Source: an uncultured Bacillota bacterium
Lineage (GTDB): Bacteria > Bacillota > Dethiobacteria > DTU022 > UBA8154
Reading direction: 5' to 3'
Assembly (NCBI GenBank): GCA_937973635.1
Contig: CALJJZ010000035.1
Location: 103,947-167,946, forward strand
Length of the DNA: 64,000 nucleotides
Made by a program: the position numbers and the translations under genes
Notes under the pieces: generated by a model
Told to the model about the DNA's origin: nothing
The model's input: the letters and a program-made list of their open reading frames with translations, nothing else
Databases searched by the model: none
Part shown: in pieces, positions 1 to 64,000 of the stretch
Numbering within the stretch: the stretch's first letter is position 1
Layout of the letters: the number at the start of each line of letters is the position of its first letter

Positions 1-495
1 GATAGCGCAAACAGGACGGTAACCTTCCCCCAGCAGCTCCGGTTTCAGCTGCAGGATATGCCTTGTTATAAAAATTTCCTGCACCACACGCGGCCCCAGG
101 GCATCGGGGGTGACATTCCAGTTGCCCAGCCCGATAACCAACACCGTATGATTGTCCTTCAAAGCAAAAAATTTTTGCAGCTCCTGGTAGAGGACCCTCA
201 CAACCTTATCCTGCAGCCGGGTATCTTTTTTGCGCAGACCCGGCACCTCAAGGGTCAGGTAGTTACCCATGGCCTTTCCCATGCGGGCTGCCGCCTGCTC
301 CGTAGTTATGGCCACGCGGTTAATGGTAATATCCCCGTCCCCTTCTTTCTCCACATTTACACCTGGAACGTCCTCGGTTTTCGTGAGAAGCTCGTGGGCT
401 TCCAGGGCCAGATCCGTGCGCACGTTTGAGCCCGGCACGTACCCCGGCCTGCTGCTGTCGTCTGTTTCCATTATCCGCTGAGTGTACATGATCAT
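1..495 (-). CDS. gpr: Germination protease GPR, 5' part (runs off the window edge; missing from the ORF track)
   Basis: Manual minus-strand translation gives ...NVRTDLALEAHE... and LVIGLGNWNVTPDALGPRVV..ITRH, both hallmark GPR motifs; lies near rpsT as in other Bacillota. Start may be 495, 489 or 471. Confidence 0.9.
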   Translation of the reverse strand, partial: MIMYTQRIMETDDSSRPGYVPGSNVRTDLALEAHELLTKTEDVPGVNVEKEGDGDITINRVAITTEQAAARMGKAMGNYLTLEVPGLRKKDTRLQDKVVRVLYQELQKFFALKDNHTVLVIGLGNWNVTPDALGPRVVQEIFITRHILQLKPELLGEGYRPVCAI

Positions 496-590
496 CCCGG
501 CAGAAAAAAGCCGGTGCCTCCCTTAGCCTGTATTCTGGGTCTAAATTTTTCTGCAGTTAGGTTAACCTAAAAAAAAGCGGGTATACGGGG

Positions 591-1703
591 CTAATCTTTG
601 ACAATAGCGGTAATAAATGTGGTGCGTTCTTCCGAGAGGTCAAGCCTGATGTCGGGACGACCGTCAATTTGAATAATGGGGCGCAGCGGTGACGCAGCAT
701 GATGGGAGACCACACAGCCTGTTTCTCCCGTACTTAAAGCCACTTTGGTGCCTACAGGGTACAAGGACATCTGCCGGATAAAAACCTTTACCTTTTCATA
801 GTCCAGATGGTCCAGGACGCTGCCCATGACTACTTCCGCCCCTTCATGGGGCAGCAGCCCCTCCCGGTAAACCCTGTCCGTTGTCAGGGCGTCGTACACG
901 TCGGCAATGGCCAGGATCCTGGCCCAGTCATGGATCTGGACTCCGGCCAAATTCTGGAAATAGCCGCTCCCGTTTATTTTTTCATGGTGCTGGCTTACGG
1001 CGGCAAGAATATTGTTATTGATACTCTTCAGGTTTTTTAAGCGTTCATAGCTATAGTAAACGTGTTTCTTCATGGTCATAAACTCCTGGTGCGTCAAAGG
1101 GCCCGGTTTATCCACTATCTCCCTGGGGATGTCCATTTTGCCGATATCATGGAGTAAGCCCGCCAGGCAGATATCCTTCAGGGCCTGGTCTTTATACCCC
1201 AGGAACTTTGCCAGAGTCGCCGCATAGATAGCCACATTGACCGAATGGGAGTAGGTGTAGTTATCAATGGCCTTCAACACCGCTATCTGCGGAAAAACGT
1301 ACGGGTCGCGGATAATCTCCTCGGAGATGTTGACCGCCGCCTCCATAATTTCTTTTACGCCCTGCTCGTCGATATTCTGGTCCTTTCTAAACAGCTTCTT
1401 GATGGTTTCAAAAGTAGCGATATATATTTTCCTAGTTTGCTCATTAATGGTCGAAGGCAGGGGGCGGATCGTGGCTCCGGCTTCCGCACCGCCAGAGGCG
1501 TCCCTATTTAACACCAGATACTGGGGATCGTTAACCACACACCTGCCTTTTACGGCAAAGGCATGGAGACGTTTCAGGTGCTGCTGGTTAATCTGCGTGC
1601 CCGCAGGGATCAAAACGGCACCTGTCTTGTCATGGATGAGGTCTTTGGCCAGGACCAGGCCGGGCACCAGCTTGCTGATTTCAATCGTAAAAGTTTTAAT
1701 CAT
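591..1703 (-). CDS. HD-GYP domain metal-dependent phosphohydrolase (putative cyclic dinucleotide phosphodiesterase)
   Basis: YTYSHSVNV, LLHDIGK, HHEKINGSGYF, IADVYDALT motifs. Confidence 0.88.
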   Translation of the reverse strand: MIKTFTIEISKLVPGLVLAKDLIHDKTGAVLIPAGTQINQQHLKRLHAFAVKGRCVVNDPQYLVLNRDASGGAEAGATIRPLPSTINEQTRKIYIATFETIKKLFRKDQNIDEQGVKEIMEAAVNISEEIIRDPYVFPQIAVLKAIDNYTYSHSVNVAIYAATLAKFLGYKDQALKDICLAGLLHDIGKMDIPREIVDKPGPLTHQEFMTMKKHVYYSYERLKNLKSINNNILAAVSQHHEKINGSGYFQNLAGVQIHDWARILAIADVYDALTTDRVYREGLLPHEGAEVVMGSVLDHLDYEKVKVFIRQMSLYPVGTKVALSTGETGCVVSHHAASPLRPIIQIDGRPDIRLDLSEERTTFITAIVKD

Positions 1704-1751
1704 AAATGAGAGTACCTGCTATTTTTTTAAAATAAATATTTCCTGGGGAAT

Positions 1752-1779
1752 ATTCTCCGGGCAACCCGCTAAATCCTGC
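1752..1779 (-). promoter_or_regulatory. SigH-type promoter for the HD-GYP gene
   Basis: Minus strand GCAGGATTT-N12-GGAGAAT matches the SigH consensus RNAGGAWWW-N11/12-RNNGAAT. Confidence 0.6.
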
Positions 1780-1868
1780 TCAAGTTTTTAAAAAAGAGAA
1801 AAGGGAATATTTTAGGCAAAGGCCGCCGGTGGGCCGGGCCGGCCGCAAACAGACCGGCTGAAAATGAA

Positions 1869-1907
1869 GAAATTCGCGACGTAGCCATGCAGCTGTCGCG
1901 AATTTTC
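1869..1907 (-). terminator. Intrinsic terminator after the membrane protein gene
   Basis: GAAATTCGCGAC...GTCGCGAATTTT inverted repeat followed on the minus strand by a U-rich tract. Confidence 0.65.
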
Positions 1908-1955
1908 AGGCTAACCACATTTTAAAAGGAGACAGGGACTTAAGGCCCGCGGCTT

Positions 1956-2300
1956 TTAACGAAGCTCGGTGGGCACAAAAAGGTCGATTACGCCGATAAC
2001 CACCGCCGCCAGTAAAGCGCCGAGGATGCTGATGCTCATACCGGGGACAATATACTGTGAAAGATAAATAACAACTGCTGCCGTTAAAAAACCGACAATC
2101 CCGCGGTTCTGCGGCGAAATCCTGCGGCCGAACAAACTTTCCACAATGTAACCCAGCACAGAGATGACCACTGCGGCAATCAGGGCCTGACCAAAGGTTA
2201 AAGCAGCAAAACCGGGAAGCAGGAAACTGACCAGCATCAACACCAGGGCGGAAACAATAAAACGGACAATCAGCCCGACCAGGGCGGAAACGCGCATCAT
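1956..2300 (-). CDS. 4-TM membrane protein, YvlD/DUF360 (phage holin family 4-like)
   Basis: Four hydrophobic helices; AGGAGGTGA RBS before ATG at 2300. Confidence 0.75.
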   Translation of the reverse strand: MMRVSALVGLIVRFIVSALVLMLVSFLLPGFAALTFGQALIAAVVISVLGYIVESLFGRRISPQNRGIVGFLTAAVVIYLSQYIVPGMSISILGALLAAVVIGVIDLFVPTELR

Positions 2301-2507
2301 TTCACCTCCTTTGCCGCACAAACGCGTTGTGCGGGTCTGTCGATCCTAAATGGTGTGGTCACTATTATGATATCCATCCGCTGTGTAAATATACCAATAT
2401 CTTTTATCCCCGCCGCCACCATGGAGGCGGCACGTTTTTTTGCCGCCGGGAGTTGCTTTTTGCCAGCAGCCGTGATAGAATAATGCCTGTTATGAGGAGG
2501 TGAAAGC

Positions 2508-2774
2508 GTGCCTAACACTAAATCAGCAATAAAAAGGACGAAGCAGGCAGAAGTACGGCGTCAACGCAACCGCCAGGTCAAATCACGCCTGAAAACGGCA
2601 ATAAAACAGTTCCTTGCAGCCGTCCAGGGGGAAGAGAGCCAGGAAGCCCAGCGCAAGTTTATCCAGGCCACCAAAGTAATTGACAAGGCGGCAGCCAAGG
2701 GCGTCCTGCACAAAAGGACCGCTGCCCGCAAAAAATCCCGCCTTGCCAGAATACTGAACAAACAGGCGGGTTGA
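2508..2774 (+). CDS. rpsT: 30S ribosomal protein S20
   Basis: MPNTKSAIKR...IDKAAAKGVLHKRTAARKKSRLA; GGAGGTGA RBS. Confidence 0.98.
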   Translation: MPNTKSAIKRTKQAEVRRQRNRQVKSRLKTAIKQFLAAVQGEESQEAQRKFIQATKVIDKAAAKGVLHKRTAARKKSRLARILNKQAG

Positions 2775-2798
2775 GAGTAAAAACTTATCCAAGGCAAA

Positions 2799-2827
2799 AA
2801 AGCCCCCTTATTATTTAAGGAGGCTTT
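2799..2827. terminator. Bidirectional intrinsic terminator between rpsT and the feo operon
   Basis: AAAGCCCCCTTA-loop-TAAGGAGGCTTT flanked by A and T tracts. Confidence 0.75.
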
Positions 2828-2835
2828 ATTATTTT

Positions 2836-3012
2836 TTATTTGTTTTTTGTGCAGGCGTCGTCTTTCTTTTCCCAGGCATAAATACTGCAGCCGGCGCAAT
2901 CAAAGCACTTCTCCACCAGGCTCATATTGCAGCGGGGGCAGCGCAGGATCTCTCTTTGGGAGAGGATGTAACCACAGCGGGGACATTTAATTTTTTTGTT
3001 TGGAGCGGCCAT
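2836..3012 (-). CDS. Unannotated 58-aa Cys-rich small protein downstream of feoB (zinc ribbon / Fe-S candidate)
   Basis: MAAPNKKIKCPRCGYILSQREILRCPRCNMSLVEKCFDCAGCSIYAWEKKDDACTKNK; GGGGGTG RBS; ends just before the terminator; below the 60-aa ORF cutoff. Confidence 0.8.
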   Translation of the reverse strand: MAAPNKKIKCPRCGYILSQREILRCPRCNMSLVEKCFDCAGCSIYAWEKKDDACTKNK

Positions 3013-3087
3013 CTTTTGACACCCCCTGGTCGCTTCAGCTTTTCTCCTTATTCTCCGTCTTATTTACCCTCACCTGACAGGCTTAGC

Positions 3088-4953
3088 TTAGAGCATCACG
3101 CGGGCCAGCAGGCCGCCTACCAGAAAGGCGGTTACAAAGGAGCCTGTCCAGATCAGCAGGCCGTCTTTTGCCCCCCGCTCCTTCAGGATTACAAGGACAG
3201 AGGCAATACAGGGGACAAAGAGCGTAATCGCAACCAGCGCCACCAGGGTTTGCCCCGGCGCCAGCGGCAGCGCGTAAAGCCCCGCCGCGCCGAAATCGCG
3301 CCTGACGATGCCCATGATAAAAGCCGTAGCCGCCTCGGACGGCAGACCCAGCCAGTCCTGCACCAGGGGGCGGGCAAGGGCCTGAATCCGATACAATATG
3401 CCTGACAGTTCCATAAAGCTGATTAGCAACGCTCCCACCGCAAAAAGGGGCGCCGCTTCTTTAAGGAAATGGACGGTACGCATATACGTTTTGCGTAAAA
3501 TATTGCCCGGCCGGGGCAAACGCAAAAGAGGCAGGTCTATGAGCAGATCGGTGGACCGCCCGGGCAGCACCTTCTCCATAACCAGGCCAAGCCCCACAAA
3601 GACGGCGCCCACAGTGGCAAGGTAGATCACCAGGTAAAGCGGGCCAAGGGGAGCAACCATGCCAAAGATAACCCCCAGCTGGGCGGAACAGGGGATAGCA
3701 ATGCCCAGCAGGGCAGTGGCAATGATCCGTTCCCGCTGGGAGCCGAGCAAACGCGTTGTAATCGTAGCCATGGTAACACAGCCAAGGCCCAGGATAATGG
3801 GTATGACGGCCCTTCCGTTCAGCCCCATTTTAACCAGGAGCCTGTCCATTAAAGTAGCCACACGGGGCAGGTAACCCGAGTCCTCCATGAGGGAAAGGCT
3901 GAAGTAAAACCCGGCCACTAGGGGCATAAGCAATCCCAGCAGGTAGACCATAGTCATGGTCAGGAGGCCGTATTCGCCCGCCAGGATGTAGGCCATCAGC
4001 GACCCCGGAGTAAAGATGCGTTCTATCAGCCTTTCCACCAGGGGCACGTAGTATCCTTCCATGACTACTTCTTCAGTAAAATCCACCACTACCTGGGCAA
4101 TAAACACACCGATAAAGTAATACATGCCTATAAGGCTGAGGATTAAAAGGGGCAGACCCGTGCTTGTGCGCAGCATCATCTGTCCCAGGCGGACAGCAAA
4201 GCCGGTGCCGGCGCTGCTTTCTTTGACTACCGCCTTTACTATCTCATTAACACGGTTACGGCGGAGCAGGTAGATCTCCTCCTGCTTCCCTGCGGCCCCT
4301 TCGGGCATCTGCGGTGGTATTTCCACAGAAGGATCCTCTTCCAGGTAAAGGAGCGCTTCCCTCGCCGAGGGGAAATAAGCCAGGAGAGGTGCCAGCAGAG
4401 CATCGACCTGACTGACCCTTTTACCCCGGGAGGCCCCGGCCAGGGCTGCCTTTACTTCCTCCAGCCCCTCTCCCCTGACAGCTACAGTAGGAATGACAGG
4501 CACTCCCAGCTCCTCTGCCAAAACCCGATGGTCGATTTCTATCCCGTTTTGCTGCGCTTCATCCACCATGTTCAGGGCCACAACCAGGGGTATGCCCATA
4601 TCAATGAGCTGCTGCGTAAGGAAAAGATCCCTTTCCAGGTGCATGGCATTTACAATATTAATAATTATATCGGCCTGCAGGATGACATCCCGGGCCACCC
4701 TCTCCTCGTCATTAAACGAAGAAACGCCGTAAATCCCGGGCGTATCCAGCAACAGGTCCTCTCCCAGCGCGCTCTGGCTGATCTCCACAGTCGTGCCGGG
4801 AAAATTGGAGACCTCTACATAACGGTTGGTTAAAGCATTAAAAATAACAGACTTTCCTACATTGGGGTTGCCGGCAAGGACAATAACCCTCTTGCCGCTT
4901 TTGCCCCCAAACTCTCTGGCCAGCTTCTTATTGTTAATCCGCGTCAGCACCAC
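3088..4953 (-). CDS. feoB: Ferrous iron transporter FeoB
   Basis: GNPNVGKS, NFPGTTV, DTPGIY G-domain plus multi-TM gate region (EDSGYLPR, GLGC, IPCSAQ, FVPCIA). Confidence 0.95.
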   Translation of the reverse strand: MVLTRINNKKLAREFGGKSGKRVIVLAGNPNVGKSVIFNALTNRYVEVSNFPGTTVEISQSALGEDLLLDTPGIYGVSSFNDEERVARDVILQADIIINIVNAMHLERDLFLTQQLIDMGIPLVVALNMVDEAQQNGIEIDHRVLAEELGVPVIPTVAVRGEGLEEVKAALAGASRGKRVSQVDALLAPLLAYFPSAREALLYLEEDPSVEIPPQMPEGAAGKQEEIYLLRRNRVNEIVKAVVKESSAGTGFAVRLGQMMLRTSTGLPLLILSLIGMYYFIGVFIAQVVVDFTEEVVMEGYYVPLVERLIERIFTPGSLMAYILAGEYGLLTMTMVYLLGLLMPLVAGFYFSLSLMEDSGYLPRVATLMDRLLVKMGLNGRAVIPIILGLGCVTMATITTRLLGSQRERIIATALLGIAIPCSAQLGVIFGMVAPLGPLYLVIYLATVGAVFVGLGLVMEKVLPGRSTDLLIDLPLLRLPRPGNILRKTYMRTVHFLKEAAPLFAVGALLISFMELSGILYRIQALARPLVQDWLGLPSEAATAFIMGIVRRDFGAAGLYALPLAPGQTLVALVAITLFVPCIASVLVILKERGAKDGLLIWTGSFVTAFLVGGLLARVML

Positions 4954-5066
4954 GGCACGTTCCCGCCTTCCCCCGACCCATCACTATCATGTTTGGCTGT
5001 GCCTATTTTTATGCCGAAAATTAATAAGTTAGAAGCCCTGAAGCCCTAATGAAGCAATAATAATGA

Positions 5067-5285
5067 TCAGGCCGGTTCTACGGTAATACGCCGCGCCAGT
5101 CCCCTGCCGATGGCCAGTTCCTGGTGCCCCCGGCGAATAACCACCGGCCCGTAAGGCAGTTTCTCGGTGCAGGTTATCTCCGTTCCTTCCGTCACGCCAA
5201 AACGGATAGCCTTAACCCGCATCTGCGGGTCTTCAATATTTTTAATAATCAATTTTTCTCCTGTTTTTGCCTGCTCCAGCGTCAT
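5067..5285 (-). CDS. feoA: Ferrous iron transport protein FeoA
   Basis: MTLEQ...RFGVTEGTEI...GPVVI...LAIGRGLARRI; GGAGG RBS before ATG 5285. Confidence 0.9.
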   Translation of the reverse strand: MTLEQAKTGEKLIIKNIEDPQMRVKAIRFGVTEGTEITCTEKLPYGPVVIRRGHQELAIGRGLARRITVEPA

Positions 5286-5375
5286 CTGATTCAAACCTCC
5301 TTCAGCAGTATATGCACACCGGAGGGATTTGGGGAAGGCCCGCCGGTTTGGAAATTGGCTTAACATTTTTAATAT

Positions 5376-5390
5376 TGATAACTATTATCA
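5376..5390. promoter_or_regulatory. Fur box upstream of feoAB
   Basis: TGATAACTATTATCA, one mismatch to the 7-1-7 TGATAATnATTATCA consensus. Confidence 0.85.
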
Positions 5391-5487
5391 GTAGTTGCGA
5401 AAAAAATAATCCAAAACCCATGCAATAACCACATACAATGAGACCTATTCTCACTTAATTAAATCTTATCCCGAAAAAGCCCCCTTG

Positions 5488-6588
5488 TCAAGGTTTTTTT
5501 CGGGCAGAAATTTTTTCCTCCAGAGGCTCGAAGACCACGCTGTAAATCAGCTGTTCCAGGGCCTCCTCGCCGGGGAGACGGCCGGTTTTAATGCGCAGAT
5601 CCACTTCTTTTAGTTCAGCAAGCAGGTACGGTAAAGAGGCGGCAGGGAAATTGGTCAACTGTTCCTGCAGCCTGGCCGCCACGAACGGGGGCACCTGCAG
5701 AGCGGCGGCCATCTTTCCGGGCGCCAGCCCCTGTTCCTGCAGGAGCCGGGCACGGTATAACAGGCGGAAATGGCGTATAATTAAAGCGAGGATACGCAGC
5801 GGCGGTTCATTCCGCCGACGTATTTTATGGAAATGGTAGAGGGCAGCCACGGCATTTTTTTTCCCCAGCTCGTCCACCAAGCTAAAAACATCGCCCTGAA
5901 GATTCTCTGAAACCAGCATCTCCACATGGGAAGATTCGATTCTCCGGCCATGCTCAAGGAAAAGGAGCAGTTTGTCCAGCTCGCGGCGCAGCAGGTCAAG
6001 GTTCTCACCGCTTCTTTCCAGGAGCAGCGCCAGTGCAGCCGCGTCTATTTCCTTGTCCCCTTTTTTCAGTTCGTCGCGTGCCCAGCGGGCCAGGGCAGCA
6101 CCCTTGAGCGGGGGGAAATCCACTAGCACCCCCTGTGCCTCCAGGTATTTAATCAGTTTCCTGCGCCTGTCCACCTCCGGCACAGAAAAGATAAGCAGCG
6201 TCTCTTCCAGCCCGGCAGCAAGAACTGAGGCCAGCCATGCTTCCGTAGGAAGATCATCCCGGGAGCCGCTTTTTCCGGGAAGAGGCTCCCCTCCATCTCC
6301 GGCAGCGGCTTTCTTCTTAGTCTCAGAGCCAAAATAGGGCGCATCTTTGACCAGCAGGACACGGCCCCGGCCAAAGATAGTGAGCTGGGCCACCTCCTGC
6401 AGCAGCTCTCTCCAGGGCACCTTTTTGCCGTCAATCCTCAGCAAATCGGGCGCAGCCCCCTTTTGAGCCAGCAGCTCCAGCATGATGCCCAGCAGCTCCT
6501 CTTTCAGCGTCTCCTCGGCGCCGACAAAAAGATAAAGGGGGCGCAGTTTTCCCTTTTTCAATTCCAGCCTGGCCTGACGATAGTCCAT
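5488..6588 (-). CDS. holA: DNA polymerase III delta subunit
   Basis: PLYLFVGAE, ELDKLLLF, VFSLVD, EPPLRIL, DLRIKTG; synteny with rpsT. Confidence 0.93.
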   Translation of the reverse strand: MDYRQARLELKKGKLRPLYLFVGAEETLKEELLGIMLELLAQKGAAPDLLRIDGKKVPWRELLQEVAQLTIFGRGRVLLVKDAPYFGSETKKKAAAGDGGEPLPGKSGSRDDLPTEAWLASVLAAGLEETLLIFSVPEVDRRRKLIKYLEAQGVLVDFPPLKGAALARWARDELKKGDKEIDAAALALLLERSGENLDLLRRELDKLLLFLEHGRRIESSHVEMLVSENLQGDVFSLVDELGKKNAVAALYHFHKIRRRNEPPLRILALIIRHFRLLYRARLLQEQGLAPGKMAAALQVPPFVAARLQEQLTNFPAASLPYLLAELKEVDLRIKTGRLPGEEALEQLIYSVVFEPLEEKISARKKP

Positions 6589-6669
6589 CTTTACCTCCTG
6601 TGGCCAAAATGCCCCGTCCTGCTTTGAGGTTAGTATTCTCCCTGTATCGCCTTTATTCCTCCTTGCCGT

Positions 6670-8388
6670 TTAATCACCTTTCCAGGAGGGGACCATACAG
6701 ACAGGGAGCTCGGCGGCACAGTCATAGTGCCCTTCTTCACCCGGCTGAGGCTGCAGCAGGGGTTCTTGCAGGGAAGCAGGAATGGAGATGCCCATGGCCA
6801 AATAAGCGCCGGCCAGGTGCTGGCGGAAAAGGACTTCAAAGGGTGCCGCCAAGTGATAGGGCATGCTGTCCACCCACCAGGTGAAATCGCTGCCTTCAGC
6901 TTTATAGATGCTGCCCATGGCCTTTTGCAGAGCATGGGGCGCAGGGGACTTTGCCGCCCACTTTTGCACAGCCTGCCGCGTTTCCAGGAGGCGATTCCAG
7001 ATCCTGTTTTTATGCTCTGTGCCAATCCAGCGTGCCAGGTTATGGTCAACCCATGAACCGGTAGCCAGGTGGGTGATCCTTCTTTTGGGCGGGTTTTCGG
7101 CCAGGTAAGCGGCCACTGTAACCGTTTTAAGATAAGGGTCGGCAGCAAGCTTGCCATAGAGGGCGTGGAGAAACTCGTTTTTCTCGCCGGCATACCACTC
7201 CCACGCGTTCTCCCCGTCCAGGGCGATGGTCACAAGGTAATTCCCGCTGCTCCCCTGCAATTTTTCCCGGATTACCTGCAGGCGGTGCACCAGATCCCCT
7301 GCTGCAGCGTGGGCCGACATATGCTGATAAACAAAGCCAATCCGGTCGGAAAGGTGATGGTCCCGGAAAATTATGGGCAGCTCCACCCCTTCACCGCAGG
7401 CCAGATAGGGCTGGTAAAGGACTTCGGGGTTCAAGACATGTCCATATCCGTCCCGGTAGATCTCCAGATCCAGGGAACGGGCCAGAATCTGTTCATCGGT
7501 AATGGTCCACTTCAGACCCAGATCCGCCAGAAGAGGGAGGGTTTCCGGGCTGACTGCCATTTCCGGCGGCCAAAAACCGCACGCTTCCGCGTCAAAGAGC
7601 CGTCGGTACTGGCTTAAAGCCATCTCCACCTGTGCCCTGGCATCTTCGGGAAAAGCAAAACGCTGCGGCAAAGCCAGGCCGGGCGTGGCGCGCAGCGCCG
7701 TGTAGTTGTCCACCAAAAGAGGGATAATGGGATGATAATAAGCTGTGGTTATGATCTCTATCTGCCCTTTTTTTTGCAGGCGGCGGTGCACAGGGATAAC
7801 GTCTTCCATCAGGGAAAAATGGTACTTCAACAATTCTTCCTTTTCCTTTTCCGAAAAGTTGCGGCCTTTAAGCTCAAGGCCATGCAAAAAAGCATCCTGT
7901 CTGCGGATCTCCGGGTCAATCCAGACCAGGTTAAACCAGACCTGCAGATCAAGGTAATCCTGCACAGTGTACCGCTGCCGCGCCCTTTCTATCTCCTCCG
8001 GCCCCGGGGCATGGAGGCCGCGTCTTTCCAGGAGCTGCCGGTAATAGGGGTATCTGGCAATTACCCGGTCATGCTGAATATCAAAATAATGGCGCAGCAG
8101 GAAAGATTGCTCTCGGGCATCAAGTTCCCGCGCCTTTTTCATTACCGCCAGGTAAAGATCTGCAGCCCCCTCCTCCAGGTAACCCTCGAGCTGCGCCAAA
8201 AGAGAAGGGCTCAAGCTGAAAGTGGCCCTGATCTCCAGGTACTGCTCCAGGAGAGAGGCCATGCGCAGATAATCCTTGGCGGCATGGAGCCTTACCCAGG
8301 GCATAATAAAAAGGCCCCGTTGCTCGTCCCGATAATAGGGCTGGTGCTGGTTCCAGACAAAGGCAACATGGAGGATTTTTTCTGTCAC
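6670..8388 (-). CDS. GH57 family glycoside hydrolase (amylopullulanase/alpha-amylase-like)
   Basis: WNQHQP, PWVRLH, GFWPPEMAVS (Glu nucleophile), ALDGENAWE (Asp acid/base), AEGSD. Confidence 0.88.
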   Translation of the reverse strand: MTEKILHVAFVWNQHQPYYRDEQRGLFIMPWVRLHAAKDYLRMASLLEQYLEIRATFSLSPSLLAQLEGYLEEGAADLYLAVMKKARELDAREQSFLLRHYFDIQHDRVIARYPYYRQLLERRGLHAPGPEEIERARQRYTVQDYLDLQVWFNLVWIDPEIRRQDAFLHGLELKGRNFSEKEKEELLKYHFSLMEDVIPVHRRLQKKGQIEIITTAYYHPIIPLLVDNYTALRATPGLALPQRFAFPEDARAQVEMALSQYRRLFDAEACGFWPPEMAVSPETLPLLADLGLKWTITDEQILARSLDLEIYRDGYGHVLNPEVLYQPYLACGEGVELPIIFRDHHLSDRIGFVYQHMSAHAAAGDLVHRLQVIREKLQGSSGNYLVTIALDGENAWEWYAGEKNEFLHALYGKLAADPYLKTVTVAAYLAENPPKRRITHLATGSWVDHNLARWIGTEHKNRIWNRLLETRQAVQKWAAKSPAPHALQKAMGSIYKAEGSDFTWWVDSMPYHLAAPFEVLFRQHLAGAYLAMGISIPASLQEPLLQPQPGEEGHYDCAAELPVCMVPSWKGD

Positions 8389-8554
8389 CTGCTTACCCTC
8401 TTTCTTATTGCGGCCATCGTTTTTTCCCCTTTGCCGAGCATACTCTAAAAAACAAACTTAGCTTTCCCTTACGGTTTTTTTTTATACTGCTCTGTGCCGC
8501 GGCTATAAATATCCTTTTTAGGGGTTATAATAGCTGCAGGGAAAAGAAAAAGGG

Positions 8555-9106
8555 GTGATTTTAAAAGTGCGTGCAAGCGCCGTCGAAGGGCTGTCCCCGG
8601 CAGAAAAGCTCCCTTTATTTTATGGAAAAGATCGGCTGATTCTGCTTACGCGGGACCCGTACTGGCTTTATACTTACTGGGAGGTTACCCCTGCCGCAAG
8701 GCAGCGCCTGGAAAAGGAAGGGCAGCGCTGCTGGGAACACCTCAGTCTGGCCCTGAGGGTAAAACGTTATGCCGACTCCGCCATGCTCAAGGAGGAGAGC
8801 TGTTACCATCTTCCCATAAACCATACTGCCGACAACTGGTGTCTAGAAGTAGGCGTGCCGGACCGTTATTACCAGGTTGAACTGGGAGCACAGGTTCCGG
8901 GAAAAGGTTTTATCGCCCTGCTTTGTTCCAATATGGTCAAAACGCCCCGCGATGAGATGAGCAGCCTCATTGATGAAAACTGGCGTCTGCCGGACTGGCA
9001 GGCAAAGCGCCTTTACCGCCGCATCACCCGGGGCAGTATCAGCTCCCTGGAAATGTCCGCGTGGGGCGGGGGCAGTATCATTCCTGAGAGGAGAGAAAAA
9101 AATTGA
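8555..9106 (+). CDS. DUF4912 domain protein
   Basis: YGKDRLILLTRDPYWLYTYWEV...SNMVKTPR; typical partner upstream of GH57 branching enzymes. Confidence 0.8.
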   Translation: MILKVRASAVEGLSPAEKLPLFYGKDRLILLTRDPYWLYTYWEVTPAARQRLEKEGQRCWEHLSLALRVKRYADSAMLKEESCYHLPINHTADNWCLEVGVPDRYYQVELGAQVPGKGFIALLCSNMVKTPRDEMSSLIDENWRLPDWQAKRLYRRITRGSISSLEMSAWGGGSIIPERREKN

Positions 9107-10746
9107 CGCCGGGAGGCTATCTCGCTTTTATTTTCCATGCCCATCTTCCTTATGTGCGCCATCCCGAGTACCAGCAGTCGCTGGAGGAAAAATGGTTTTT
9201 TGAGGCCCTGACCGAGTGTTACATTCCCCTGCTGCGCGTTTTCCAGGGTCTTGCCGCCGACCATATAGATTATGCCGTTACTTTTTCCCTTTCTCCCACC
9301 TTGTTGTCCATGCTGGAAGATCCTTTCCTGCAGGAACGCTATGCCACTTACCTGGCCGGCCTGCAGGAGCTGGCCCGTAAAGAAGAAGCCAGGACAGCGG
9401 GAGACCCGCTGTTTTCGCCCTTGGCTGCCATGTACCGGGAGAGGCTCGATTATGCCGCCTATCTTTTCCATGAAAAATATGCCAAACGCCTGGTCAACGC
9501 CTTCCGCGAGCTGCAGGACCAGGGCAAAGTGGAAATTATTACTTCGGCAGCCACCCACGGTTACCTGCCCCTTCTGGCCGTACAGCGGGAAGCGGTTTAC
9601 GCCCAGCTGGTAACGGGCATTGATTGCTACCGCCAAATTTTCGGCACCCCCCCCCGCGGCATCTGGCTGCCGGAATGTGCCTATGACCCGGTACTGGAAG
9701 ATATACTGGGCGAGCTGGGGCTGCAATATTTCGTTACAGCTACCCACGGCGTCCTCTACGCCAGCCCCCGCCCCAAATACGGCGTTTACAGCCCTATCCT
9801 GACCCCAGGAGGCCTGGCCGCCTTCGGGCGGGATCCGGAAACATCACACCAGGTGTGGAGCGCCAAGGAAGGTTATCCCGGTGACTACTTCTACCGCGAG
9901 TTTTACCGCGACATCGGTTACGACCTGGAGATGGAGTATATCGGCGAGCACCTCCATCCCGCCTACCTGCGCGGCAATACCGGCTTTAAGTATTATCGCA
10001 TTACCGGGCCCGGCGAACACAAGGAGGTCTATAACCAACGGCTGGCCCTGCAAAAAGCATGGGATCATGCGGCCAACTTCAAATTTAACCGGGAAAAACA
10101 GCTTGAATACTACGGCGGAGTAATGGACCGCCCGCCGCTGGTAGTAGCCCCGTATGATGCGGAGCTGTTTGGCCACTGGTGGTTTGAAGGTCCCCAGTGG
10201 CTGGATTACCTCTGCCGTATGTTGCACGGTCAACAGTTCTTGCAGCTGATCACTCCCGGCCAGTACCTGGATCAGGGTTATACGCTGCAACTATCTACGC
10301 CCAATATCTCCAGCTGGGGCGATAAAGGATATCATGAAGTCTGGCTCAACGCCAGAAATGACTGGCTCTACCGGCACCTGCACCATGCCGCAGAAAGGAT
10401 GATCGAGATGGCTACCGGCCACCCCCGGGCCGAAGGGGCCGTCAAGGAAGCCCTCACCCAGGCTGCCCGGGAGCTGCTGCTGGCCCAAAGCAGTGACTGG
10501 CCTTTTATCATGACGGCCGGGACCATGGACCGTTACGCCGAGACCCGCGTCAGTAAGCACCTGCTCCGCTTCCTGGCTCTGGACCGCCAGATCCGGGAAG
10601 AAAAGATCGATCTGCCTTGGCTGCGCTCTATTGCCGCCGCCGACAACCTCTTTCCCGAACTCGATTACCGGGTTTTCCAGAGCCTGGAGTCTACGGTGCC
10701 GGTGGAAAAAGGGGAGCTGGAAAAAGCGGGCAGTAAAAGGGCGTAA
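9103..10746 (+). CDS. GH57 1,4-alpha-glucan branching enzyme (DUF1957)
   Basis: HAHLPYV, GIWLPECAY, PYDAELFGHWWFEGP, AQSSDWPFIM. Confidence 0.92.
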   Translation: MTPGGYLAFIFHAHLPYVRHPEYQQSLEEKWFFEALTECYIPLLRVFQGLAADHIDYAVTFSLSPTLLSMLEDPFLQERYATYLAGLQELARKEEARTAGDPLFSPLAAMYRERLDYAAYLFHEKYAKRLVNAFRELQDQGKVEIITSAATHGYLPLLAVQREAVYAQLVTGIDCYRQIFGTPPRGIWLPECAYDPVLEDILGELGLQYFVTATHGVLYASPRPKYGVYSPILTPGGLAAFGRDPETSHQVWSAKEGYPGDYFYREFYRDIGYDLEMEYIGEHLHPAYLRGNTGFKYYRITGPGEHKEVYNQRLALQKAWDHAANFKFNREKQLEYYGGVMDRPPLVVAPYDAELFGHWWFEGPQWLDYLCRMLHGQQFLQLITPGQYLDQGYTLQLSTPNISSWGDKGYHEVWLNARNDWLYRHLHHAAERMIEMATGHPRAEGAVKEALTQAARELLLAQSSDWPFIMTAGTMDRYAETRVSKHLLRFLALDRQIREEKIDLPWLRSIAAADNLFPELDYRVFQSLESTVPVEKGELEKAGSKRA

Positions 10747-10845
10747 ACCACAGGAGCGCGGCAGATCCACGGCGTCCGCAGTCTTGACTTTCCCACAAAT
10801 TTGGCATAAATTAAGCGGGAGGGGTTAAAAATTATGGATTAAAGA

Positions 10846-11538
10846 TTGCCGGAGAAGGATTGTGGGCTTATGTTTGGATACATGCTGGATAAAGAAGAGA
10901 TGGGGTCCTACATCGGCGCCTACAAGCACGCCCAGGCCGCCTTCTCCCGGAAAGACCCCCTAGAGATGGCAAAACTGAGCGGCACCGTGTTCGACTCTGA
11001 AAAATCCTCCTTTACCGTAACCAGCCTGGGACAAATACTGGAAGTAAAGTACCCTGAAGGCACCATCCGTTTTGGCGGCACAGCCCTTTCCCCCAGGTGG
11101 AACTGGCGCCTCATTGTCTTAAACTATCTGGCCAGAGCCGATGCCACTCCCCTTACAGGCGAGCTCATTACCTATAAAGAGCTGGAGGGAGGCGCTGTCT
11201 TTTTCCCCGCTTTCTACAAGATGAACAACGTCCGCCTGATGGAGGCCCTCTCCGGCAAATCCCTGCCAGAGATCAAAAAAGCCTGCCTAGCCTTAAAAGC
11301 CCTATTAAAAGAGGAAGCCGATCTCAGCGCCGTCTTCCTTTTCCTGCCCAGGTTTCCCATCATGCTGAAACTCTGGTTGCCCGATGAAGAGATGGCTGGA
11401 TCGGCCAATATATTATTTGATGCCAGTGCAAACCACTACCTGCATACCGAAGACATTGCCGTGGCCGTTTCCCTTATTGTGGACTTCCTTATTGACAGTA
11501 TGCAGGAAGGGAGGAAGGGACAGGACCTATCCCTTTAA
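10846..11538 (+). CDS. DUF3786 domain protein
   Basis: LNYLARA..PLTGELITYKELEGG..F, FLPRFPI..LW..DEE..GSANILFD..HYLHTEDI. Confidence 0.8.
   Translation: MPEKDCGLMFGYMLDKEEMGSYIGAYKHAQAAFSRKDPLEMAKLSGTVFDSEKSSFTVTSLGQILEVKYPEGTIRFGGTALSPRWNWRLIVLNYLARADATPLTGELITYKELEGGAVFFPAFYKMNNVRLMEALSGKSLPEIKKACLALKALLKEEADLSAVFLFLPRFPIMLKLWLPDEEMAGSANILFDASANHYLHTEDIAVAVSLIVDFLIDSMQEGRKGQDLSL
11515..11535 (-). promoter_or_regulatory. Putative bacterial SECIS hairpin
   Basis: mRNA AAGGGAUAG-GUC-CUGUCCCUU stem-loop starting 15 nt after the in-frame UGA, with G in the apical loop. Confidence 0.6.
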
Positions 11539-11925
11539 ATAAAAAAGCCCTCAGAGGCATTTGCCTTCCCGCAGCACCTCACCCTTCCGCGTATCCAGGC
11601 AGGGGCATACATTTTCCGGGATATTGTCAAAACGGCAGGGACAGTAAAAATCCCCGTACCGCCGGTACTTCTGCAGGAGCCCTTCCTTTACCAGCCCTTT
11701 ATCTTCGTTAAAGACATACCCTTTGAGCCTGGCGTACGTTTCTATGCGCTCACTAATTTCCGCTTCCGGTTCCATGGGAAAGCGTTCCGCCCTGATTTCC
11801 GGCTCCGTTTCCCGGATTTCAAGGCGGGCGGCACAGATAGGGCAGATCACCTGTTTGCCCACAAAGACCTCTTCGCCATACATAAAATTTATGCGGCAAA
11901 CAGGACAGTAGATTTTTAGTTTCAT
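11527..11925 (-). CDS. Ferredoxin:thioredoxin reductase catalytic-subunit-like protein with N-terminal zinc ribbon; probable selenoprotein (UGA at 11553-11551 read as Sec)
   Basis: CPVC..CPIC ribbon; YCPCR..CPC..GKCL-UGA-GLFYLKG-UAG restores the conserved FTR CxCGLF motif. Confidence 0.82.
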
Positions 11926-12164
11926 TAACGCAGGGCCTCCTCGATCTCCTCCGGTTTAAAGCCCTGGATCACCTTTCCGTTGATTACCAGCACAGGGAAA
12001 GAAGTCCTTCCCGTAAGCCTTTTTACTTCCTCCACAGCTTTTTTTTGCGTATCGCCGCTGATTAAGTCCACCTCAATACAGTCAAAGGCAACAGCATTTT
12101 TTTCCAGCAACTGCTTGGTCTTTTTGCACCACGGGCAGGTACTGAGGGAATAAAGCGTAATCAT
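11925..12164 (-). CDS. Glutaredoxin/NrdH-like protein
   Basis: YSLSTCPWC active site, TSFPVLVINGKVIQGF; TAATG overlap with the FTR-like gene. Confidence 0.9.
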   Translation of the reverse strand: MITLYSLSTCPWCKKTKQLLEKNAVAFDCIEVDLISGDTQKKAVEEVKRLTGRTSFPVLVINGKVIQGFKPEEIEEALR

Positions 12165-12286
12165 GACAGCCAACACTCCTTCGCAAATTAATTAAGGCCC
12201 GGCACAGGATCAAAACTAAATTTAAAGCATAACTTTATTGTTGATTATTATACAATAATAATTTGCCGCATGGCAAGGGTAACAGC

Positions 12287-12332
12287 AAAAAACAGGGCAG
12301 GGGCGGCGTTGCGGCAGAAGCGCCGCCCCTGC
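12287..12332 (-). terminator. Intrinsic terminator of the amino acid symporter gene
   Basis: GCAGGGGCGGCG / CGCCGCCCCTGC stem with a U tract on the minus strand. Confidence 0.75.
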
Positions 12333-12385
12333 TTGCGGCTTAACCGTAGACCCGGCCGATGGGGAAGAGGCGCTGAGACATTGCC

Positions 12386-13777
12386 TTACCTTTCTGCCGC
12401 AGATTTAACCTTTGCTGCAGGTTTAACTTCTTTATACGCCTCCGTACTAAAGAATTCCCTGGTCAGCTTGATGACCACGCCGCTTAAAGCAAAAAGGGCG
12501 ATGATATTGGGGATAGCCATCAGGGCATTGAGGGTGTCGGCCACGTTCCAGACCATCTTCAAACCGCCAAAGGCGCCGACAAAAAGGAAGGGAATCCAGA
12601 TGATCCTGTAGGGTATGATAATCCTGGTGCCAAAGAGGTACTCGGCGCACTTTTCCCCGTAGTAACACCAGACGATGGTGGTCGTATAAGCAAAGAGAAT
12701 TACGCCGATAGCCACAAGGGCGCTGCCCAGGCCGGGCAGACCCACGTCAAAGGCTGCCGCCGTCAGGGAAGCGCCGGTTAAGCCCGAGTACCAGCGTCCC
12801 GAGGTCAAGATGGCCAGGGCCGTCATGCTACAGATGACAATCGTATCGGTAAATACTTCAAACAAACCCCATACGCCCTGCCGCACAGGGTGGTCGACCT
12901 TGGCGGCGGAGTGGGCGATGGGGGTGCTGCCCAGGCCCGCCTCGTTGGAAAAAACGCCCCGGGCGATACCATAACGCAGCGTCATCATAATCGTGGCACC
13001 GGCAAAGCCCCCCACAGCGGCGGCAGGCCTGAAAGCATGGTAGAAAATCAGGCCAAAAGCCGCCGGCACATGTTTTATGTTAAGGATAATAACAATCATG
13101 GCGGCAACAATATAAAACACGGCCATAAAGGGAACGACTGTTTTGGTCACTTCGGCTATCCTTTTAATCCCGCCGATGGTAACGATGCCGGTAAAAAAGG
13201 CAAGGATAATTGCTGTCCAAATGAAGGGCACGCCAAAGGTGGAATGCAGCACATCGGCCATGGAGTTTGCCTGCACCATATTGCCGATGCCGAGGGCGGC
13301 CAGGGCGCCAAAAATACTGAAAATTACCGCCAGCCAGGGCATTTTCAGGCCGTTTTTAATATAATACATGGGGCCGCCGGCCACCACGCCGCCCTTAAAT
13401 TCACGGTAATGGACGCCCAGGGTAACCTCTGCATAGTTGGTGACCATGCCCAAGAAGCCGCAGACCCACATCCAGAAGATGGCCCCCGGGCCGCCGATGG
13501 CGATGGCCGTGCCCACCCCGGCGATATTGCCTACACCTACGGTAGAGGCAATAGCTGTGGTCAGGGCCTTGAAAGGAGAAATATCCCCTTTGTCCTTTTC
13601 ATCCACATAGCGGATTTTGTGCCAGATCTCCCGGCAAGCCCTGCCAAACTGGGTAAACTGCAGGAAACGCAAACGCAGCGTAAAATAAAGCCCCACGCCA
13701 ACGATGAGGATCAGCATCGGCGGTCCCCAAACAATACCGTTTAACCAGTCATTAAAAGCCAGCAACGCCGCACCCAT
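12386..13777 (-). CDS. Alanine/glycine:cation symporter (AGCS family)
   Basis: VGVGNIAGV, GGPGAIFWMW, GGPMYYI, RGVFSNEAGLGS, DTIVICSMT. Confidence 0.93.
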   Translation of the reverse strand: MGAALLAFNDWLNGIVWGPPMLILIVGVGLYFTLRLRFLQFTQFGRACREIWHKIRYVDEKDKGDISPFKALTTAIASTVGVGNIAGVGTAIAIGGPGAIFWMWVCGFLGMVTNYAEVTLGVHYREFKGGVVAGGPMYYIKNGLKMPWLAVIFSIFGALAALGIGNMVQANSMADVLHSTFGVPFIWTAIILAFFTGIVTIGGIKRIAEVTKTVVPFMAVFYIVAAMIVIILNIKHVPAAFGLIFYHAFRPAAAVGGFAGATIMMTLRYGIARGVFSNEAGLGSTPIAHSAAKVDHPVRQGVWGLFEVFTDTIVICSMTALAILTSGRWYSGLTGASLTAAAFDVGLPGLGSALVAIGVILFAYTTTIVWCYYGEKCAEYLFGTRIIIPYRIIWIPFLFVGAFGGLKMVWNVADTLNALMAIPNIIALFALSGVVIKLTREFFSTEAYKEVKPAAKVKSAAER

Positions 13778-14011
13778 AAAAAAATAAATCCCTCCTTTTG
13801 AAAATCGCTTCCCTAATATTTTTCAAGGGATGTTTCAAGAATCCTTTTTTTATTAATAATATTTCAAAAAAATAAATATTTATGCCGGAAGCCGCCTTAA
13901 CGGCAGTCGGTAAAAATGCGGGAGATTTGTGGCAGGATAATGGGAAAAAATAAAGAAGTTATACGTCTATGGGATAATTTGACGTTTAATTTTTAGCGGG
14001 GAGGCGGAGTT

Positions 14012-14935
14012 ATGGAGGAAACGCGCAGGCCCCCGGCTGTATCCACCACGGGCCTGTCCAAACATTTTAAGCATCATCCGGCCCTTACCAACCTGAATTT
14101 AACGGTCCCGCAGGGCATTATTTTCGCTTTGCTTGGTCCCAACGGCTCGGGGAAAACCACCTTTCTCAAGCTGCTGCTGGGCCAGCTTAGACCCAGCGCC
14201 GGGCGAGGCACCTGTTTGGGGTTGGATATTGTTACACAAAGTCATCTCATAAGGCAGCGGACCACTTACCTGGGGGAAGAGCTCAAGCTTTACAGTTATA
14301 TGAAAGTGGCAGATTTCATCTCTTTTTGTCAGGGGCTTTATCCGCGCTGGAATACTGAACTGGTAGAGCATTACCGCCGGGAGTTTGGTCTTCCTTTAAA
14401 AAGACGTATCCATGCCCTCTCCTTCGGCATGAAAACGCAGCTTGCGCTCCTTGTCTCCCTGGCGCCTGAACCAGACCTGTTATTGCTGGACGAACCCCTG
14501 GCCGGCCTTGACCCGCTCTTCAGGCAGCGTTTTTTTAATACGGTCCTGGCGGAAACCATAGCCAGGGGCAAAACAGTAATTATCGCTTCGCACCAGCTGA
14601 ATGAAGTAGAGCGTATCGCCGACCGGGCGGCCTTCCTCTACCAAGGGCGGCTGCTGCATGAAGCTTCCCTGGCAGAGCTCAAAGCCGCCAACCGCAGCAT
14701 CCGGGTCGTTTTCCTGGAAGAGCCGCCTCCTTCTTTCTGGCAGACGGAAGGGCTTAACAGCGTGGAACAGCGCAATCATACTTATCTTCTGCATGTAAAT
14801 GCCAATTTTGAACTGATTTACCGGAAATGCCAGGAGATCCCTCATTCCCGGCTGGAAACCCTGGACAACAGTCTGGAGGAGATTTTTTTATTGCTGCTGC
14901 AGAAGCAGGAAAGGCAGGAATCCCAAAGTGGCTAA
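14012..14935 (+). CDS. ABC transporter ATP-binding protein (YtrB-like exporter)
   Basis: GPNGSGKT, LSFGMK, LLLLDEP, ASH. Confidence 0.9.
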   Translation: MEETRRPPAVSTTGLSKHFKHHPALTNLNLTVPQGIIFALLGPNGSGKTTFLKLLLGQLRPSAGRGTCLGLDIVTQSHLIRQRTTYLGEELKLYSYMKVADFISFCQGLYPRWNTELVEHYRREFGLPLKRRIHALSFGMKTQLALLVSLAPEPDLLLLDEPLAGLDPLFRQRFFNTVLAETIARGKTVIIASHQLNEVERIADRAAFLYQGRLLHEASLAELKAANRSIRVVFLEEPPPSFWQTEGLNSVEQRNHTYLLHVNANFELIYRKCQEIPHSRLETLDNSLEEIFLLLLQKQERQESQSG

Positions 14936-15617
14936 GCAACAGATTAACCCCTTTCTCTTAAAAAAGGAAATGCAGGAGAACTGGAGCAAGTACCTGCTGT
15001 GCAGTCTCATGTTGGGGTTAACAGCAGGATGGGGCGCAAGTTTCTACGGTATGGACGGGGGGCGCTACTGGCTTACAGACATTTTGCCTTTTTTGGGCGC
15101 AGCAGCGGCCATCATCCTGGGTATGGGCTCCTTCTCCCTGGAACGGGCGCGGGGAACCCTCCTTTTCCTCCTGAATACTCCTCTGACCAGGGAGACAATT
15201 TACCGCACTAAAATATGGTGCGGGATCCTGCTGCTGACCGGGTCGCTGCTAGTGGCTTGGGCCAGCTTTTTTCTGGCAGCCCGCCTCTTCGGCCATCTCT
15301 CCTTCTCCGGAGCTTTTGCCGCCGCTTTTTTCCTTACCTTTTTGGGCCTGGTTTTTTGCCTGCAGCTGAGTATCTTTTTCTCTGTGCTCAGCGCAGACCC
15401 GGTCAAGGCCAGTATTGCCTCCGCTTTTTGTCTTTTTATCCTGTACAGTGCTGCTCTTTTGGAAAAGACGCGCTTTATTTCACCCTTTTACTATATGCGC
15501 GGCGGGACATTAATAGAAGGAGGGCCTTTCCCCTGGCCGGATCTCGCCGTCCTGCTGGCGGCAAACTTCGCCCTTTACCACCTAGGCCGGCACATCTGGC
15601 TGCGGCTGGAGGAATAG
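14928..15617 (+). CDS. ABC-2 type permease
   Basis: Multi-TM; ERARGTLLFLLNTPLTR motif; overlaps the ATPase gene. Confidence 0.85.
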   Translation: MAKQQINPFLLKKEMQENWSKYLLCSLMLGLTAGWGASFYGMDGGRYWLTDILPFLGAAAAIILGMGSFSLERARGTLLFLLNTPLTRETIYRTKIWCGILLLTGSLLVAWASFFLAARLFGHLSFSGAFAAAFFLTFLGLVFCLQLSIFFSVLSADPVKASIASAFCLFILYSAALLEKTRFISPFYYMRGGTLIEGGPFPWPDLAVLLAANFALYHLGRHIWLRLEE

Positions 15618-15685
15618 GACAGGCCAAAGCAAAAGAACAAGGCCAAAAAAAAAAGAGAACGAGAGTAAGATGGGGGGGCAAGGAG

Positions 15686-16948
15686 CTACTTGAGGGCTAT
15701 GGCCGGAAGGTAGAAGGTAACCCCTTCCCGGCCCTGCAGCAGCTCGCTGCCGGTAAAGCCGTAAGCAGGCAGGCGGGCCGTTTTCACACCCTCGCCGTCT
15801 TCCAGCAGAAAGTCATGGTAGGTAAACTTAACCTCACGGAAGGAAAAACGCAGTTGCTGGCCCTCCACGGAGCCCTGCAAACGTTGCAGCTGCTTTAAAG
15901 CGTCGGCCGGCGCCAGGAGGGCGTAGTACCCTGCCGGGGCCACAGCGCCGCTCTCCTGATAATAATAAGCGATTACGCCTTTACTCTCATGGACATGGAG
16001 AATCACCGCCGGAGAGAGATGATATACAATCTCTGCATAGAGGCCCTGTGTTGTTTCCTTGACGCTGACGCTGACCTTTTCCCCTGTTTTCAGCCGGAAA
16101 CCCTCCAGGGCAAGGAGCCGCTCCGCCCATTCCGGCGTGCCAAAAAGATCCACCTCCGGCGTCGCAGCAGGGGCGATCTTATTGGGTTCCCAGCTTACAT
16201 TAACCTTTTCCACAGGGTACAGCGCTTCAGCCAGGGGGCCGTAATGGAGGACGGGATTGCCGGTAAGGGCAAAGGTGCGGAGCTGTCTTAACAGCTCAAA
16301 TTCGGGCTCAGCCGGCAACACAGGCGGAGCCGCAGGCTCGTTTGCCGGTACAGCCGGCCTCTCCGCCGGCGGTGCAGGGTTGGTGCCGGGGCCGGAAGAA
16401 GACCCCGCAGCAGGGGGAGGAGCCGGCGCCTGGCTGCCCTGCTCCTGTTTTACCGCTGAAGATTCAGGTTTCTCTGTTGTTTCGTTCTGTTGGGGCAGAG
16501 ACGGTGAAAGTTCTGCTCCAGGGCTGGGCAAAGCGGCAGCTCCCGGAGAAAGCATGGAGGTTTCCCGCTGCTCCTGCCGTCTTTCCATGTTCAGGGCAAG
16601 GGGCTCCTGCGGCCGGGGTGCCGGATGGTTAAAAATGCTCAAAGCAAGGAAAAAGAGCAGCAACCCTGCCGTCACAAGGCCAAAGGAACGGCTGCTCCAC
16701 CGGGGCACCCTGTGTACAGCCAGTTTCTGCAAGCCGGAAAGCAGTCCCCACCGGCGCTGCGTTTTCCTTTGCGGCGCTATCTTTTCTGCGGCCTCCGCCA
16801 GCAGCTTATCCTTCAGCTCCTGGCGGAAAGACAGAGAAAAAGAGGGCTCCGGCAGCCGCTCAAACAGCGCGGCCGTTTCTTTTAAGTCCAGCTCCTCCGC
16901 AGGGGAGCCGCACATTTCTTCCAGGGTTTCTTCCCACCGGTCCCTCAT
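15686..16948 (-). CDS. Putative membrane-anchored anti-sigma factor
   Basis: Coupled to the ECF sigma gene (TAATG); N-terminal PSFSLSFRQELK domain, single TM helix, Pro/Ala-rich linker, extracytoplasmic domain. Confidence 0.65.
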   Translation of the reverse strand: MRDRWEETLEEMCGSPAEELDLKETAALFERLPEPSFSLSFRQELKDKLLAEAAEKIAPQRKTQRRWGLLSGLQKLAVHRVPRWSSRSFGLVTAGLLLFFLALSIFNHPAPRPQEPLALNMERRQEQRETSMLSPGAAALPSPGAELSPSLPQQNETTEKPESSAVKQEQGSQAPAPPPAAGSSSGPGTNPAPPAERPAVPANEPAAPPVLPAEPEFELLRQLRTFALTGNPVLHYGPLAEALYPVEKVNVSWEPNKIAPAATPEVDLFGTPEWAERLLALEGFRLKTGEKVSVSVKETTQGLYAEIVYHLSPAVILHVHESKGVIAYYYQESGAVAPAGYYALLAPADALKQLQRLQGSVEGQQLRFSFREVKFTYHDFLLEDGEGVKTARLPAYGFTGSELLQGREGVTFYLPAIALK

Positions 16949-17508
16949 TACTTCTTCTCTCCTTCTCTTTCCAGTTCCAGCCTGCGCCGCAGGCTTTTTA
17001 AGCCGCGAAACAGCAGGGCTTTCACCGCTCCTTCGTTTTTGTCCAGAATCTGGGCTATCTCCTTTAAACGTAAACCTTCGCGAAAACGGAGCAACAGGGC
17101 ATCCTGCTGGTCCGGGCTCAACGTGCTTATAGCCGCCATTAGCTCTTCCTGCGTGCAGTTCTTTATGGCCACGGCCTCCGGGTCTTCCTGCTCCGGGGCT
17201 ACCAGCTCGTTGACCATGGCATCATCGAGTAAAACCGGCTCCTGTTTGCGGTAGCTATCCACAAGCTGGTTGCGGGCTATGGTGTACAACCAGCAACCAA
17301 AGGACCGCTCCTGCCATTTAAATTTATCCAGGTTGGCCAGGGCTTTGTAAAATGTTTCCGCTACCAGGTCCTCTGCTAGTTGCGTATTCTGCACGCGATA
17401 AAAAATATAGCTGTATATCTTGGGAAAGTAATGGTCATACAAGGGGGCAAAGGAGACAGGGTCCCGCTGTGCCCTGACCACTATTTCCCACTCTTTATCT
17501 TTCAGCAT
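16948..17508 (-). CDS. ECF RNA polymerase sigma factor
   Basis: FAPLYDHY, AEDLVAETF, WLYTIARN, region 4 LKEIAQIL..AVKALLFRG; alternative start 17538. Confidence 0.92.
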   Translation of the reverse strand: MLKDKEWEIVVRAQRDPVSFAPLYDHYFPKIYSYIFYRVQNTQLAEDLVAETFYKALANLDKFKWQERSFGCWLYTIARNQLVDSYRKQEPVLLDDAMVNELVAPEQEDPEAVAIKNCTQEELMAAISTLSPDQQDALLLRFREGLRLKEIAQILDKNEGAVKALLFRGLKSLRRRLELEREGEKK

Positions 17509-17593
17509 TAACGCCGGCCCTCTCCTTTTCCCGGCCACAGGCGGCAGGCAACATCCTTAAAAGATCCAGTTTCCGGTTACTCCAGGGTTAATA

Positions 17594-17621
17594 ATTCTGC
17601 ACCGGCAGCTGTTTCTCCTGC
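17594..17621 (-). promoter_or_regulatory. SigH-type promoter for the ECF sigma operon
   Basis: GCAGGAGAA-N12-GCAGAAT. Confidence 0.6.
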
Positions 17622-17791
17622 CATGGGACAAGGATCCAGGTTTTCCCTCCACTGGCTGGTTGAGGACAGGAACCTTACGCTTTTCCCAGGACCGGCGTCC
17701 GGGGACGGCCTTAACCTTCGTCCGCCGTTCTCACCGCTCCTTATTTACTATAACGGCAAAAAAAGCAAAAAGTTACTCTCCGGGAATCAAT

Positions 17792-18781
17792 TTAAAGGCA
17801 GATTGCACCGCCGGGGAAACAGCTTTCCACGAGCAGGGCCAGCATGCCGTAGATCCCCGCATCGTTGCCCAGTTCCGCCAAACGGATCTCCAGGCCCTCG
17901 GCAATGGGAGGGGAGACAGCGGCAGCAAAGCTCCTGCGTATTGCCGCTAAAAACTGGTCTCCCTGGGCCGCCATGCCGCCGCCTAGAAGAATAATGCCGG
18001 GATTAAGGATATTGGCGGCAACGGCCAGGGCCCGTCCCAGGTAAAAGGAGGCCGTGTCAATGATCTGCCGGGCCGGGCCGTCGCCCAGGCTGGCGGCGGC
18101 AAAAACGTCCTCCGCGCGCAAAGCTGCCGCCTCGTCTTTTAGCTGCCGCAGGAGGGTGGGCGTGCCGGCAGCGTACAGCTCGCGCCCCTTTAAAGCAATG
18201 GCGGTACCGGAAGCCAGGGCTTCCAGGCAGCCGTGGCGCCCGCAACGGCACAGGGGACCGCCGGAGAGCATGGGGATATGGCCTATTTCCCCGGCAAAGC
18301 CCCTGCTGCCGCCAAACAATTTACCGTTTAGGACAAGGCCGCCTCCAATCCCCGTCCCCAGGGTAAGGAGCAGCAGGTTCTCCTGCCCGCGGCCGGCACC
18401 ATAACAGTACTCACCGTAAGCGGCGGCGCTGGCATCGTTTTCTACGGCCACAGGCAGCTTAAGAGACTCTTCCAGCTTAGCTTTTAAAGGGAGTCCGTCC
18501 CACCCCGGCAGGTTGGGGGAACAAACCATTATATCCTTCTCTTTGTTGTAGAAACCGGCAACACAGACGCCGACCCCGGCGACCTCAGACCACGGACAGC
18601 GGGCTTCCTCCAGCAGGGCGGCCAGGGCCTCCTTAAGTGTTAGGAGTACAGCCGCCGCGCCCCTTCCTGCCTGCGTAGGCAGAGTGCGAGCGGCCGTGAT
18701 CCGCCCCCCCGCTTCTGCTAGCGCTGCGCGTATCTTCGTCCCCCCTAGGTCCACGACAATAAGGTAAGACAAAGGGTCCAC
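17792..18781 (-). CDS. ROK family sugar kinase (glucokinase)
   Basis: DLGGTK, ENDA, LGTGIGGG, GEIGH, CRCGRHGCLE. Confidence 0.9.
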   Translation of the reverse strand: MDPLSYLIVVDLGGTKIRAALAEAGGRITAARTLPTQAGRGAAAVLLTLKEALAALLEEARCPWSEVAGVGVCVAGFYNKEKDIMVCSPNLPGWDGLPLKAKLEESLKLPVAVENDASAAAYGEYCYGAGRGQENLLLLTLGTGIGGGLVLNGKLFGGSRGFAGEIGHIPMLSGGPLCRCGRHGCLEALASGTAIALKGRELYAAGTPTLLRQLKDEAAALRAEDVFAAASLGDGPARQIIDTASFYLGRALAVAANILNPGIILLGGGMAAQGDQFLAAIRRSFAAAVSPPIAEGLEIRLAELGNDAGIYGMLALLVESCFPGGAICL

Positions 18782-18822
18782 CCCCTCCAGAAACGGGCAG
18801 CTTAACTTCAGCTTTGCCCGGT

Positions 18823-21800
18823 TCAGGCTTTCGTCGTTAAATTTTCGGTCCTCTCTTTGTTCCTGTGATATTTTTCGCTCAGGGCGCGCAGCTCCCGAGC
18901 CACAGCGGGGGTAAGCTCTCCGCCCTTTAAACGCCAGCCCCAGTTGCCTTCCACCATGCCGGGGGTATTCATACGCGCGCTGCTGTCCAGGGAAAGGACG
19001 TCCTGCAAAGGAAGGATTACCAGGGCGGCATCACTGGCCATGGCGGCATCGATAAAATAGCGGCAGATCTTTTCCTTCTCCGCCTCCGCCGGCTCCCCTT
19101 CCTGCTTCTCTTCCCGCTGTGCGGCCTCCTCAGCGGGTGGGATCTCCCTGCCCCCGGCCAGGTACCAGCCTAGCAGAGTATTATTATCGTGGGTCCCGGT
19201 GTACAGGACTGTCTCCCGCTCAAACAGGGGCAGCTCCAATACGGCATCGAGGCGCGGTTCCAGCATAAACTGCATGACCTGCATCCCCGGGATACCCAGG
19301 CGCAGCTTCAGCGCCTGCACCTCCGGCGTGACCAGGCCGAGATCCTCGGCAATAAGGGGCAGCTCCCCCAGCTCTTCGCGCAGGCTCTTGAAAAATTTTT
19401 CCCCCGGCCCTTTTACCCATCTTCCCTTTTCCGCCGTCTTCTCGCCGGCGGGGATCTCCCAGTAGCGCTCAAGGCCCAGGAAATGATCGATACGGACAAA
19501 ATCCACCAGCTCCAGCAGCACCTGCAGGCGCTCCTTCCACCAGCGAAAGCCCTCTTCTTCCATTTTGTCCCAACGATAGTGGGGGTTGCCCCAGAGCTGC
19601 CCCGTTTCGCTGAAGTAGTCAGGGGGCACGCCGGCCATGAAGAGGGGGTCTCCCTCCTCGTTAAGGGCAAAGAGGTGGGGCCTGCTCCATACGTCGCTGC
19701 TGTCATGGGCTACAAAAAGGGGCAGGTCGCCGATGATCCTGACCCCTTGTTTATGGGCGTAGTCTTTCAGTTCCAGCCACTGGCGGAAAAAGAGGTACTG
19801 GAGAAATTTCTGATAAGCGATCTCCGCGGCCAGCAACGCCCTGAAGCGCTCCAGGGCTTCCGCCTGGCGGAAAGCCGCCTCTCGTTCCCAGCGGTTCCAG
19901 GGCCTGCCTCCAAAATGTTTTTTTAAGGCCATAAACAGGGCAAAATCATCCAGCCACCGGGCATGGGCCGCGCAAAAAGCAAGGTAAGCCGCGTCATCGC
20001 CACCGTTGAAGCGGGAAAAGGCGCGGCGCAGCAGCTTTTCCTTTCCTTCCTGGACCGCGGCAAAATCTACAAAGCCCTCGGAGTGGCGCGGCACGTCCTT
20101 TAGCTCCTCCTGGTGCAGCAGACCCTCCTCCATCAGCCTGCGCAGGTCAATAAGCAGAGGATTGCCGGCAAAGGCGGAAAAACACTGATAGGGGGAGTTG
20201 CCATAAGCCGGCGGGTTTAAGGGCAGTATTTGCCAGTAAGACTGCCTGCTCTCCTTCAGAAAGTCAATAAAGGCATAGGCCTCCGCCCCCAGATCGCCGA
20301 TTCCTCCCGGAGAAGGCAAAGAAGTGGGGTGAAGCAAAATGCCGCTCTCCCGCCTAGCCAGCCGGTTTGCTCCCCAGCGGTCACGGAGCAGGAGGCGCCC
20401 CTCCAAGGGCCCCAGGGTAAGCCTGAGCCGGCCATCTTCAAGGGCGAGCTCGCGGTAATGATCCAGGGGATCGACGAGGACTCCCCCGCACCAGGGGCTC
20501 AGGTCCAGGTCAAAGGCGGCCTCTCTCTCCGGCTCCCGGTTGAGCAGGACAATGGCCATATTGTCCATTTTTTCCTGACCGAAAACATCCACGCCGCCTT
20601 TAATCTCCCGCACATACGCATAGGCCCCGCCGGCGGCGTAAACGTTTTTCCAGGAACCGCTGCGCAGGACGTCATAATGATTGCGCAGGGCGATCATCGT
20701 TTGAAAATATCTCCGGACCTCCTCGTTTTCCAGGCCCCAGGGGTAGGAGCTTCTATTCTCCGGGTCTTCGCCCCCCTCCATGACCCCTGTCTCGTCGCCA
20801 TAATAAATACAGGGAACCCCGGGGAAAGTCATCTGCCATAAAACAAAAAGCTTAAGGCGGGCCAGCTTGAGAGCTTCCTCCTTTTCCTGCGGGAGGTCGG
20901 CGGGAAGGCCGGCCCTAAGCTCCGTCAAAAGGCGGGCACAGTCATGGCTGCCGGTCATATTCACGGCGCTGTAAAAATGCTGCAGCGGGTAATTTTCGTA
21001 CAAATTCATAATTTCCTGCTGCACTTTTTCCGCCTCGGCACGGCCAAGGATAAAGTCCAGCATCAAGCGGCGCAGGGGATAGTTGGTGACGCTGTCAAGC
21101 TCCAGGCCCAAAAGGTAATCCCTTCTCTCTCCATAGCTGATCTTGTTGGAGGCATCTTCCCATACTTCCCCCAGGAGCACGGCTCCGGGATCCAGCTCCT
21201 TCAGCGTCCGGCGCAATTCCTGCAGGAAGGGGCCCGGAAGCTCATCGGCAACATCCAGGCGCCAGCCTTTAATCCCCATGCGGTGCCAGTGACGCAGCAC
21301 GCTGTTCTCGCCGGAGATGATAAATTTACGGTAAGAGGGTTCCATCTCGTTTACATTGGGAAGGGTATCAATGCCCCACCAGCATTCGTAATCGTCGGGG
21401 TGCCGGCGAAAGCGGTACCAGGCATAATAGGGCGATGCCGTGGACTGCCAGGCGCCCAAGGTGTTATAATTCCCTTCTTTATTGAAATATATACTGTCAC
21501 TGCCCGTATGGCTGAAGACGCCGTCCAGGATTATGCTTATGCCCATCCTGGCCGCTTCCGCGCATAACTCTTTAAAGCAGTCGTTGTCGCCGAACATGGG
21601 GTCGATAGTATGATAATCGGCTGTGTCGTACTTGTGGTTGCTGGGAGAAGCAAAAATGGGGTTGAGATAAAGGGCCCGTACACCTAGGTGTTTTAAGTAG
21701 GGGAGCTTGTCCCTGACCCCGGCAAGGTTGCCTCCGAAAAAGTCCCAGCGTGCCACCCTGTTTGTGCCCGGTTCGCGGATATAATAGGGGGTGTTATCCC

Positions 21801-22302
21801 AGCGCCCGTGCAGCATGCTGTTATGCCTGGGGTTAAGGACCCTGCCGTCGGGGTTGCCGTTATAGAAGCGGTCTACAAAAATCTGGTAAAGGACGCCGTC
21901 CCTGAACCAGGGGGGGGCGGCTTCGGCCCCCGGCTGATAGACAGTGAGCTGGTAAGAGGGGGGCTCCGTCTCCCGGAGCAGGCCCAGCCCGCCGCCCGCA
22001 TCGCTGCGGCCGTAATAATACTCTCCCCTCTGTGTCTGAAGGATAAAATAATACCAGAGCAGGCCAGGCTGCTGCGGGGTGGTAAAAACAACCCTGTAAG
22101 CCCCCTCCTTACCTGCCCGGTGCATCTCCATGATCTCTTCCTTTTCTTCCTTTTCTTTCCAGAGGCGCAAAAAAACCTGCCGCACCCCGGCAGCAGTCCC
22201 GGCTTTCAGGGCCAGGGTCACGGCGGTACCGCAGGGAACAGCCCCAAAGGGCCGACGGCAGAAAGGATCATGGGAATTGTGCAGGATACCGAGCTCCGTC
22301 AT
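18823..22302 (-). CDS. malQ: Fusion of GH13 pullulanase/neopullulanase-type domain and GH77 4-alpha-glucanotransferase
   Basis: YQIFVDRF, GWRLDVADE, GEVWED, GSHD (GH13); then SGILLHPTSLP, WQILPLNP, GQLWGNP, RIDHFLG, AEDLG, TGTHDN (GH77). Confidence 0.92.
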   Translation of the reverse strand: MTELGILHNSHDPFCRRPFGAVPCGTAVTLALKAGTAAGVRQVFLRLWKEKEEKEEIMEMHRAGKEGAYRVVFTTPQQPGLLWYYFILQTQRGEYYYGRSDAGGGLGLLRETEPPSYQLTVYQPGAEAAPPWFRDGVLYQIFVDRFYNGNPDGRVLNPRHNSMLHGRWDNTPYYIREPGTNRVARWDFFGGNLAGVRDKLPYLKHLGVRALYLNPIFASPSNHKYDTADYHTIDPMFGDNDCFKELCAEAARMGISIILDGVFSHTGSDSIYFNKEGNYNTLGAWQSTASPYYAWYRFRRHPDDYECWWGIDTLPNVNEMEPSYRKFIISGENSVLRHWHRMGIKGWRLDVADELPGPFLQELRRTLKELDPGAVLLGEVWEDASNKISYGERRDYLLGLELDSVTNYPLRRLMLDFILGRAEAEKVQQEIMNLYENYPLQHFYSAVNMTGSHDCARLLTELRAGLPADLPQEKEEALKLARLKLFVLWQMTFPGVPCIYYGDETGVMEGGEDPENRSSYPWGLENEEVRRYFQTMIALRNHYDVLRSGSWKNVYAAGGAYAYVREIKGGVDVFGQEKMDNMAIVLLNREPEREAAFDLDLSPWCGGVLVDPLDHYRELALEDGRLRLTLGPLEGRLLLRDRWGANRLARRESGILLHPTSLPSPGGIGDLGAEAYAFIDFLKESRQSYWQILPLNPPAYGNSPYQCFSAFAGNPLLIDLRRLMEEGLLHQEELKDVPRHSEGFVDFAAVQEGKEKLLRRAFSRFNGGDDAAYLAFCAAHARWLDDFALFMALKKHFGGRPWNRWEREAAFRQAEALERFRALLAAEIAYQKFLQYLFFRQWLELKDYAHKQGVRIIGDLPLFVAHDSSDVWSRPHLFALNEEGDPLFMAGVPPDYFSETGQLWGNPHYRWDKMEEEGFRWWKERLQVLLELVDFVRIDHFLGLERYWEIPAGEKTAEKGRWVKGPGEKFFKSLREELGELPLIAEDLGLVTPEVQALKLRLGIPGMQVMQFMLEPRLDAVLELPLFERETVLYTGTHDNNTLLGWYLAGGREIPPAEEAAQREEKQEGEPAEAEKEKICRYFIDAAMASDAALVILPLQDVLSLDSSARMNTPGMVEGNWGWRLKGGELTPAVARELRALSEKYHRNKERTENLTTKA

Positions 22303-22386
22303 TAGGACACCACACTGCCTGGGACTTTGTTTAGTTTAAAGTACAGTTTAAAGCGCTGTTTAAATACAAGGCTAAGATTAAAGCAA

Positions 22387-24861
22387 TCATCCGGCCACTT
22401 CCCGGTATAAAGTCAGCGGGGGGAAGGGGTGTTCGCGCAGGACTACGGGGTTGGTTTTCCAGATCTCCCGGGCATACTCGGAGATGGTGCGGTCGCTGGA
22501 AAATTTGCCGGAGTGGGCGATATTGACAATACACATCTTTAACCAGCTGTCACGGTTACGGTAGGCCTGCTCGATCTCCTCCTGCGTCCCCACATAAGAA
22601 GGGAAATCCTTGAGCACAAAAAATTCATCATTATGATAAAGGAGTGACTTGTAGATGGTATTGAATTCCTGGGTCCCGCCGGGGAGAAACCCGTCGATCA
22701 TCTGCCCCAGGACCCTTTTAATCCTGGGTTCGCTGTTATATTGCTCCAGGGCATTGTAGCCCCCGTAGCTGTAATACCCCAGCACTTCGCTGGGCGTCAG
22801 GCCAAAGATAAACATATTATCCCTGCCCACTTCCTCCAGGATCTCAATATTGGCGCCATCCAGGGTCCCGATGGTCACAGCCCCGTTCATCATAAACTTC
22901 ATATTTCCCGTACCCGAGGCCTCTTTGCTCGCCGTGGATATCTGCTCGCTCACATCAGCGGCGGGGATGATCTTCTCCGCCAGGGAGACACGGTAATTCT
23001 CCAGGAAAGCCACCTTGATCCTGTCCTTAACCAGGGGGTCGGCATTAATGCGGGCAGCCACGGTGGAGATCAGCTTAATCGTCCGTTTGGCCAGGTGGTA
23101 CCCGGGCGCCGCTTTGCCGCTCAGGATAAAGGTGCGGGGGTAAATATCCAGGTCGGGGTTGTCACGGAGACGGTTATAGAGGTCCATAATATGCAGGACG
23201 TTGAGGATCTGGCGCTTATAAGCGTGGATACGCTTGACCTGAACCTGGAAAATGGACGACACGTCCACCTCAAGCTGACAGCTTTCCCGGATGAGCCGGG
23301 CCAGTTTTTGTTTATTCTCCAGCTTTATGCGGCCGATCTCTTCCCGGAAAGCGGCATCGTCAGCATACTTTTCCAGGTTGACCAGCTGCCAGGGTTCACG
23401 GATCCAGTCCGGGCCGATGGTTTCGCTGATCAGCTCTGCTAGGGCGGGATTGGCGCGCAAAAGCCAGCGCCGGTGCGTTATACCGTTGGTCTTGTTGTTG
23501 AACTTATGGGGAAAGGCCTCGTAAAAATTCTTCATTTCCCGCTGCTTGAGGATCTCTGTATGCACCTTTGCCACGCCGTTGACGCTGTAGCTCCCCGCGA
23601 TGGCCAGGTGGGACATCTTGACGCGGCCGTGGGCGATAATGGCCATACTGGCAATGCGGTCCCACTGTCCCGGGTACTTTTGCCACAGCTCCTGGCAGAA
23701 ACGCTCGTTCAACTCCTCGATAATCATATAGATCCGCGGCAGCAGTTCGCGCATCATCTCCACAGGCCAGGTTTCCAGCGCTTCCACCATGGTGGTATGG
23801 TTGGTATAGGAGATGGTCTGGCTGGTAAGCTCAAAGGCCTCGTCCCAGCCCAGCCCCTCCTCGTCCATGAGCAGACGCATCAGTTCGGCCACGGCCAGCG
23901 CCGGATGGGTATCGTTGATATGCACAGCCACCCTGCGGGAAAGCTCGCTGATGGGCCGCCCCTTTTTCTTCAGGCGGCGGATAATGCTCTGCAACCCGGC
24001 GGAGACAAAGAAATACTCCTGCTTGAGGCGCAAGAGCCGTCCCTCTTGGTGCGTATCGTCGGGATAGAGGAACTGGGAGATAGACTCGATGGCGTATTTG
24101 TATTCCAACACGCTCTGCTGGTTAGTATAGCCCAGATTTAAGGGGTTAAAGCAATCGGGGGTCTGCTCCGCACTCCAGAGGCGCAGGGTGTTAATCGTAT
24201 TATTGCGGTAGCCGGTGATGGGAATATCGTAGGGGACTGCTAGCACAGCCTCGTAGTCTTCATGGTGAAAGAGCAGCCTTGTCCCCGCGTCCTCTACCCT
24301 CACCCGGCCGCCAAAACGCACCTCCACAGCCTTTTCAGACTTGCGGATTTCCCAGACATTCCCCTCTTTAAGCCAGTACTCGGGGAGCTCCACCTGGTAA
24401 CCGTCCACCACTTTCTGTTCAAAAAGGCCGTATTTGTAACGGATGCCGCAGCCATGGCCGGGCAGAGAAAGGGAGGCCATGGAATCTAGAAAACAAGCGG
24501 CCAGGCGGCCCAGGCCCCCGTTGCCCAGCCCCGCATCCGGTTCCTGGGCCTCCAGGTCCGCCAGGTCAATGCCCAGCTCTTTTAACCCTGCTGCGCAGAC
24601 TTCCTGCAGCCCCAGGTTCAAAAGGTTGTTCCCCAGCAGGCGTCCCAGCAAAAATTCCATGGAAAAATAGTAAACTTCCCGCTCCTCCATCTCTCTGTAG
24701 TGCCTGTTTGTCTCGATCCAGTTTTTGGTGAGATGTTCCCGGACCATCGTCCCCAAGGTCAGATACTTCTCCATATCCGTTGCTTCTTCCAGGCTAACGC
24801 CGTGCATAATTTGAATTTTTTCCACAAAGGCCTCTTTAAAGCTCTCTTTACTCCTAAACAA
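22387..24861 (-). CDS. glgP: Glycogen phosphorylase
   Basis: GLGNGGLGRLAACF, INDTHP, KRIHAYKRQ, EASGTGNMK. Confidence 0.96.
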   Translation of the reverse strand: MFRSKESFKEAFVEKIQIMHGVSLEEATDMEKYLTLGTMVREHLTKNWIETNRHYREMEEREVYYFSMEFLLGRLLGNNLLNLGLQEVCAAGLKELGIDLADLEAQEPDAGLGNGGLGRLAACFLDSMASLSLPGHGCGIRYKYGLFEQKVVDGYQVELPEYWLKEGNVWEIRKSEKAVEVRFGGRVRVEDAGTRLLFHHEDYEAVLAVPYDIPITGYRNNTINTLRLWSAEQTPDCFNPLNLGYTNQQSVLEYKYAIESISQFLYPDDTHQEGRLLRLKQEYFFVSAGLQSIIRRLKKKGRPISELSRRVAVHINDTHPALAVAELMRLLMDEEGLGWDEAFELTSQTISYTNHTTMVEALETWPVEMMRELLPRIYMIIEELNERFCQELWQKYPGQWDRIASMAIIAHGRVKMSHLAIAGSYSVNGVAKVHTEILKQREMKNFYEAFPHKFNNKTNGITHRRWLLRANPALAELISETIGPDWIREPWQLVNLEKYADDAAFREEIGRIKLENKQKLARLIRESCQLEVDVSSIFQVQVKRIHAYKRQILNVLHIMDLYNRLRDNPDLDIYPRTFILSGKAAPGYHLAKRTIKLISTVAARINADPLVKDRIKVAFLENYRVSLAEKIIPAADVSEQISTASKEASGTGNMKFMMNGAVTIGTLDGANIEILEEVGRDNMFIFGLTPSEVLGYYSYGGYNALEQYNSEPRIKRVLGQMIDGFLPGGTQEFNTIYKSLLYHNDEFFVLKDFPSYVGTQEEIEQAYRNRDSWLKMCIVNIAHSGKFSSDRTISEYAREIWKTNPVVLREHPFPPLTLYREVAG

Positions 24862-24879
24862 TTACCCCTCCACCCCCTG

Positions 24880-26304
24880 TTATCCTACCAGTTGCCGGTA
24901 AAGATCCAGATATTGCTGTGCCGAAGCCTCCCAGCCGTGGTCCTCCTGCATGGCACCACAAACCAGCGTTTTCCAGGCATCATGGTTCCGGTAGACAGCC
25001 AGGGCCCTTTTTACCGTATTTATCATATCATAAGTAGCATAATGCTTAAAGGTGAATCCATTTCCCGTCCCCGCCGCCTCGTCGTAGTTACGGATCGTAT
25101 CCTTAAGCCCGCCCGTCTCCCGCACCACCGGTATAGCGCCATAGCGCAGGGCAATAAGCTGGCCGGTGCCGCAGGGTTCAAAGAGGGAAGGCATCAGGAA
25201 GAAATCGGCTCCGGCATAAATCTTGCGCGCCAGGGACTCGTCAAAAAAGATATTGACAGAAAGCTGTCCGGGGAAGCGCCCGGCCTGCTCTGCAAGAAAG
25301 CGGGTATATCTCTCTTCCCCTGTTCCCAGGAAAACCAGCTGTATGCCTGTGCCCAGGAGCTCAGCCAGCCCTTCCACAATTAAATCCACCCCCTTTTGCT
25401 CTACCATGCGGTTGATAAAGGCGCACAAGGGGACCTCCCCGTCCTTTTTCAGGCCCAGCTGTTCTTGCAGCAACAGCTTGTTCTGCTGCTTTTTGGAGAG
25501 GGAGCTACGGTAATTGACAAAAATATCCGGGTCCGTGGCCGGATTGTAGGCAGTACGGTCAATGCCGTTGACAATACCGCGCAGTTGCGCGCTGCGCTGC
25601 TGCAATATCCCCTCCATGCCGTACCCGTAGCCGGGCTGCTGAATCTCCTGCGCATAGCTGGGAGAAACGGTCGTAAGGTAATCGGAAAAAACCAGTCCCC
25701 CTTTGAGGAAGCTAACCTGGCCGTAAAACTCCAGGGCCGACACGGTAAAGTAGCTTTCGTCCAGCTCCAGCAGGTCTTCAAGGATTTCCCGGGGGAAATT
25801 CCCCTGGTAGAGGATATTGTGGATGGAGAAAACGGTCTTAATCTTCCGGCACAGAGGGTCAGCGGCGTAGTGTGAACGGAGAAAAACGCTGACAGGGCCG
25901 GTATGCCAGTCATGGCAATGCAGAATATCGGGTATAAAGTCCAGGCTGGAAAGGGACTGAAGCACGGCCCGGCAGAAAAAGGCAAAGCGCTCCGCATCGT
26001 CATAAAAACCATAAAGGCCGCTGCGGTGAAAATAATAGGGGTTCTCGATAAAATAAAAGGGCACCGCCCGGTAATCCAGGCGCTTCAGTTCACAGTACTG
26101 GTAACGCCAGCTCAGCGTAACCATTACTTTTTGCAGGCGGGACATATTGGCATAAGCATGGGGATCCTGCCCGTAACAGGGCATAATTACCCGGGCGTCC
26201 ACGCCCAGCCGGCGCAACGCAGCCGGCAGGGAACCCACTACATCGGCAAGTCCTCCCGTCTTGGCAAAGGGAAAAGCCTCCGCGGCCACAAACAACACTT
26301 TCAT
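24880..26304 (-). CDS. glgA: Glycogen synthase
   Basis: KTGGLADV, HCHDWH, PSLFEPCG, TGGLKDT. Confidence 0.96.
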   Translation of the reverse strand: MKVLFVAAEAFPFAKTGGLADVVGSLPAALRRLGVDARVIMPCYGQDPHAYANMSRLQKVMVTLSWRYQYCELKRLDYRAVPFYFIENPYYFHRSGLYGFYDDAERFAFFCRAVLQSLSSLDFIPDILHCHDWHTGPVSVFLRSHYAADPLCRKIKTVFSIHNILYQGNFPREILEDLLELDESYFTVSALEFYGQVSFLKGGLVFSDYLTTVSPSYAQEIQQPGYGYGMEGILQQRSAQLRGIVNGIDRTAYNPATDPDIFVNYRSSLSKKQQNKLLLQEQLGLKKDGEVPLCAFINRMVEQKGVDLIVEGLAELLGTGIQLVFLGTGEERYTRFLAEQAGRFPGQLSVNIFFDESLARKIYAGADFFLMPSLFEPCGTGQLIALRYGAIPVVRETGGLKDTIRNYDEAAGTGNGFTFKHYATYDMINTVKRALAVYRNHDAWKTLVCGAMQEDHGWEASAQQYLDLYRQLVG

Positions 26305-26387
26305 TGTTGATCAGCCTCCCCCATTTTAAAAGCACGCTTAGCGCATACCGGCGCGCCTTCCAATTAAGATCCGGGATCAACCAGGGC

Positions 26388-27503
26388 CTAAATAATTTTC
26401 CTCTTCTCTGCCACCAGGGGCAGCTCCGCCGTCCCGCTGACCGTTTGGCCCGGCGACACGCACACGTCTTTGTCCAGAATTACCCGGTTAAGCACGGCGC
26501 CGGTGCCAATTTCACATTTTTGCATGACAATACTGTCCTTGATATACGCTCCGGGCTGGACTTTAACTCCCCGGAATAAAATGCTATTTTCCACAGTGCC
26601 GCCAACTATGCAGCCGTTGGCCAAAAGAGAGTTTGTAACGGAGGAGCCTTTCAGGTAACGGGTGGGCGGTTCGTCTTTGATTTTCGTATGGATAAGCCCG
26701 GGGAAAAAAAATAGCTCCTCCCAAATTTCCCGCTGCAGCAGCTCCATACTGTGGCGGTAATAAAGTTCTATGGTATCGATCACGGCAGTGTACCTTTCCA
26801 GCAAATAGGCGTAAACTTTAAATCTCCGCAGGTTCGGCATAATAACTCCTGTGAGCAGGTCTGTGCCTCCATTATGTAAGTTCTTTTCCGCCAGTTCCAG
26901 GAGCAGGTTTTTGGAAAGGATATAGATCTCCAAGAGTATGCTGCTATTCTCCGGCTGTTTTTCTTTCTCCGTAATGGCCAGGACCCTACCCCTTTCGTCC
27001 AACTCCAGGCAAAGCCGCGGCATCCCCCCGGCGGCGGCAACCCTTTCGCTGTAAAAAACCGTTATCTCCGCTCCCTTTTCCTGATGATAACGTACCGCCT
27101 CTTTAAAAGCGATATTACAGACGATATTGGCAGCGGCCACCACAACGGTTTTCTGGCTGCTCCGGTCAAAGTAGTCCCTGTGGGCAAAAAAACTGTTCAG
27201 GTCAAAATCAGGCAGGGAAGGGGCGTCCAGGGTATGGGGCGGCAGGATAATCAGGCCGTCCTGTTTGCGGCTCAGATCCCAGCTCCGGCCCGAGCCCAGG
27301 TGATCCATAAGGGAACGATATTTCTCCCGGGTAAAGACAGCCACATTTTGCATCCCTGAGTTGGCCATACTGGAAAGGACAAAATCCACGAGCCGGTACT
27401 TACTGCCAAAAGGGACGGAAGCAATACAGCGGGGGCCGGTAAGCGCCCCCAGGAGGTCGCCGCTTTTACTGCTGACATTGATTACGCCCATAACATCTTT
27501 CAT
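26388..27503 (-). CDS. glgD: Glucose-1-phosphate adenylyltransferase subunit GlgD
   Basis: ASVPFGSKYRLVDF, YRSLMDHLGSG, HTKIKDEPPT; follows glgC. Confidence 0.92.
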   Translation of the reverse strand: MKDVMGVINVSSKSGDLLGALTGPRCIASVPFGSKYRLVDFVLSSMANSGMQNVAVFTREKYRSLMDHLGSGRSWDLSRKQDGLIILPPHTLDAPSLPDFDLNSFFAHRDYFDRSSQKTVVVAAANIVCNIAFKEAVRYHQEKGAEITVFYSERVAAAGGMPRLCLELDERGRVLAITEKEKQPENSSILLEIYILSKNLLLELAEKNLHNGGTDLLTGVIMPNLRRFKVYAYLLERYTAVIDTIELYYRHSMELLQREIWEELFFFPGLIHTKIKDEPPTRYLKGSSVTNSLLANGCIVGGTVENSILFRGVKVQPGAYIKDSIVMQKCEIGTGAVLNRVILDKDVCVSPGQTVSGTAELPLVAEKRKII

Positions 27504-27570
27504 TACTCTTCCCCTTTCCCGGCAGGAATATGGCAGAGACAGCTTCCTAAATAGCGCTGCTGTCAGATCT

Positions 27571-28737
27571 TCAACTGTTGATAAAGGTGTTCTCCTGAAT
27601 AATCATGTTTTCTTCTACCAGGATAATTTGTGGCGCAGCCCCAGTCCTGTCGTCGTAGATGCGGCAGCCGTCTTTAATCACCGTGTTCTCATCGATAATC
27701 GCCCTTTTAACCTGCACATTACGGCCAATGCGCACGTACGGCATGATTACCGCGTCCTCAATCAACGATCCTTCCCCCACGCGCACGCCGGTAAAGAGGA
27801 CGGAATGGCGCACCGTCCCTGCGACGGTGCAGCCCTCGCTAACCAGCGATTGTTCCACACTGGCCGTAGCGGTAAGGAGCTGGGGCGGCTGACTGGGGTT
27901 AACGGTATAAATACGCCAGCTATGGTCGTCCAGCTTGAGGGCAGGTTCTGGCTCCAGCAGGTCCATATTGGCCTCCCAGAGAGACTCTACCGTTCCCACG
28001 TCTTTCCAGTAACCATAAAAGCGGTAGGCATACATCCGACAGCCTTCATGCAGCATTAAAGGGATCACATCGCCGCCAAAATCGTTCCGGGAAAGGGGGT
28101 TTTTATCGTCTTTTTTAAGATATTTTCCCAGGATCCTGCGGTTGAAGAGGTAGACCCCCATGGAAGCCAAGTTGCTGAGGGGCTGCTTCGGCTTTTCGGC
28201 AAACTGGATGATCCGGCCGTCTCCATCCGTGTTCAAGACGCCAAAACGGCTTGCTTCCTTCCAGGGGACCTCGATTACGGCGATGGTCACATCGGCTTCT
28301 TTTTCTTTGTGGTATTTAAGCATCAGGGAATAATCCATTTTATAAATATGGTCCCCGGAGAGGATGAGGACATAACGGGGCCTGTGCTGTTCAATAAAAT
28401 AAAGGTTTTGAAAAACGGCGTTGGCCGTACCGCGGTACCATTTTCCTCCTTTCTCCTGGACAAAAGGCGGCAAGATGGTTAGACCCCCTTCCTTGCGGTC
28501 AAGGTCCCAAGGGATGCCTATGCCCAGGTGCGAATTGAGAATCAGGGGCTTATACTGGGTCAGTACGCCTACGGTATAGATCCCCGAGTTGGTGCAGTTG
28601 CTCAGCGTAAAATCAATAATGCGGTACTTGCCGCCAAAAGGCACCGCCGGCTTCGCCAGCTCCTTGGTCAGAAAGCCCAGCCTGCGCCCTTCCCCGCCGG
28701 CCAGCAGCATGGCCACACATTCCTTTTCTTTAACCAC
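27571..28737 (-). CDS. glgC: Glucose-1-phosphate adenylyltransferase GlgC
   Basis: [52 protein letters not shown]. Confidence 0.96.
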
Positions 28738-28769
28738 CCTGGCAGCCCCCCTTGTATATATACTCTAAA

Positions 28770-30512
28770 TTAATATCCGGCAATCTTTTCCGCATAAGCG
28801 CTGCGCAGTTTTTCCATAAAAGCTGTGTCCATCGGACCCTGGAGTGTCTTCACCTCCTGAAAACGCAAAGGGATAGAGATGCGAGAGGGGTCATAGCCGC
28901 TTTCTTTTTTGATCTGCCAGCGTTCCCGCTGTAAAAGAGAGAAGCGCCCTTCCAGATCTTGGGCCAACCCGGCAAAACCGGCGGCGCTGAGGGCTGTGGC
29001 CACCGTCTCCTCATCATAGATGTTGCGGGCAAAAAGGCAGGCAACCAGGCAGGTAAGCATAAGCCTCTGCCTCTCTTCCTTTTCCAGATAGACCAGGGCC
29101 TGGGCCAGCTCCGGCTTTTTTTGCTGATCCAGCTGGTAGCCGGCACTGTCGAGGTGGGAATAACGAAAGCCCAGGGCCTGGGAAACAAAAAATACGGGGC
29201 CGGTGGCATAGCCGGCCATCTCCTGGCCCAGCACACAGGCAAATTCAGCGCCGCCGTAGCGGGCTGCGGCTGCTGCCGTCCCTTCACCCAGCAGGCGGTA
29301 AAATTCATTGGGCCGGGTGGCAATGGCAGCGATGGCCCGGCGGTAGAGCTCCACCTCCCCGAAAGCCAGGGGCACAAGGGTTTCGGCCTCCCCCACAAGG
29401 CCGGCGGCACGGGCTTCTGTGGCCCAGGCCAGGGCCACGCCGCAGCTGATCACGTCCAAGCCCCATTTTTCCGCTTCGTCCAAAAGCAACATCACCGCTT
29501 CTCCCGGCGCCAGGCCCAGCATGCTGCCCATGGCAAAAATCGGTTCGTGGTCATAGGAGACCTGCTTGTAGTAATATTCATGCTCGGGGCCAAATTTCTC
29601 CCGCAGCAGGCCGATATGGATGCAGCCTACGGGGCAGCCGCTGCAGGCGATCTGACGCAGCAGCAGCTTCTCGGCAAAGTATTCCCCGCTAATCTGCTCG
29701 GCCCCCTCAAAGGTCGTAGCGCTGAGGTTGCGGGTGGGCAGGGAATGCAGGCCGTTTAGGACCAGGACATTTACAGGCGTCCCCAGGTCATGGTACTTGG
29801 CCATGGCGCCGGAGCCAGTAATCCGCTGGTAGATCTGGCGGTAAACCTGTCGGTATTCCTTTCCGTCCCCGGGCAGAGGAAAAGAGCGGCTGCCGCTTAC
29901 CATCACCGCCTTCAGTTTTTTACTGCCCATGACCGCCCCGGCGCCCAGGCGCCCGAAATGGCGGAAAGTATCTACATTAATACAGGCGTATTTTACCAGG
30001 TTTTCCCCGGCGGGGCCGATGCGCAGGATACTGCGTTGCCCGCGGCCCTGCGGTTCGCTTGTGCGGATCGTGCGGGCCGTTATGCCTGCGTCCATGCCCC
30101 ACAGGTGGCCCGCCTCCTTGCAGGCAAAATGGTTGTCCCCCAGCACCAGGTAAACGGGCCGGGGCGACTGCCCCCGGATGATAAGGGCATCAAGGCCGGA
30201 GAAGCGCAGGGCCAGGGCCAGGCGCCCGCCGGCATGGGTCTCCACATAATCGCCGCTGTAGGGAGATTTAAAGCCCAGCACCACCTTGCTCATGAGGGGG
30301 TAGTAACCTGTAAGGGGGCCTATGGCAAAAATAAGGGGCTGCCCGGGGGCAAAGGCATCTTCGCCAGGTTGGCCATATTCACGGTAAAGGGCGGCGGCCA
30401 GGCTGCTGCCCCCCATCTTTTCCCTCAGGTCCTCCCTCTTTTGCAGGCGGCAGGCACCCCGTTCCAGATCGACGATCATAATTGTCAGAGGCGGATGATG
30501 ATTATTTTCCAT
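28770..30512 (-). CDS. Tungstopterin aldehyde:ferredoxin oxidoreductase family large subunit (GOR/GAPOR-like)
   Basis: GPLTG, KSPYSG, IGPAGENLV, GRLGAGAVMGSKKLKA, CSGCPVGC, YDHEP, GLDVISCG. Confidence 0.88.
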   Translation of the reverse strand: MENNHHPPLTIMIVDLERGACRLQKREDLREKMGGSSLAAALYREYGQPGEDAFAPGQPLIFAIGPLTGYYPLMSKVVLGFKSPYSGDYVETHAGGRLALALRFSGLDALIIRGQSPRPVYLVLGDNHFACKEAGHLWGMDAGITARTIRTSEPQGRGQRSILRIGPAGENLVKYACINVDTFRHFGRLGAGAVMGSKKLKAVMVSGSRSFPLPGDGKEYRQVYRQIYQRITGSGAMAKYHDLGTPVNVLVLNGLHSLPTRNLSATTFEGAEQISGEYFAEKLLLRQIACSGCPVGCIHIGLLREKFGPEHEYYYKQVSYDHEPIFAMGSMLGLAPGEAVMLLLDEAEKWGLDVISCGVALAWATEARAAGLVGEAETLVPLAFGEVELYRRAIAAIATRPNEFYRLLGEGTAAAAARYGGAEFACVLGQEMAGYATGPVFFVSQALGFRYSHLDSAGYQLDQQKKPELAQALVYLEKEERQRLMLTCLVACLFARNIYDEETVATALSAAGFAGLAQDLEGRFSLLQRERWQIKKESGYDPSRISIPLRFQEVKTLQGPMDTAFMEKLRSAYAEKIAGY

Positions 30513-30542
30513 CGCTTTTTCTCCTGTCTCCCCTATTCAGCT

Positions 30543-30953
30543 TCAGTCCATCGCCACCATGGCCAGACAGGCATGGGGGCAGAAAGGCACGCAACGCCCG
30601 CAATGCAGGCAAACAACCGGCTCAAGGGTTTCCCGGTCCTGACGTATGGCCTTTACAGGGCAGGCCCCGACACAGGCGGCGCAGCGCAGGCAGAGCTCCC
30701 GCTGGTAACGCACGCCCCTACCGCCCGGCCTTTCTGTCAGTGCCCCGGTAGGGCAGACGGCCACACAGGGAGGCCGGGGGCAGGCCAGGCAGTAGCTTGC
30801 CTCAAAGCCGGCTGTCAGCCCCCCCACGGAACGCACGTATATACCGGAACGGGACCAGGAGAGGGAACCATGGACCAGGCGTGCGCAGGCCATCATACAC
30901 GCATAACAACCGATACAGCGTTCCATCGCCACAGCTCTAAGCACTTTAGCCAA
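30543..30953 (-). CDS. Poly-[4Fe-4S] small subunit of the oxidoreductase
   Basis: CIGCYACMMAC, CLAC..PPCVAVCP, CLRCAACVGACP, CLHCGRCVPFCP. Confidence 0.9.
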   Translation of the reverse strand: MAKVLRAVAMERCIGCYACMMACARLVHGSLSWSRSGIYVRSVGGLTAGFEASYCLACPRPPCVAVCPTGALTERPGGRGVRYQRELCLRCAACVGACPVKAIRQDRETLEPVVCLHCGRCVPFCPHACLAMVAMD

Positions 30954-31028
30954 AAAGATCAGCTCCCAGCATCAAAGCATAAGTCAACAAAAAACGTAAA
31001 GGGAACCCCTGCCAGCAACGGCAGGCCG

Positions 31029-32924
31029 TCAGTCGAAGAATTCCCGTTTTAAATAAACGACGGCCAGCGGGGGCAGCGTAAGCTGCAAACTGCAGGGCTG
31101 GTTATGCCACCACAGGGAACCGGCCGGCAGGGGACCGCTGTTTACGCAGCCCGAACCCCCGTATTCCAGGCGGTCGCTGTTGAAAACCTCCCGGTACAAA
31201 CCGGGAAAAGGAACCCCAATACGGTAGTCTTCCCGCACAACCGGGGTAAAATTGCAGACGGCCACGAGGAAAGCCCCATCACCGGCACGGCGCATAAAAG
31301 TAATCACGCTCTGGTTGTGGTCGTTAAGGTCAATCCATTGGAAACCCGGCGGCGCATGATCCTGCTCCCAGAGAGCTTTTTCCCGGCGGTAAAACCAGTT
31401 CAGCTCCCGTACATACCGCTGCATCTTCCCGTGCAGCTCGTAGGAGAGGAGATGCCAGTCCAGGCTCATGCTTTCGTCCCATTCCTTAAACTGGCCCCAC
31501 TCACCCCCCATAAAGAGCAGCTTTTTCCCCGGGTGCGCCGCCATATAGCCGTAAAGCAGGCGCAGGTTGGCAAACTTCTGCCAGTAGTCCCCCGGCATTT
31601 TCTCCAGCAAAGACCCTTTGCTGTGCACCACCTCGTCGTGGGAAAGGGGCAGGATATAGTTTTCCGTATAGGCATACCAGAGGGAAAAAGTCAGCTGGTG
31701 GTGCCGGTACTTGCGGTAAAGGGGATCAGTCCGCATATAGGCAAGGATATCGTTCATCCAGCCCATATTCCACTTGTAGTTAAAACCCAGGCCCCCACAG
31801 TATACGGGAGCGCTTACCAGGGGCCACTGGGTAGAATCTTCGGCAATCATCAGCACCCCGGGGTAATAGTGGAAAACCTGTTTGTTGAGGCGCTGCAGAA
31901 AAGAGACGGCCTCGAGGTTTTCCTTCCCGCCGTAGCAGTTGGGCGTCCATTGTCCTTCCCGGCGCCCGTAATCCAGATAAAGGATGCTGGCCACGGCATC
32001 AACGCGCAGACCGTCGATATGATAATAATCAAACCAGAAAAGGGCGTTGGAGATAAGGAAACTTATGACTTCCGGACGCCCCAGGTCAAAATAAAGGGTG
32101 TCCCAGTCCGGGCTCTCCCGCCGCTGGGGATCACTGTATTCGTAAAGGGGCGTGCCGTCAAAATTGGCCAGGCCATAGGCATTTTTGCAGAAATGTCCCG
32201 GTACCCAATCCAGGATCACGCCAAGGCCCCTGCGGTGGCAGCAATCGACAAAGTACATAAAGTCCTGGGGTGTGCCATAGCGGCTGGTCACGGCATAATA
32301 GCCCGTAGCCTGGTAACCCCAGGAAGCATCAAGGGGATGCTCCGCCAAGGGTAAGAGCTCCAGGTGAGTATAGCCCATCTCCACGGCGTAATCAACCAGG
32401 TCTGCGGCCAGTTCACGGTAAGATAGAAAAGCGCCGTCTTCACCGCGCTTCCAGGAACCGGCATGGACTTCGTAGATGGCAAGGGGCCGCCCGTAGAGGG
32501 TATTTGCCTTACGCTGCTCCAGCCACTCCCCGTCCTGCCAGGGATAGCCCTCAAGGGAACAAAGGCGGGAAGCGTCCCCGGGGCGCCTGTCCGCTGTAAA
32601 GGCATAGGGGTCTGCTTTCAGCAAGAGCTCTCCTGCGGCGGTGAAGATCTCAAACTTGTAAAAATGCCCCTCCTCTGCGCCGGGCACAAAGGTCCACCAC
32701 AGGCCTCCCTCGCTGATGCGCCGCAGGGGGTGGAGCGCGCCCTGCCAGCCGTTAAAATCGCCGCAGACCCTTACCTGCGTGGCGTGGGGTGCCCAGGTAC
32801 AAAAGGACGCCCCTTTTACCCCTTCATACTCAAGGAGGTGAGCGCCCAGCATGGCGTAACTGTGATAGAGGCTGCCTTCATGAAAGAGGTATATCTGCTC
32901 CTTTGAGGGCACGCAGGGTGGCAA
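31029..32924 (-). CDS. glgB: GH13 1,4-alpha-glucan branching enzyme
   Basis: IYEVHAGSW, SWGYQ, DWVPGHF, DGLRVDAVAS, AEDST, LSHDEVVH. Confidence 0.96.
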   Translation of the reverse strand: MPPCVPSKEQIYLFHEGSLYHSYAMLGAHLLEYEGVKGASFCTWAPHATQVRVCGDFNGWQGALHPLRRISEGGLWWTFVPGAEEGHFYKFEIFTAAGELLLKADPYAFTADRRPGDASRLCSLEGYPWQDGEWLEQRKANTLYGRPLAIYEVHAGSWKRGEDGAFLSYRELAADLVDYAVEMGYTHLELLPLAEHPLDASWGYQATGYYAVTSRYGTPQDFMYFVDCCHRRGLGVILDWVPGHFCKNAYGLANFDGTPLYEYSDPQRRESPDWDTLYFDLGRPEVISFLISNALFWFDYYHIDGLRVDAVASILYLDYGRREGQWTPNCYGGKENLEAVSFLQRLNKQVFHYYPGVLMIAEDSTQWPLVSAPVYCGGLGFNYKWNMGWMNDILAYMRTDPLYRKYRHHQLTFSLWYAYTENYILPLSHDEVVHSKGSLLEKMPGDYWQKFANLRLLYGYMAAHPGKKLLFMGGEWGQFKEWDESMSLDWHLLSYELHGKMQRYVRELNWFYRREKALWEQDHAPPGFQWIDLNDHNQSVITFMRRAGDGAFLVAVCNFTPVVREDYRIGVPFPGLYREVFNSDRLEYGGSGCVNSGPLPAGSLWWHNQPCSLQLTLPPLAVVYLKREFFD

Positions 32925-32995
32925 GGCTTGTCCTCCTTTTCCTTTTTTAGAAACTTGGCCTTCAGAAATTAGCGGTCTGGAGGCGCAATTATTAT

Positions 32996-33023
32996 CTTCT
33001 CTAAACTATTATCCTTTTCCTGC
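32996..33023 (-). promoter_or_regulatory. SigH-like promoter upstream of glgB
   Basis: GCAGGAAAA-N12-AGAGAAG. Confidence 0.45.
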
Positions 33024-33041
33024 CCCGGCTAACAAAATTGC

Positions 33042-34172
33042 TCAGGAGTCGATTACGGTCTGGCTGAGCCGGGTATGGGGAGGCAGGGTGAGGCGGGGCC
33101 AGATCTTGACCTCCTCCAGGAGGCAGTGTTCAGCAAGGCAGCACTCCCCTCCCAGCACCACCATCTCTCCCAGGCGGCTGTATGCCCCAATCAGGTTGTT
33201 TGCTCCAAGCAAAGCACCCTCCAGCACCGCCCCGGCACCCAGGCGATTGCCCGGGCCCAAAATACTGCGGCCTACGCTGGAGCCCCGGCTTAAGTACGAA
33301 CCTGCCCCAATTACCGCCGCAGGACCGGCCACTGCCCCTTCTTCCAGGCAGGCCCCGGCCCCCAGGAAAAGGGGGGGGAGAAGCTGCACCCCCCCAGCAA
33401 TATTTACGTGCTGCTCCATCCAGATGCCGGGGCTTACTTCTTCCCCGGGGACGGTAATCCCCCCTTCTCCAGCAAAAGCCAGGTTATGGGCCTGCCGGTA
33501 TGCCGCAAACGTCCCCAGGTCACTCCAGAAGCCCTCGACCACATACCCGTACAGGGGCATCTTCCGTGCCAGCAGCAGAGGGAATAAATCCCTGCTAAAA
33601 TCAAAAAAAGTTCCGGGGGGAACCAGCTCAAGCACTTCCGGTTCCAGGAAATAGGTGCCGGTATTAACCAGGTTGCTGAAAATTTCATGGGGAACTGCGG
33701 GCTTTTCCATATAACGAGTTATACGCCCCTCCCGGTCCAGCGCCGCAATGCCAAAGCCCCGGGGGTCATGATGCCGGAGCAAAAGCAGCGTAGCCAGGGC
33801 GCCCTTTTGCCGGTGGAATTCAAAGGCAGGGATAAGCTCAAAGCCAAAGAGCACATCACCGCTGAGAACGAGCAGCGTCTCCGAGGCACCCGGCGCGGCA
33901 TGGCGAACGCTGCCAGCCGTGCCCAGCGGCTGCGGCTCTACGGCATAAGTAAGCTGCAGCCCCAGGGCAGCGCCGTCGCCGAGATACTGCTCAATGCTCT
34001 CCGGGCAGTAGTGGAGCGTCAACACCGCCCGGCTTACGCCGCTCAACTGCAGTTTTTGGAGGATATAGGAAATTAGGGGACGGTCAAAAAGGGGGAGCAT
34101 GGGTTTAGGCAGCAGGCAGGTAAGGGGATGCAGGCGCGTGCCCAGCCCTCCGGCCATCACCACAGCGTTCAT
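33042..34172 (-). CDS. NDP-sugar pyrophosphorylase (mannose-1-phosphate guanylyltransferase-like)
   Basis: MAGGLGTRL..PKPMLP, PLGTAG, LSGD, EKP, FWSDLG, C-terminal hexapeptide repeats. Confidence 0.88.
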   Translation of the reverse strand: MNAVVMAGGLGTRLHPLTCLLPKPMLPLFDRPLISYILQKLQLSGVSRAVLTLHYCPESIEQYLGDGAALGLQLTYAVEPQPLGTAGSVRHAAPGASETLLVLSGDVLFGFELIPAFEFHRQKGALATLLLLRHHDPRGFGIAALDREGRITRYMEKPAVPHEIFSNLVNTGTYFLEPEVLELVPPGTFFDFSRDLFPLLLARKMPLYGYVVEGFWSDLGTFAAYRQAHNLAFAGEGGITVPGEEVSPGIWMEQHVNIAGGVQLLPPLFLGAGACLEEGAVAGPAAVIGAGSYLSRGSSVGRSILGPGNRLGAGAVLEGALLGANNLIGAYSRLGEMVVLGGECCLAEHCLLEEVKIWPRLTLPPHTRLSQTVIDS

Positions 34173-34256
34173 CTTGATCCCTCCCTTTGAGTTTATTATA
34201 ATCGTTCAGCCATCTTCCGGCAATCTCCGCAAAAATTTCTTTAAAAATTTTTTTAT

Positions 34257-34313
34257 AATTTTAAAAAATTTTTGCAATTTGCCCTTGACAAAAGTTTCGC
34301 ACCATGAGATAAT
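34257..34313 (+). promoter_or_regulatory. Strong SigA promoter with AT-rich 17-mer, driving candidate ncRNA 1
   Basis: AATTTTAAAAAATTTTT (34257-34273), 11 bp, TTGACA (34285-34290), N17, TGn-GATAAT (34308-34313). Confidence 0.8.
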
Positions 34314-34319
34314 CATCAT

Positions 34320-34674
34320 GCAGGTTCCGAGAGGCAGCAAAAAAACCTGCCGGCTCAACAAGAGCAGGGCCACGATCCCGAAAAAGAGCGGCAAGCGTTG
34401 GAGCGTGTCGACTCAGGGAGTGGTGTCACTATAAAGGAGAGCCGGACGTAACGGGAAAGGCAGTGCCGTAAAAGCCAAGGAGGTCCCGAGGTAATCCAGA
34501 CCTCAGGGGCCGGCCAGGCGGTGCCGGACCGGGGCAGCTTCTCCCCATGAAAAAGGAGCCTTCTCCGGTGAGCGCGGGAAAGCCCGTGCAAAGAGGCCGT
34601 GTGGCCTAACGAGCCACAGGCTGGAGAAGCCCTGGGAGAAGGAAAGGGTTTTGGAGATGTCTGTTGGAGCCTGC
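34320..34674 (+). ncRNA. Candidate large structured ncRNA 1 (about 355 nt, possibly extending to about 34815); class unknown
   Basis: Begins 7 nt after the -10; 5' GCAGGUUCCGAGAGG pairs with 3' UCUGUUGGAGCCUGC; internal helices such as 34560-34569/34620-34629 enclose two hairpins; no credible ORF. Confidence 0.72.
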
Positions 34675-34787
34675 TTGCATTGTACAAAAAAAGACGCCTC
34701 AAGCTCCCTGAGAATCATGGGCAGCACAAACTCCGGTGTCTTAAAGCAAAGCATTTTAAATTTTTAAAGCCTTTTTTAAAACTGCTC

Positions 34788-34815
34788 CCCCGCCTCCGGG
34801 CCCGGGGTTTTTTTT
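34788..34815 (+). terminator. Intrinsic terminator downstream of ncRNA 1
   Basis: CCCCG...CGGGG stem followed by T8. Confidence 0.55.
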
Positions 34816-34853
34816 ATACTAAAACCCCCCGTTATCTGACCATTTACCCCGGG

Positions 34854-35088
34854 CTATTTCATCAACCCGGGCAAGAAAGTAGCGATCTGGGGGAAGAGGA
34901 TATTGATAAACATCGCCAGGATCAAGGCCAGCCAGTACGGGGTGACCCCTTTGAACACCGTCTCCACCCGGCGCATAGGTCTGGGCTGGGGCCGGCGCTG
35001 CAGGGGCCGGCACTTTGGGCTGGCAGCCTGCCAGGACAAAAGAACCCAATAAGATGAACACAAGCAAGCAGCTAAAAAGTTTTTTCAT
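34854..35088 (-). pseudogene. TRAP transporter operon remnant: lipoprotein N-terminus joined out of frame to a DctM C-terminus
   Basis: MKKLFSCLLVFILLGSFVLAGC (lipobox)-QPKVPAPAAPAPAQT, then in another frame VETVFKGVTPYWLALILAMFINILFPQIATFLPGLMK, typical of the last DctM helix. Confidence 0.72.
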
Positions 35089-35236
35089 TTTCTTGTAGTA
35101 AGCCTCCCTTTTTATTCTGTGCGTGCTGTCAATCTGTGAAACATTTTTTTACCATGAACCCCTCTTTTAGAGAGTTCTTCCCCGGCGGCAGGCAGCACCC
35201 CCTCTAAGAAAGAGATTTTCTTTCCAGCACTATATT

Positions 35237-35252
35237 TGCAATTTCCGTGCCA
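35237..35252 (-). promoter_or_regulatory. Sigma54 -24/-12 promoter
   Basis: Minus strand TGGCACGGAAATTGCA = TGGCAC-N5-TTGCA consensus; points at the TRAP remnant. Confidence 0.88.
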
Positions 35253-35294
35253 TTACCGCAATTTAATAGAGGGAGGGAATTACCTGTCCCGGGC

Positions 35295-35311
35295 TGTCTA
35301 AAAGAGAGACA
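35295..35311. promoter_or_regulatory. Putative upstream activator site for the sigma54 activator
   Basis: TGTCT-N7-AGACA palindrome between the sigma54 promoter and the divergent activator gene. Confidence 0.45.
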
Positions 35312-35475
35312 TGGCCCTTCACAGAAACGCCGTTATCAGTTAGAATAAGGAGAAAAGCCCGGGGCAAAAGACGCATTATCTCTTCACTCCGGCATGATCT
35401 TAGGAAAGAAAAGGGTTGTCTTTGCCAAATTTGTTGTGGTAAAATGACTAATTTTAAATAAAGGGGTCGGGTCTT

Positions 35476-36852
35476 TTGCAGCTTCAGGAGAGCAAATACT
35501 GGCAGAGCATCAGACAACACCTGGATATAATTTTGGATATGTTTAACGATCCGATTATTATCATCGACCGGGAAGGGACCATCATTTATATAAATGAAGG
35601 ATATGAGCTGCAGCTGGGCGTTAAGCGGGAAAAGGTGCTGGGACGCAATGTCAAAGACAAATATCCCCGGGACAAGCTTCTGGAAACGTTGCGCACGGGT
35701 GAACTGGTAAAAAACCTGGAACACTTTAACGAAACGCTGGGCTATAATATCGTCGCCAGCTTTGTACCCATTAAAGACGAAACAGGAGATATTATTGCCG
35801 TTGCCGGCATCGGCAATATCTCTCCCGTTTATAAGCTGAATTTAAGGCTCAGCCCCATCCATTCTTTTAAGGAAACAAAGTCCACCGACAGCCTGACCAG
35901 GAAAGATATTCCTCCCAGCTTCGACAGCATTATCGGCGAAGCGCCCAAGCTGCTCAAGTGCCTGAAATTATCGGCCCAGGTGGCCAAAGCAGAAGCGACG
36001 GTCATGCTCCGGGGAGAAACGGGCGTGGGCAAAGAGCTCTTTGCCCGGGCCATCCATGATTACAGCGACCGCTGTAAAAACCCCTTTATCGCTGTAAATT
36101 GCGCAGCTATCCCCGAAAATTTAATCGAATCCGAGCTCTTCGGTTATACTGCCGGGTCTTTTACAGGCGCCCGCACTTCCGGGAAAATGGGGAAAATAGA
36201 AATGGCCCATAAAGGCACATTGTTCCTGGATGAAATAGGGGATCTTTCTCCCAGCACGCAGATAAAGCTGCTCCGTTTCACCCAGGAAAAATACGTGGAA
36301 CGGATCGGCGGGGACAAACAGATACCCATCGACGTCAGGATCATCACGGCCACCAACAGGAACCTGGAGCAGATGGTGCAGCAGGGAGAATTCAGGTCCG
36401 ATCTCTATTACAGGTTGAATGTCATCCCCATCCACGTCCCCCCTCTAAGGGAAAGGCCGGAAGATATAGGGATACTGGCCCATTATTTTTTAAATTATTT
36501 TGCGCGGAAATATGGTAAAAAAGTCGGCTTTTCTATGAAAGCCATGGAATGCCTGCATGATTACCACTGGCCCGGCAATATCAGGCAACTAAAAAACGTC
36601 GTGGAACATGCAGTACTCATCTGCACAGGCGACACCATCCACGAAAGCCATTTCAACCTGGAGCAGAATACAAATGTACATGAACTGCCCTTTTTGGATT
36701 TAAATCGGGCAGTGGAATACACGGAAAAAGCAACCATCGAAAAAGCCCTAGAAAAAGCCTATTATAACAAGAGCAAAGCCATTAAATACCTGGGAATCAG
36801 CCGCGGCGCTTTCTATGCCAAATTAAAAAAGTATAAGCTGACCGTCCCTTGA
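35476..36852 (+). CDS. PAS-domain sigma54-dependent transcriptional activator (AAA+, Fis-type HTH)
   Basis: GETGVGKE, ESELFGY, GSFTGA, LFLDEIGD, WPGNIRQL, C-terminal HTH. Confidence 0.95.
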   Translation: MQLQESKYWQSIRQHLDIILDMFNDPIIIIDREGTIIYINEGYELQLGVKREKVLGRNVKDKYPRDKLLETLRTGELVKNLEHFNETLGYNIVASFVPIKDETGDIIAVAGIGNISPVYKLNLRLSPIHSFKETKSTDSLTRKDIPPSFDSIIGEAPKLLKCLKLSAQVAKAEATVMLRGETGVGKELFARAIHDYSDRCKNPFIAVNCAAIPENLIESELFGYTAGSFTGARTSGKMGKIEMAHKGTLFLDEIGDLSPSTQIKLLRFTQEKYVERIGGDKQIPIDVRIITATNRNLEQMVQQGEFRSDLYYRLNVIPIHVPPLRERPEDIGILAHYFLNYFARKYGKKVGFSMKAMECLHDYHWPGNIRQLKNVVEHAVLICTGDTIHESHFNLEQNTNVHELPFLDLNRAVEYTEKATIEKALEKAYYNKSKAIKYLGISRGAFYAKLKKYKLTVP

Positions 36853-36875
36853 AGATGCCAGGAGATGCCAGGTGA

Positions 36876-37418
36876 TCACGGCATCTCCTTCAAGGCCGCC
36901 ACCACTTCCAGGTTGCGGTAACGTTCCTGGTGGTCCAGCCCGTACCCTACCACGTAGAAGTCTGGCAAGCTGAAGCCGCAGTAATCCAGAGGGATATTGA
37001 CGATACGCCTGGCCGGCATGTCCAGAAAAGCGCAGACGCGCAGGCTGGCAGGGTTGCGCGTCCGCAAGTTCTGCATAAGATAGTTCAGGGTCAGGCCCGT
37101 ATCCACAATATCTTCAAGGAGCAGGACATGCCTTTGCACAATACTGCTTTCTAGGTCCTTAGTAATGCGCACGATGCCCCGGGAAGAAGCAGCTCCGGCA
37201 TAGCTGGAGATGCCAATAAAATCAAGGACAAAGGGTATTTCAAGACAGCGGCTCAAGTCCACGGCAAAATAAACGCTGCCGCGCAGCACCGCTACCAGGA
37301 CAAGATCCCCCTTACCGCTGTAATCGGCTGAGATCTTTTCGCCCAGCTCTTTGACCCTAGCTTTAATCTGTTCCCTCGTCAATAAGATCTCCAAATGGTG
37401 GCCTGCCTCCTGTCCCAT
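36876..37418 (-). CDS. hpt: Hypoxanthine phosphoribosyltransferase
   Basis: VLRGS, ISSY, LLEDIVDTGLTL, VVGYGLD..RYRNL. Confidence 0.92.
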   Translation of the reverse strand: MGQEAGHHLEILLTREQIKARVKELGEKISADYSGKGDLVLVAVLRGSVYFAVDLSRCLEIPFVLDFIGISSYAGAASSRGIVRITKDLESSIVQRHVLLLEDIVDTGLTLNYLMQNLRTRNPASLRVCAFLDMPARRIVNIPLDYCGFSLPDFYVVGYGLDHQERYRNLEVVAALKEMP

Positions 37419-37427
37419 TTTTTGGCT

Positions 37428-38435
37428 TTATTCCCCTTTCTCTTCAATCCCGTATTTCTTGAGCAAACCCCGGAAATCCCGCCCATAGATAATCTTAACC
37501 TGCACTTCCGGGTAGATCTCCTTGAGGCGGCGTATTTTTTTATTTTTTTTCCAGACCAGTTGTTGTTTCTGGGTAGTCAGCTCCAGGTACAGATCCTGCT
37601 CGGGCAAATAAAAATCGGGGGTAAAGGCCTCCGTTACCGTCCCTTCGCTGTCCCACTCCAGGGGAAATGTTTTGGGCTCATACAGCCATTTGATGCGGTA
37701 AAAATCAAGCATACGGGCAAACTCGGCCTCGCTGGGGTGGGCAAAATCAGGAGCGGTGCCGGACTGGCGGTTCCCCTCGCCTCTAAGGTCGAGGGGAGTT
37801 TCAGCTTTTTCCTGCTCCCAAAAACGCTGCTCCAGTTCCTGCGCCGTGATTTCACCGGCCTCCTCTTTCAAACGGGCGGCGGTAACAATTAGGCCCGCTG
37901 CCTCCTCCGGGCCCGTTACGCCTGTATTGATGAGCAGATGGTAGAAGGTGGGGTCAAGCCAGTCATAGCCAAAGACCTGGCGCAGGTATGCTTCCCGGTC
38001 CCGGTCCTGTTCCAGAATCAGGCGCGCTGCGGCGGCCTCGTCAAGGTTGTAGAGCCGGCAAACCCGTTCAATTCTGCTCTGCATAGAGGCAAAGATCTTC
38101 ACGTGCAGCGCAGGGGGAAAGTCATGGAAGAGGAACTGGGCACCCCGCCCCACGATTACTAGATTTTCCCTGATAGCCAGATCATAAAAATATTCATGCA
38201 GCCCTTCCAGATAACGGCGGCGCCTGCTTTCGAGCTCCCATCCCGCTGCCTGGTCCGCCGGGCTGATATTTTTTTCGTCAAAAAAAGAAAGCTCCGGTTC
38301 CAGGATGCCGATGGAACGCATCCTGTCGGCGATTTTTGCTTTGTTAATCAGCAGGTAGCCCGTCTTCTCGGCAACCAAGCGCGCCACAAGTTCTCCTGCG
38401 CTGCCGAAATGACGGGAAATGGTGATGACGGCCAT
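37428..38435 (-). CDS. Cytidylate-kinase-like family protein fused to a PD-(D/E)XK-like domain
   Basis: VITISRHFGSAG, VIVGRGAQF, YHLLINT (Cytidylate_kin2-like); C-terminal FAHPSEAEFA..WLYEP..FTPDFYLPEQDLYLELTT. Confidence 0.75.
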   Translation of the reverse strand: MAVITISRHFGSAGELVARLVAEKTGYLLINKAKIADRMRSIGILEPELSFFDEKNISPADQAAGWELESRRRRYLEGLHEYFYDLAIRENLVIVGRGAQFLFHDFPPALHVKIFASMQSRIERVCRLYNLDEAAAARLILEQDRDREAYLRQVFGYDWLDPTFYHLLINTGVTGPEEAAGLIVTAARLKEEAGEITAQELEQRFWEQEKAETPLDLRGEGNRQSGTAPDFAHPSEAEFARMLDFYRIKWLYEPKTFPLEWDSEGTVTEAFTPDFYLPEQDLYLELTTQKQQLVWKKNKKIRRLKEIYPEVQVKIIYGRDFRGLLKKYGIEEKGE

Positions 38436-38517
38436 CCTCAGCCTCCAGACTTTCCTCTTCTATTCCAGGAAATTATATCATAAAAGAGGCAAAAGATTAT
38501 TAGATTATGATTAAATA

Positions 38518-38574
38518 AATTTTAAAAAATTTTTTAAAAATATTGTTGACAAACGAAGACTTTGCTTATATAAT
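38518..38574 (+). promoter_or_regulatory. Consensus SigA promoter with the same AT-rich 17-mer, driving candidate ncRNA 2
   Basis: AATTTTAAAAAATTTTT (38518-38534), 11 bp, TTGACA (38546-38551), N17, TATAAT (38569-38574). Confidence 0.88.
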
Positions 38575-38580
38575 AAGGAT

Positions 38581-38859
38581 AGACAGGTTCCGAGAGGTCC
38601 AAAGGTTAATCCTGAAACCGGTTGTCTTGAGCGGTCGGGCCAGGAGCCAGGTGAAAGCTATGAGCAGCGGGGAAGGGCGCGCCAGCGGCCATCCCGGTTC
38701 GAGCGGAAACCCGGCTGAGATGGAAGGCTGCAGGTCTGGTGCTGAAAGAAAGGGGCAAAAGGGGAAGGTGCAAGGTGCTTCCGCTAGTGCCCGTGAAAGT
38801 AGGCTCCAGGCAAAAAGAAACCGGGGGAAAAACCGATACAGGTCTGTTGGAACCTGTCT
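38581..38859 (+). ncRNA. Candidate large structured ncRNA 2 (about 279 nt), paralogous to ncRNA 1; class unknown
   Basis: Begins 7 nt after the -10; 5' AGACAGGUUCCGAGAGG pairs with 3' UCUGUUGGAACCUGUCU, followed by a U-rich tract; nested helices CCGGUU/AACCGG, CGGGC/GCCCG, GCGCCAG/CUGGUGC. Confidence 0.75.
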
Positions 38860-38922
38860 TTTATTTTTTGTCACTTTTTTTATATAGCGGTTTTATCTTT
38901 GCTCTTTATCTTTGTCGGCACA

Positions 38923-39660
38923 TTAATACCTTTCCCAGAGCGGCCGGCTTAGCTCCGCCACCTCCGCGAAAAACAGCTCCAGATCAGGGGTGACGATCTC
39001 CCTGCTCCGTTCAATAATATCTGTAAACTGGCCGAGGTCAACGGCAGTAACCTGCCGGCGCAGAAACATCTGGTCACGGTAGCCAAGGGCCAGTGAACGG
39101 GCGTCCATTTCACCCCGCTCAATAAATTCCCTGAAAAGGCGATACCCTTGCTCAAGCAGGTCTGCCCGGCCGGGGAAGATGATCTCCATGTTTTTACAAA
39201 TCCGGGCAATCGTACCCGTTGCAGCCAGGGCTTGATGCAAGCGCGTTAAAAGATCCGGCCTTCTGGCATAAAGATAAAGCTCGGCGCCCATCTCGATGAA
39301 ATTATGGGCTTTCCACCAGCCTTCTGCAGGGGACAGGTCGCAGGCTTCGAGCACAGCCTTTATCAGCGGCCTTGCTTTTTCATAACAATAGCCCTTTTCA
39401 TAATCGCGGTACTGCTGGTCACTGTAATAATCAAGGCCGCGGGGGTCAATCCCGTGGCTGATTACCCCCCGGCAGAACAGGCCCATGGTCCTGCCGTGCC
39501 CGTTAAGACTTTCCCAGAACCTGACGCCGAGGGAGTGGCTGTAATGCCAGTCATAACCGCTGAAAAACAAAACATCGGGGAAGATACTTCCCAGCACCGT
39601 TTCCAGATCCCTTTGGGCGAGGGCTTTTTCCGCAAAATATAAATGGGCCAACGGGTACAT
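38923..39660 (-). CDS. Conserved hypothetical protein, zinc-dependent phospholipase C/P1-nuclease-like motifs
   Basis: MYPLAH, LGSIFPD, SH, SHGID..LDYYSD, AHNFIE pattern. Confidence 0.55.
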   Translation of the reverse strand: MYPLAHLYFAEKALAQRDLETVLGSIFPDVLFFSGYDWHYSHSLGVRFWESLNGHGRTMGLFCRGVISHGIDPRGLDYYSDQQYRDYEKGYCYEKARPLIKAVLEACDLSPAEGWWKAHNFIEMGAELYLYARRPDLLTRLHQALAATGTIARICKNMEIIFPGRADLLEQGYRLFREFIERGEMDARSLALGYRDQMFLRRQVTAVDLGQFTDIIERSREIVTPDLELFFAEVAELSRPLWERY

Positions 39661-39813
39661 GTTTCTTCCCCCATGAAAGATAAAAATAAAAGGCGGATGT
39701 ATAAAAGGCAGAAGAAGGGGCTAGAATATAACTGCAACCGGGGAGGTAAATCTCCTGCGTAAGGCAGGATACAGCCTAGAACATAGGTTAGCATTTACAG
39801 GTATCCCCGGTTG

Positions 39814-41355
39814 TTATTTTTTTAGATGCGCACCGGCGGCAGGATCTTCACTGCCGTTTTCGTCCTCGGCGTGGCTGCTTTTTACCTGCGCCTCCATTTC
39901 CCGGGGGCGCAGCGTGGGAAAGAGGATAACATCGCGGATAGAGAGGGAATCGGTGAGGATCATCACCAGCCTGTCAATGCCTATGCCCAGCCCGCCTGTA
40001 GGCGGCATACCATACTCCAGGGCGTGGAGGAAATCCTCGTCCATCATATGTGCTTCTTCATCTCCGGCGGAACGTTTCTGAGCCTGCCGCAGGAAACGCT
40101 CCCGCTGGTCCAAGGGATCGGTCAGCTCGGTAAAAGCATTGGCAATTTCTTTGCCGGCCATAAAAGCTTCAAAACGGTAAGCAAAAGCAGGATTATCGGC
40201 GCAGCGCCGGGCAAGGGGGGAGACGTCAACGGGGTAATCCAGCACAAAGATAGGGCCCCATAGTCTTTCCTCACAGTATTCTTCAAAGAAAGCAAAGAGC
40301 ACTTCTCCCCAGGTAGCCCCTTCTTCCACCGCCAGGCCGCGTTCTCCGGCGAGCTGCCGCGCTGCGGCATCGCCCTCTACCTCCCGAAAATCTACGCCTG
40401 TAAGCTCCGCTACCACGTCAATAAGTTTTTGGCGCGGCCAGGGCACACTGAGGTCCAGTTCCCGGCCCTGATAGGTAATGCGCCTGGTCCCCAGCACTTT
40501 TTCAGCTACATAAAGGACCATGTTTTCCATAAGCTCCATCATATCTTCATAATCGGCATGGGCCTGATAGATCTCGATCATGGTAAATTCCGGGTTATGC
40601 CTGGTAGAGATACCTTCATTGCGAAAAATCCGGCCCAGTTCAAAGACCCTTTCCATGCCCCCCACGATCAGCCGCTTGAGATGCAGTTCCAGGGCAATGC
40701 GCAAATACAGATCCAGATCCAGGCTGTTGTGGTGGGTGATAAAAGGGCGCGCCGCCGCCCCGCCGGCCACGCTATGCATAACAGGGGTTTCTACTTCGAG
40801 AAAATGGCGGTCCGTGAGAAACTGCCTGATGGACTGGATTATTTTGCTGCGTAAAACAAAAACACGCTTCACCTCAGGGTTTGCCAGCAGATCGGCATAA
40901 CGCTGCCGGTAGCGCGTTTCCACATCTTTAAGACCATGCCATTTTTCCGGCAGGGGGCGCAAAGCCTTGGCCAGGAGGCTGAAGGAAAGGATATTAACCG
41001 TTATTTCTCCCGTCCTGGTCTTAAAGACCCTGCCGCGAACGCCGATGATATCACCAATATCCAGGTTTTGGAAAAGAGCATACTGCTCTTCGCCCACCTC
41101 ATCCTGGCGGATATATACCTGTAAACGGCCGCTGCCGTCCTGGATATGGGCAAAGCAGGCCTTGCCATGGCCGCGGCGGGTCATGATGCGGCCCGCCATG
41201 CTTACCTCCTGCCCTTCCAGCTCCACAAAACGATCCCGTACCTGCTCAGTAGTATGGGTAACAGGATACTTCAGGCCGTAAGGCTCTACTCCCTGCGCTC
41301 TTAGTTCATTAACTTTGTTGCGTCTAAGCAGCAACTGTTCACCCAGATGTTCCAT
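39814..41355 (-). CDS. lysS: Lysine--tRNA ligase (class II)
   Basis: RYRQRY, GGAAARPF, FRNEG..HNPEFT, YGMPPTGGLGIGIDRL. Confidence 0.98.
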   Translation of the reverse strand: MEHLGEQLLLRRNKVNELRAQGVEPYGLKYPVTHTTEQVRDRFVELEGQEVSMAGRIMTRRGHGKACFAHIQDGSGRLQVYIRQDEVGEEQYALFQNLDIGDIIGVRGRVFKTRTGEITVNILSFSLLAKALRPLPEKWHGLKDVETRYRQRYADLLANPEVKRVFVLRSKIIQSIRQFLTDRHFLEVETPVMHSVAGGAAARPFITHHNSLDLDLYLRIALELHLKRLIVGGMERVFELGRIFRNEGISTRHNPEFTMIEIYQAHADYEDMMELMENMVLYVAEKVLGTRRITYQGRELDLSVPWPRQKLIDVVAELTGVDFREVEGDAAARQLAGERGLAVEEGATWGEVLFAFFEEYCEERLWGPIFVLDYPVDVSPLARRCADNPAFAYRFEAFMAGKEIANAFTELTDPLDQRERFLRQAQKRSAGDEEAHMMDEDFLHALEYGMPPTGGLGIGIDRLVMILTDSLSIRDVILFPTLRPREMEAQVKSSHAEDENGSEDPAAGAHLKK

Positions 41356-41404
41356 GGAGATACCAACCTCTGTATTTTTTATTTCTGTGCCGGCTGTTTT
41401 GCCC

Positions 41405-41878
41405 CTATTTTATTTCCAGTATTTTATATTTAATGGTCCCTGCCGGAACCTTGACTTCAACTACAGCTCCCACGGGCAGGCCCAGGATCGCCTGGCCCAC
41501 GGGCGATTCGTTGGAAATACGGTTGTTTGCCGGATCTGATTCTGCCGTCCCTACAATAGTAAACTCCATGACCTCGTCTCCGTCCAGGTCCTGGAGCTTC
41601 ACCGTACAGCCCACCCCCACAACATCCCGGTTTACCTCGTCGTCTTCAATCAACCGGGCATTACGCAGCATCTTCTCCAGGGTAATGATCTTGCCCTCAA
41701 TAAAGGCCTGCTCATTTTTGGCGTTGTCATACTCAGCGTTTTCGCTCAGGTCGCCGAAAGAAATCGCCGTTTTAATCCGGTTTGCCACTTCTCTCCTTTT
41801 TACTGACTTAAGGTAAGCGAGCTCTTCTTCCAGCTTCTTCAAGCCGCTCTGAGTGAGGATCACCTCTTTGGATGACAT
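41405..41878 (-). CDS. greA: Transcription elongation factor GreA
   Basis: [19 protein letters not shown]. Confidence 0.97.
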
Positions 41879-42080
41879 CCAGCTCTCTCCTTTTTATCAC
41901 AAATGGTGAATAACAGAATACCTGCTACCTACGGAAGAAAGTATATGTCTCCCCTTGCACAAATATTCCGTTCCAACCCTGCACCCATTTCCCCGGGAAG
42001 TAAGAATTAAGTGTCAAGACAACCTTTGCCTGACACTTGGGGGGAAGAATATTTACCTGGAAGCAATTGCATGTTAAGAT

Positions 42081-42109
42081 ATTATAGAAAAATATAGGAG
42101 AAAAGTCAA
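42081..42109 (-). promoter_or_regulatory. SigA promoter of greA-lysS with a leader of about 195 nt
   Basis: TTGACT-N17-TATAAT on the minus strand. Confidence 0.8.
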
Positions 42110-42182
42110 TACAATTTGTAGTGTCCGTGCCAGCCCGAATCCGCACTTGCACTGTTCCGCTTTGCGCCGCTGCCTTCCGGCA

Positions 42183-43319
42183 TCAGGCCAGGCCCATGCC
42201 CAGAGCAACCCGTTTCTTGCGCGCCCGCTCCTTAATCCCGGCAATCATCTCTCCGGTCACCGCCCTTTCAAAACTGCGAAAACCGGCCAGCTTAAATCCG
42301 TGTTTAGCCGCCAGGGCAGAGATCTCGTCTATTTTTTCCACGCTCATCTCCCTGCCCAGGGAGAAATTTTCATAACGTCCTTCCAGGGCCAGGATCATGG
42401 TCTCGGCCATGCAGGCATACGCCAGCCCGGGAGGAAAACCAAAATCAAAGTTAAAATTCACGTCGCCCGGCACCTCCACCGCACCGCCCTCGATTACCAG
42501 GACATCGTCGCGCTTCTGGGCCACTTTGACAGAAACGTCCCGGGGACGGGCCACATCACATACCACCGCTCCCGGCTTTAAATCCTCCGCCTCAATGAGA
42601 GAATCGGCGGCGCTGGAGACAGCCACAATTATATCCGCCCGCCTGACGGCGTCTTTTACGTTTGCCGTAACCTTGACCGCTAGGCCGCAGTCTTCTTTGA
42701 TCCGGCCAGCCAGCTTTTCCAGGGGCGGCAAGTTGCGGGCAATCAAGGTCAGGTAATTAACACGGCGGGCCAGGATACGGGCACAGGCGCTGCCGATAGA
42801 GCCGCTGGCACCCAGCACAGCAACCTCGGCCTTATCCAGCGCCATGCCCATCATCTCCGCCGCCTTCTCTGTCCCCTGCAAAGCCGTGGCCACGGTATAA
42901 CTGTTACCGGTAGTTACAGCAATATCCAAGTTGCGAGCCACAGTGATCCCTGCGTCTCCCACCACGGCAGTCATCGCCCCTAGGCCGATAATCTTGGCTC
43001 CCAGTTTTGCCGCTTTGCGGCCTGCCGCAATGATCTTGCCCGTGGTGATCTCAGGGGGGAGCTCCAGCATCTGCGCGGAAGTAAGGGGTACGCCGATGAA
43101 GCACCCCTCCACGCTGCCATATGCCGACCTGACCCCCGTAATATTGGAAGCAAAGATGGGCGGCACCCTGCGCATCACCGCCCTAACAAGGTTTTTGGGC
43201 CAGCTGCGCATGAATTTATACTTGCGGAAAATATCTTCAATATCCAGAGGATGGATAATAAAGGAAAAATCTACAGCTCTATTAATTTTATGCCCCATTT
43301 TTTGCGGTTTAACCGGCAA
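42183..43319 (-). CDS. Acyl-ACP reductase-like NAD(P)-dependent oxidoreductase (COG5322; often mislabelled shikimate dehydrogenase)
   Basis: TTGNSYT, VAVLGASGSIG Rossmann motif, YACMAETMILALEG..NFSLGR, KHGF; colinear with cyanobacterial AAR motifs. Confidence 0.72.
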   Translation of the reverse strand: MPVKPQKMGHKINRAVDFSFIIHPLDIEDIFRKYKFMRSWPKNLVRAVMRRVPPIFASNITGVRSAYGSVEGCFIGVPLTSAQMLELPPEITTGKIIAAGRKAAKLGAKIIGLGAMTAVVGDAGITVARNLDIAVTTGNSYTVATALQGTEKAAEMMGMALDKAEVAVLGASGSIGSACARILARRVNYLTLIARNLPPLEKLAGRIKEDCGLAVKVTANVKDAVRRADIIVAVSSAADSLIEAEDLKPGAVVCDVARPRDVSVKVAQKRDDVLVIEGGAVEVPGDVNFNFDFGFPPGLAYACMAETMILALEGRYENFSLGREMSVEKIDEISALAAKHGFKLAGFRSFERAVTGEMIAGIKERARKKRVALGMGLA

Positions 43320-43339
43320 CCTCCTTTTGTTTTATAAAT

Positions 43340-44236
43340 TTATAAATGTACGATACGGGGCCGGAAATCCAGCTCCTCCAGCAGGCGGTCATACTCCTCC
43401 TGCCCGAGCTCCTTAGTGCTCCCCTTATAGGCCACCAGCAGGGCTTCCATGACATTGGTGCCAAAAGAGCGGCCTTCGATCTCCGGCGTAGTCGTCACCA
43501 GCGTTTTTACGCCCTTCTGCCGCAAGAGCTCCACATCTGAACCTGTTACCGTATTTGTAATAATGGTCTTCCCCGGCAGTTCCGCCGGCATATAGCGCTT
43601 GATAAAATGGAAATCGCCGGCAATAACGTCCGCTTCCTGGAAAAAGCGGGGGTAGCGGGGCCGGTTCTGTTCCTGCTTTTCGCCGGTGGGGTAGATTAGC
43701 TGGAAAGGCAGTAAACGGATTACGGGTACAAGGAGACGCGCCAGGAAAGCAAGGGTGTTAAGGGAGGTCAGGGGCAGCGGCAAGTTGAGGATAAAGATAA
43801 GGTCCCCGTAGCGCATGGTACAGCCGGCCTGCTCCAGCGCCTGGGAGAGTCCAAAACGGTCCATGGCGCTCACCACCAGGACTTTTTCCCTTCCGCTGAG
43901 GATCGCCTCCTTGAGCAGATAATTTACCACCCGGCGTTCCAGCGTATTTTTAAGCCCCGAACCGTCAACGATGGGCGTAAGCCTGGCTGCCGCAGCCACT
44001 TTCCCGGCATCCCTGATCGTGTAACGGCGGTCCACAGCCTGAATGTAAAGGTCCATCCCCCCCAGGCCAAAGGCGTCCACTTTCCCGTCAAGCTCGCGGA
44101 TAAGCCGGATCATTTTTCCCATGTCTCCGTCCGTCCCCATCCGCTGGAGCAAAAAACTCTGGCCCATTAACGACAGGGTAGCTTCATGATCCCGCTTGGA
44201 CGACCCCAAACTAACACTGACTACCTTTTTCATCAA
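43340..44236 (-). CDS. Conserved protein (so-called quinate 5-dehydrogenase family; function unverified)
   Basis: VVSVSLGSSKRDH, GTDGD, DAFGLGG, VDGSGLKNTLER, GRSFGTNVMEA. Confidence 0.65.
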   Translation of the reverse strand: MMKKVVSVSLGSSKRDHEATLSLMGQSFLLQRMGTDGDMGKMIRLIRELDGKVDAFGLGGMDLYIQAVDRRYTIRDAGKVAAAARLTPIVDGSGLKNTLERRVVNYLLKEAILSGREKVLVVSAMDRFGLSQALEQAGCTMRYGDLIFILNLPLPLTSLNTLAFLARLLVPVIRLLPFQLIYPTGEKQEQNRPRYPRFFQEADVIAGDFHFIKRYMPAELPGKTIITNTVTGSDVELLRQKGVKTLVTTTPEIEGRSFGTNVMEALLVAYKGSTKELGQEEYDRLLEELDFRPRIVHL

Positions 44237-44802
44237 CCGGCATCTCCTTTACCCTCTTGTTCCGCTTTGCTCTTCACAAGCACTTCGTCCAGGACCCCTG
44301 CCAAAAGCCCGGGGTCAAGAGTGCAATCTGCGGTAATAGGCGATCTCCCCAATTCCAGGAACAATACCTGGCAATCCAACATGGCCTCGGCAATCTTCAA
44401 CCACTTCCGGGAACCAATTAATATTACCAAGTCATAGCGCTGTAACTCGGTGATGATCTCGATTACAAGGTTGAAGAACTCAAGGGCGCTCTGTCCCCGT
44501 ACCAGCTCCCAGCGCTCTTTTTCGTCCATTAGCCAGATATATTCCACGCCCTTTTCCCTGGCTACAGCTTCAACCTCTTCCTTGTTGCGCAGGGGGAAAC
44601 CCAGCACTGCCAGCCGCTTTCCTTTACGAACTTCGCCCAGCGTCTCCAGGCGGGAGATAAAAGAGCGGTCCAGACCCAGCCGGTTTGCCACCTCCAGTTG
44701 CGAAAACCCGGCGGCCCGCAGCTCCAGGACCTGCAGGATTGTATCCTCAATCTTCCCCCGGCTAATTACTTTTTCCCCGATACGCAGAAGCTCTCCAGGC
44801 AT
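44233..44802 (-). CDS. HTH transcriptional regulator
   Basis: LRAAGFSQLEVANRLGLDRSFISRLE HTH; overlaps the next gene. Confidence 0.75.
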   Translation of the reverse strand: MPGELLRIGEKVISRGKIEDTILQVLELRAAGFSQLEVANRLGLDRSFISRLETLGEVRKGKRLAVLGFPLRNKEEVEAVAREKGVEYIWLMDEKERWELVRGQSALEFFNLVIEIITELQRYDLVILIGSRKWLKIAEAMLDCQVLFLELGRSPITADCTLDPGLLAGVLDEVLVKSKAEQEGKGDAG

Positions 44803-44996
44803 CGTTTTCACTCTCCGTCGCCGACAATGCTGCCAGATAATGTGCACAATTTTGTGTACACGCCTTATTATAACAGGGCAGGAGCTAAAAGACAACAAAA
44901 AGGAAAGATAATTAGAACAGAGGAAAAAAATAATGACCGGACCTTAAAAAGAATGGCCCGGTCTCACCGCTTTCCTGCATACTGCCAGAGGCTGTT

Positions 44997-45227
44997 TTAG
45001 CCGGAGTAATGGCTTTTTTGGGCGGGGAGAAAGAAAAATTCTTCCAGGGCAACATCCAGGGTTTCGGCGATCTTTTCCAGCAGCTCAGGCCGGGCTTTCC
45101 TCAGGCCCCTTTCGATATTGCTAAGCTGGCTGGCAGATAAATTCAGCTGCCCGGCCAGCTGCTGCTGGGTAAGTCTTTTCAGGCGGCGCAGTCCCCTGAT
45201 GCGGCGGCCAACTTCGTTAGTCTGCAA
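44997..45227 (-). CDS. XRE-family HTH regulator (SinR/YazB-like)
   Basis: VGRRIRGLRRLKRLTQQQLA..LSNIERG; TTG start at 45227 after GGGGGTAGG. Confidence 0.85.
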   Translation of the reverse strand: MQTNEVGRRIRGLRRLKRLTQQQLAGQLNLSASQLSNIERGLRKARPELLEKIAETLDVALEEFFFLPAQKSHYSG

Positions 45228-45416
45228 GATCCTACCCCCAAACTTTGGCAATTTTATCGACAAAGATGTACATATCTTCGACAGGGTTCGGGATAACTCC
45301 TGCAAACAGAGATAATATGTTTTTTAGTGAAAACAGGAAATTTTTGTGTTATAATGGCCTGGCAAAAAGGGGAAAACATAATTACCCCCAAAATTACCCC
45401 AAACAGGAGGCCAACC

Positions 45417-46856
45417 GTGCATTTGGAAATTCCCGCCGCCGCCCGCCTGGTAATGGAGACCATCTCCCGGGACGGCTTTTGCTGTTACCTGGTAGGCGGC
45501 TGCGTACGCGACCTGCTTCTCGGCCGCCAGCCCGCCGACTACGACTTCGTTACAGACAGGAGCCCCGCTGAAATTATCGCCGCGGCAGCAAAAGCCGGCT
45601 GGAAGGCCCGGCAACAGGGCATCTCTTTTGGTGTGGTAAAGGTGCTGGCCTGGGGCAAAGAGTATGAAATCGCCACCATGCGCAGCGAAGCTTACGGCCC
45701 AGACCCACACCGGCCGGAGACGATACAGTTTATCGCCGAGATTGAAAAAGATCTGGCCCGGCGCGACTTTACCATTAACGCCATGGCCCTGGACTCCCAG
45801 GGCAGAGTTATCGACCCCTTTGGTGGGCAGGAAGACCTCAGGAAGCAGATCATCCGCTGCGTGGGCAACCCTAAGGAACGTTTTTTGGAGGATCCGCTGC
45901 GTATCTTGCGTGCAGCACGTTTCATCTCCCGGACAGGCTTCGCCCCGGATCCCGGCCTCGCTGCCGCTGCGGCGCTGGTAGAGGTGCGTCAACGTTTCAT
46001 GCTGCTTTCCGTGGAAAGGGTGCGGGACGAGCTGGAAAAGGTCCTCCTCTCTCCCTTGCCCTCCCGGGGGCTGCGCTACTTGGCAGAAACGAAGGTACTG
46101 GGTCTCTCCTGCCAAAGCAAGACGGCCAGCGGCAAAAAGCCTGTCCCTATCCTGCCGGAGGTGGCAGCACTGGAAGGGGTAGAACAAAACCCCCGCTTTC
46201 ATGCCTACGACGTGCTGGAACACACGCTCCAGACTGTTGACGGCACCAAAGCCCTGCCAGAACTGCGCTGGGCGGCACTGCTCCACGACGTGGCCAAGGG
46301 CAGAGCAGGGACGAGGTGCTTGAATAAAAAGGGAGAACCGGCCGATTACGGCCATGCCGCTGCCGGCGCAAAGCTGGCCTGGGAGATTCTAGAACGATTA
46401 AAGCTCCCTATAAAGACAAAGAAGCTAGTTGTTTGGCTAGTCCGCTACCACATGATCTTGCCCGGCATGGACGACGAGCAGATGAAACGCTGGGTGCTCA
46501 AGCGTTCCCGGGATTTTAGCAGGCGAGAGGCTTTTGTGGAGGCCGTGCACCTCCTTTTACAGCTGGCAGAGGCAGATAACCAAGCACGGGGTAAAGGCGT
46601 AGATCCCGCCTATATCAAAAGAGTCTCCGACAGCTTCCAGAGGACCATGGCCAAGACAGTTTTATACCCATCCGAGCTCGCCCTCGACGGCGCATACATC
46701 GCCCAGAAGCTAGGCCCGGGCCCACAGGTAGGCAAGACCCTCGGCGACCTCCTTGTAGACGTCCAACAGGAGCGCCTGGCCAATACCCGGGAAACATTGC
46801 AGCAGGCCGTGGAAAAAAAATCCCGCCGCCTAACCCGGAAACAGCCGGCGCCTTAG
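45417..46856 (+). CDS. cca: CCA tRNA nucleotidyltransferase with HD domain
   Basis: LVGGCVRD, DYD, DLARRDFTINA, EDPLRILRAARF, ERVRDE, LLHDVAK; AGGAGG RBS before GTG 45417. Confidence 0.88.
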   Translation: MHLEIPAAARLVMETISRDGFCCYLVGGCVRDLLLGRQPADYDFVTDRSPAEIIAAAAKAGWKARQQGISFGVVKVLAWGKEYEIATMRSEAYGPDPHRPETIQFIAEIEKDLARRDFTINAMALDSQGRVIDPFGGQEDLRKQIIRCVGNPKERFLEDPLRILRAARFISRTGFAPDPGLAAAAALVEVRQRFMLLSVERVRDELEKVLLSPLPSRGLRYLAETKVLGLSCQSKTASGKKPVPILPEVAALEGVEQNPRFHAYDVLEHTLQTVDGTKALPELRWAALLHDVAKGRAGTRCLNKKGEPADYGHAAAGAKLAWEILERLKLPIKTKKLVVWLVRYHMILPGMDDEQMKRWVLKRSRDFSRREAFVEAVHLLLQLAEADNQARGKGVDPAYIKRVSDSFQRTMAKTVLYPSELALDGAYIAQKLGPGPQVGKTLGDLLVDVQQERLANTRETLQQAVEKKSRRLTRKQPAP

Positions 46857-46867
46857 ATTAGCTCCTT

Positions 46868-47389
46868 TTACAATTTCACCATAAACTCAACCCTGTTTCC
46901 CCTGTTGTTATAGCAGAGCTGCGCGCAGCAGAGGCGCGTGATGGCGATACCCCGGCCCCGTTCTTCTTCCCCCTCCAGCTCCAGGGGCCTTTCTACTTTT
47001 TCCTGCCAGTTAAAACCTTCCCCCTCGTCCTCCACAGCCCCCAGGAGGTACGCCTCCGTCCTGACAACCTCTACCTTGACCCTGCGGCCTGGGTCAAACC
47101 TGTTGCCGTGCTCAATGGCATTGGCCACTAGCTCACTCAGGCAGAGTATAAACATCTCCGCTTCAGGTGAAGCACCCAAGAGGGGGGAAAGTTCCAGGCG
47201 CAGGAGCGTTAACGCAGCAAAATCGCTCTCCAGCAAAAAACTATGGGTGCTACGGCCAGCTGGATCCAATGACCGCGGCAGAAAAACAAGGCCTTCTCCG
47301 TCCTGCAGGGGGCTGCCGTCATTCCTTGCGCCGTCCAGCAACCAGCCGCAAACTTCCTCTCCAAAATACCCGTTTTCCCGTGAGGCCAT
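46868..47389 (-). CDS. RsbW-like anti-sigma/serine kinase (HATPase_c_2)
   Basis: ELVANAIEHGN, VEDEGEGF, RGRGI; paralog of the 49853-51964 C-terminus. Confidence 0.8.
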   Translation of the reverse strand: MASRENGYFGEEVCGWLLDGARNDGSPLQDGEGLVFLPRSLDPAGRSTHSFLLESDFAALTLLRLELSPLLGASPEAEMFILCLSELVANAIEHGNRFDPGRRVKVEVVRTEAYLLGAVEDEGEGFNWQEKVERPLELEGEEERGRGIAITRLCCAQLCYNNRGNRVEFMVKL

Positions 47390-47449
47390 GCGTTTCCCTC
47401 CCCCACGCGCCATTCTCAAGCAAGGACAGAGTTATAGGCAAACTGCGTT

Positions 47450-49270
47450 TTAAAATAAGGTCAGCTCCCCCTCTTCGCTGCCCGCGTCAACGTCTATGTC
47501 GGCAAAAACCTCTTTGGCCGTAAGCCTTTCCAGGTAAACAGTCAGCTTCTGCACGAGCAGCTCCAGCTCCGCAGAGACTTCCTGCCGGTATTCTGTTTCC
47601 GCACCGGTTTCTGGTAAAAAATGATTTTTAAATTCTTCCGCCTCTTCCGCCAGTTTCTTCAAGGAGACTTTAATCTCTGCAAGCATGCCCGGCAGGCGTC
47701 TGCCGGCCCGCAACCACGCCTCGGCGCTGCGCAGGGTTTCCATCAGGTTGTGGCAGCTCTGCCCTAAGGCCTGGATCGCTCGGCTGATTAAGACTTCGAT
47801 CTGATCCAGCTCTGCCCTGGTCTCCAGCAGCGCCGCCTGCATGGCTTCGGCTTTTTTCCGGTCCAGGGCGAGCATTTCTTCAAATTCTTTTAAATTTTGC
47901 AATAATTTTGCCTTTAGCCTGCTCGCCGTCTCTTCGTTGGCACTTACTTCCTTTACAACATTTTCGGTAATCCTGCCCATCTCCCGGGCGAAGGCATGGT
48001 CCCGGTAACCGATGCAGGCCAGCTCTATGCGCGCCAGCAGGTTAAGCTTCTGTAAGAGGCCGACGCTTTTTTTAATGCTGAGGATCCTGTTTTCCAGGGC
48101 AAAGGCATACTCATAGAAAGAAATGCTCGTCCCTGAGAAGCCGTCCATCTTCCTCTGCAGCTCCTGGAGGTTTTGCTCCAGCTGTAGCATGAACTCCCTT
48201 ACTTTCTGGAAAATACGCTGCACAGTGCTTTCTTCCCCTGTAGCGGGGCTTCCGCCCAAAAAAGCGGCGAGGAGGCTCCCTTCTTCCCCCAGCTGCTGCA
48301 GACGCAGCTCCATAGACTTAAGCCGCCCCTCCATTTCGTCTAAAGAACGGGCTAACTCCTCCCCGATATTGCGCACCAACTTTATGCAAAGCTCAAGGAC
48401 GGCAGAGATAAAGTAAAACAGTTGCGGCGCTGCCGCCTCTCCATTGTGACGGGCCTCCATAGCCGCAACAATGCTTTGCAAACACCTGTTCAAGTTTTCC
48501 ATACCCTGGCGCAGAATATCCTGGGCCTGGATAGAAACCATGATCTCCTGCACGGGCTGCAGGCTGGCCCTGACATGTTCCATTAAATCCTGGAGCAGCT
48601 TATGGATCTCTTCCAAAGATTCAAGGGTAAGGCTGAAGAGCCGGTCAAATTCCCGTTGTTGCCCGCTGCTGAGGCCAGCATGGCAATTTAACATTATTTC
48701 CAGATCCTGGGCAAAACGGTCGTTCCAGGCGTTGAGGCTTTCCACCGTCTCCTGCAGGCTGCTGTAATAGCCGGCAACCTGACCGGAAAAGAGGTGGACA
48801 TGGTCGGAGATAACACGGAAGGGGCGGCCTCTGTCGCCCAGGCGGGCAGCAAAGATAATGGCATTCAAGGAGACGATCTCTATCTCCATTAACCTTTCCT
48901 TGATCCGCCCGATCATGGCTGTGAGGATGCTTAGGGCTGAAGCCTCGTTATTGACGCCGAGGAAATGGTTGACGCTGTTGTACATCTGCCTTTCATCCGC
49001 CATCTGGTAGAGCGTTTTATCCATTTTGGCAGCAACTTTTTGCAGGATCTGTAAAAGCCTGGGCATATCTCGGCCAGAGGCAGGGCTGGCGGTTTGGGGA
49101 ATAAAATATTCCAGCAAGATAGCCGTCTCCTCCAAGGTCAGCTCTATCTCCCGCTCAAGGCGCGGAAGCTGTTGGTACACAGCTTCGTAGACCTCTTCTG
49201 TAGCCGCGCTGAGCTCCAGGATCTCCCTGGTAGCAGCTTGAATACGGTCTTTGAACTTATCCAGCTTCAC
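47450..49270 (-). CDS. Soluble MCP-like coiled-coil signalling protein
   Basis: SLNAIIFAARLGDRGRPFRVIS MCP-tip-like motif, IQAQDILRQ, acidic tail GELTLF; GGGAGG RBS before GTG 49270. Confidence 0.65.
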   Translation of the reverse strand: MKLDKFKDRIQAATREILELSAATEEVYEAVYQQLPRLEREIELTLEETAILLEYFIPQTASPASGRDMPRLLQILQKVAAKMDKTLYQMADERQMYNSVNHFLGVNNEASALSILTAMIGRIKERLMEIEIVSLNAIIFAARLGDRGRPFRVISDHVHLFSGQVAGYYSSLQETVESLNAWNDRFAQDLEIMLNCHAGLSSGQQREFDRLFSLTLESLEEIHKLLQDLMEHVRASLQPVQEIMVSIQAQDILRQGMENLNRCLQSIVAAMEARHNGEAAAPQLFYFISAVLELCIKLVRNIGEELARSLDEMEGRLKSMELRLQQLGEEGSLLAAFLGGSPATGEESTVQRIFQKVREFMLQLEQNLQELQRKMDGFSGTSISFYEYAFALENRILSIKKSVGLLQKLNLLARIELACIGYRDHAFAREMGRITENVVKEVSANEETASRLKAKLLQNLKEFEEMLALDRKKAEAMQAALLETRAELDQIEVLISRAIQALGQSCHNLMETLRSAEAWLRAGRRLPGMLAEIKVSLKKLAEEAEEFKNHFLPETGAETEYRQEVSAELELLVQKLTVYLERLTAKEVFADIDVDAGSEEGELTLF

Positions 49271-49298
49271 AGAAAAGCCCTCCCAGAACTTTTCTTTA

Positions 49299-49646
49299 TT
49301 AAAGGATAAAAGACAGGATCTGCTCTGCAAAGCATTCTTTGGAGATAAAGCCATCAAAGATCTCTTCATCGTTTAGGCTGTAGCCGTTAAGATCGTCGTT
49401 AAACAGGGCCATACCAATGATTTTTGCCCCTGGAAGCTCTTTTCTGATTAAAGCAGCCCGCCGGGAAGAGCCCTGCTCCATCTGGAGCAAAACCAGGTCC
49501 GGTTTTAATTCGCGCCAGGCAGCCTGGGCTTCCAGCATAGATTTGGCGGCAAAAACAAGGGCCTGCTGGCTCCGGTCTGACAACAACCGCCGTACTGCTT
49601 CGTTAAAAGCGTCGTTATCGTTGATGATTAAAACCTTGGTGGACAT
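49299..49646 (-). CDS. Single-domain pseudo-receiver protein
   Basis: KVLIINDND, KPDLVLLQ (Gln at the phospho-Asp position), GFISK. Confidence 0.7.
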   Translation of the reverse strand: MSTKVLIINDNDAFNEAVRRLLSDRSQQALVFAAKSMLEAQAAWRELKPDLVLLQMEQGSSRRAALIRKELPGAKIIGMALFNDDLNGYSLNDEEIFDGFISKECFAEQILSFIL

Positions 49647-49852
49647 GGCCTCTAACCGCCCTTATGGTTTTAATCAAGTATGATACAACTGCCCTTTGCC
49701 AATTCCAGTATAAACCTTTTTCTGTGCAGGCCCCATCGGAAAACTCCCTATTTTCGAAGGAAAAGTGCCCAATAAAAAAGAAAAACATCCCTATTTTCAG
49801 GGATATGGACGCAAAGCAAGCTGCCTTTAAATTTGGGGTGCAAGGAGCTGCC

Positions 49853-51964
49853 TTATTTATTTATCACCACAAATTCGACCCGGTTTCCTTTCTCATGGTA
49901 GTACAGCTTCGCGCAGCAGAGGCGTGTCATGGCGATGCCCCGCCCCCTTTCGGCGCCCCCTTCCAGCTCCAGAGGCCTTTCCTCCCGTTCCCGCCAGTTA
50001 AAACCTTCTCCTTCGTCCTCCACGGCGCCCAGGAGGTACGTCTCCGTCCTGACAATCTCCACCTTGACCCTGCGGCCGGGATCAAACCCGTTGCCGTGTT
50101 CGATGGCATTGGCCGCCAGCTCGTAGAGGCAGGTCAAGAAGAGCTCACTTTCGGCCAATCCTTCTAAGAAAGGCAAGGCCTCCTGGCGCAAGCGCTTTAG
50201 CTCGTTAAAATCGCTCGCCAGGGTAAAGCAATGCGTCCTTTTTTCCGCCGGGTCAAGCTGCAGCACCAGGAAAGTAAGGTCGTCCCTGGTCTGCAGGGAA
50301 CCGCCGTTAAATTCCCGGAAATCGTCGAGGACCTCCCGCACAATAAAGTGGGGTGGCAGGTAGGCGTTGGCATAAAAAACCACAGGCAGCCTCTCCCAGT
50401 AATAGGCGCCGCAGGCGCCCTGTTCCGTCAGGCCGTCGGTATTAAAAAAAACGGTGCTGCCAGGGGTGAGAACGATTTTCTCTTCTTGCAGCGTCTGGAT
50501 ATGCTCGGGGAGAAAGTTCGTAAGGAAAAAACCTCTGCCCATGAGCTTCACCGCCGACCCGTCCCCCAGCCTGACCAAGGGCGTCTCCTGGAAGCCGGCG
50601 CCACAGTAGCAGAGCTCCTTCTTTTCCAGATCCATTACGGTCAGAAAGATGCTGATATACAGCTCTTCGGGGTAGTTCTCGCGGCAGAACTGCCGCTGCA
50701 GGTGCTGCAGGATGCTGTAAGGCCGGAGCGCCTCGGGCTTAAGGCTGACATAGCTGGCAATGGCTTCTTTGATAAAGACACTAAGCATGGCGCCGTCTAA
50801 GCCGTGGCCCGAGACGTCGCAGAGGTAGAGGACCAGTTTATCCCCTGCCTGGATGACGTCATACATATCGCCGCCCATTTTTTGCGCGGGCCGGTAATAA
50901 GCGGCAAAGGAAAGGCCCGGCACAGGGGGAAAGGAACGGAGAAACAGCCGTTCGTGGACGGCGCGGGCCTTGTCCATCTCTTCGTCCAGCTGCCGGTAGA
51001 GCCGCTGCAGCTCCCGAGCACCCTCCGCCAGCTTTTTTTCCGCTTCCCGGCGTGCCGTGATATCGCTTAAAACAAGCAGGCTGGCCCTTTCCCCCTCCCA
51101 CGGGACGACCACAACCTTGGCCTCTATCCACCTGGTCTCCCCCGCCCCCGTAATCAGGCGAAAGGGGTAACGCTCCTCAATGACCTCCCCGGCCATCCTC
51201 CTTGCATGTCTGAAAAGCACTTCCTCTCTATCTTCGGGATGGATGAACTCTATAAAAGGGGTCGCCAGCAGTTCCAGCTGGGGGCGGCCGAAAAGTCTGG
51301 CTGCCGCGGGGTTGCAAAAGATATTGCGGCCTTCCCGGGCCACGACGATGGCTTCGTTCACGTTCTCTACCAGGAAACGGTAGCGCTCCTCGGCGGCGCG
51401 CAGGGCCTCCTCCCGCTTCCGCGCTGTAACGTCCCTGATCAAGCTCTGCACCGCCCCTTCCCCTTCCCGGGAAACCACCTTGGAGCCGATCTCCAGGATA
51501 GCTCGAGAACCATCTGCGCGCAGGTACTCCGTTTCAAAAGCAATAAAGCCGTCCTTAAGGAGCCGAGCCAGGCTGTAAGAGGGGTTATGGGCTGCATTAA
51601 AGAGCGAAGCAACGGCCTCAAATAAGGTTTCACCTTCGCCGCTCAGCAGCCGGGCCACATTTTGGTTGAGCTCCAGGACTCTGCCCTGAAAGTCGTGGAT
51701 GAGCAAGGCATCAGGCATATTTTCCAAGACGGAACGGTATTTTGCTTCGCTCTGCTCCAGCAACTCCTCCGCAAGCTCCAGCCGGTTGGTCTCCCTCAGC
51801 AGCAGGTAAACGGCCAACAACAAGAGCAGGACAAATACGCCTCCCAGCGAAAAGACTGCAGGGGGGAGATCTCCCTTCTCTAAGTAAAAAAAAATGGCCG
51901 GGAGCATAAAAAAAGCCAGCAGCGCTGCCAACATCGCCTTATTTTTCCCCTTAGTCAGCTTCAC
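49853..51964 (-). CDS. Membrane PAS-PAS-PP2C (SpoIIE/RsbU) phosphatase fused to an RsbW-like kinase domain
   Basis: 2 TM, two PAS domains, MGGDMYD, CDVSGHG, TDGLTE, DDLT, then ANAIEHGN..DEGEGF..GRGI. Confidence 0.9.
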   Translation of the reverse strand: MKLTKGKNKAMLAALLAFFMLPAIFFYLEKGDLPPAVFSLGGVFVLLLLLAVYLLLRETNRLELAEELLEQSEAKYRSVLENMPDALLIHDFQGRVLELNQNVARLLSGEGETLFEAVASLFNAAHNPSYSLARLLKDGFIAFETEYLRADGSRAILEIGSKVVSREGEGAVQSLIRDVTARKREEALRAAEERYRFLVENVNEAIVVAREGRNIFCNPAAARLFGRPQLELLATPFIEFIHPEDREEVLFRHARRMAGEVIEERYPFRLITGAGETRWIEAKVVVVPWEGERASLLVLSDITARREAEKKLAEGARELQRLYRQLDEEMDKARAVHERLFLRSFPPVPGLSFAAYYRPAQKMGGDMYDVIQAGDKLVLYLCDVSGHGLDGAMLSVFIKEAIASYVSLKPEALRPYSILQHLQRQFCRENYPEELYISIFLTVMDLEKKELCYCGAGFQETPLVRLGDGSAVKLMGRGFFLTNFLPEHIQTLQEEKIVLTPGSTVFFNTDGLTEQGACGAYYWERLPVVFYANAYLPPHFIVREVLDDFREFNGGSLQTRDDLTFLVLQLDPAEKRTHCFTLASDFNELKRLRQEALPFLEGLAESELFLTCLYELAANAIEHGNGFDPGRRVKVEIVRTETYLLGAVEDEGEGFNWREREERPLELEGGAERGRGIAMTRLCCAKLYYHEKGNRVEFVVINK

Positions 51965-51991
51965 CGCACACGCTCCTTAACTTAATCTCGC

Positions 51992-52648
51992 TTAGGCTTC
52001 GAGCAGCCCCATGAGCCTAGCAAACTGCAAGAGGGTGGCCTCGTCCACAGTATTTAACTTCGCCTTAATATTTTCCTGGTGTTTGTCGATGGTTTTAGGG
52101 CTGACAGAAAGGATCCTGGCCATCTCTTTGCGGCTGTGTTTTTCCAGCATCAACTGCAACACTTCCCTTTCCCTTTGCGTCAGCTTCTCATAGGCCGTAA
52201 AGGACTGCATCAGCCGGGGAGAAGCCGTTATCTGCTCCACCAGCACCCTGGAAACAGCCGGGCTGAAGTAGTACTCATCTCGCTGTACCGCCTCCAGGGC
52301 TAGGATCAGCTCCTGGAAGACCCCTTTTTTATGGACGTAGGCGCGGGCACCGGCCAAGCACGCCTGGAGCACATAAATATCTTCGGCGTGCATAGAAAGG
52401 ATTAAGACTTTCACCGCAGGGAAACGCTTCCGGATTTGGCGGGTCGCTTCCAGCCCGTTTAGGCCGGGCATAGCAATATCCATGATCACAACATCGGGCT
52501 TGAGCTCTTCCACCAGCTGGAGCGCTTCCCTGCCGTCATCGGCCTCGCCGACGATCTCCACGTACCCATACCCTGCAAGCAGAGAGCGTAACCCCTGGCG
52601 CAAGATGGCATGGTCGTCCGCTAGGATAACCTTTAGCCCTTTTTTCAT
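51992..52648 (-). CDS. NarL/LuxR family response regulator
   Basis: LADDH, MDIAMP, LSMH, LTQREREVL, SPKTI. Confidence 0.93.
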   Translation of the reverse strand: MKKGLKVILADDHAILRQGLRSLLAGYGYVEIVGEADDGREALQLVEELKPDVVIMDIAMPGLNGLEATRQIRKRFPAVKVLILSMHAEDIYVLQACLAGARAYVHKKGVFQELILALEAVQRDEYYFSPAVSRVLVEQITASPRLMQSFTAYEKLTQREREVLQLMLEKHSRKEMARILSVSPKTIDKHQENIKAKLNTVDEATLLQFARLMGLLEA

Positions 52649-54894
52649 GCCTTTCCCGGACCCCTTTTCTGTAGCGGCACGGCGATCTCTATGGTTGTGC
52701 CGCCCCCTGGGCGGGACAATATTTTTAACCTGCCGTTAACAAGCTCCACTCGCTCCTGCATACCGATCAGCCCTAAGGACTTTTCACTGTTAAGCACCGC
52801 TTCGGGCATAAAACCAATCCCGTTATCGGAGATCTGGACAGATATTTCGCCGTTGCTCTGATCAAAGAGGACGGTAGCCTCCTTGGCCGCGGCATGGCGG
52901 GCAATATTGGTCAACGCTTCCTGCACGCAGCGGAAGAGGGCCGTTTCCACTTCGCTCCCCAGCCTTTTATGTTCCCAGGATTTTGTCTTGACCTGGATAT
53001 TTATACCGGCACGCTTGCTAAAGCTCTCCGCCATGTGGCGCACGGCGGGCACCAGCCCCATGTCATCTAAGACCGGGGGGCGGAGTGATACAGCCTGCAA
53101 GTGGACAAAATCCATGGTGGCATCGATCACACCAATGCTCTGGCCGACCCTTTCCGCAAAGTCAGGGGCTAGACCGGCCAGCTCCCTAGCAAGGATCTGC
53201 AGCTCGATTTTCAGGGTCGTAAGGGCCTGGCCCACATTGTCGTGTAGCTCCCGGGAAAGGCGGCGGCGTTCCTCTTCCTGGGCTTTTAACACCCTGGCAG
53301 AGAGGGCGCGGAGTTTTTTATGGCTGGACTTGAGCTTTTCTTCCGCTTCCGCACGTTCGGTAACGTCCCGGGCAATTCCCTCTATGGCCAGCAGCCGGCC
53401 TTCCCCATCAAAAACAGGGACGGCGTACTGTTCAAGCCAGATCGTCCTGCCGTCTTTACAGGGCCACGGCATAGTTACAGGTTTTTTGTCGCCCTGCCTG
53501 GCCTCTGTCTCCTTCTTTTCACTAAAATAAGAGCAGGCCGGCCCCACTATTTTCCTGGCAAGCTCTGCCTCCCTGTAAAATTCTTCGGGCCGGTAGCCGG
53601 TCAGCCGGTAAGCGGCCGGGCTGATATACTCCATCTGCAGCAGGGGGTTCAGCCTAGCCCGGTAGATAATGTCCCGGGAATTATCGGCAAGGAGGCGGAA
53701 CAAAGACTCGCTCTTGATAAGGGCATCCCTGTCCTGCAGGTTTGTCAGGGCGCTGCCCACAAAGGGGGAGATACCCTCCAGGAAAAAGAGGCCGTCACAA
53801 AGGGGTAAGATATCCTCTTCCCTCCGGTCGTACAGGTGGAAATACCCTATCGTCCCTCGGGGCGCCTTTAGAGGCACAAACAAAATCCGCTTCAAGTTAG
53901 ACCGGACACAGTCCCCGGCGCACAGGCTGCCTGTGGCACCCTCTTCCCCGCTGCCGGTGCGCCGGCAGTAGAGGCTGCCAAAAGAAGTAAAGACAAGGTC
54001 CCTGTCCTTGTTTTCGTTCCCACTATTTGCAAGGCATCCTTGGCCCTTGCCAAGGGAGAAAAAATCTTCTGCATCATAGCAACAGGGTGCAGACAACATC
54101 TCGTAAACACCGGAAAGGCTGCTGTGGGCAACGGTAGAAAAGCTTTCCCCAGTAAAAAGCCTGAGCGCACCGGCCTCAAACCCAGTAAACTCCAGGACTT
54201 TCAGCAGCACCATCTGGATACCCCAGTCTACGCTGTCCGTTTCTGCCAGCAGGGAGAGGACTTCCGCTAGAGCCCGTTGAAAGGACCAGGCTTTTTTGGC
54301 AGCTGAGCTTTCAAAAGGCTCCCAGCCATAGGGCGTTTTATAGATAGCCTGGTGGTAACGTAGAAGCTCCATGGTCTCTCTTCCCCTTTGTGACGGCAGA
54401 CTATAAGCGCAGAGGGAAAGCATTTTTTGATAAGGGATATAGCTCTCTATCACCCTTTCATAGGCAGCCATTGCCCCTGCGCCGTTATGGCCCGGCCGGC
54501 ATAAATTGCCGCCCACACGCAGTCCTTCGTATCCACGCTCAAAGACAGCTGCCAGCTGCCTGTGCAAGAATTCCACGGCCCTGCCAGCATGGAAAATTCC
54601 TCCAGAGTAAAACGTATCTTCAAAGGGCAAAAGCAAGAGCAGGCCTTGTTCAAGATAAAGACCTGTCTCTGGAATCGTCTTCTCCATGGCCGCCCGTGCC
54701 TCTTTTTCCTCTACAAGGTCGCACAAAAACCAGATACACTTTTCCTCACGGCGCAAGCCTGCAGCAAAATAGAGGGGCAGGGCCTCCAGGAGGTCGTCCT
54801 TGCTTTCATAAAAGAGGCACAGGTGCGTCCCCCAGGGCGCTTCCGGGAAACAGACAAAACCTGTCTCACGCAAAATATCACCCTGCACCCGCAT
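52645..54894 (-). CDS. Cytoplasmic MEDS-GAF-PAS HisKA_3 histidine kinase
   Basis: PWGTHLCLFYE (MEDS), PAS, EEERRRLSRELHD, QEALTNIARHA, DNGIGF, LGLIGMQER. Confidence 0.9.
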   Translation of the reverse strand: MRVQGDILRETGFVCFPEAPWGTHLCLFYESKDDLLEALPLYFAAGLRREEKCIWFLCDLVEEKEARAAMEKTIPETGLYLEQGLLLLLPFEDTFYSGGIFHAGRAVEFLHRQLAAVFERGYEGLRVGGNLCRPGHNGAGAMAAYERVIESYIPYQKMLSLCAYSLPSQRGRETMELLRYHQAIYKTPYGWEPFESSAAKKAWSFQRALAEVLSLLAETDSVDWGIQMVLLKVLEFTGFEAGALRLFTGESFSTVAHSSLSGVYEMLSAPCCYDAEDFFSLGKGQGCLANSGNENKDRDLVFTSFGSLYCRRTGSGEEGATGSLCAGDCVRSNLKRILFVPLKAPRGTIGYFHLYDRREEDILPLCDGLFFLEGISPFVGSALTNLQDRDALIKSESLFRLLADNSRDIIYRARLNPLLQMEYISPAAYRLTGYRPEEFYREAELARKIVGPACSYFSEKKETEARQGDKKPVTMPWPCKDGRTIWLEQYAVPVFDGEGRLLAIEGIARDVTERAEAEEKLKSSHKKLRALSARVLKAQEEERRRLSRELHDNVGQALTTLKIELQILARELAGLAPDFAERVGQSIGVIDATMDFVHLQAVSLRPPVLDDMGLVPAVRHMAESFSKRAGINIQVKTKSWEHKRLGSEVETALFRCVQEALTNIARHAAAKEATVLFDQSNGEISVQISDNGIGFMPEAVLNSEKSLGLIGMQERVELVNGRLKILSRPGGGTTIEIAVPLQKRGPGKA

Positions 54895-55071
54895 AAAAAA
54901 ACACCCTTTCTTCAGCAACAATACTATATCTTCATCATTTCCCGGGAAATTTTCTCATAAAATAATATTTCGACATCTTTTTTAGAGTTCCTTTCAATTA
55001 TCTCCCTAGCTACCTAAAAAATCTCAGCCCGGCCAATCCGTACCATTGACGTCCTTACAAACCGGTTAAGC

Positions 55072-55100
55072 TTTACAGGAGCACCCTGTTCAGTTATAAT
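55072..55100 (+). promoter_or_regulatory. SigA promoter of tRNA-Pro
   Basis: TTTACA-N17-TATAAT. Confidence 0.75.
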
Positions 55101-55113
55101 AGGATCCAGACAG

Positions 55114-55190
55114 CGGGGCGTAGCGCAGCTTGGCAGCGCGCTTGGTTCGGGACCAAGAGGTCGCGAGTTCAAATCTCGCCGCTCCGACCA
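55114..55190 (+). tRNA. tRNA-Pro (anticodon CGG)
   Basis: CGGGGCG/CGCTCCG acceptor stem, CTTGG-TTCGGGA-CCAAG anticodon arm, GTTCAAATC T-loop, encoded CCA. Confidence 0.97.
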
Positions 55191-55281
55191 CGATAAACAC
55201 GGGGTTCTGTGAAGTCCCTGTTAACATAATAAGCCACTAAAAAAGGCTCAGTACAAATTTTTGATACACATTTTTAAAAAG

Positions 55282-55315
55282 AAAAAACCGGGAAGCCTGT
55301 AGCTCCCCGGTTTTC
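55282..55315. terminator. Bidirectional terminator after tRNA-Pro
   Basis: AAAACCGGG...CCCGGTTTT inverted repeat. Confidence 0.65.
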
Positions 55316-55476
55316 TGTAGCCGGCTAGCAACCGGTTATTTTCCCAAGAGGGGAGCCAGCAGGTTGCCCACTTTATCTGCTGCTTCCCGCCTCATTTTGG
55401 CCGGAAGCCTAGCTTCTTTATTTCTACTCCTCCCAGCCAAAGGAAAAGAGCACCGAGTTATCAGTGCTCCTTATGA

Positions 55477-56280
55477 TTATGTTTCCTGCCATATTTCATT
55501 GGGCCTGTCTTCTGCTATTATTTCTTCTGGGTACCATATTCTCCAGTGAGAGTTTTCTGCTACATAGCTGTTTATTTCTTCGATGTCTTCCGGTTTAACA
55601 TACTGTTCCGCCGGGACAATAAAAACTCTGCCGTCTGCATCGCCTAAAAACCAAATACCGGTTTCGGCATGGACAAACCGTTTGTTTTCTTCAGCAAAAT
55701 CAAAACCGGGCATCATTCTTACCGTCCGTGTTTCAGACCCCGCCAGCATTTCTTCTTTTATTTCATTAAGGGCTGCCCGGATGTGTTCTGGAGTTATTTC
55801 TTTTAAAACTGCTTCCGTTGTGGTAACGCCGTATGGCGGAGGGCTGCTTGGGCCTCCGACGCTCCACATTTCTCCCAGGTCATAGACGATGCTGTATGCG
55901 TTTATTAGGTGTTTTCGCCGGAGGGTTGGCGAAGCTTTCCTTAATTCCTCAAAGGCCTTATTAACATCAGCAATAACCGCCTGGACAACAGGTATCGCCA
56001 TGAACTCTCCTGCTGCGGAAATCTCCTGTAATGCGTTTTGCCATTCCTGTTCTATTTGAGCGACCTCTTCCTTTAACTCAGCAAATTTAATGATAGAATG
56101 CTCGTTTTTAGGCCAAAAATAACGGGTAAGCAGCTCACGGAGAGAAGAAGGCACTCCTTGGGCATAAAAGGCTGTTTCTTTTTCTAGCATAATATCGTTT
56201 AACCTATCGACTTCTTCATAATCCATCTTCTCGAGCGTTTCAGGCACAAGCCCGAGGGATTCTTCCAGCCCCTTAATCAC
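55477..56280 (-). CDS. Hypothetical acidic protein, possibly 5'-truncated
   Basis: 267-aa ORF in lower-GC DNA with no clear RBS and no recognisable motif. Confidence 0.5.
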   Translation of the reverse strand: MIKGLEESLGLVPETLEKMDYEEVDRLNDIMLEKETAFYAQGVPSSLRELLTRYFWPKNEHSIIKFAELKEEVAQIEQEWQNALQEISAAGEFMAIPVVQAVIADVNKAFEELRKASPTLRRKHLINAYSIVYDLGEMWSVGGPSSPPPYGVTTTEAVLKEITPEHIRAALNEIKEEMLAGSETRTVRMMPGFDFAEENKRFVHAETGIWFLGDADGRVFIVPAEQYVKPEDIEEINSYVAENSHWRIWYPEEIIAEDRPNEIWQET

Positions 56281-56303
56281 CGAGCATCACCGCTATATGG
56301 GCT

Positions 56304-57317
56304 TTATGGGGACTTTGGAAAAAAGAGTTCATGCAGTGCAGCGGTATTTAACCTTTGTCCGATCACACAGAGCTTTCCCGTAGCAGCGGGAGCTGCGCGG
56401 CGTATATTTTTCTCTCCCGGTACATAATCAAAATTTATCCAGTGCCCGTCTTCGCCCTGCAAAACCCCCTTGGCCCTGATGATCTGACCGTAGCGGGGGG
56501 AATTCCCAAGCTCGTCCAGAATGCTGTGCAGTAGGTCTTCCTCGTAAAACATTGTTGTTTCTCTACCCCAGGACTGGAAAGTTGCCTTAAGCAGATCTCT
56601 TTCTCCATGTTCGTAAGCATGGAGGCACCTTAAGCAACCAGCTTGCTCCTCCTGTGCATTATGAGAACATAAAGGCAAGGATGCTTTTTCCCATAAGCTT
56701 TCCCAACCCTTTTTATCCCTCTTTTCGCTTAATTCTATAATCTGACGCCCTGAGAGCTGCTCCCAGGGCGTGGCAATGATCTTTGCCCCGGTGTTTAGTT
56801 TCCTGATGTTATCTATAATTAAATCTAGGAAACCTTTATCTGCTAGCTGAGTACGGCTAAGGATAACTGTACCGGCCGCGGCGATCTGGTCCTTATAAAA
56901 ATCGCCGAAGTTATCAAGGTAAGCCTGATAATTTAAACTATCAACCACGACAATCTTCATGTTTAGCGCGCCCTTCCCTGAGCGGTGTACAAAGTCTTGG
57001 ACTGCGCTTATGACCTCCGATAGTTTTCCCAGGCCAGAGGGTTCAATTACGACCCGCTCAGGTTTAAAATTCTTTGTTAGCTCTTCCAGGGCCTCGCGCA
57101 AACTCCCCTGCAAACTGCAACAAATACAGCCGGAAGTGATCTCCTTGATCTCCAAAACAGTTTCTTTAAGCGTCTCCCCGTCTATGCCAATTTCTCCAAA
57201 TTCATTTTCGATAAGTGCTACCTTTTCTTTATGTAGCTCTTCTGCCAGCAATTTTTTAATCAGCGTGGTCTTCCCAGCCCCTAAGAAGCCAGAGACGATG
57301 TCTATTTTAAGCTCCAA
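56304..57317 (-). CDS. COG0523/CobW-family metallochaperone GTPase
   Basis: GFLGAGKTT, ENEFGE, GCICCS, IEPSG, CobW_C IIRAKG. Confidence 0.92.
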   Translation of the reverse strand: MELKIDIVSGFLGAGKTTLIKKLLAEELHKEKVALIENEFGEIGIDGETLKETVLEIKEITSGCICCSLQGSLREALEELTKNFKPERVVIEPSGLGKLSEVISAVQDFVHRSGKGALNMKIVVVDSLNYQAYLDNFGDFYKDQIAAAGTVILSRTQLADKGFLDLIIDNIRKLNTGAKIIATPWEQLSGRQIIELSEKRDKKGWESLWEKASLPLCSHNAQEEQAGCLRCLHAYEHGERDLLKATFQSWGRETTMFYEEDLLHSILDELGNSPRYGQIIRAKGVLQGEDGHWINFDYVPGEKNIRRAAPAATGKLCVIGQRLNTAALHELFFPKSP

Positions 57318-58081
57318 GGATATTCACTTCCTTTTTTTTTGCTCTTAATCATCCACCAGGAAAACAAAAGTAGCGGGGGCGTAATTAATTGGGTTAGGGT
57401 AAAAAAACCGTAGCCCCAGAATTCATGCACATAACCTAGAAGATAAAGGGGGTTTTCCCGAAAGGTTTCCTCAATGCCGCCACGCAAGAGCGAATAATAA
57501 AAGATAAAAGACCAGAAAAGCACTCCTGGCTCATTATTCGCCCGGCGGGCCAGGTAATTGTGGATCAAAAGGACGGAAAGGCCGATTAGAGAGCCGTAAA
57601 TCTGGGTGGGGTGGCGTTGCATAGACAGCAGCAATGCGGGCCGGCCAAGGATTTCCTGGTTGAAGATATTAGCGATCCGGACCAGGGCATAGCCTATGGC
57701 AATACCCGGCACTGCCAGATCGAGGAGCATATTGAGATTAAGCTTGTGGCGGCGAGCCCACAGCCAGGCCCCAAATAATCCGCCCAAGAGCCCTCCGTGG
57801 AAAGCAAGGCCGCCATGGTCAATGCGGATTATATTTTGAGGAGCAGCGGTAAAATAGCCCAGATTTGTCAGGACGTAAAGGGCACGAGCTCCTATTACAC
57901 CCAAGGCAAGGGCAAAAAAGACTACTCCTAAAAGGTCATCTTCTTTAAAGCCTTTCCCCTTTCCTTTTGCTATCAACAAAGAGGCCCCTAGAGCAAAGGA
58001 TATGGCCATCATGAAACCGTACCAGCGGACAGCCAGAGGCCCCACGGCAAAAATAATAGGGCTAATATTTTCCCTTAGCAT
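57302..58081 (-). CDS. lgt: Prolipoprotein diacylglyceryl transferase
   Basis: VRWYG, GARALYV, GGLAFHGG, RIANIFNQE..G, HPTQIY. Confidence 0.88.
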   Translation of the reverse strand: MLRENISPIIFAVGPLAVRWYGFMMAISFALGASLLIAKGKGKGFKEDDLLGVVFFALALGVIGARALYVLTNLGYFTAAPQNIIRIDHGGLAFHGGLLGGLFGAWLWARRHKLNLNMLLDLAVPGIAIGYALVRIANIFNQEILGRPALLLSMQRHPTQIYGSLIGLSVLLIHNYLARRANNEPGVLFWSFIFYYSLLRGGIEETFRENPLYLLGYVHEFWGYGFFTLTQLITPPLLLFSWWMIKSKKKGSEYPWSLK

Positions 58082-58126
58082 TATGCCACCAGCTTATTAA
58101 AGGGATTAGCGGCGCGCTTTTAAATT

Positions 58127-58147
58127 AAATGCAATTTAATTGCATAT
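58127..58147. promoter_or_regulatory. Zur-like (Fur-family) operator between divergent metal operons
   Basis: ATGCAATT-T-AATTGCAT perfect inverted repeat; flanking genes are COG0523 and YcgR/YcgQ-like. Confidence 0.6.
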
Positions 58148-58346
58148 GTATATATTATATATCTCTCTAGCCTAAGATGCAAGGAGGTTTTGGGAAAAGG
58201 CGGCAAGCTCTCAGCTGTTGGGTTTTGTAAAAAAAGAGGAAGGCAAAGAGCAGGATTATATTCTCCCTTGTTGAAGATATGGAGACAGAGATCGTGTAAA
58301 CGTTTAATCGCCATATGAAAATAAATATAGAAAGGGCTTTGCGCTA

Positions 58347-59981
58347 ATGGGCGTTGCGCTGGAAATTGTGGCCGGTTTTTTGGGCGCAGGCAAAACAACC
58401 GTAATCAACCAGATGTTGAAATCATACCTTGCAAACGGCCATAAAGTGTTGGTCATCCAGGGTGAAAGGGGAGAAAAAAACATAGACCAACAGGCCTACC
58501 AAAATACAGGCAGGCTTGTTGTTAAAACGGCAAAGGTTAAAGATCTAGATCCTTTGCAGCTGGTTCGCTGGCTAGAGGAGCATAAACCTGACAATTTGAT
58601 TATTGAAAACAACGGCATGGAAGAGCTGGAACCCCTTTTAAAAAAATTAGAGCAACGTCCACTGCGAAAATATTGCCGCCTGCAAAGGATAATTTCCCTT
58701 GTAAAAGCCGGGACATTTAATCTTTATGCGGCAAACATAGGCAGGCTTTTTGGGGAACCGCTGTCAAAAGCAGATATGGTTATCCTCACAGCAACAGAAG
58801 GCCTGCCAGCAAAGGACTTGCGCCAAATTCAAAAGGAGATCTTAAAATTTAACGGTGACGCTGCTTTTTTACTCCTCCCTTCTGCCGCAAAAGCAGAAAA
58901 ACAGTTTCCTGAAGAGAGTTTTTCTGCTGGAGGGAAAAGGGGGCTCTTTAGCACAGCTGACCCCCTAGTTTCTTTTGCTTTGCTTTACGCCATATTGTTG
59001 GTATTTGGTTTTATAGTCACTTTGAGGGTTTTTGATTATGCCCGGGGTGAACTTTACCTGGCCCGGGCCCAAATATTTATCACTATATTTGTCAGCATAT
59101 TGCTCCAGGCTTTCCCTTTCATCATGATAGGGGTCTTGGTATCGGCGGCGATCCAGGTTTTTGTTCCCCAGCAATTTTTTAGCCGCCTCTTTTCGCGAAA
59201 CGTTGTTTTTTCTACGGCGATAGCCGTAATGGCCGGCATTTTTTTCCCTGTCTGTGACTGTGCCATTATCCCAGTTATGCGCCGGCTAGTTCAAAAAGGA
59301 GTCCCCCTTTCTGCAGCGCTTACATTTATGCTCGCTGCTCCCATAGTTGATCCGGTGGTAGTTGCTTCTACGGCCTACGCTTTCCCCGATAAGCCTTTTA
59401 TAGCCCTCTACCGCCTTTCTTTAGGAGTGTTTATTGCCATCATTGCCGGCCTGATAATGCGTATTATACCCTACAAGGGAGAAATTTTAAAAGGAGGCGC
59501 AGTGTTTAGCGCTTGTTCCTGTGGTTACTGCAGTCAAGCAGACTCGACAAGGGCAGACCCCCATCCCTTCACAGCCCGTATAAAGGGGATGATAAACCAC
59601 GCCACAGCCGAATTCTTCCAGGTTGGGCAGTTCCTTGTCCTGGCTGCCGTGTTTTCTACTTATATTCAGACCAGCATCTCGCCGGCTACTGTGGCTTTTT
59701 TCGCTGGCAGCCCTGTCGGAGCGTTGCTGACGATGATGGGTTTTGCTTTCATTTTGTCTATCTGCTCCACTTCCGATGCTTTTATCGCCAGAAATTTTAT
59801 CCACCAGTTTCCCCTGACGTCTATTCTGGGTTTTATGGTCTTTGGTGCGTTTTTGGACATCAAGAATTTACTTTTGCTCTCTGGAAATTTTGCAGGCAGG
59901 TTTGTCGTTCACTTGGTCTTATTAATTGTAACGGTTTCCTTTATTGTACTCTCTTTATCAGGTAAAATGTTGTTTTTTTAA
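58347..59981 (+). CDS. Degenerate CobW-like GTPase domain fused to a DUF318/YcgR-type permease
   Basis: N-terminal GFLGAGKTT without CxCC; C-terminal QAFPF..G, FPVCDCAIIP, LSICSTSDAF. Confidence 0.82.
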   Translation: MGVALEIVAGFLGAGKTTVINQMLKSYLANGHKVLVIQGERGEKNIDQQAYQNTGRLVVKTAKVKDLDPLQLVRWLEEHKPDNLIIENNGMEELEPLLKKLEQRPLRKYCRLQRIISLVKAGTFNLYAANIGRLFGEPLSKADMVILTATEGLPAKDLRQIQKEILKFNGDAAFLLLPSAAKAEKQFPEESFSAGGKRGLFSTADPLVSFALLYAILLVFGFIVTLRVFDYARGELYLARAQIFITIFVSILLQAFPFIMIGVLVSAAIQVFVPQQFFSRLFSRNVVFSTAIAVMAGIFFPVCDCAIIPVMRRLVQKGVPLSAALTFMLAAPIVDPVVVASTAYAFPDKPFIALYRLSLGVFIAIIAGLIMRIIPYKGEILKGGAVFSACSCGYCSQADSTRADPHPFTARIKGMINHATAEFFQVGQFLVLAAVFSTYIQTSISPATVAFFAGSPVGALLTMMGFAFILSICSTSDAFIARNFIHQFPLTSILGFMVFGAFLDIKNLLLLSGNFAGRFVVHLVLLIVTVSFIVLSLSGKMLFF

Positions 59982-60013
59982 TATAAGTTAATATAAGTTA
60001 TTGGGGAGAGGGT

Positions 60014-60823
60014 ATGATGAAGCTTTTTGGCGCTCGTTTCCTAAACCTGGATGCTTTGTTTAAAACGGCCATACTCCTGGGCTTTACTATATTTTTTACC
60101 CAGACCATAATTACTGGTGAAGCGCTGGCCTATGTATCCCCCAAAATATTCCCCTTCATTAAATTCAGCGCTGCCATTATGGCCCTAATGGCCGTATTTT
60201 CTGCCGTAGATATAGTTAGAATTCCCCGTAAGCGACCCCGCATGACCACCTATACCCTTTTTGCCCTGTCTCTGGCCTTGGCTTTGCTTTTCCCTCCGGC
60301 CTTCCTCGGCGGCAGCGATCTTAAGGGGAGACAGGTAGATCTAGGCCTATACCGGACAGAAAACGGAGCAACCCGAGCTTCCGGCAACCTAGAACTAGGG
60401 CGGGCGGCGGAACAGCAAAGGCCGACAGGTCCAGGAGAGCCGCCGCCTGCTTTACAGGGGAACAAAATTGTCTTTACAGAAGAAAATTTTTATTACTCGT
60501 TGTACTTGCTCTATCGAGAGGTGGAATATTACCAAGGAATAGAGGTGGAGATAAGCGGTTTTGTTTTTAAAGACGCATCTTTTGCAGCAGACGAGTTTGT
60601 CGTTTCACGTTTTGTCATGGTCTGCTGCACCGCCGATATGCAGCTGGCAGGCATAATGTGCCATTTCCCCGGATCGCAAGGGCTGGAAGAAAACACATGG
60701 GTCCGTGTTAAAGGAGTTTTGCAGCAAGGGACGTTTAGGGGAGAAACCATACCGGTCATAATCCCTGTGGAAATATCTCCCATTAATATGCCTGATCCGC
60801 CGTATGTGTATCCCAAATTCTAA
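60014..60823 (+). CDS. TIGR03943/YcgQ (DUF1980) putative permease subunit
   Basis: 3 TM, GFVF, RFVMVCCTAD, WVRVKG, PYVYP. Confidence 0.85.
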   Translation: MMKLFGARFLNLDALFKTAILLGFTIFFTQTIITGEALAYVSPKIFPFIKFSAAIMALMAVFSAVDIVRIPRKRPRMTTYTLFALSLALALLFPPAFLGGSDLKGRQVDLGLYRTENGATRASGNLELGRAAEQQRPTGPGEPPPALQGNKIVFTEENFYYSLYLLYREVEYYQGIEVEISGFVFKDASFAADEFVVSRFVMVCCTADMQLAGIMCHFPGSQGLEENTWVRVKGVLQQGTFRGETIPVIIPVEISPINMPDPPYVYPKF

Positions 60824-60900
60824 ACGGGGAGCAAGTTATAAATTTTTTTGGCAGCAAGCAGGAAAATGAAAACAACAGGGAGAATAGTAATAAACAGTTG

Positions 60901-60927
60901 GTGTTACTAATTTAATAATAATAACAC
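60901..60927. promoter_or_regulatory. NikR-like operator
   Basis: GTGTTAC-N13-ATAACAC inverted repeat; further half-sites GTAACAC (60982) and GTAATAC (61002), also 13 bp apart. Confidence 0.6.
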
Positions 60928-61043
60928 TGAGACAAAAAGGAGCAGAAAACAGGAAATTAGTTATTTTTTTTTGGTCCTTTAGTAACACAAAAACAAATTT
61001 AGTAATACCAGCACATAATTCCTTAGCAAAGGAGGATGCTTTT

Positions 61044-62030
61044 GTGTATGGTGGGGATATTTTTGCCAAATGGAGAGATAGAGAAATTACCTTCATTGGA
61101 GAAGGGGTAAAAGCGCAGTTTGACAATACCCAGCAGACTCCCCTGGGCTTTCAGTGGCGCGGGAGGCATTATGAAGTATTGAAGATGTTGCACAGCGCTA
61201 AAAACCCAGAAGGCCACTTGCAATATCTCTTGCTCACAGATGGGGGGATCTTTTCCCTCGCTTTGAAACGTGAAGAGAGCAAAGCTGACCTGTGTCGCAG
61301 CAGGTGGTTTTTAAATTTTCGTGTAAAGGACGAAAGGGAGGCGAACAGCAATGGCCCTAACTTTTCAAGTAGCAGTATCGAAATGAAAGGGTTGCTTCAG
61401 GGCAAAGAGCTAAGCCCTATCTCCCTGGTGCCTTTACTGCTGGCTAATGTGGCGTACTACCACGGCCATCTTTGCCCTGAGCTGGCTGTTGGGTACCGGG
61501 CCGCGCTAGTAGCTCAGGAAGAATTAGGCTTCTCCCGGCATAACGCCCACAATTTTTTTATAGTGGCCGAAAACATGACTTCGGCCATTGAAGCGCTGCA
61601 GCTCATCACAGGCTGCACCATCGGCAACCAGAACTTTTTTGCCTACGACCTAGGGAAACATGTCTATTATTTCGGCAGTTATGCCACAGCACAAGAGCCA
61701 GGGAAAGCCTTGCGCCTGGCTTTGACAAACCTTGTTGTTGATCTTAGCCCCAAGGGCGAATTGGGAAGAAGGCTCTTCTCCGGAGAAGCGAACAGGGAGG
61801 AACAAAAGGAATACCAGCAGGCTATCAATGATGCGGTACAAAAGATTTTGCATCTTGCTCCACAGGATCTATTTACAAAAACCAGGATCTCTTTACAACC
61901 ACCTAGGGCTGGTGGACATTTGGATTATACCTGCTGTTCCCACTGCGGGGAGGTGACGGTAAGGGGAAAATGCCATCTCCTTGAAAATGGTTTTGTTTGC
62001 CCGGTCTGTTTCGCCAAAGCTAAAATGTAA
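61044..62030 (+). CDS. FmdE-family protein with N-terminal extra domain and C-terminal zinc finger
   Basis: YHGHLCPELAVGYR, ITGCTIGN, CSHCGE..CPVC. Confidence 0.82.
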   Translation: MYGGDIFAKWRDREITFIGEGVKAQFDNTQQTPLGFQWRGRHYEVLKMLHSAKNPEGHLQYLLLTDGGIFSLALKREESKADLCRSRWFLNFRVKDEREANSNGPNFSSSSIEMKGLLQGKELSPISLVPLLLANVAYYHGHLCPELAVGYRAALVAQEELGFSRHNAHNFFIVAENMTSAIEALQLITGCTIGNQNFFAYDLGKHVYYFGSYATAQEPGKALRLALTNLVVDLSPKGELGRRLFSGEANREEQKEYQQAINDAVQKILHLAPQDLFTKTRISLQPPRAGGHLDYTCCSHCGEVTVRGKCHLLENGFVCPVCFAKAKM

Positions 62031-62198
62031 ACTAAAATGTCGCCGCTGTCTTTTACAAAACACAGGTCCCGTAGCAGGGCAACAATCGCTTTCTCTGCAG
62101 CGCCTTAACACAGCGCTAAAAAAAGCCATAATTTGTTGCTTCCCTGTCTTAGGTAATAAGGCATAAAAGCAAAAAAATTAGAGAAGGAAGGTACAAAA

Positions 62199-63410
62199 AT
62201 GAGCAGGAAAACAACAATAATGATAGCACTGTTAGTTGTAGTTGTTTTTCTAGGGGGGCTACTCCTTACAGGTTGTTCTAACATGGACAATAAGGGACAA
62301 AAAGACAATCAAGAAACGGTCCAGCAGAAGGATTCCACAAAGGGGCAGGAAAAACAGCCTACGGTTGGAGAAAAGCCTACAGTCGAAGAAAAGCTTACAA
62401 TTAAAGATATGTTTGGCAGGGACGTAACTGTCCCCCAAAAAGTTGAAAGAGTAGTGGTTGTGGGTGGAGTATTAAACCATATGAATTGGTTACAAGTGGA
62501 AGACAGAGTAGTTGGCGTTGAGGAAATTGAAACCCGCCCTGATGAAAAATCTGGAGGAAGGGTCTATCGCTGGGCTTTCCCTTCTTATGCCAGCCTCCCA
62601 AGTATAGGCCCTGCTGCCCGGCCCGATGCTGAAATGATATTAAGCGCCGCGCCAGAGGTCGTTTTCTTCGCCTCTTTAACACAGGATGCTGTTGAAAATT
62701 TACAAAGCCAGCTCACGCTGCCTGTTGTCGGCCTTCTCTATCCAGAGTTTAGCGAGGAAAGGGATAATTTCTATAAACAGTTGCGGTTAGTAGCAAAAAT
62801 TATGGACAGGGAAGAGCGAGGAGAAGAGCTTATAGGTTGGATTAACAAATCTTTAACCGATTTAAGCCAAAGAGCTAGCTTGCCAGATACTTTTGAAAAA
62901 CCCAGCTGTTATGTGGGAGGGATTCTACAAGGGCCCGAGGGGACGGGGTTGACCTCCACCATGCCTTACTACCCGCCGTTTGTGATGTTGGAGGTGAAAA
63001 ACGTAATATCTCCTGCTGATTTAGGGCTGCTAACTCCCGGGACATTAGGAAGATATACCGTTGATATTGAATTTCTAGTGTCCAAAAATCCTGATTATAT
63101 CTTTATTGACCGGGCAGGAACCGGGCCAACAAAGATGCAGTACGAGAACAACAAAGATGTTTTGAGGCACGTTAATGCTATAGCAAAAGAAAATGTTTAC
63201 GGGCTACTGCCGTGGCATGCCTATAACAATAATGTGGAAACAATGTTTATCAATGCTTACTTCATTGGCAAGGTTATCTACCCCCATAAATTTACGGATA
63301 TTGACCCCATTAAAAAAGCAGAGGAAGTCTATCAATTTTGGTATGGAAATTCAGTCTACAACAACTTGTCCAATGCTTTAGGCGGCGGGCTTAATAAATT
63401 TGACTTTTAA
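62199..63410 (+). CDS. Fe/B12-type (class III) ABC substrate-binding lipoprotein
   Basis: LTGC lipobox, IKDMFGRDVTVP..VERVV, NPDYIFID, AYFIGKVIYP. Confidence 0.87.
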   Translation: MSRKTTIMIALLVVVVFLGGLLLTGCSNMDNKGQKDNQETVQQKDSTKGQEKQPTVGEKPTVEEKLTIKDMFGRDVTVPQKVERVVVVGGVLNHMNWLQVEDRVVGVEEIETRPDEKSGGRVYRWAFPSYASLPSIGPAARPDAEMILSAAPEVVFFASLTQDAVENLQSQLTLPVVGLLYPEFSEERDNFYKQLRLVAKIMDREERGEELIGWINKSLTDLSQRASLPDTFEKPSCYVGGILQGPEGTGLTSTMPYYPPFVMLEVKNVISPADLGLLTPGTLGRYTVDIEFLVSKNPDYIFIDRAGTGPTKMQYENNKDVLRHVNAIAKENVYGLLPWHAYNNNVETMFINAYFIGKVIYPHKFTDIDPIKKAEEVYQFWYGNSVYNNLSNALGGGLNKFDF

Positions 63411-63422
63411 GGGGGCGTCAAA

Positions 63423-64000
63423 GTGGTTGTAAAAGTGAATGAGGCCTTGGGCATAAACTATGAGTTAGAAAAATCTCCTCCTGCCCCTTATATTACCAGA
63501 TACATGGATATGCTTAACTCTTGCCAGGAGCTGGCCATATTTTCTTTGGGCATAAAAAGCGGCTTATTTGCCCAGTTAAAAGAAGGACATACAATAAAGG
63601 AACTTTTGAGTAAAACTAACTGGCATGAAGCAATTGCCCATCGTTTACTGCAGTGCATGTATGCCTATGGTTTTATAAATAAACACGGGAAATATTATAA
63701 AAACAGTGTTTTTACAAACAATTTTGCCACATCGTCCTCACCTTTTGCCCAGCTAAGGACATTATCTGCTGTGCACTTTAACCAAGATATGCATACTAGA
63801 ATTATTAATGCCTTAAACGGCCCTCCTAAAGAAAAAGTGCCCATTACTGAAGTTTTTAATGCCCCTGTTCTTTTAAGTATGGCGGAGCATTGCATTAGGG
63901 GAGGACTCCAGCAAACTGTTTCCTTTTTATGTAGGCATAAAAAGGTTAGAGAAGCCAAGAAGATGCTTGATCTAGGGGGTGGCCACTCTCTGTACACTAT
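63423..64000 (+). CDS. SAM-dependent O-methyltransferase with dimerisation domain, 5' part (missing from the ORF track)
   Basis: Open frame from GTG 63423 to the window edge, ending KMLDLGGGHSLYT (SAM motif I). Confidence 0.82.
   Translation, partial: MVVKVNEALGINYELEKSPPAPYITRYMDMLNSCQELAIFSLGIKSGLFAQLKEGHTIKELLSKTNWHEAIAHRLLQCMYAYGFINKHGKYYKNSVFTNNFATSSSPFAQLRTLSAVHFNQDMHTRIINALNGPPKEKVPITEVFNAPVLLSMAEHCIRGGLQQTVSFLCRHKKVREAKKMLDLGGGHSLYT

Follow-up and report, generated by a model that had tools for sequence, protein, structure and literature searches.

A clamp-ended RNA family that flanks and co-occurs with the cmkL-hptB operon in Dethiobacteria

The window analysed here is a stretch of 64,000 nucleotides from the genome of an uncultured bacterium of the Dethiobacteria (Bacillota), called G000 below. 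It contains cmkL (37428-38435, minus strand), which encodes a cytidylate-kinase-like domain (PF13189, E 1.6e-32) and a conserved C-terminal endonuclease-I-like domain, and hptB (36876-37418, minus strand), a second hypoxanthine phosphoribosyltransferase gene (TIGR01203, 192 bits) that is co-operonic with cmkL. The subject of this report, ncRNA 2 (38581-38860, plus strand), diverges from cmkL, and a paralogue, ncRNA 1 (34320-34675, plus strand), lies on the other side of the operon.

The plus strand carries at 38581-38860 a separate RNA gene, some 280 nt long, that has its own strong sigma-70 promoter and a U-tract end; the predicted transcript is based on the fold, the orthologues, an RNA contig and model R1. 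The first-pass annotation had reported a perfect TTGACA-17-TATAAT promoter, and the element at 38546-38574 agrees with the sigma-70-type consensus in 12 of 12 positions, with the -35 box at 38546-38551, a spacer of 17 nt and the -10 box at 38569-38574. An AT-rich stretch 5' of the -35 box (38500-38545) resembles an UP element and may function as one, and a comparable stretch is found ahead of the promoters of the other family copies inspected. The predicted transcript begins with the 5' strand of the closing helix P1, AGACAGGUUCCGA (38581-38593), which forms 13 of 13 standard pairs with UUGGAACCUGUCU (38847-38859) and covaries across genera. P1 is followed by the G of an invariant G-G mismatch (38594, partner 38846) and by the 5' strand of helix P2, AGGUC (38595-38599), which pairs with GGUCU at 38841-38845. 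Sequence and family comparison place the 3' strand of P2, the mismatch G and the 3' strand of P1 together at 38841-38859. The U tract UUUAUUUUUU (38860-38869), the presumed termination site, stands directly 3' of the closing stem, just as had been claimed. A local hairpin alternative at 38838-38857, followed by CTTTTATTTT, also has the G+C-rich stem and U run of an intrinsic terminator, and the same run directly follows P1.

A metatranscriptome contig of 246 nt covers 38615-38860 and lies inside the predicted transcript, with no cover of the flanks. The library amounts to just 25.7 M letters, yet the contig has a depth of 10.3; its 3' limit is 38860. The genes on both sides of ncRNA 2 are on the minus strand and there is no same-strand gene downstream, hence no cis target, and the placement is not that of a riboswitch or cis leader. 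The promoter, the orientation of the neighbours and the confined RNA contig together uphold the earlier view of ncRNA 2 as a stand-alone, promoter-driven structured RNA. A 161-nt piece matching 38588-38748 is also present in sequencing run X4, from hot-spring DNA.

The plus strand of ncRNA 2 folds with a minimum free energy of -129.7 kcal/mol versus -100.8 +/- 5.3 for 200 shuffles (z -5.43, no shuffle being as good), and the minus strand of the region has a z score of -3.36. Orthologues with 70-73% identity were found in four of four same-genus genomes, and helix conservation was measured on an alignment of five same-genus orthologues (A2) in which slid controls gave 36-49% paired cells. The first-pass annotation had drawn eight nested helices as a long rod ending in a junction. 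The nesting is as claimed and the three outer helices are kept, with 98.5% of cells paired in the closing stem, 100% in GGUU/AACC and 82.8% in CCGGUU/AACCGG. The five inner helices, however, are at the level of the slid controls and are not conserved: GUCUUGAGC/GCUCCAGGC is paired in 42% of cells, CGGGC/GCCCG in 44%, GCGCCAG/CUGGUGC in 57%, and CCAUC/GAUGG and GGAAG/CUUCC in 52% each. The RNAalifold model of the five-orthologue alignment contains 81 pairs, 15 of them with compensatory changes, and is 90.8% paired, versus 33-56% in slid controls. This comparative model retains a rod and a branched body but gives them other inner partners, with GCUCCAGGC pairing with GGUCUGG... and GCCCG with GGGGC. 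The lengths of the orthologues differ, and the interior alignment gaps are of many lengths.

ncRNA 2 is the A type of an RNA family that is recognised by a terminal clamp in which the 5' and 3' ends come together. In the clamp, the covarying helix P1 is followed by CCGA/UUGG, the invariant G-G mismatch and a P2 of 4-5 bp, one position of which is a conserved wobble (either G.U or A facing C). The family was defined by two motifs, YCCGAGARR towards the 5' end and GYYUGUUGGR towards the 3' end, together with the G-G mismatch and a complementary P1 outside the motifs; ncRNA 2 matches the motifs exactly, with all 13 P1 pairs formed. It scores 57.5 bits (E 1.9e-14) with model R1, which misses ncRNA 1 and so does not cover the whole family. 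Among the 71 distinct members collected, G stands opposite G in all 71, and the P1 and P2 pairs covary. The successive P2 pairs are A-U in 69 members; G-C in 63 and A-U in 6; G.U in 41, A.C in 19 and A-U in 9; and C-G in 51, U.G in 15 and U-A in 5. TTGAC is found 33-38 nt upstream of the stretch cut as P1 in 70 of 71 members (peak at 34), ncRNA 2 among them, and in 56 members the 8 nt that follow P1 include five or more T. TGTAC occurs within 30 nt after P1 in 25/71 members versus 0/71 in an upstream control stretch. The local 3' hairpin has a mean energy of -5.8 kcal/mol versus -4.4 for shuffles (47/71 at or below -5), a weak signal, and on this small difference a designed alternative terminator was set aside.

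Family members are 154-386 nt long, with 2-4 paralogues per genome. The paralogue types A, B, C and D have the clamp in common and unrelated interiors of 120-350 nt, and each type has its own conserved, covarying, purine-rich body. Paralogues with unrelated bodies have the invariant letters in common, and these lie where the closing helix has its base. ncRNA 1, the B type of the window, has the promoter TTGACA-17-GATAAT with a TG (34285-34313, 11 of 12 matches), the same clamp and an interior unrelated to that of ncRNA 2. The relationship proposed earlier between the two RNAs therefore holds for the terminal clamp but not for the interiors. The idea that ncRNA 2 represents the minimal core had to be given up, since members of 154-205 nt exist, as do relatives of about 150 nt in another lineage. 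In relatives, ncRNA 1 points towards the hpt 3' end; in G000 the two are separated by a sigma-54 activator gene (35476-36852). Two lineages (f6 and f38) carry copies directly downstream of tRNA genes as well as tandem copies 1-2 nt apart, of which only the first has a promoter. Upstream of D-type copies lies a gene for an aminotransferase, and downstream there are proline-synthesis-like genes in some cases and a larger gene in others (named from translations); these neighbours suggest no common function and were dropped as a functional clue.

The clamp-ended family matches no Rfam 15 model, and no description of it was found in literature searches. For ncRNA 2 the Rfam search covered the window at the gathering score and 38400-39000 at E<=10. 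The first-pass annotation had named 6S, SRP and RNase P RNA as the identities to be excluded; none of the three scores at the locus, and the genome carries its own 6S RNA (RF00013, C27:3237-3413, 98.8 bits), SRP RNA (RF01854, C42:13936-14202, 184.3 bits) and RNase P RNA (RF00010, C62:52350-52762, 308.1 bits) elsewhere. The PyrR binding site (RF00515) gave no model match at E<=10; its motif lies here in a long-range helix and not in a hairpin, and the likeness is at the sequence level only. A TROVE gene (PF05731), as expected for a Y RNA/Ro system, was not found in the 96% complete genome, and the control search was positive in Deinococcus and Bacteroides. Ten ORFs scanned between 31029 and 41878 gave no reverse-transcriptase Pfam match that would point to a retron (seven matched other families, three none). 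PADLOC, run on three neighbours for a defence cassette, gave nothing solid, only PDC-S69 (E 1.3e-4, 56 residues) and pVip-kinase (E 0.005), and a role of the cassette in defence was rejected. Searches for Dethiobacter RNA motifs or noncoding RNA of this type returned no publication except one unrelated paper, and none was found that links hpt to an orphan riboswitch, or a cytidylate kinase-like protein, hypoxanthine phosphoribosyltransferase and RNA. The main texts of PMC11109978 and PMC8632094, whose supplements may list such a motif, do not contain the terms Dethiobacter, hypoxanthine, hprT, cytidylate or alkaliphil.

The RNA family spans the whole of the Dethiobacteria and extends to a small number of other lineages in the phylum, a range known from the motif pattern and not from BLAST, by which ncRNA 2 finds nothing outside its own bacterial family, f1 (0/16 genomes). 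The A type was found only in f1. The motif pattern gave 40 matches in 21 of 33 family genomes, versus 8 for a reversed control, and across the order it matched 72 of the 115 genomes. Among these 115 genomes, 59 have both the RNA and cmkL, 44 have neither, nine have the RNA without a detected cmkL and three the cmkL operon only; one of the nine is a 100% complete MAG with a D-type copy alone. In the 44 cmkL-less genomes the search also failed to find any of the copies that RNA-bearing genomes carry at other sites (C type in f1, D type in f3), and in five genomes without RNA and cmkL the only hpt is a tilS-hpt-ftsH copy. All genomes of the phylum sample in which the RNA was found also carry cmkL, and the RNA is nested within the cmkL-positives across several classes. 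The gene order is also recurrent: B-type RNA, hpt, cmkL and A-type RNA follow one another in the fetched f1 loci, the RNA faces hpt-cmkL in f3, f6, f38 and f56, and five lineages have B or C types that converge on hpt. cmkL-hpt without an adjoining family RNA was seen in seven fetched loci from other lineages (L196-L202, L196 being on a contig that is short on the hpt side), two Atribacterota loci and L134. The RNA family and the cmkL-hptB module are thus linked, in that the RNA genes flank the operon and co-occur with it, and the clamp RNA is probably an RNA partner or regulator of this purine-salvage module. The cassette is contiguous, so that one deletion explains a joint loss, and related genomes are not independent samples. 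The gene unk245 (38923-39660) was rejected as a partner, as it is present in six RNA-less genomes (G007, G012, G018, G019, G024 and G044) and absent from f3 (0/73).

CmkL is best conserved in its C-terminal domain, which includes an invariant basic helix. Residues 238-322 match 3cae with an E value of 0.011, and the domain has a feature score of 0.89 to Phage_endo_I clusters. The assignment as a nuclease is weak, the lysine of the usual ExK motif not being in place. A fold search with the CmkL model gave only kinase folds among the matches listed and did not resolve the C-terminal domain. The P-loop lysine is absent from the kinase-like domain. Besides hptB, G000 has the tilS-linked hpt copy, on contig C17, and thus carries both.

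Short relatives of about 150 nt, with weak model scores of 14.7-24.8 bits, are the only ones in the cis-leader position, upstream of a gene and on its strand (G144, G230 and G268). In G144 and G230 the same-strand order is cmkL, RNA1, hpt, RNA2, where RNA1 has a promoter, P1 and U7; the hpt start codon follows 45 nt later and is preceded by a ribosome-binding site. In this distant lineage the 150-nt relative is a terminator-bearing leader ahead of hpt. G268, one of the short relatives, lacks a U run behind P1. Even where the 3' strand is altered and the mismatch shifts to A-A, these relatives keep the 5' strand CCGAGAGG.

Why should RNAs with unrelated interiors keep the same few letters at their ends? 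We favour, with somewhat less than even confidence and from sequence comparison, the explanation that the clamp RNA is a protein-binding regulatory RNA of the cmkL-hptB module. The clamp would be a shared docking site for a protein of the operon, and CmkL, with its nucleotide-kinase-like and endonuclease-I-like domains and invariant basic helix, is the best candidate binder. A protein site is likelier than a ligand pocket because the invariant letters are at the base of the closing helix and common to unrelated bodies, because CCGAGAGG is kept, and because the C-terminal domain of CmkL is its most conserved part and carries the invariant basic helix. In the short cis form, the clamp closing just before the U run would terminate transcription ahead of hpt and could act as a protein-dependent (or nucleotide-dependent) attenuator. 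The stand-alone long copies of Dethiobacter, including ncRNA 2, may act in trans by binding or titrating the same protein, thereby tuning the second purine-salvage module. The body of each paralogue type is conserved and covaries, which is more than a mere protein site needs and counts against a regulatory RNA of this kind. So do the cmkL-hpt loci that lack an adjoining RNA, the nine genomes with the RNA and no detected cmkL, the missing cis target of ncRNA 2 and the weak scores of the short relatives. A further proposal, which is possible but doubtful, is that CmkL, the dedicated Hpt paralogue and the clamp RNAs form an undescribed RNA-protein system in which the bodies would be specificity modules on a common docking clamp. 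It might work as an RNP that senses purine nucleotides, or as an enzyme complex guided or scaffolded by RNA, with cis (attenuator) and trans (stand-alone) forms according to lineage.

It is unlikely that the RNAs are instead metabolite sensors, in which the body would be an aptamer for a purine-related compound and ligand-dependent closure of P1 by the U run would set termination; read-through would then run antisense into hptB-cmkL from B-type copies and into unk245-lysS-greA from A-type copies. Such sensing would suit the neighbouring purine-salvage gene on which B and C types converge, the U run directly after P1 in 56/71 members and the arrangement in G144 and G230, which looks like a riboswitch leader, and there is a precedent for a terminator-embedded aptamer in the HMP-PP (thiS) riboswitch, as reported in PMC6478431. 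However, the invariant letters are in the closing helix and not in a junction, and one ligand pocket is hard to place in paralogues of 154-386 nt without a common body. Strong promoters and an RNA contig ending at the end of P1 suggest a terminated stable product, and both the sigma-54 activator gene between the B type and hpt in G000 and the D-type copies beside unrelated genes speak against sensing as well. The RNA might be a general stable, abundant scaffold or decoy RNA of the Y RNA or 6S kind, with the clamp binding some other lineage-specific factor and the adjacency of cmkL-hptB being inherited order. Consensus promoters with AT-rich upstream stretches, paralogues with the same end structure and different bodies, copies behind tRNA genes or in tandem (f6, f38), and the assembly of the RNA from a very small RNA library all favour this idea. 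We nevertheless consider it improbable too, as the RNA is nested in cmkL-positive genomes across several classes, no copies were found elsewhere in cmkL-less genomes either, and in G000 a normal 6S RNA is present while no Ro/TROVE gene was found.

The tandem copies, with their promoter on the first only, would also be expected if the RNA were a substrate, with the endonuclease-I-like domain cutting at the branched or mismatched clamp, the kinase-like domain acting on the ends and the tandems being released from one precursor at P1. The resemblance of the C-terminal domain of CmkL to a junction-cutting nuclease (3cae and Phage_endo_I, as above) and the TGTAC motif after P1, absent from the control, are in keeping with such processing, but the weak nuclease assignment, with the ExK lysine not in place, and the kinase-like domain without a P-loop lysine make it a poor candidate, to which we give little weight. 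Processing sites were not seen either, although contigs would not reveal them. Finally, the element might not be an RNA gene at all but a chance fold, a coding stretch or the long terminator of convergent genes. ORFs of 102-114 aa do overlap the region on both strands (one is 38543-38887, 114 aa), and terminator scoring also picks out the stem with its U tract. This is contradicted by compensatory changes in 15 of 81 pairs, the fixed-distance promoter in 70/71 members and an RNA contig confined to the element, and the differing orthologue lengths and interior gaps of many lengths also tell against it, so that it deserves next to no credence.

To our knowledge, large bacterial RNAs with elaborate folds seldom turn out to form a new family, and those already known have mostly proved to serve basic functions. 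The clamp family is tractable, with a sharply defined G-G clamp, several paralogues per genome, cis and trans forms in different lineages and a two-gene cassette that comes and goes with it. If the link to the cassette is functional, it would mean that anaerobic Bacillota control purine salvage at a second level that depends on RNA, and it would provide a role for the widespread, unstudied CmkL-Hpt operon. Even if it is not, the family merits a covariance model so that annotation no longer leaves these loci blank.

Several known systems resemble the clamp family in part. The pyr attenuators of PyrR (RF00515) also combine a phosphoribosyltransferase-type gene with RNA elements in one operon, the RNA elements of G144 and G230 are likewise terminator-ended and between cistrons, and the clamp 5' strand UCC-GAGAGGC is one letter off the Rfam consensus UCCaGaGAGGCU. 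However, the PyrR motif is the hairpin loop of a stem-loop of about 40 nt, whereas the clamp motif is one strand of a helix closing 120-350 nt; HptB scores as an HGPRTase (192 bits versus 24 bits for PyrR), and the Dethiobacter RNA copies are on the strand opposite the operon. In Y RNAs, which are small, stable and paralogous, the two ends pair into a conserved stem that binds protein and has an irregular helix, and the remainder varies. The clamp family similarly has several paralogues with a conserved irregular end stem and a variable remainder, but its bodies are much larger and conserved within each type, and neither an Rfam match nor a Ro gene was found. 6S RNA, of which some bacteria have two paralogues, is also an abundant, promoter-driven, rod-like RNA with paired ends, whereas the comparative model of ncRNA 2 is branched and without the central-bubble architecture. 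With the HMP-PP riboswitch the clamp RNAs share a folded domain inside a stem before a U run, and closing that stem could by itself bring about termination, as would apply to the cis copies in G144 and G230; the HMP-PP RNA is small and always upstream of its gene, unlike the copies of the window, which have no same-strand downstream gene. OLE, raiA, ROOL and GOLLD, whose models gave no match, are likewise purine-rich, elaborately folded and lineage-limited, with functions that cannot be read from the neighbours, but the clamp family differs in its tight link to one operon and in having a single terminal module common to several paralogue types. The clamp itself may resemble loop-E-type motifs.

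ncRNA 2 (38581-38860, plus strand) is a real, expressed and stand-alone RNA gene. Its promoter is perfect, with TTGACA at 38546-38551 and TATAAT at 38569-38574 separated by a 17-nt spacer, and a promoter scan found it to be the sole 12/12 match within 34000-39200. The closing stem pairs AGACAGGUUCCGA (38581-38593) with UUGGAACCUGUCU (38847-38859) through 13 of 13 standard pairs and is followed immediately on its 3' side by the U tract UUUAUUUUUU. These features had been described in the first-pass annotation and they stand, as does its statement that the neighboring genes lie on the opposite strand: hptB (36876-37418), a second hypoxanthine phosphoribosyltransferase gene, cmkL (37428-38435), a cytidylate-kinase-like gene, and a 245-aa gene with no assigned function (38923-39660), followed by lysS and greA, are all on the minus strand. 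The plus strand of ncRNA 2 folds with an MFE of -129.7 kcal/mol vs -100.8 +/- 5.3 kcal/mol for 200 shuffles (z -5.43), and the minus strand of the region gives a z of -3.36. A public metatranscriptome run (X3, 25.7 M letters) yielded a 246-nt contig that covers 38615-38860 with three differing letters at a depth of 10.3 and ends at the first U of the U tract, with zero cover on the flanks; such contigs show neither strand nor true ends and DNA carry-over is possible in this run. With cover limited to the element even though the library is this small, the signal is consistent with a discrete and abundant RNA of a close relative.

The rod-plus-branches architecture proposed earlier holds, but its inner pairs have to be redrawn, because the outer helices are kept and the inner ones are at control level. 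The eight proposed helices were scored on an alignment of five same-genus orthologues (slid controls 36-49%). The three outer helices had 98.5%, 100% and 83% of cells paired, and the five inner helices had 42-57%. An RNAalifold model of the same alignment contains 81 pairs, is 90.8% paired (slid controls 33-56%) and has both-side changes in 15 pairs.

ncRNA 1 (34320-34675, plus strand) was reached through a 14-nt match of the genome to itself and has its own promoter (TTGACA-17-GATAAT, 34285-34313). The two RNAs have only their ends in common, 5' CAGGUUCCGAGAGG and 3' GUCUGUUGGA(A/G)CCUG. BLAST with ncRNA 2 matched at full length in all four same-genus genomes (70-73% identity), found the ends in 15 of 24 genomes of family f1 and gave no match in 16 genomes from other families. 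A two-motif pattern gave 40 matches in 21 of the 33 f1 genomes, vs 8 matches for the reversed control, and it matches 72 of 115 genomes of the order. The fetched loci provided 71 distinct members, each kept if at least eight of nine outer pairs of P1, the stem of paired 5' and 3' ends, were present. Types were assigned by the letters 3' of the 5' motif: type A, which includes ncRNA 2, has 21 members (156-296 nt), type B, which includes ncRNA 1, has 15 (156-386 nt), type C has 18 (186-319 nt), type D has 11 (280-322 nt), and six are unclassed. One 4.1-Mb genome of genus g10 (G041, locus L041) has four model matches on three contigs (C19, C29, C30), exceeding its relatives.

These RNAs form a new family, in which a conserved G-G clamp is joined to paralogous bodies. 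The clamp consists of P1, a G-G mismatch and a helix P2 of 4-5 bp. All 71 members have G opposite G after CCGA/UUGG. Beyond it the first pair is A-U in 69 members, the second is G-C in 63 or A-U in 6, and the fourth is C-G in 51, U.G in 15 or U-A in 5. The third pair (clamp position 8, window 38597/38843) is G.U in 41 members, A opposite C in 19 and A-U in 9. Since G.U and A.C can take the same wobble shape, geometry and not base identity would be kept at this position. Covariation is seen in the outer P1 pairs, for example C-G in 31, A-U in 21 and G-C in 11 at one position; P1 counts come from a set selected for pairing, and the variety of pair types is independent of that selection.

The flanking signals are also shared. 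In 70 of 71 members TTGAC precedes the segment taken as P1 by 33-38 nt, with a peak at 34, and at least five T occur within 8 nt after P1 in 56 of 71. Of the 71 members, 25 (e.g., L085, L088, L031) carry TGTAC no more than 30 nt past P1, vs none of the 71 for a control stretch taken upstream, and the motif is commonest after B types (10 of 15). Unlike ncRNA 2, ncRNA 1 has no U run directly after P1 and has a conserved ATGTAC-like motif in its place; a terminator-like hairpin lies beyond it at 34794-34807.

ncRNA 2 is not 6S, RNase P or SRP RNA, the identities raised against it earlier; copies of all three are present on other contigs of the genome. Rfam 15 at gathering scores matched only one tRNA in the whole window, and at E<=10 the interval 38400-39000 gave four matches (E 1.1 to 7.9), none meaningful. 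Related loci of other lineages gave only tRNAs, a TPP riboswitch and sub-gathering-score matches. Full-text searches gave no description of the family. The clamp-ended RNA family has no entry in Rfam 15 and no precedent in the literature searchable here.

The fetched f1 loci run B-type RNA, hpt, cmkL, A-type RNA, 245-aa gene and lysS, with the RNAs on the opposite strand to the genes. A PAS/sigma-54 activator gene (35476-36852, plus strand) separates ncRNA 1 from hpt only in the genome under study; in its relatives the B-type RNA directly faces the hpt 3' end. In family f3 a C-like type of ~315 nt faces hpt-cmkL and the D type is located elsewhere. A pattern scan of 401 genomes of the phylum gave matches taken as real outside the order only in f6 (same class), f38 and f56, and each adjoins hpt-cmkL.

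Clamp-ended RNAs are nested within genomes carrying cmkL-hptB. With cmkL identified by a profile and the RNA by the two-motif pattern plus a covariance model, the 115 genomes of the order comprise 59 with both, 9 with RNA only, 3 with cmkL only and 44 with neither. Six pattern matches were counted as chance, of which four failed the closing-stem test and two (G027, G032) were judged from letters only, and a match to the kinase domain alone (G034) was counted as not cmkL. The corresponding numbers are 22, 1, 0 and 10 for f1, 35, 8, 3 and 27 for f3, 2, 0, 0 and 5 for f5, and 0, 0, 0 and 2 for f2 and f4. Completeness is 58-86% in the three cmkL-only genomes and 64-86% in five of the nine RNA-only genomes. 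It is 93-100% in RNA-only G061, G067, G094 and G097; G061 and G094 have a D-type copy only. Five genomes without the RNA and cmkL retain a single hpt, in tilS-hpt-ftsH order in the two such loci scanned. The genome under study also has a tilS-linked hpt, on contig C17, and therefore the window hpt is a second copy. The cmkL-hptB cassette is accessory. The 245-aa gene was considered as part of it and was ruled out by its own occurrence check. The match to the tilS-linked hpt (G000:C17:12367-14394; L178, L181) shows one TAA inside the reported open frame.

Full-length cmkL is present in ~30 further genomes of the phylum sample, and every genome of that sample in which the RNA was found has cmkL. 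Full-length cmkL-hpt extends to Atribacterota and to many lineages of Bacillota. Seven fetched cmkL-hpt loci from other lineages (L196-L202) yielded no member with either the covariance model or the motif, and none was found beside the Atribacterota homologues or at L134. A cis form exists in one lineage, f36, where the model finds ~150-nt relatives that score weakly (14.7-24.8 bits) and share the strand of the genes. G144 and G230 are arranged as cmkL, RNA1, hpt, RNA2. RNA1 of G144 combines a promoter-like TTTACA-17-TATACT with a closing stem and U7, and hpt starts soon afterwards, its ribosome-binding site and ATG lying no more than 45 nt downstream. In G268 the RNA comes first, ahead of cmkL and then hpt, and no U run follows its P1. 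The f36 relatives keep the 5' strand CCGAGAGGUC and their 3' strand is GAUCACUCGG, so that the purine-purine mismatch shifts one position, to A opposite A. This arrangement looks like an attenuator ahead of hptB.

The N-terminal half of CmkL has a PF13189 kinase-like fold (best structural matches 3hdt and 3fdi) and, as read from its sequence, no P-loop lysine. Its most conserved part is the last ~100 residues, with D274, E285, K297, N298 and K300 among the invariant residues. The C-terminal domain (residues 230-335) has a basic helix (291-307) and a weak match to T7 endonuclease I (3cae, E 0.011), and its features resemble Phage_endo_I clusters at 0.89, under the tool's lead threshold. It is encoded alone in Actinomycetota MAG loci L139-L141, just upstream of hpt in L140.

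We tentatively read the clamp as a candidate protein docking site and the RNAs as possible regulators or partners of the hptB module, at somewhat under an even chance. The docked protein would most likely be CmkL; the f36 RNAs would work in cis through termination, those of Dethiobacter in trans. The boldest reading, less likely than not, is that the RNAs, CmkL and HptB make up a new RNA-protein system. A sensor of a purine-related ligand is an improbable account. A general stable RNA whose gene order is merely inherited is also improbable. A single deletion suffices for the co-loss of a contiguous cassette, and genomes that are related do not count as independent samples. More telling for a link is that the 44 genomes without cmkL showed no copy of any type, though C and D types sit elsewhere in the genome.

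Tandem members 1-2 nt apart, with a promoter before the first only, occur in G214 (L155:2007-2421, plus strand), directly downstream of two tRNA genes, and in G146 (L158:1074-1517, minus strand). This spacing with one promoter suggests co-transcription and processing at the clamp. That the RNAs are processed substrates of the cassette enzymes, one of which has the endonuclease-like domain, is a remote prospect. An artefact is barely credible given the shared promoter position.

Clamp-ended RNAs probably work as a variation on known protein-binding regulatory RNAs. In function they come closest to PyrR-type attenuators and to clamp RNAs of the Y-RNA kind; membership of each group was checked and the family belongs to neither, and a Ro/TROVE gene was not found in the genome. 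A weak PyrR-binding-site-like element (22.4 bits, cut-off 54) with a terminator-like 3' hairpin lies at G000:C9:844-1011 (minus strand; L203) and is possibly the organism's pyr leader.
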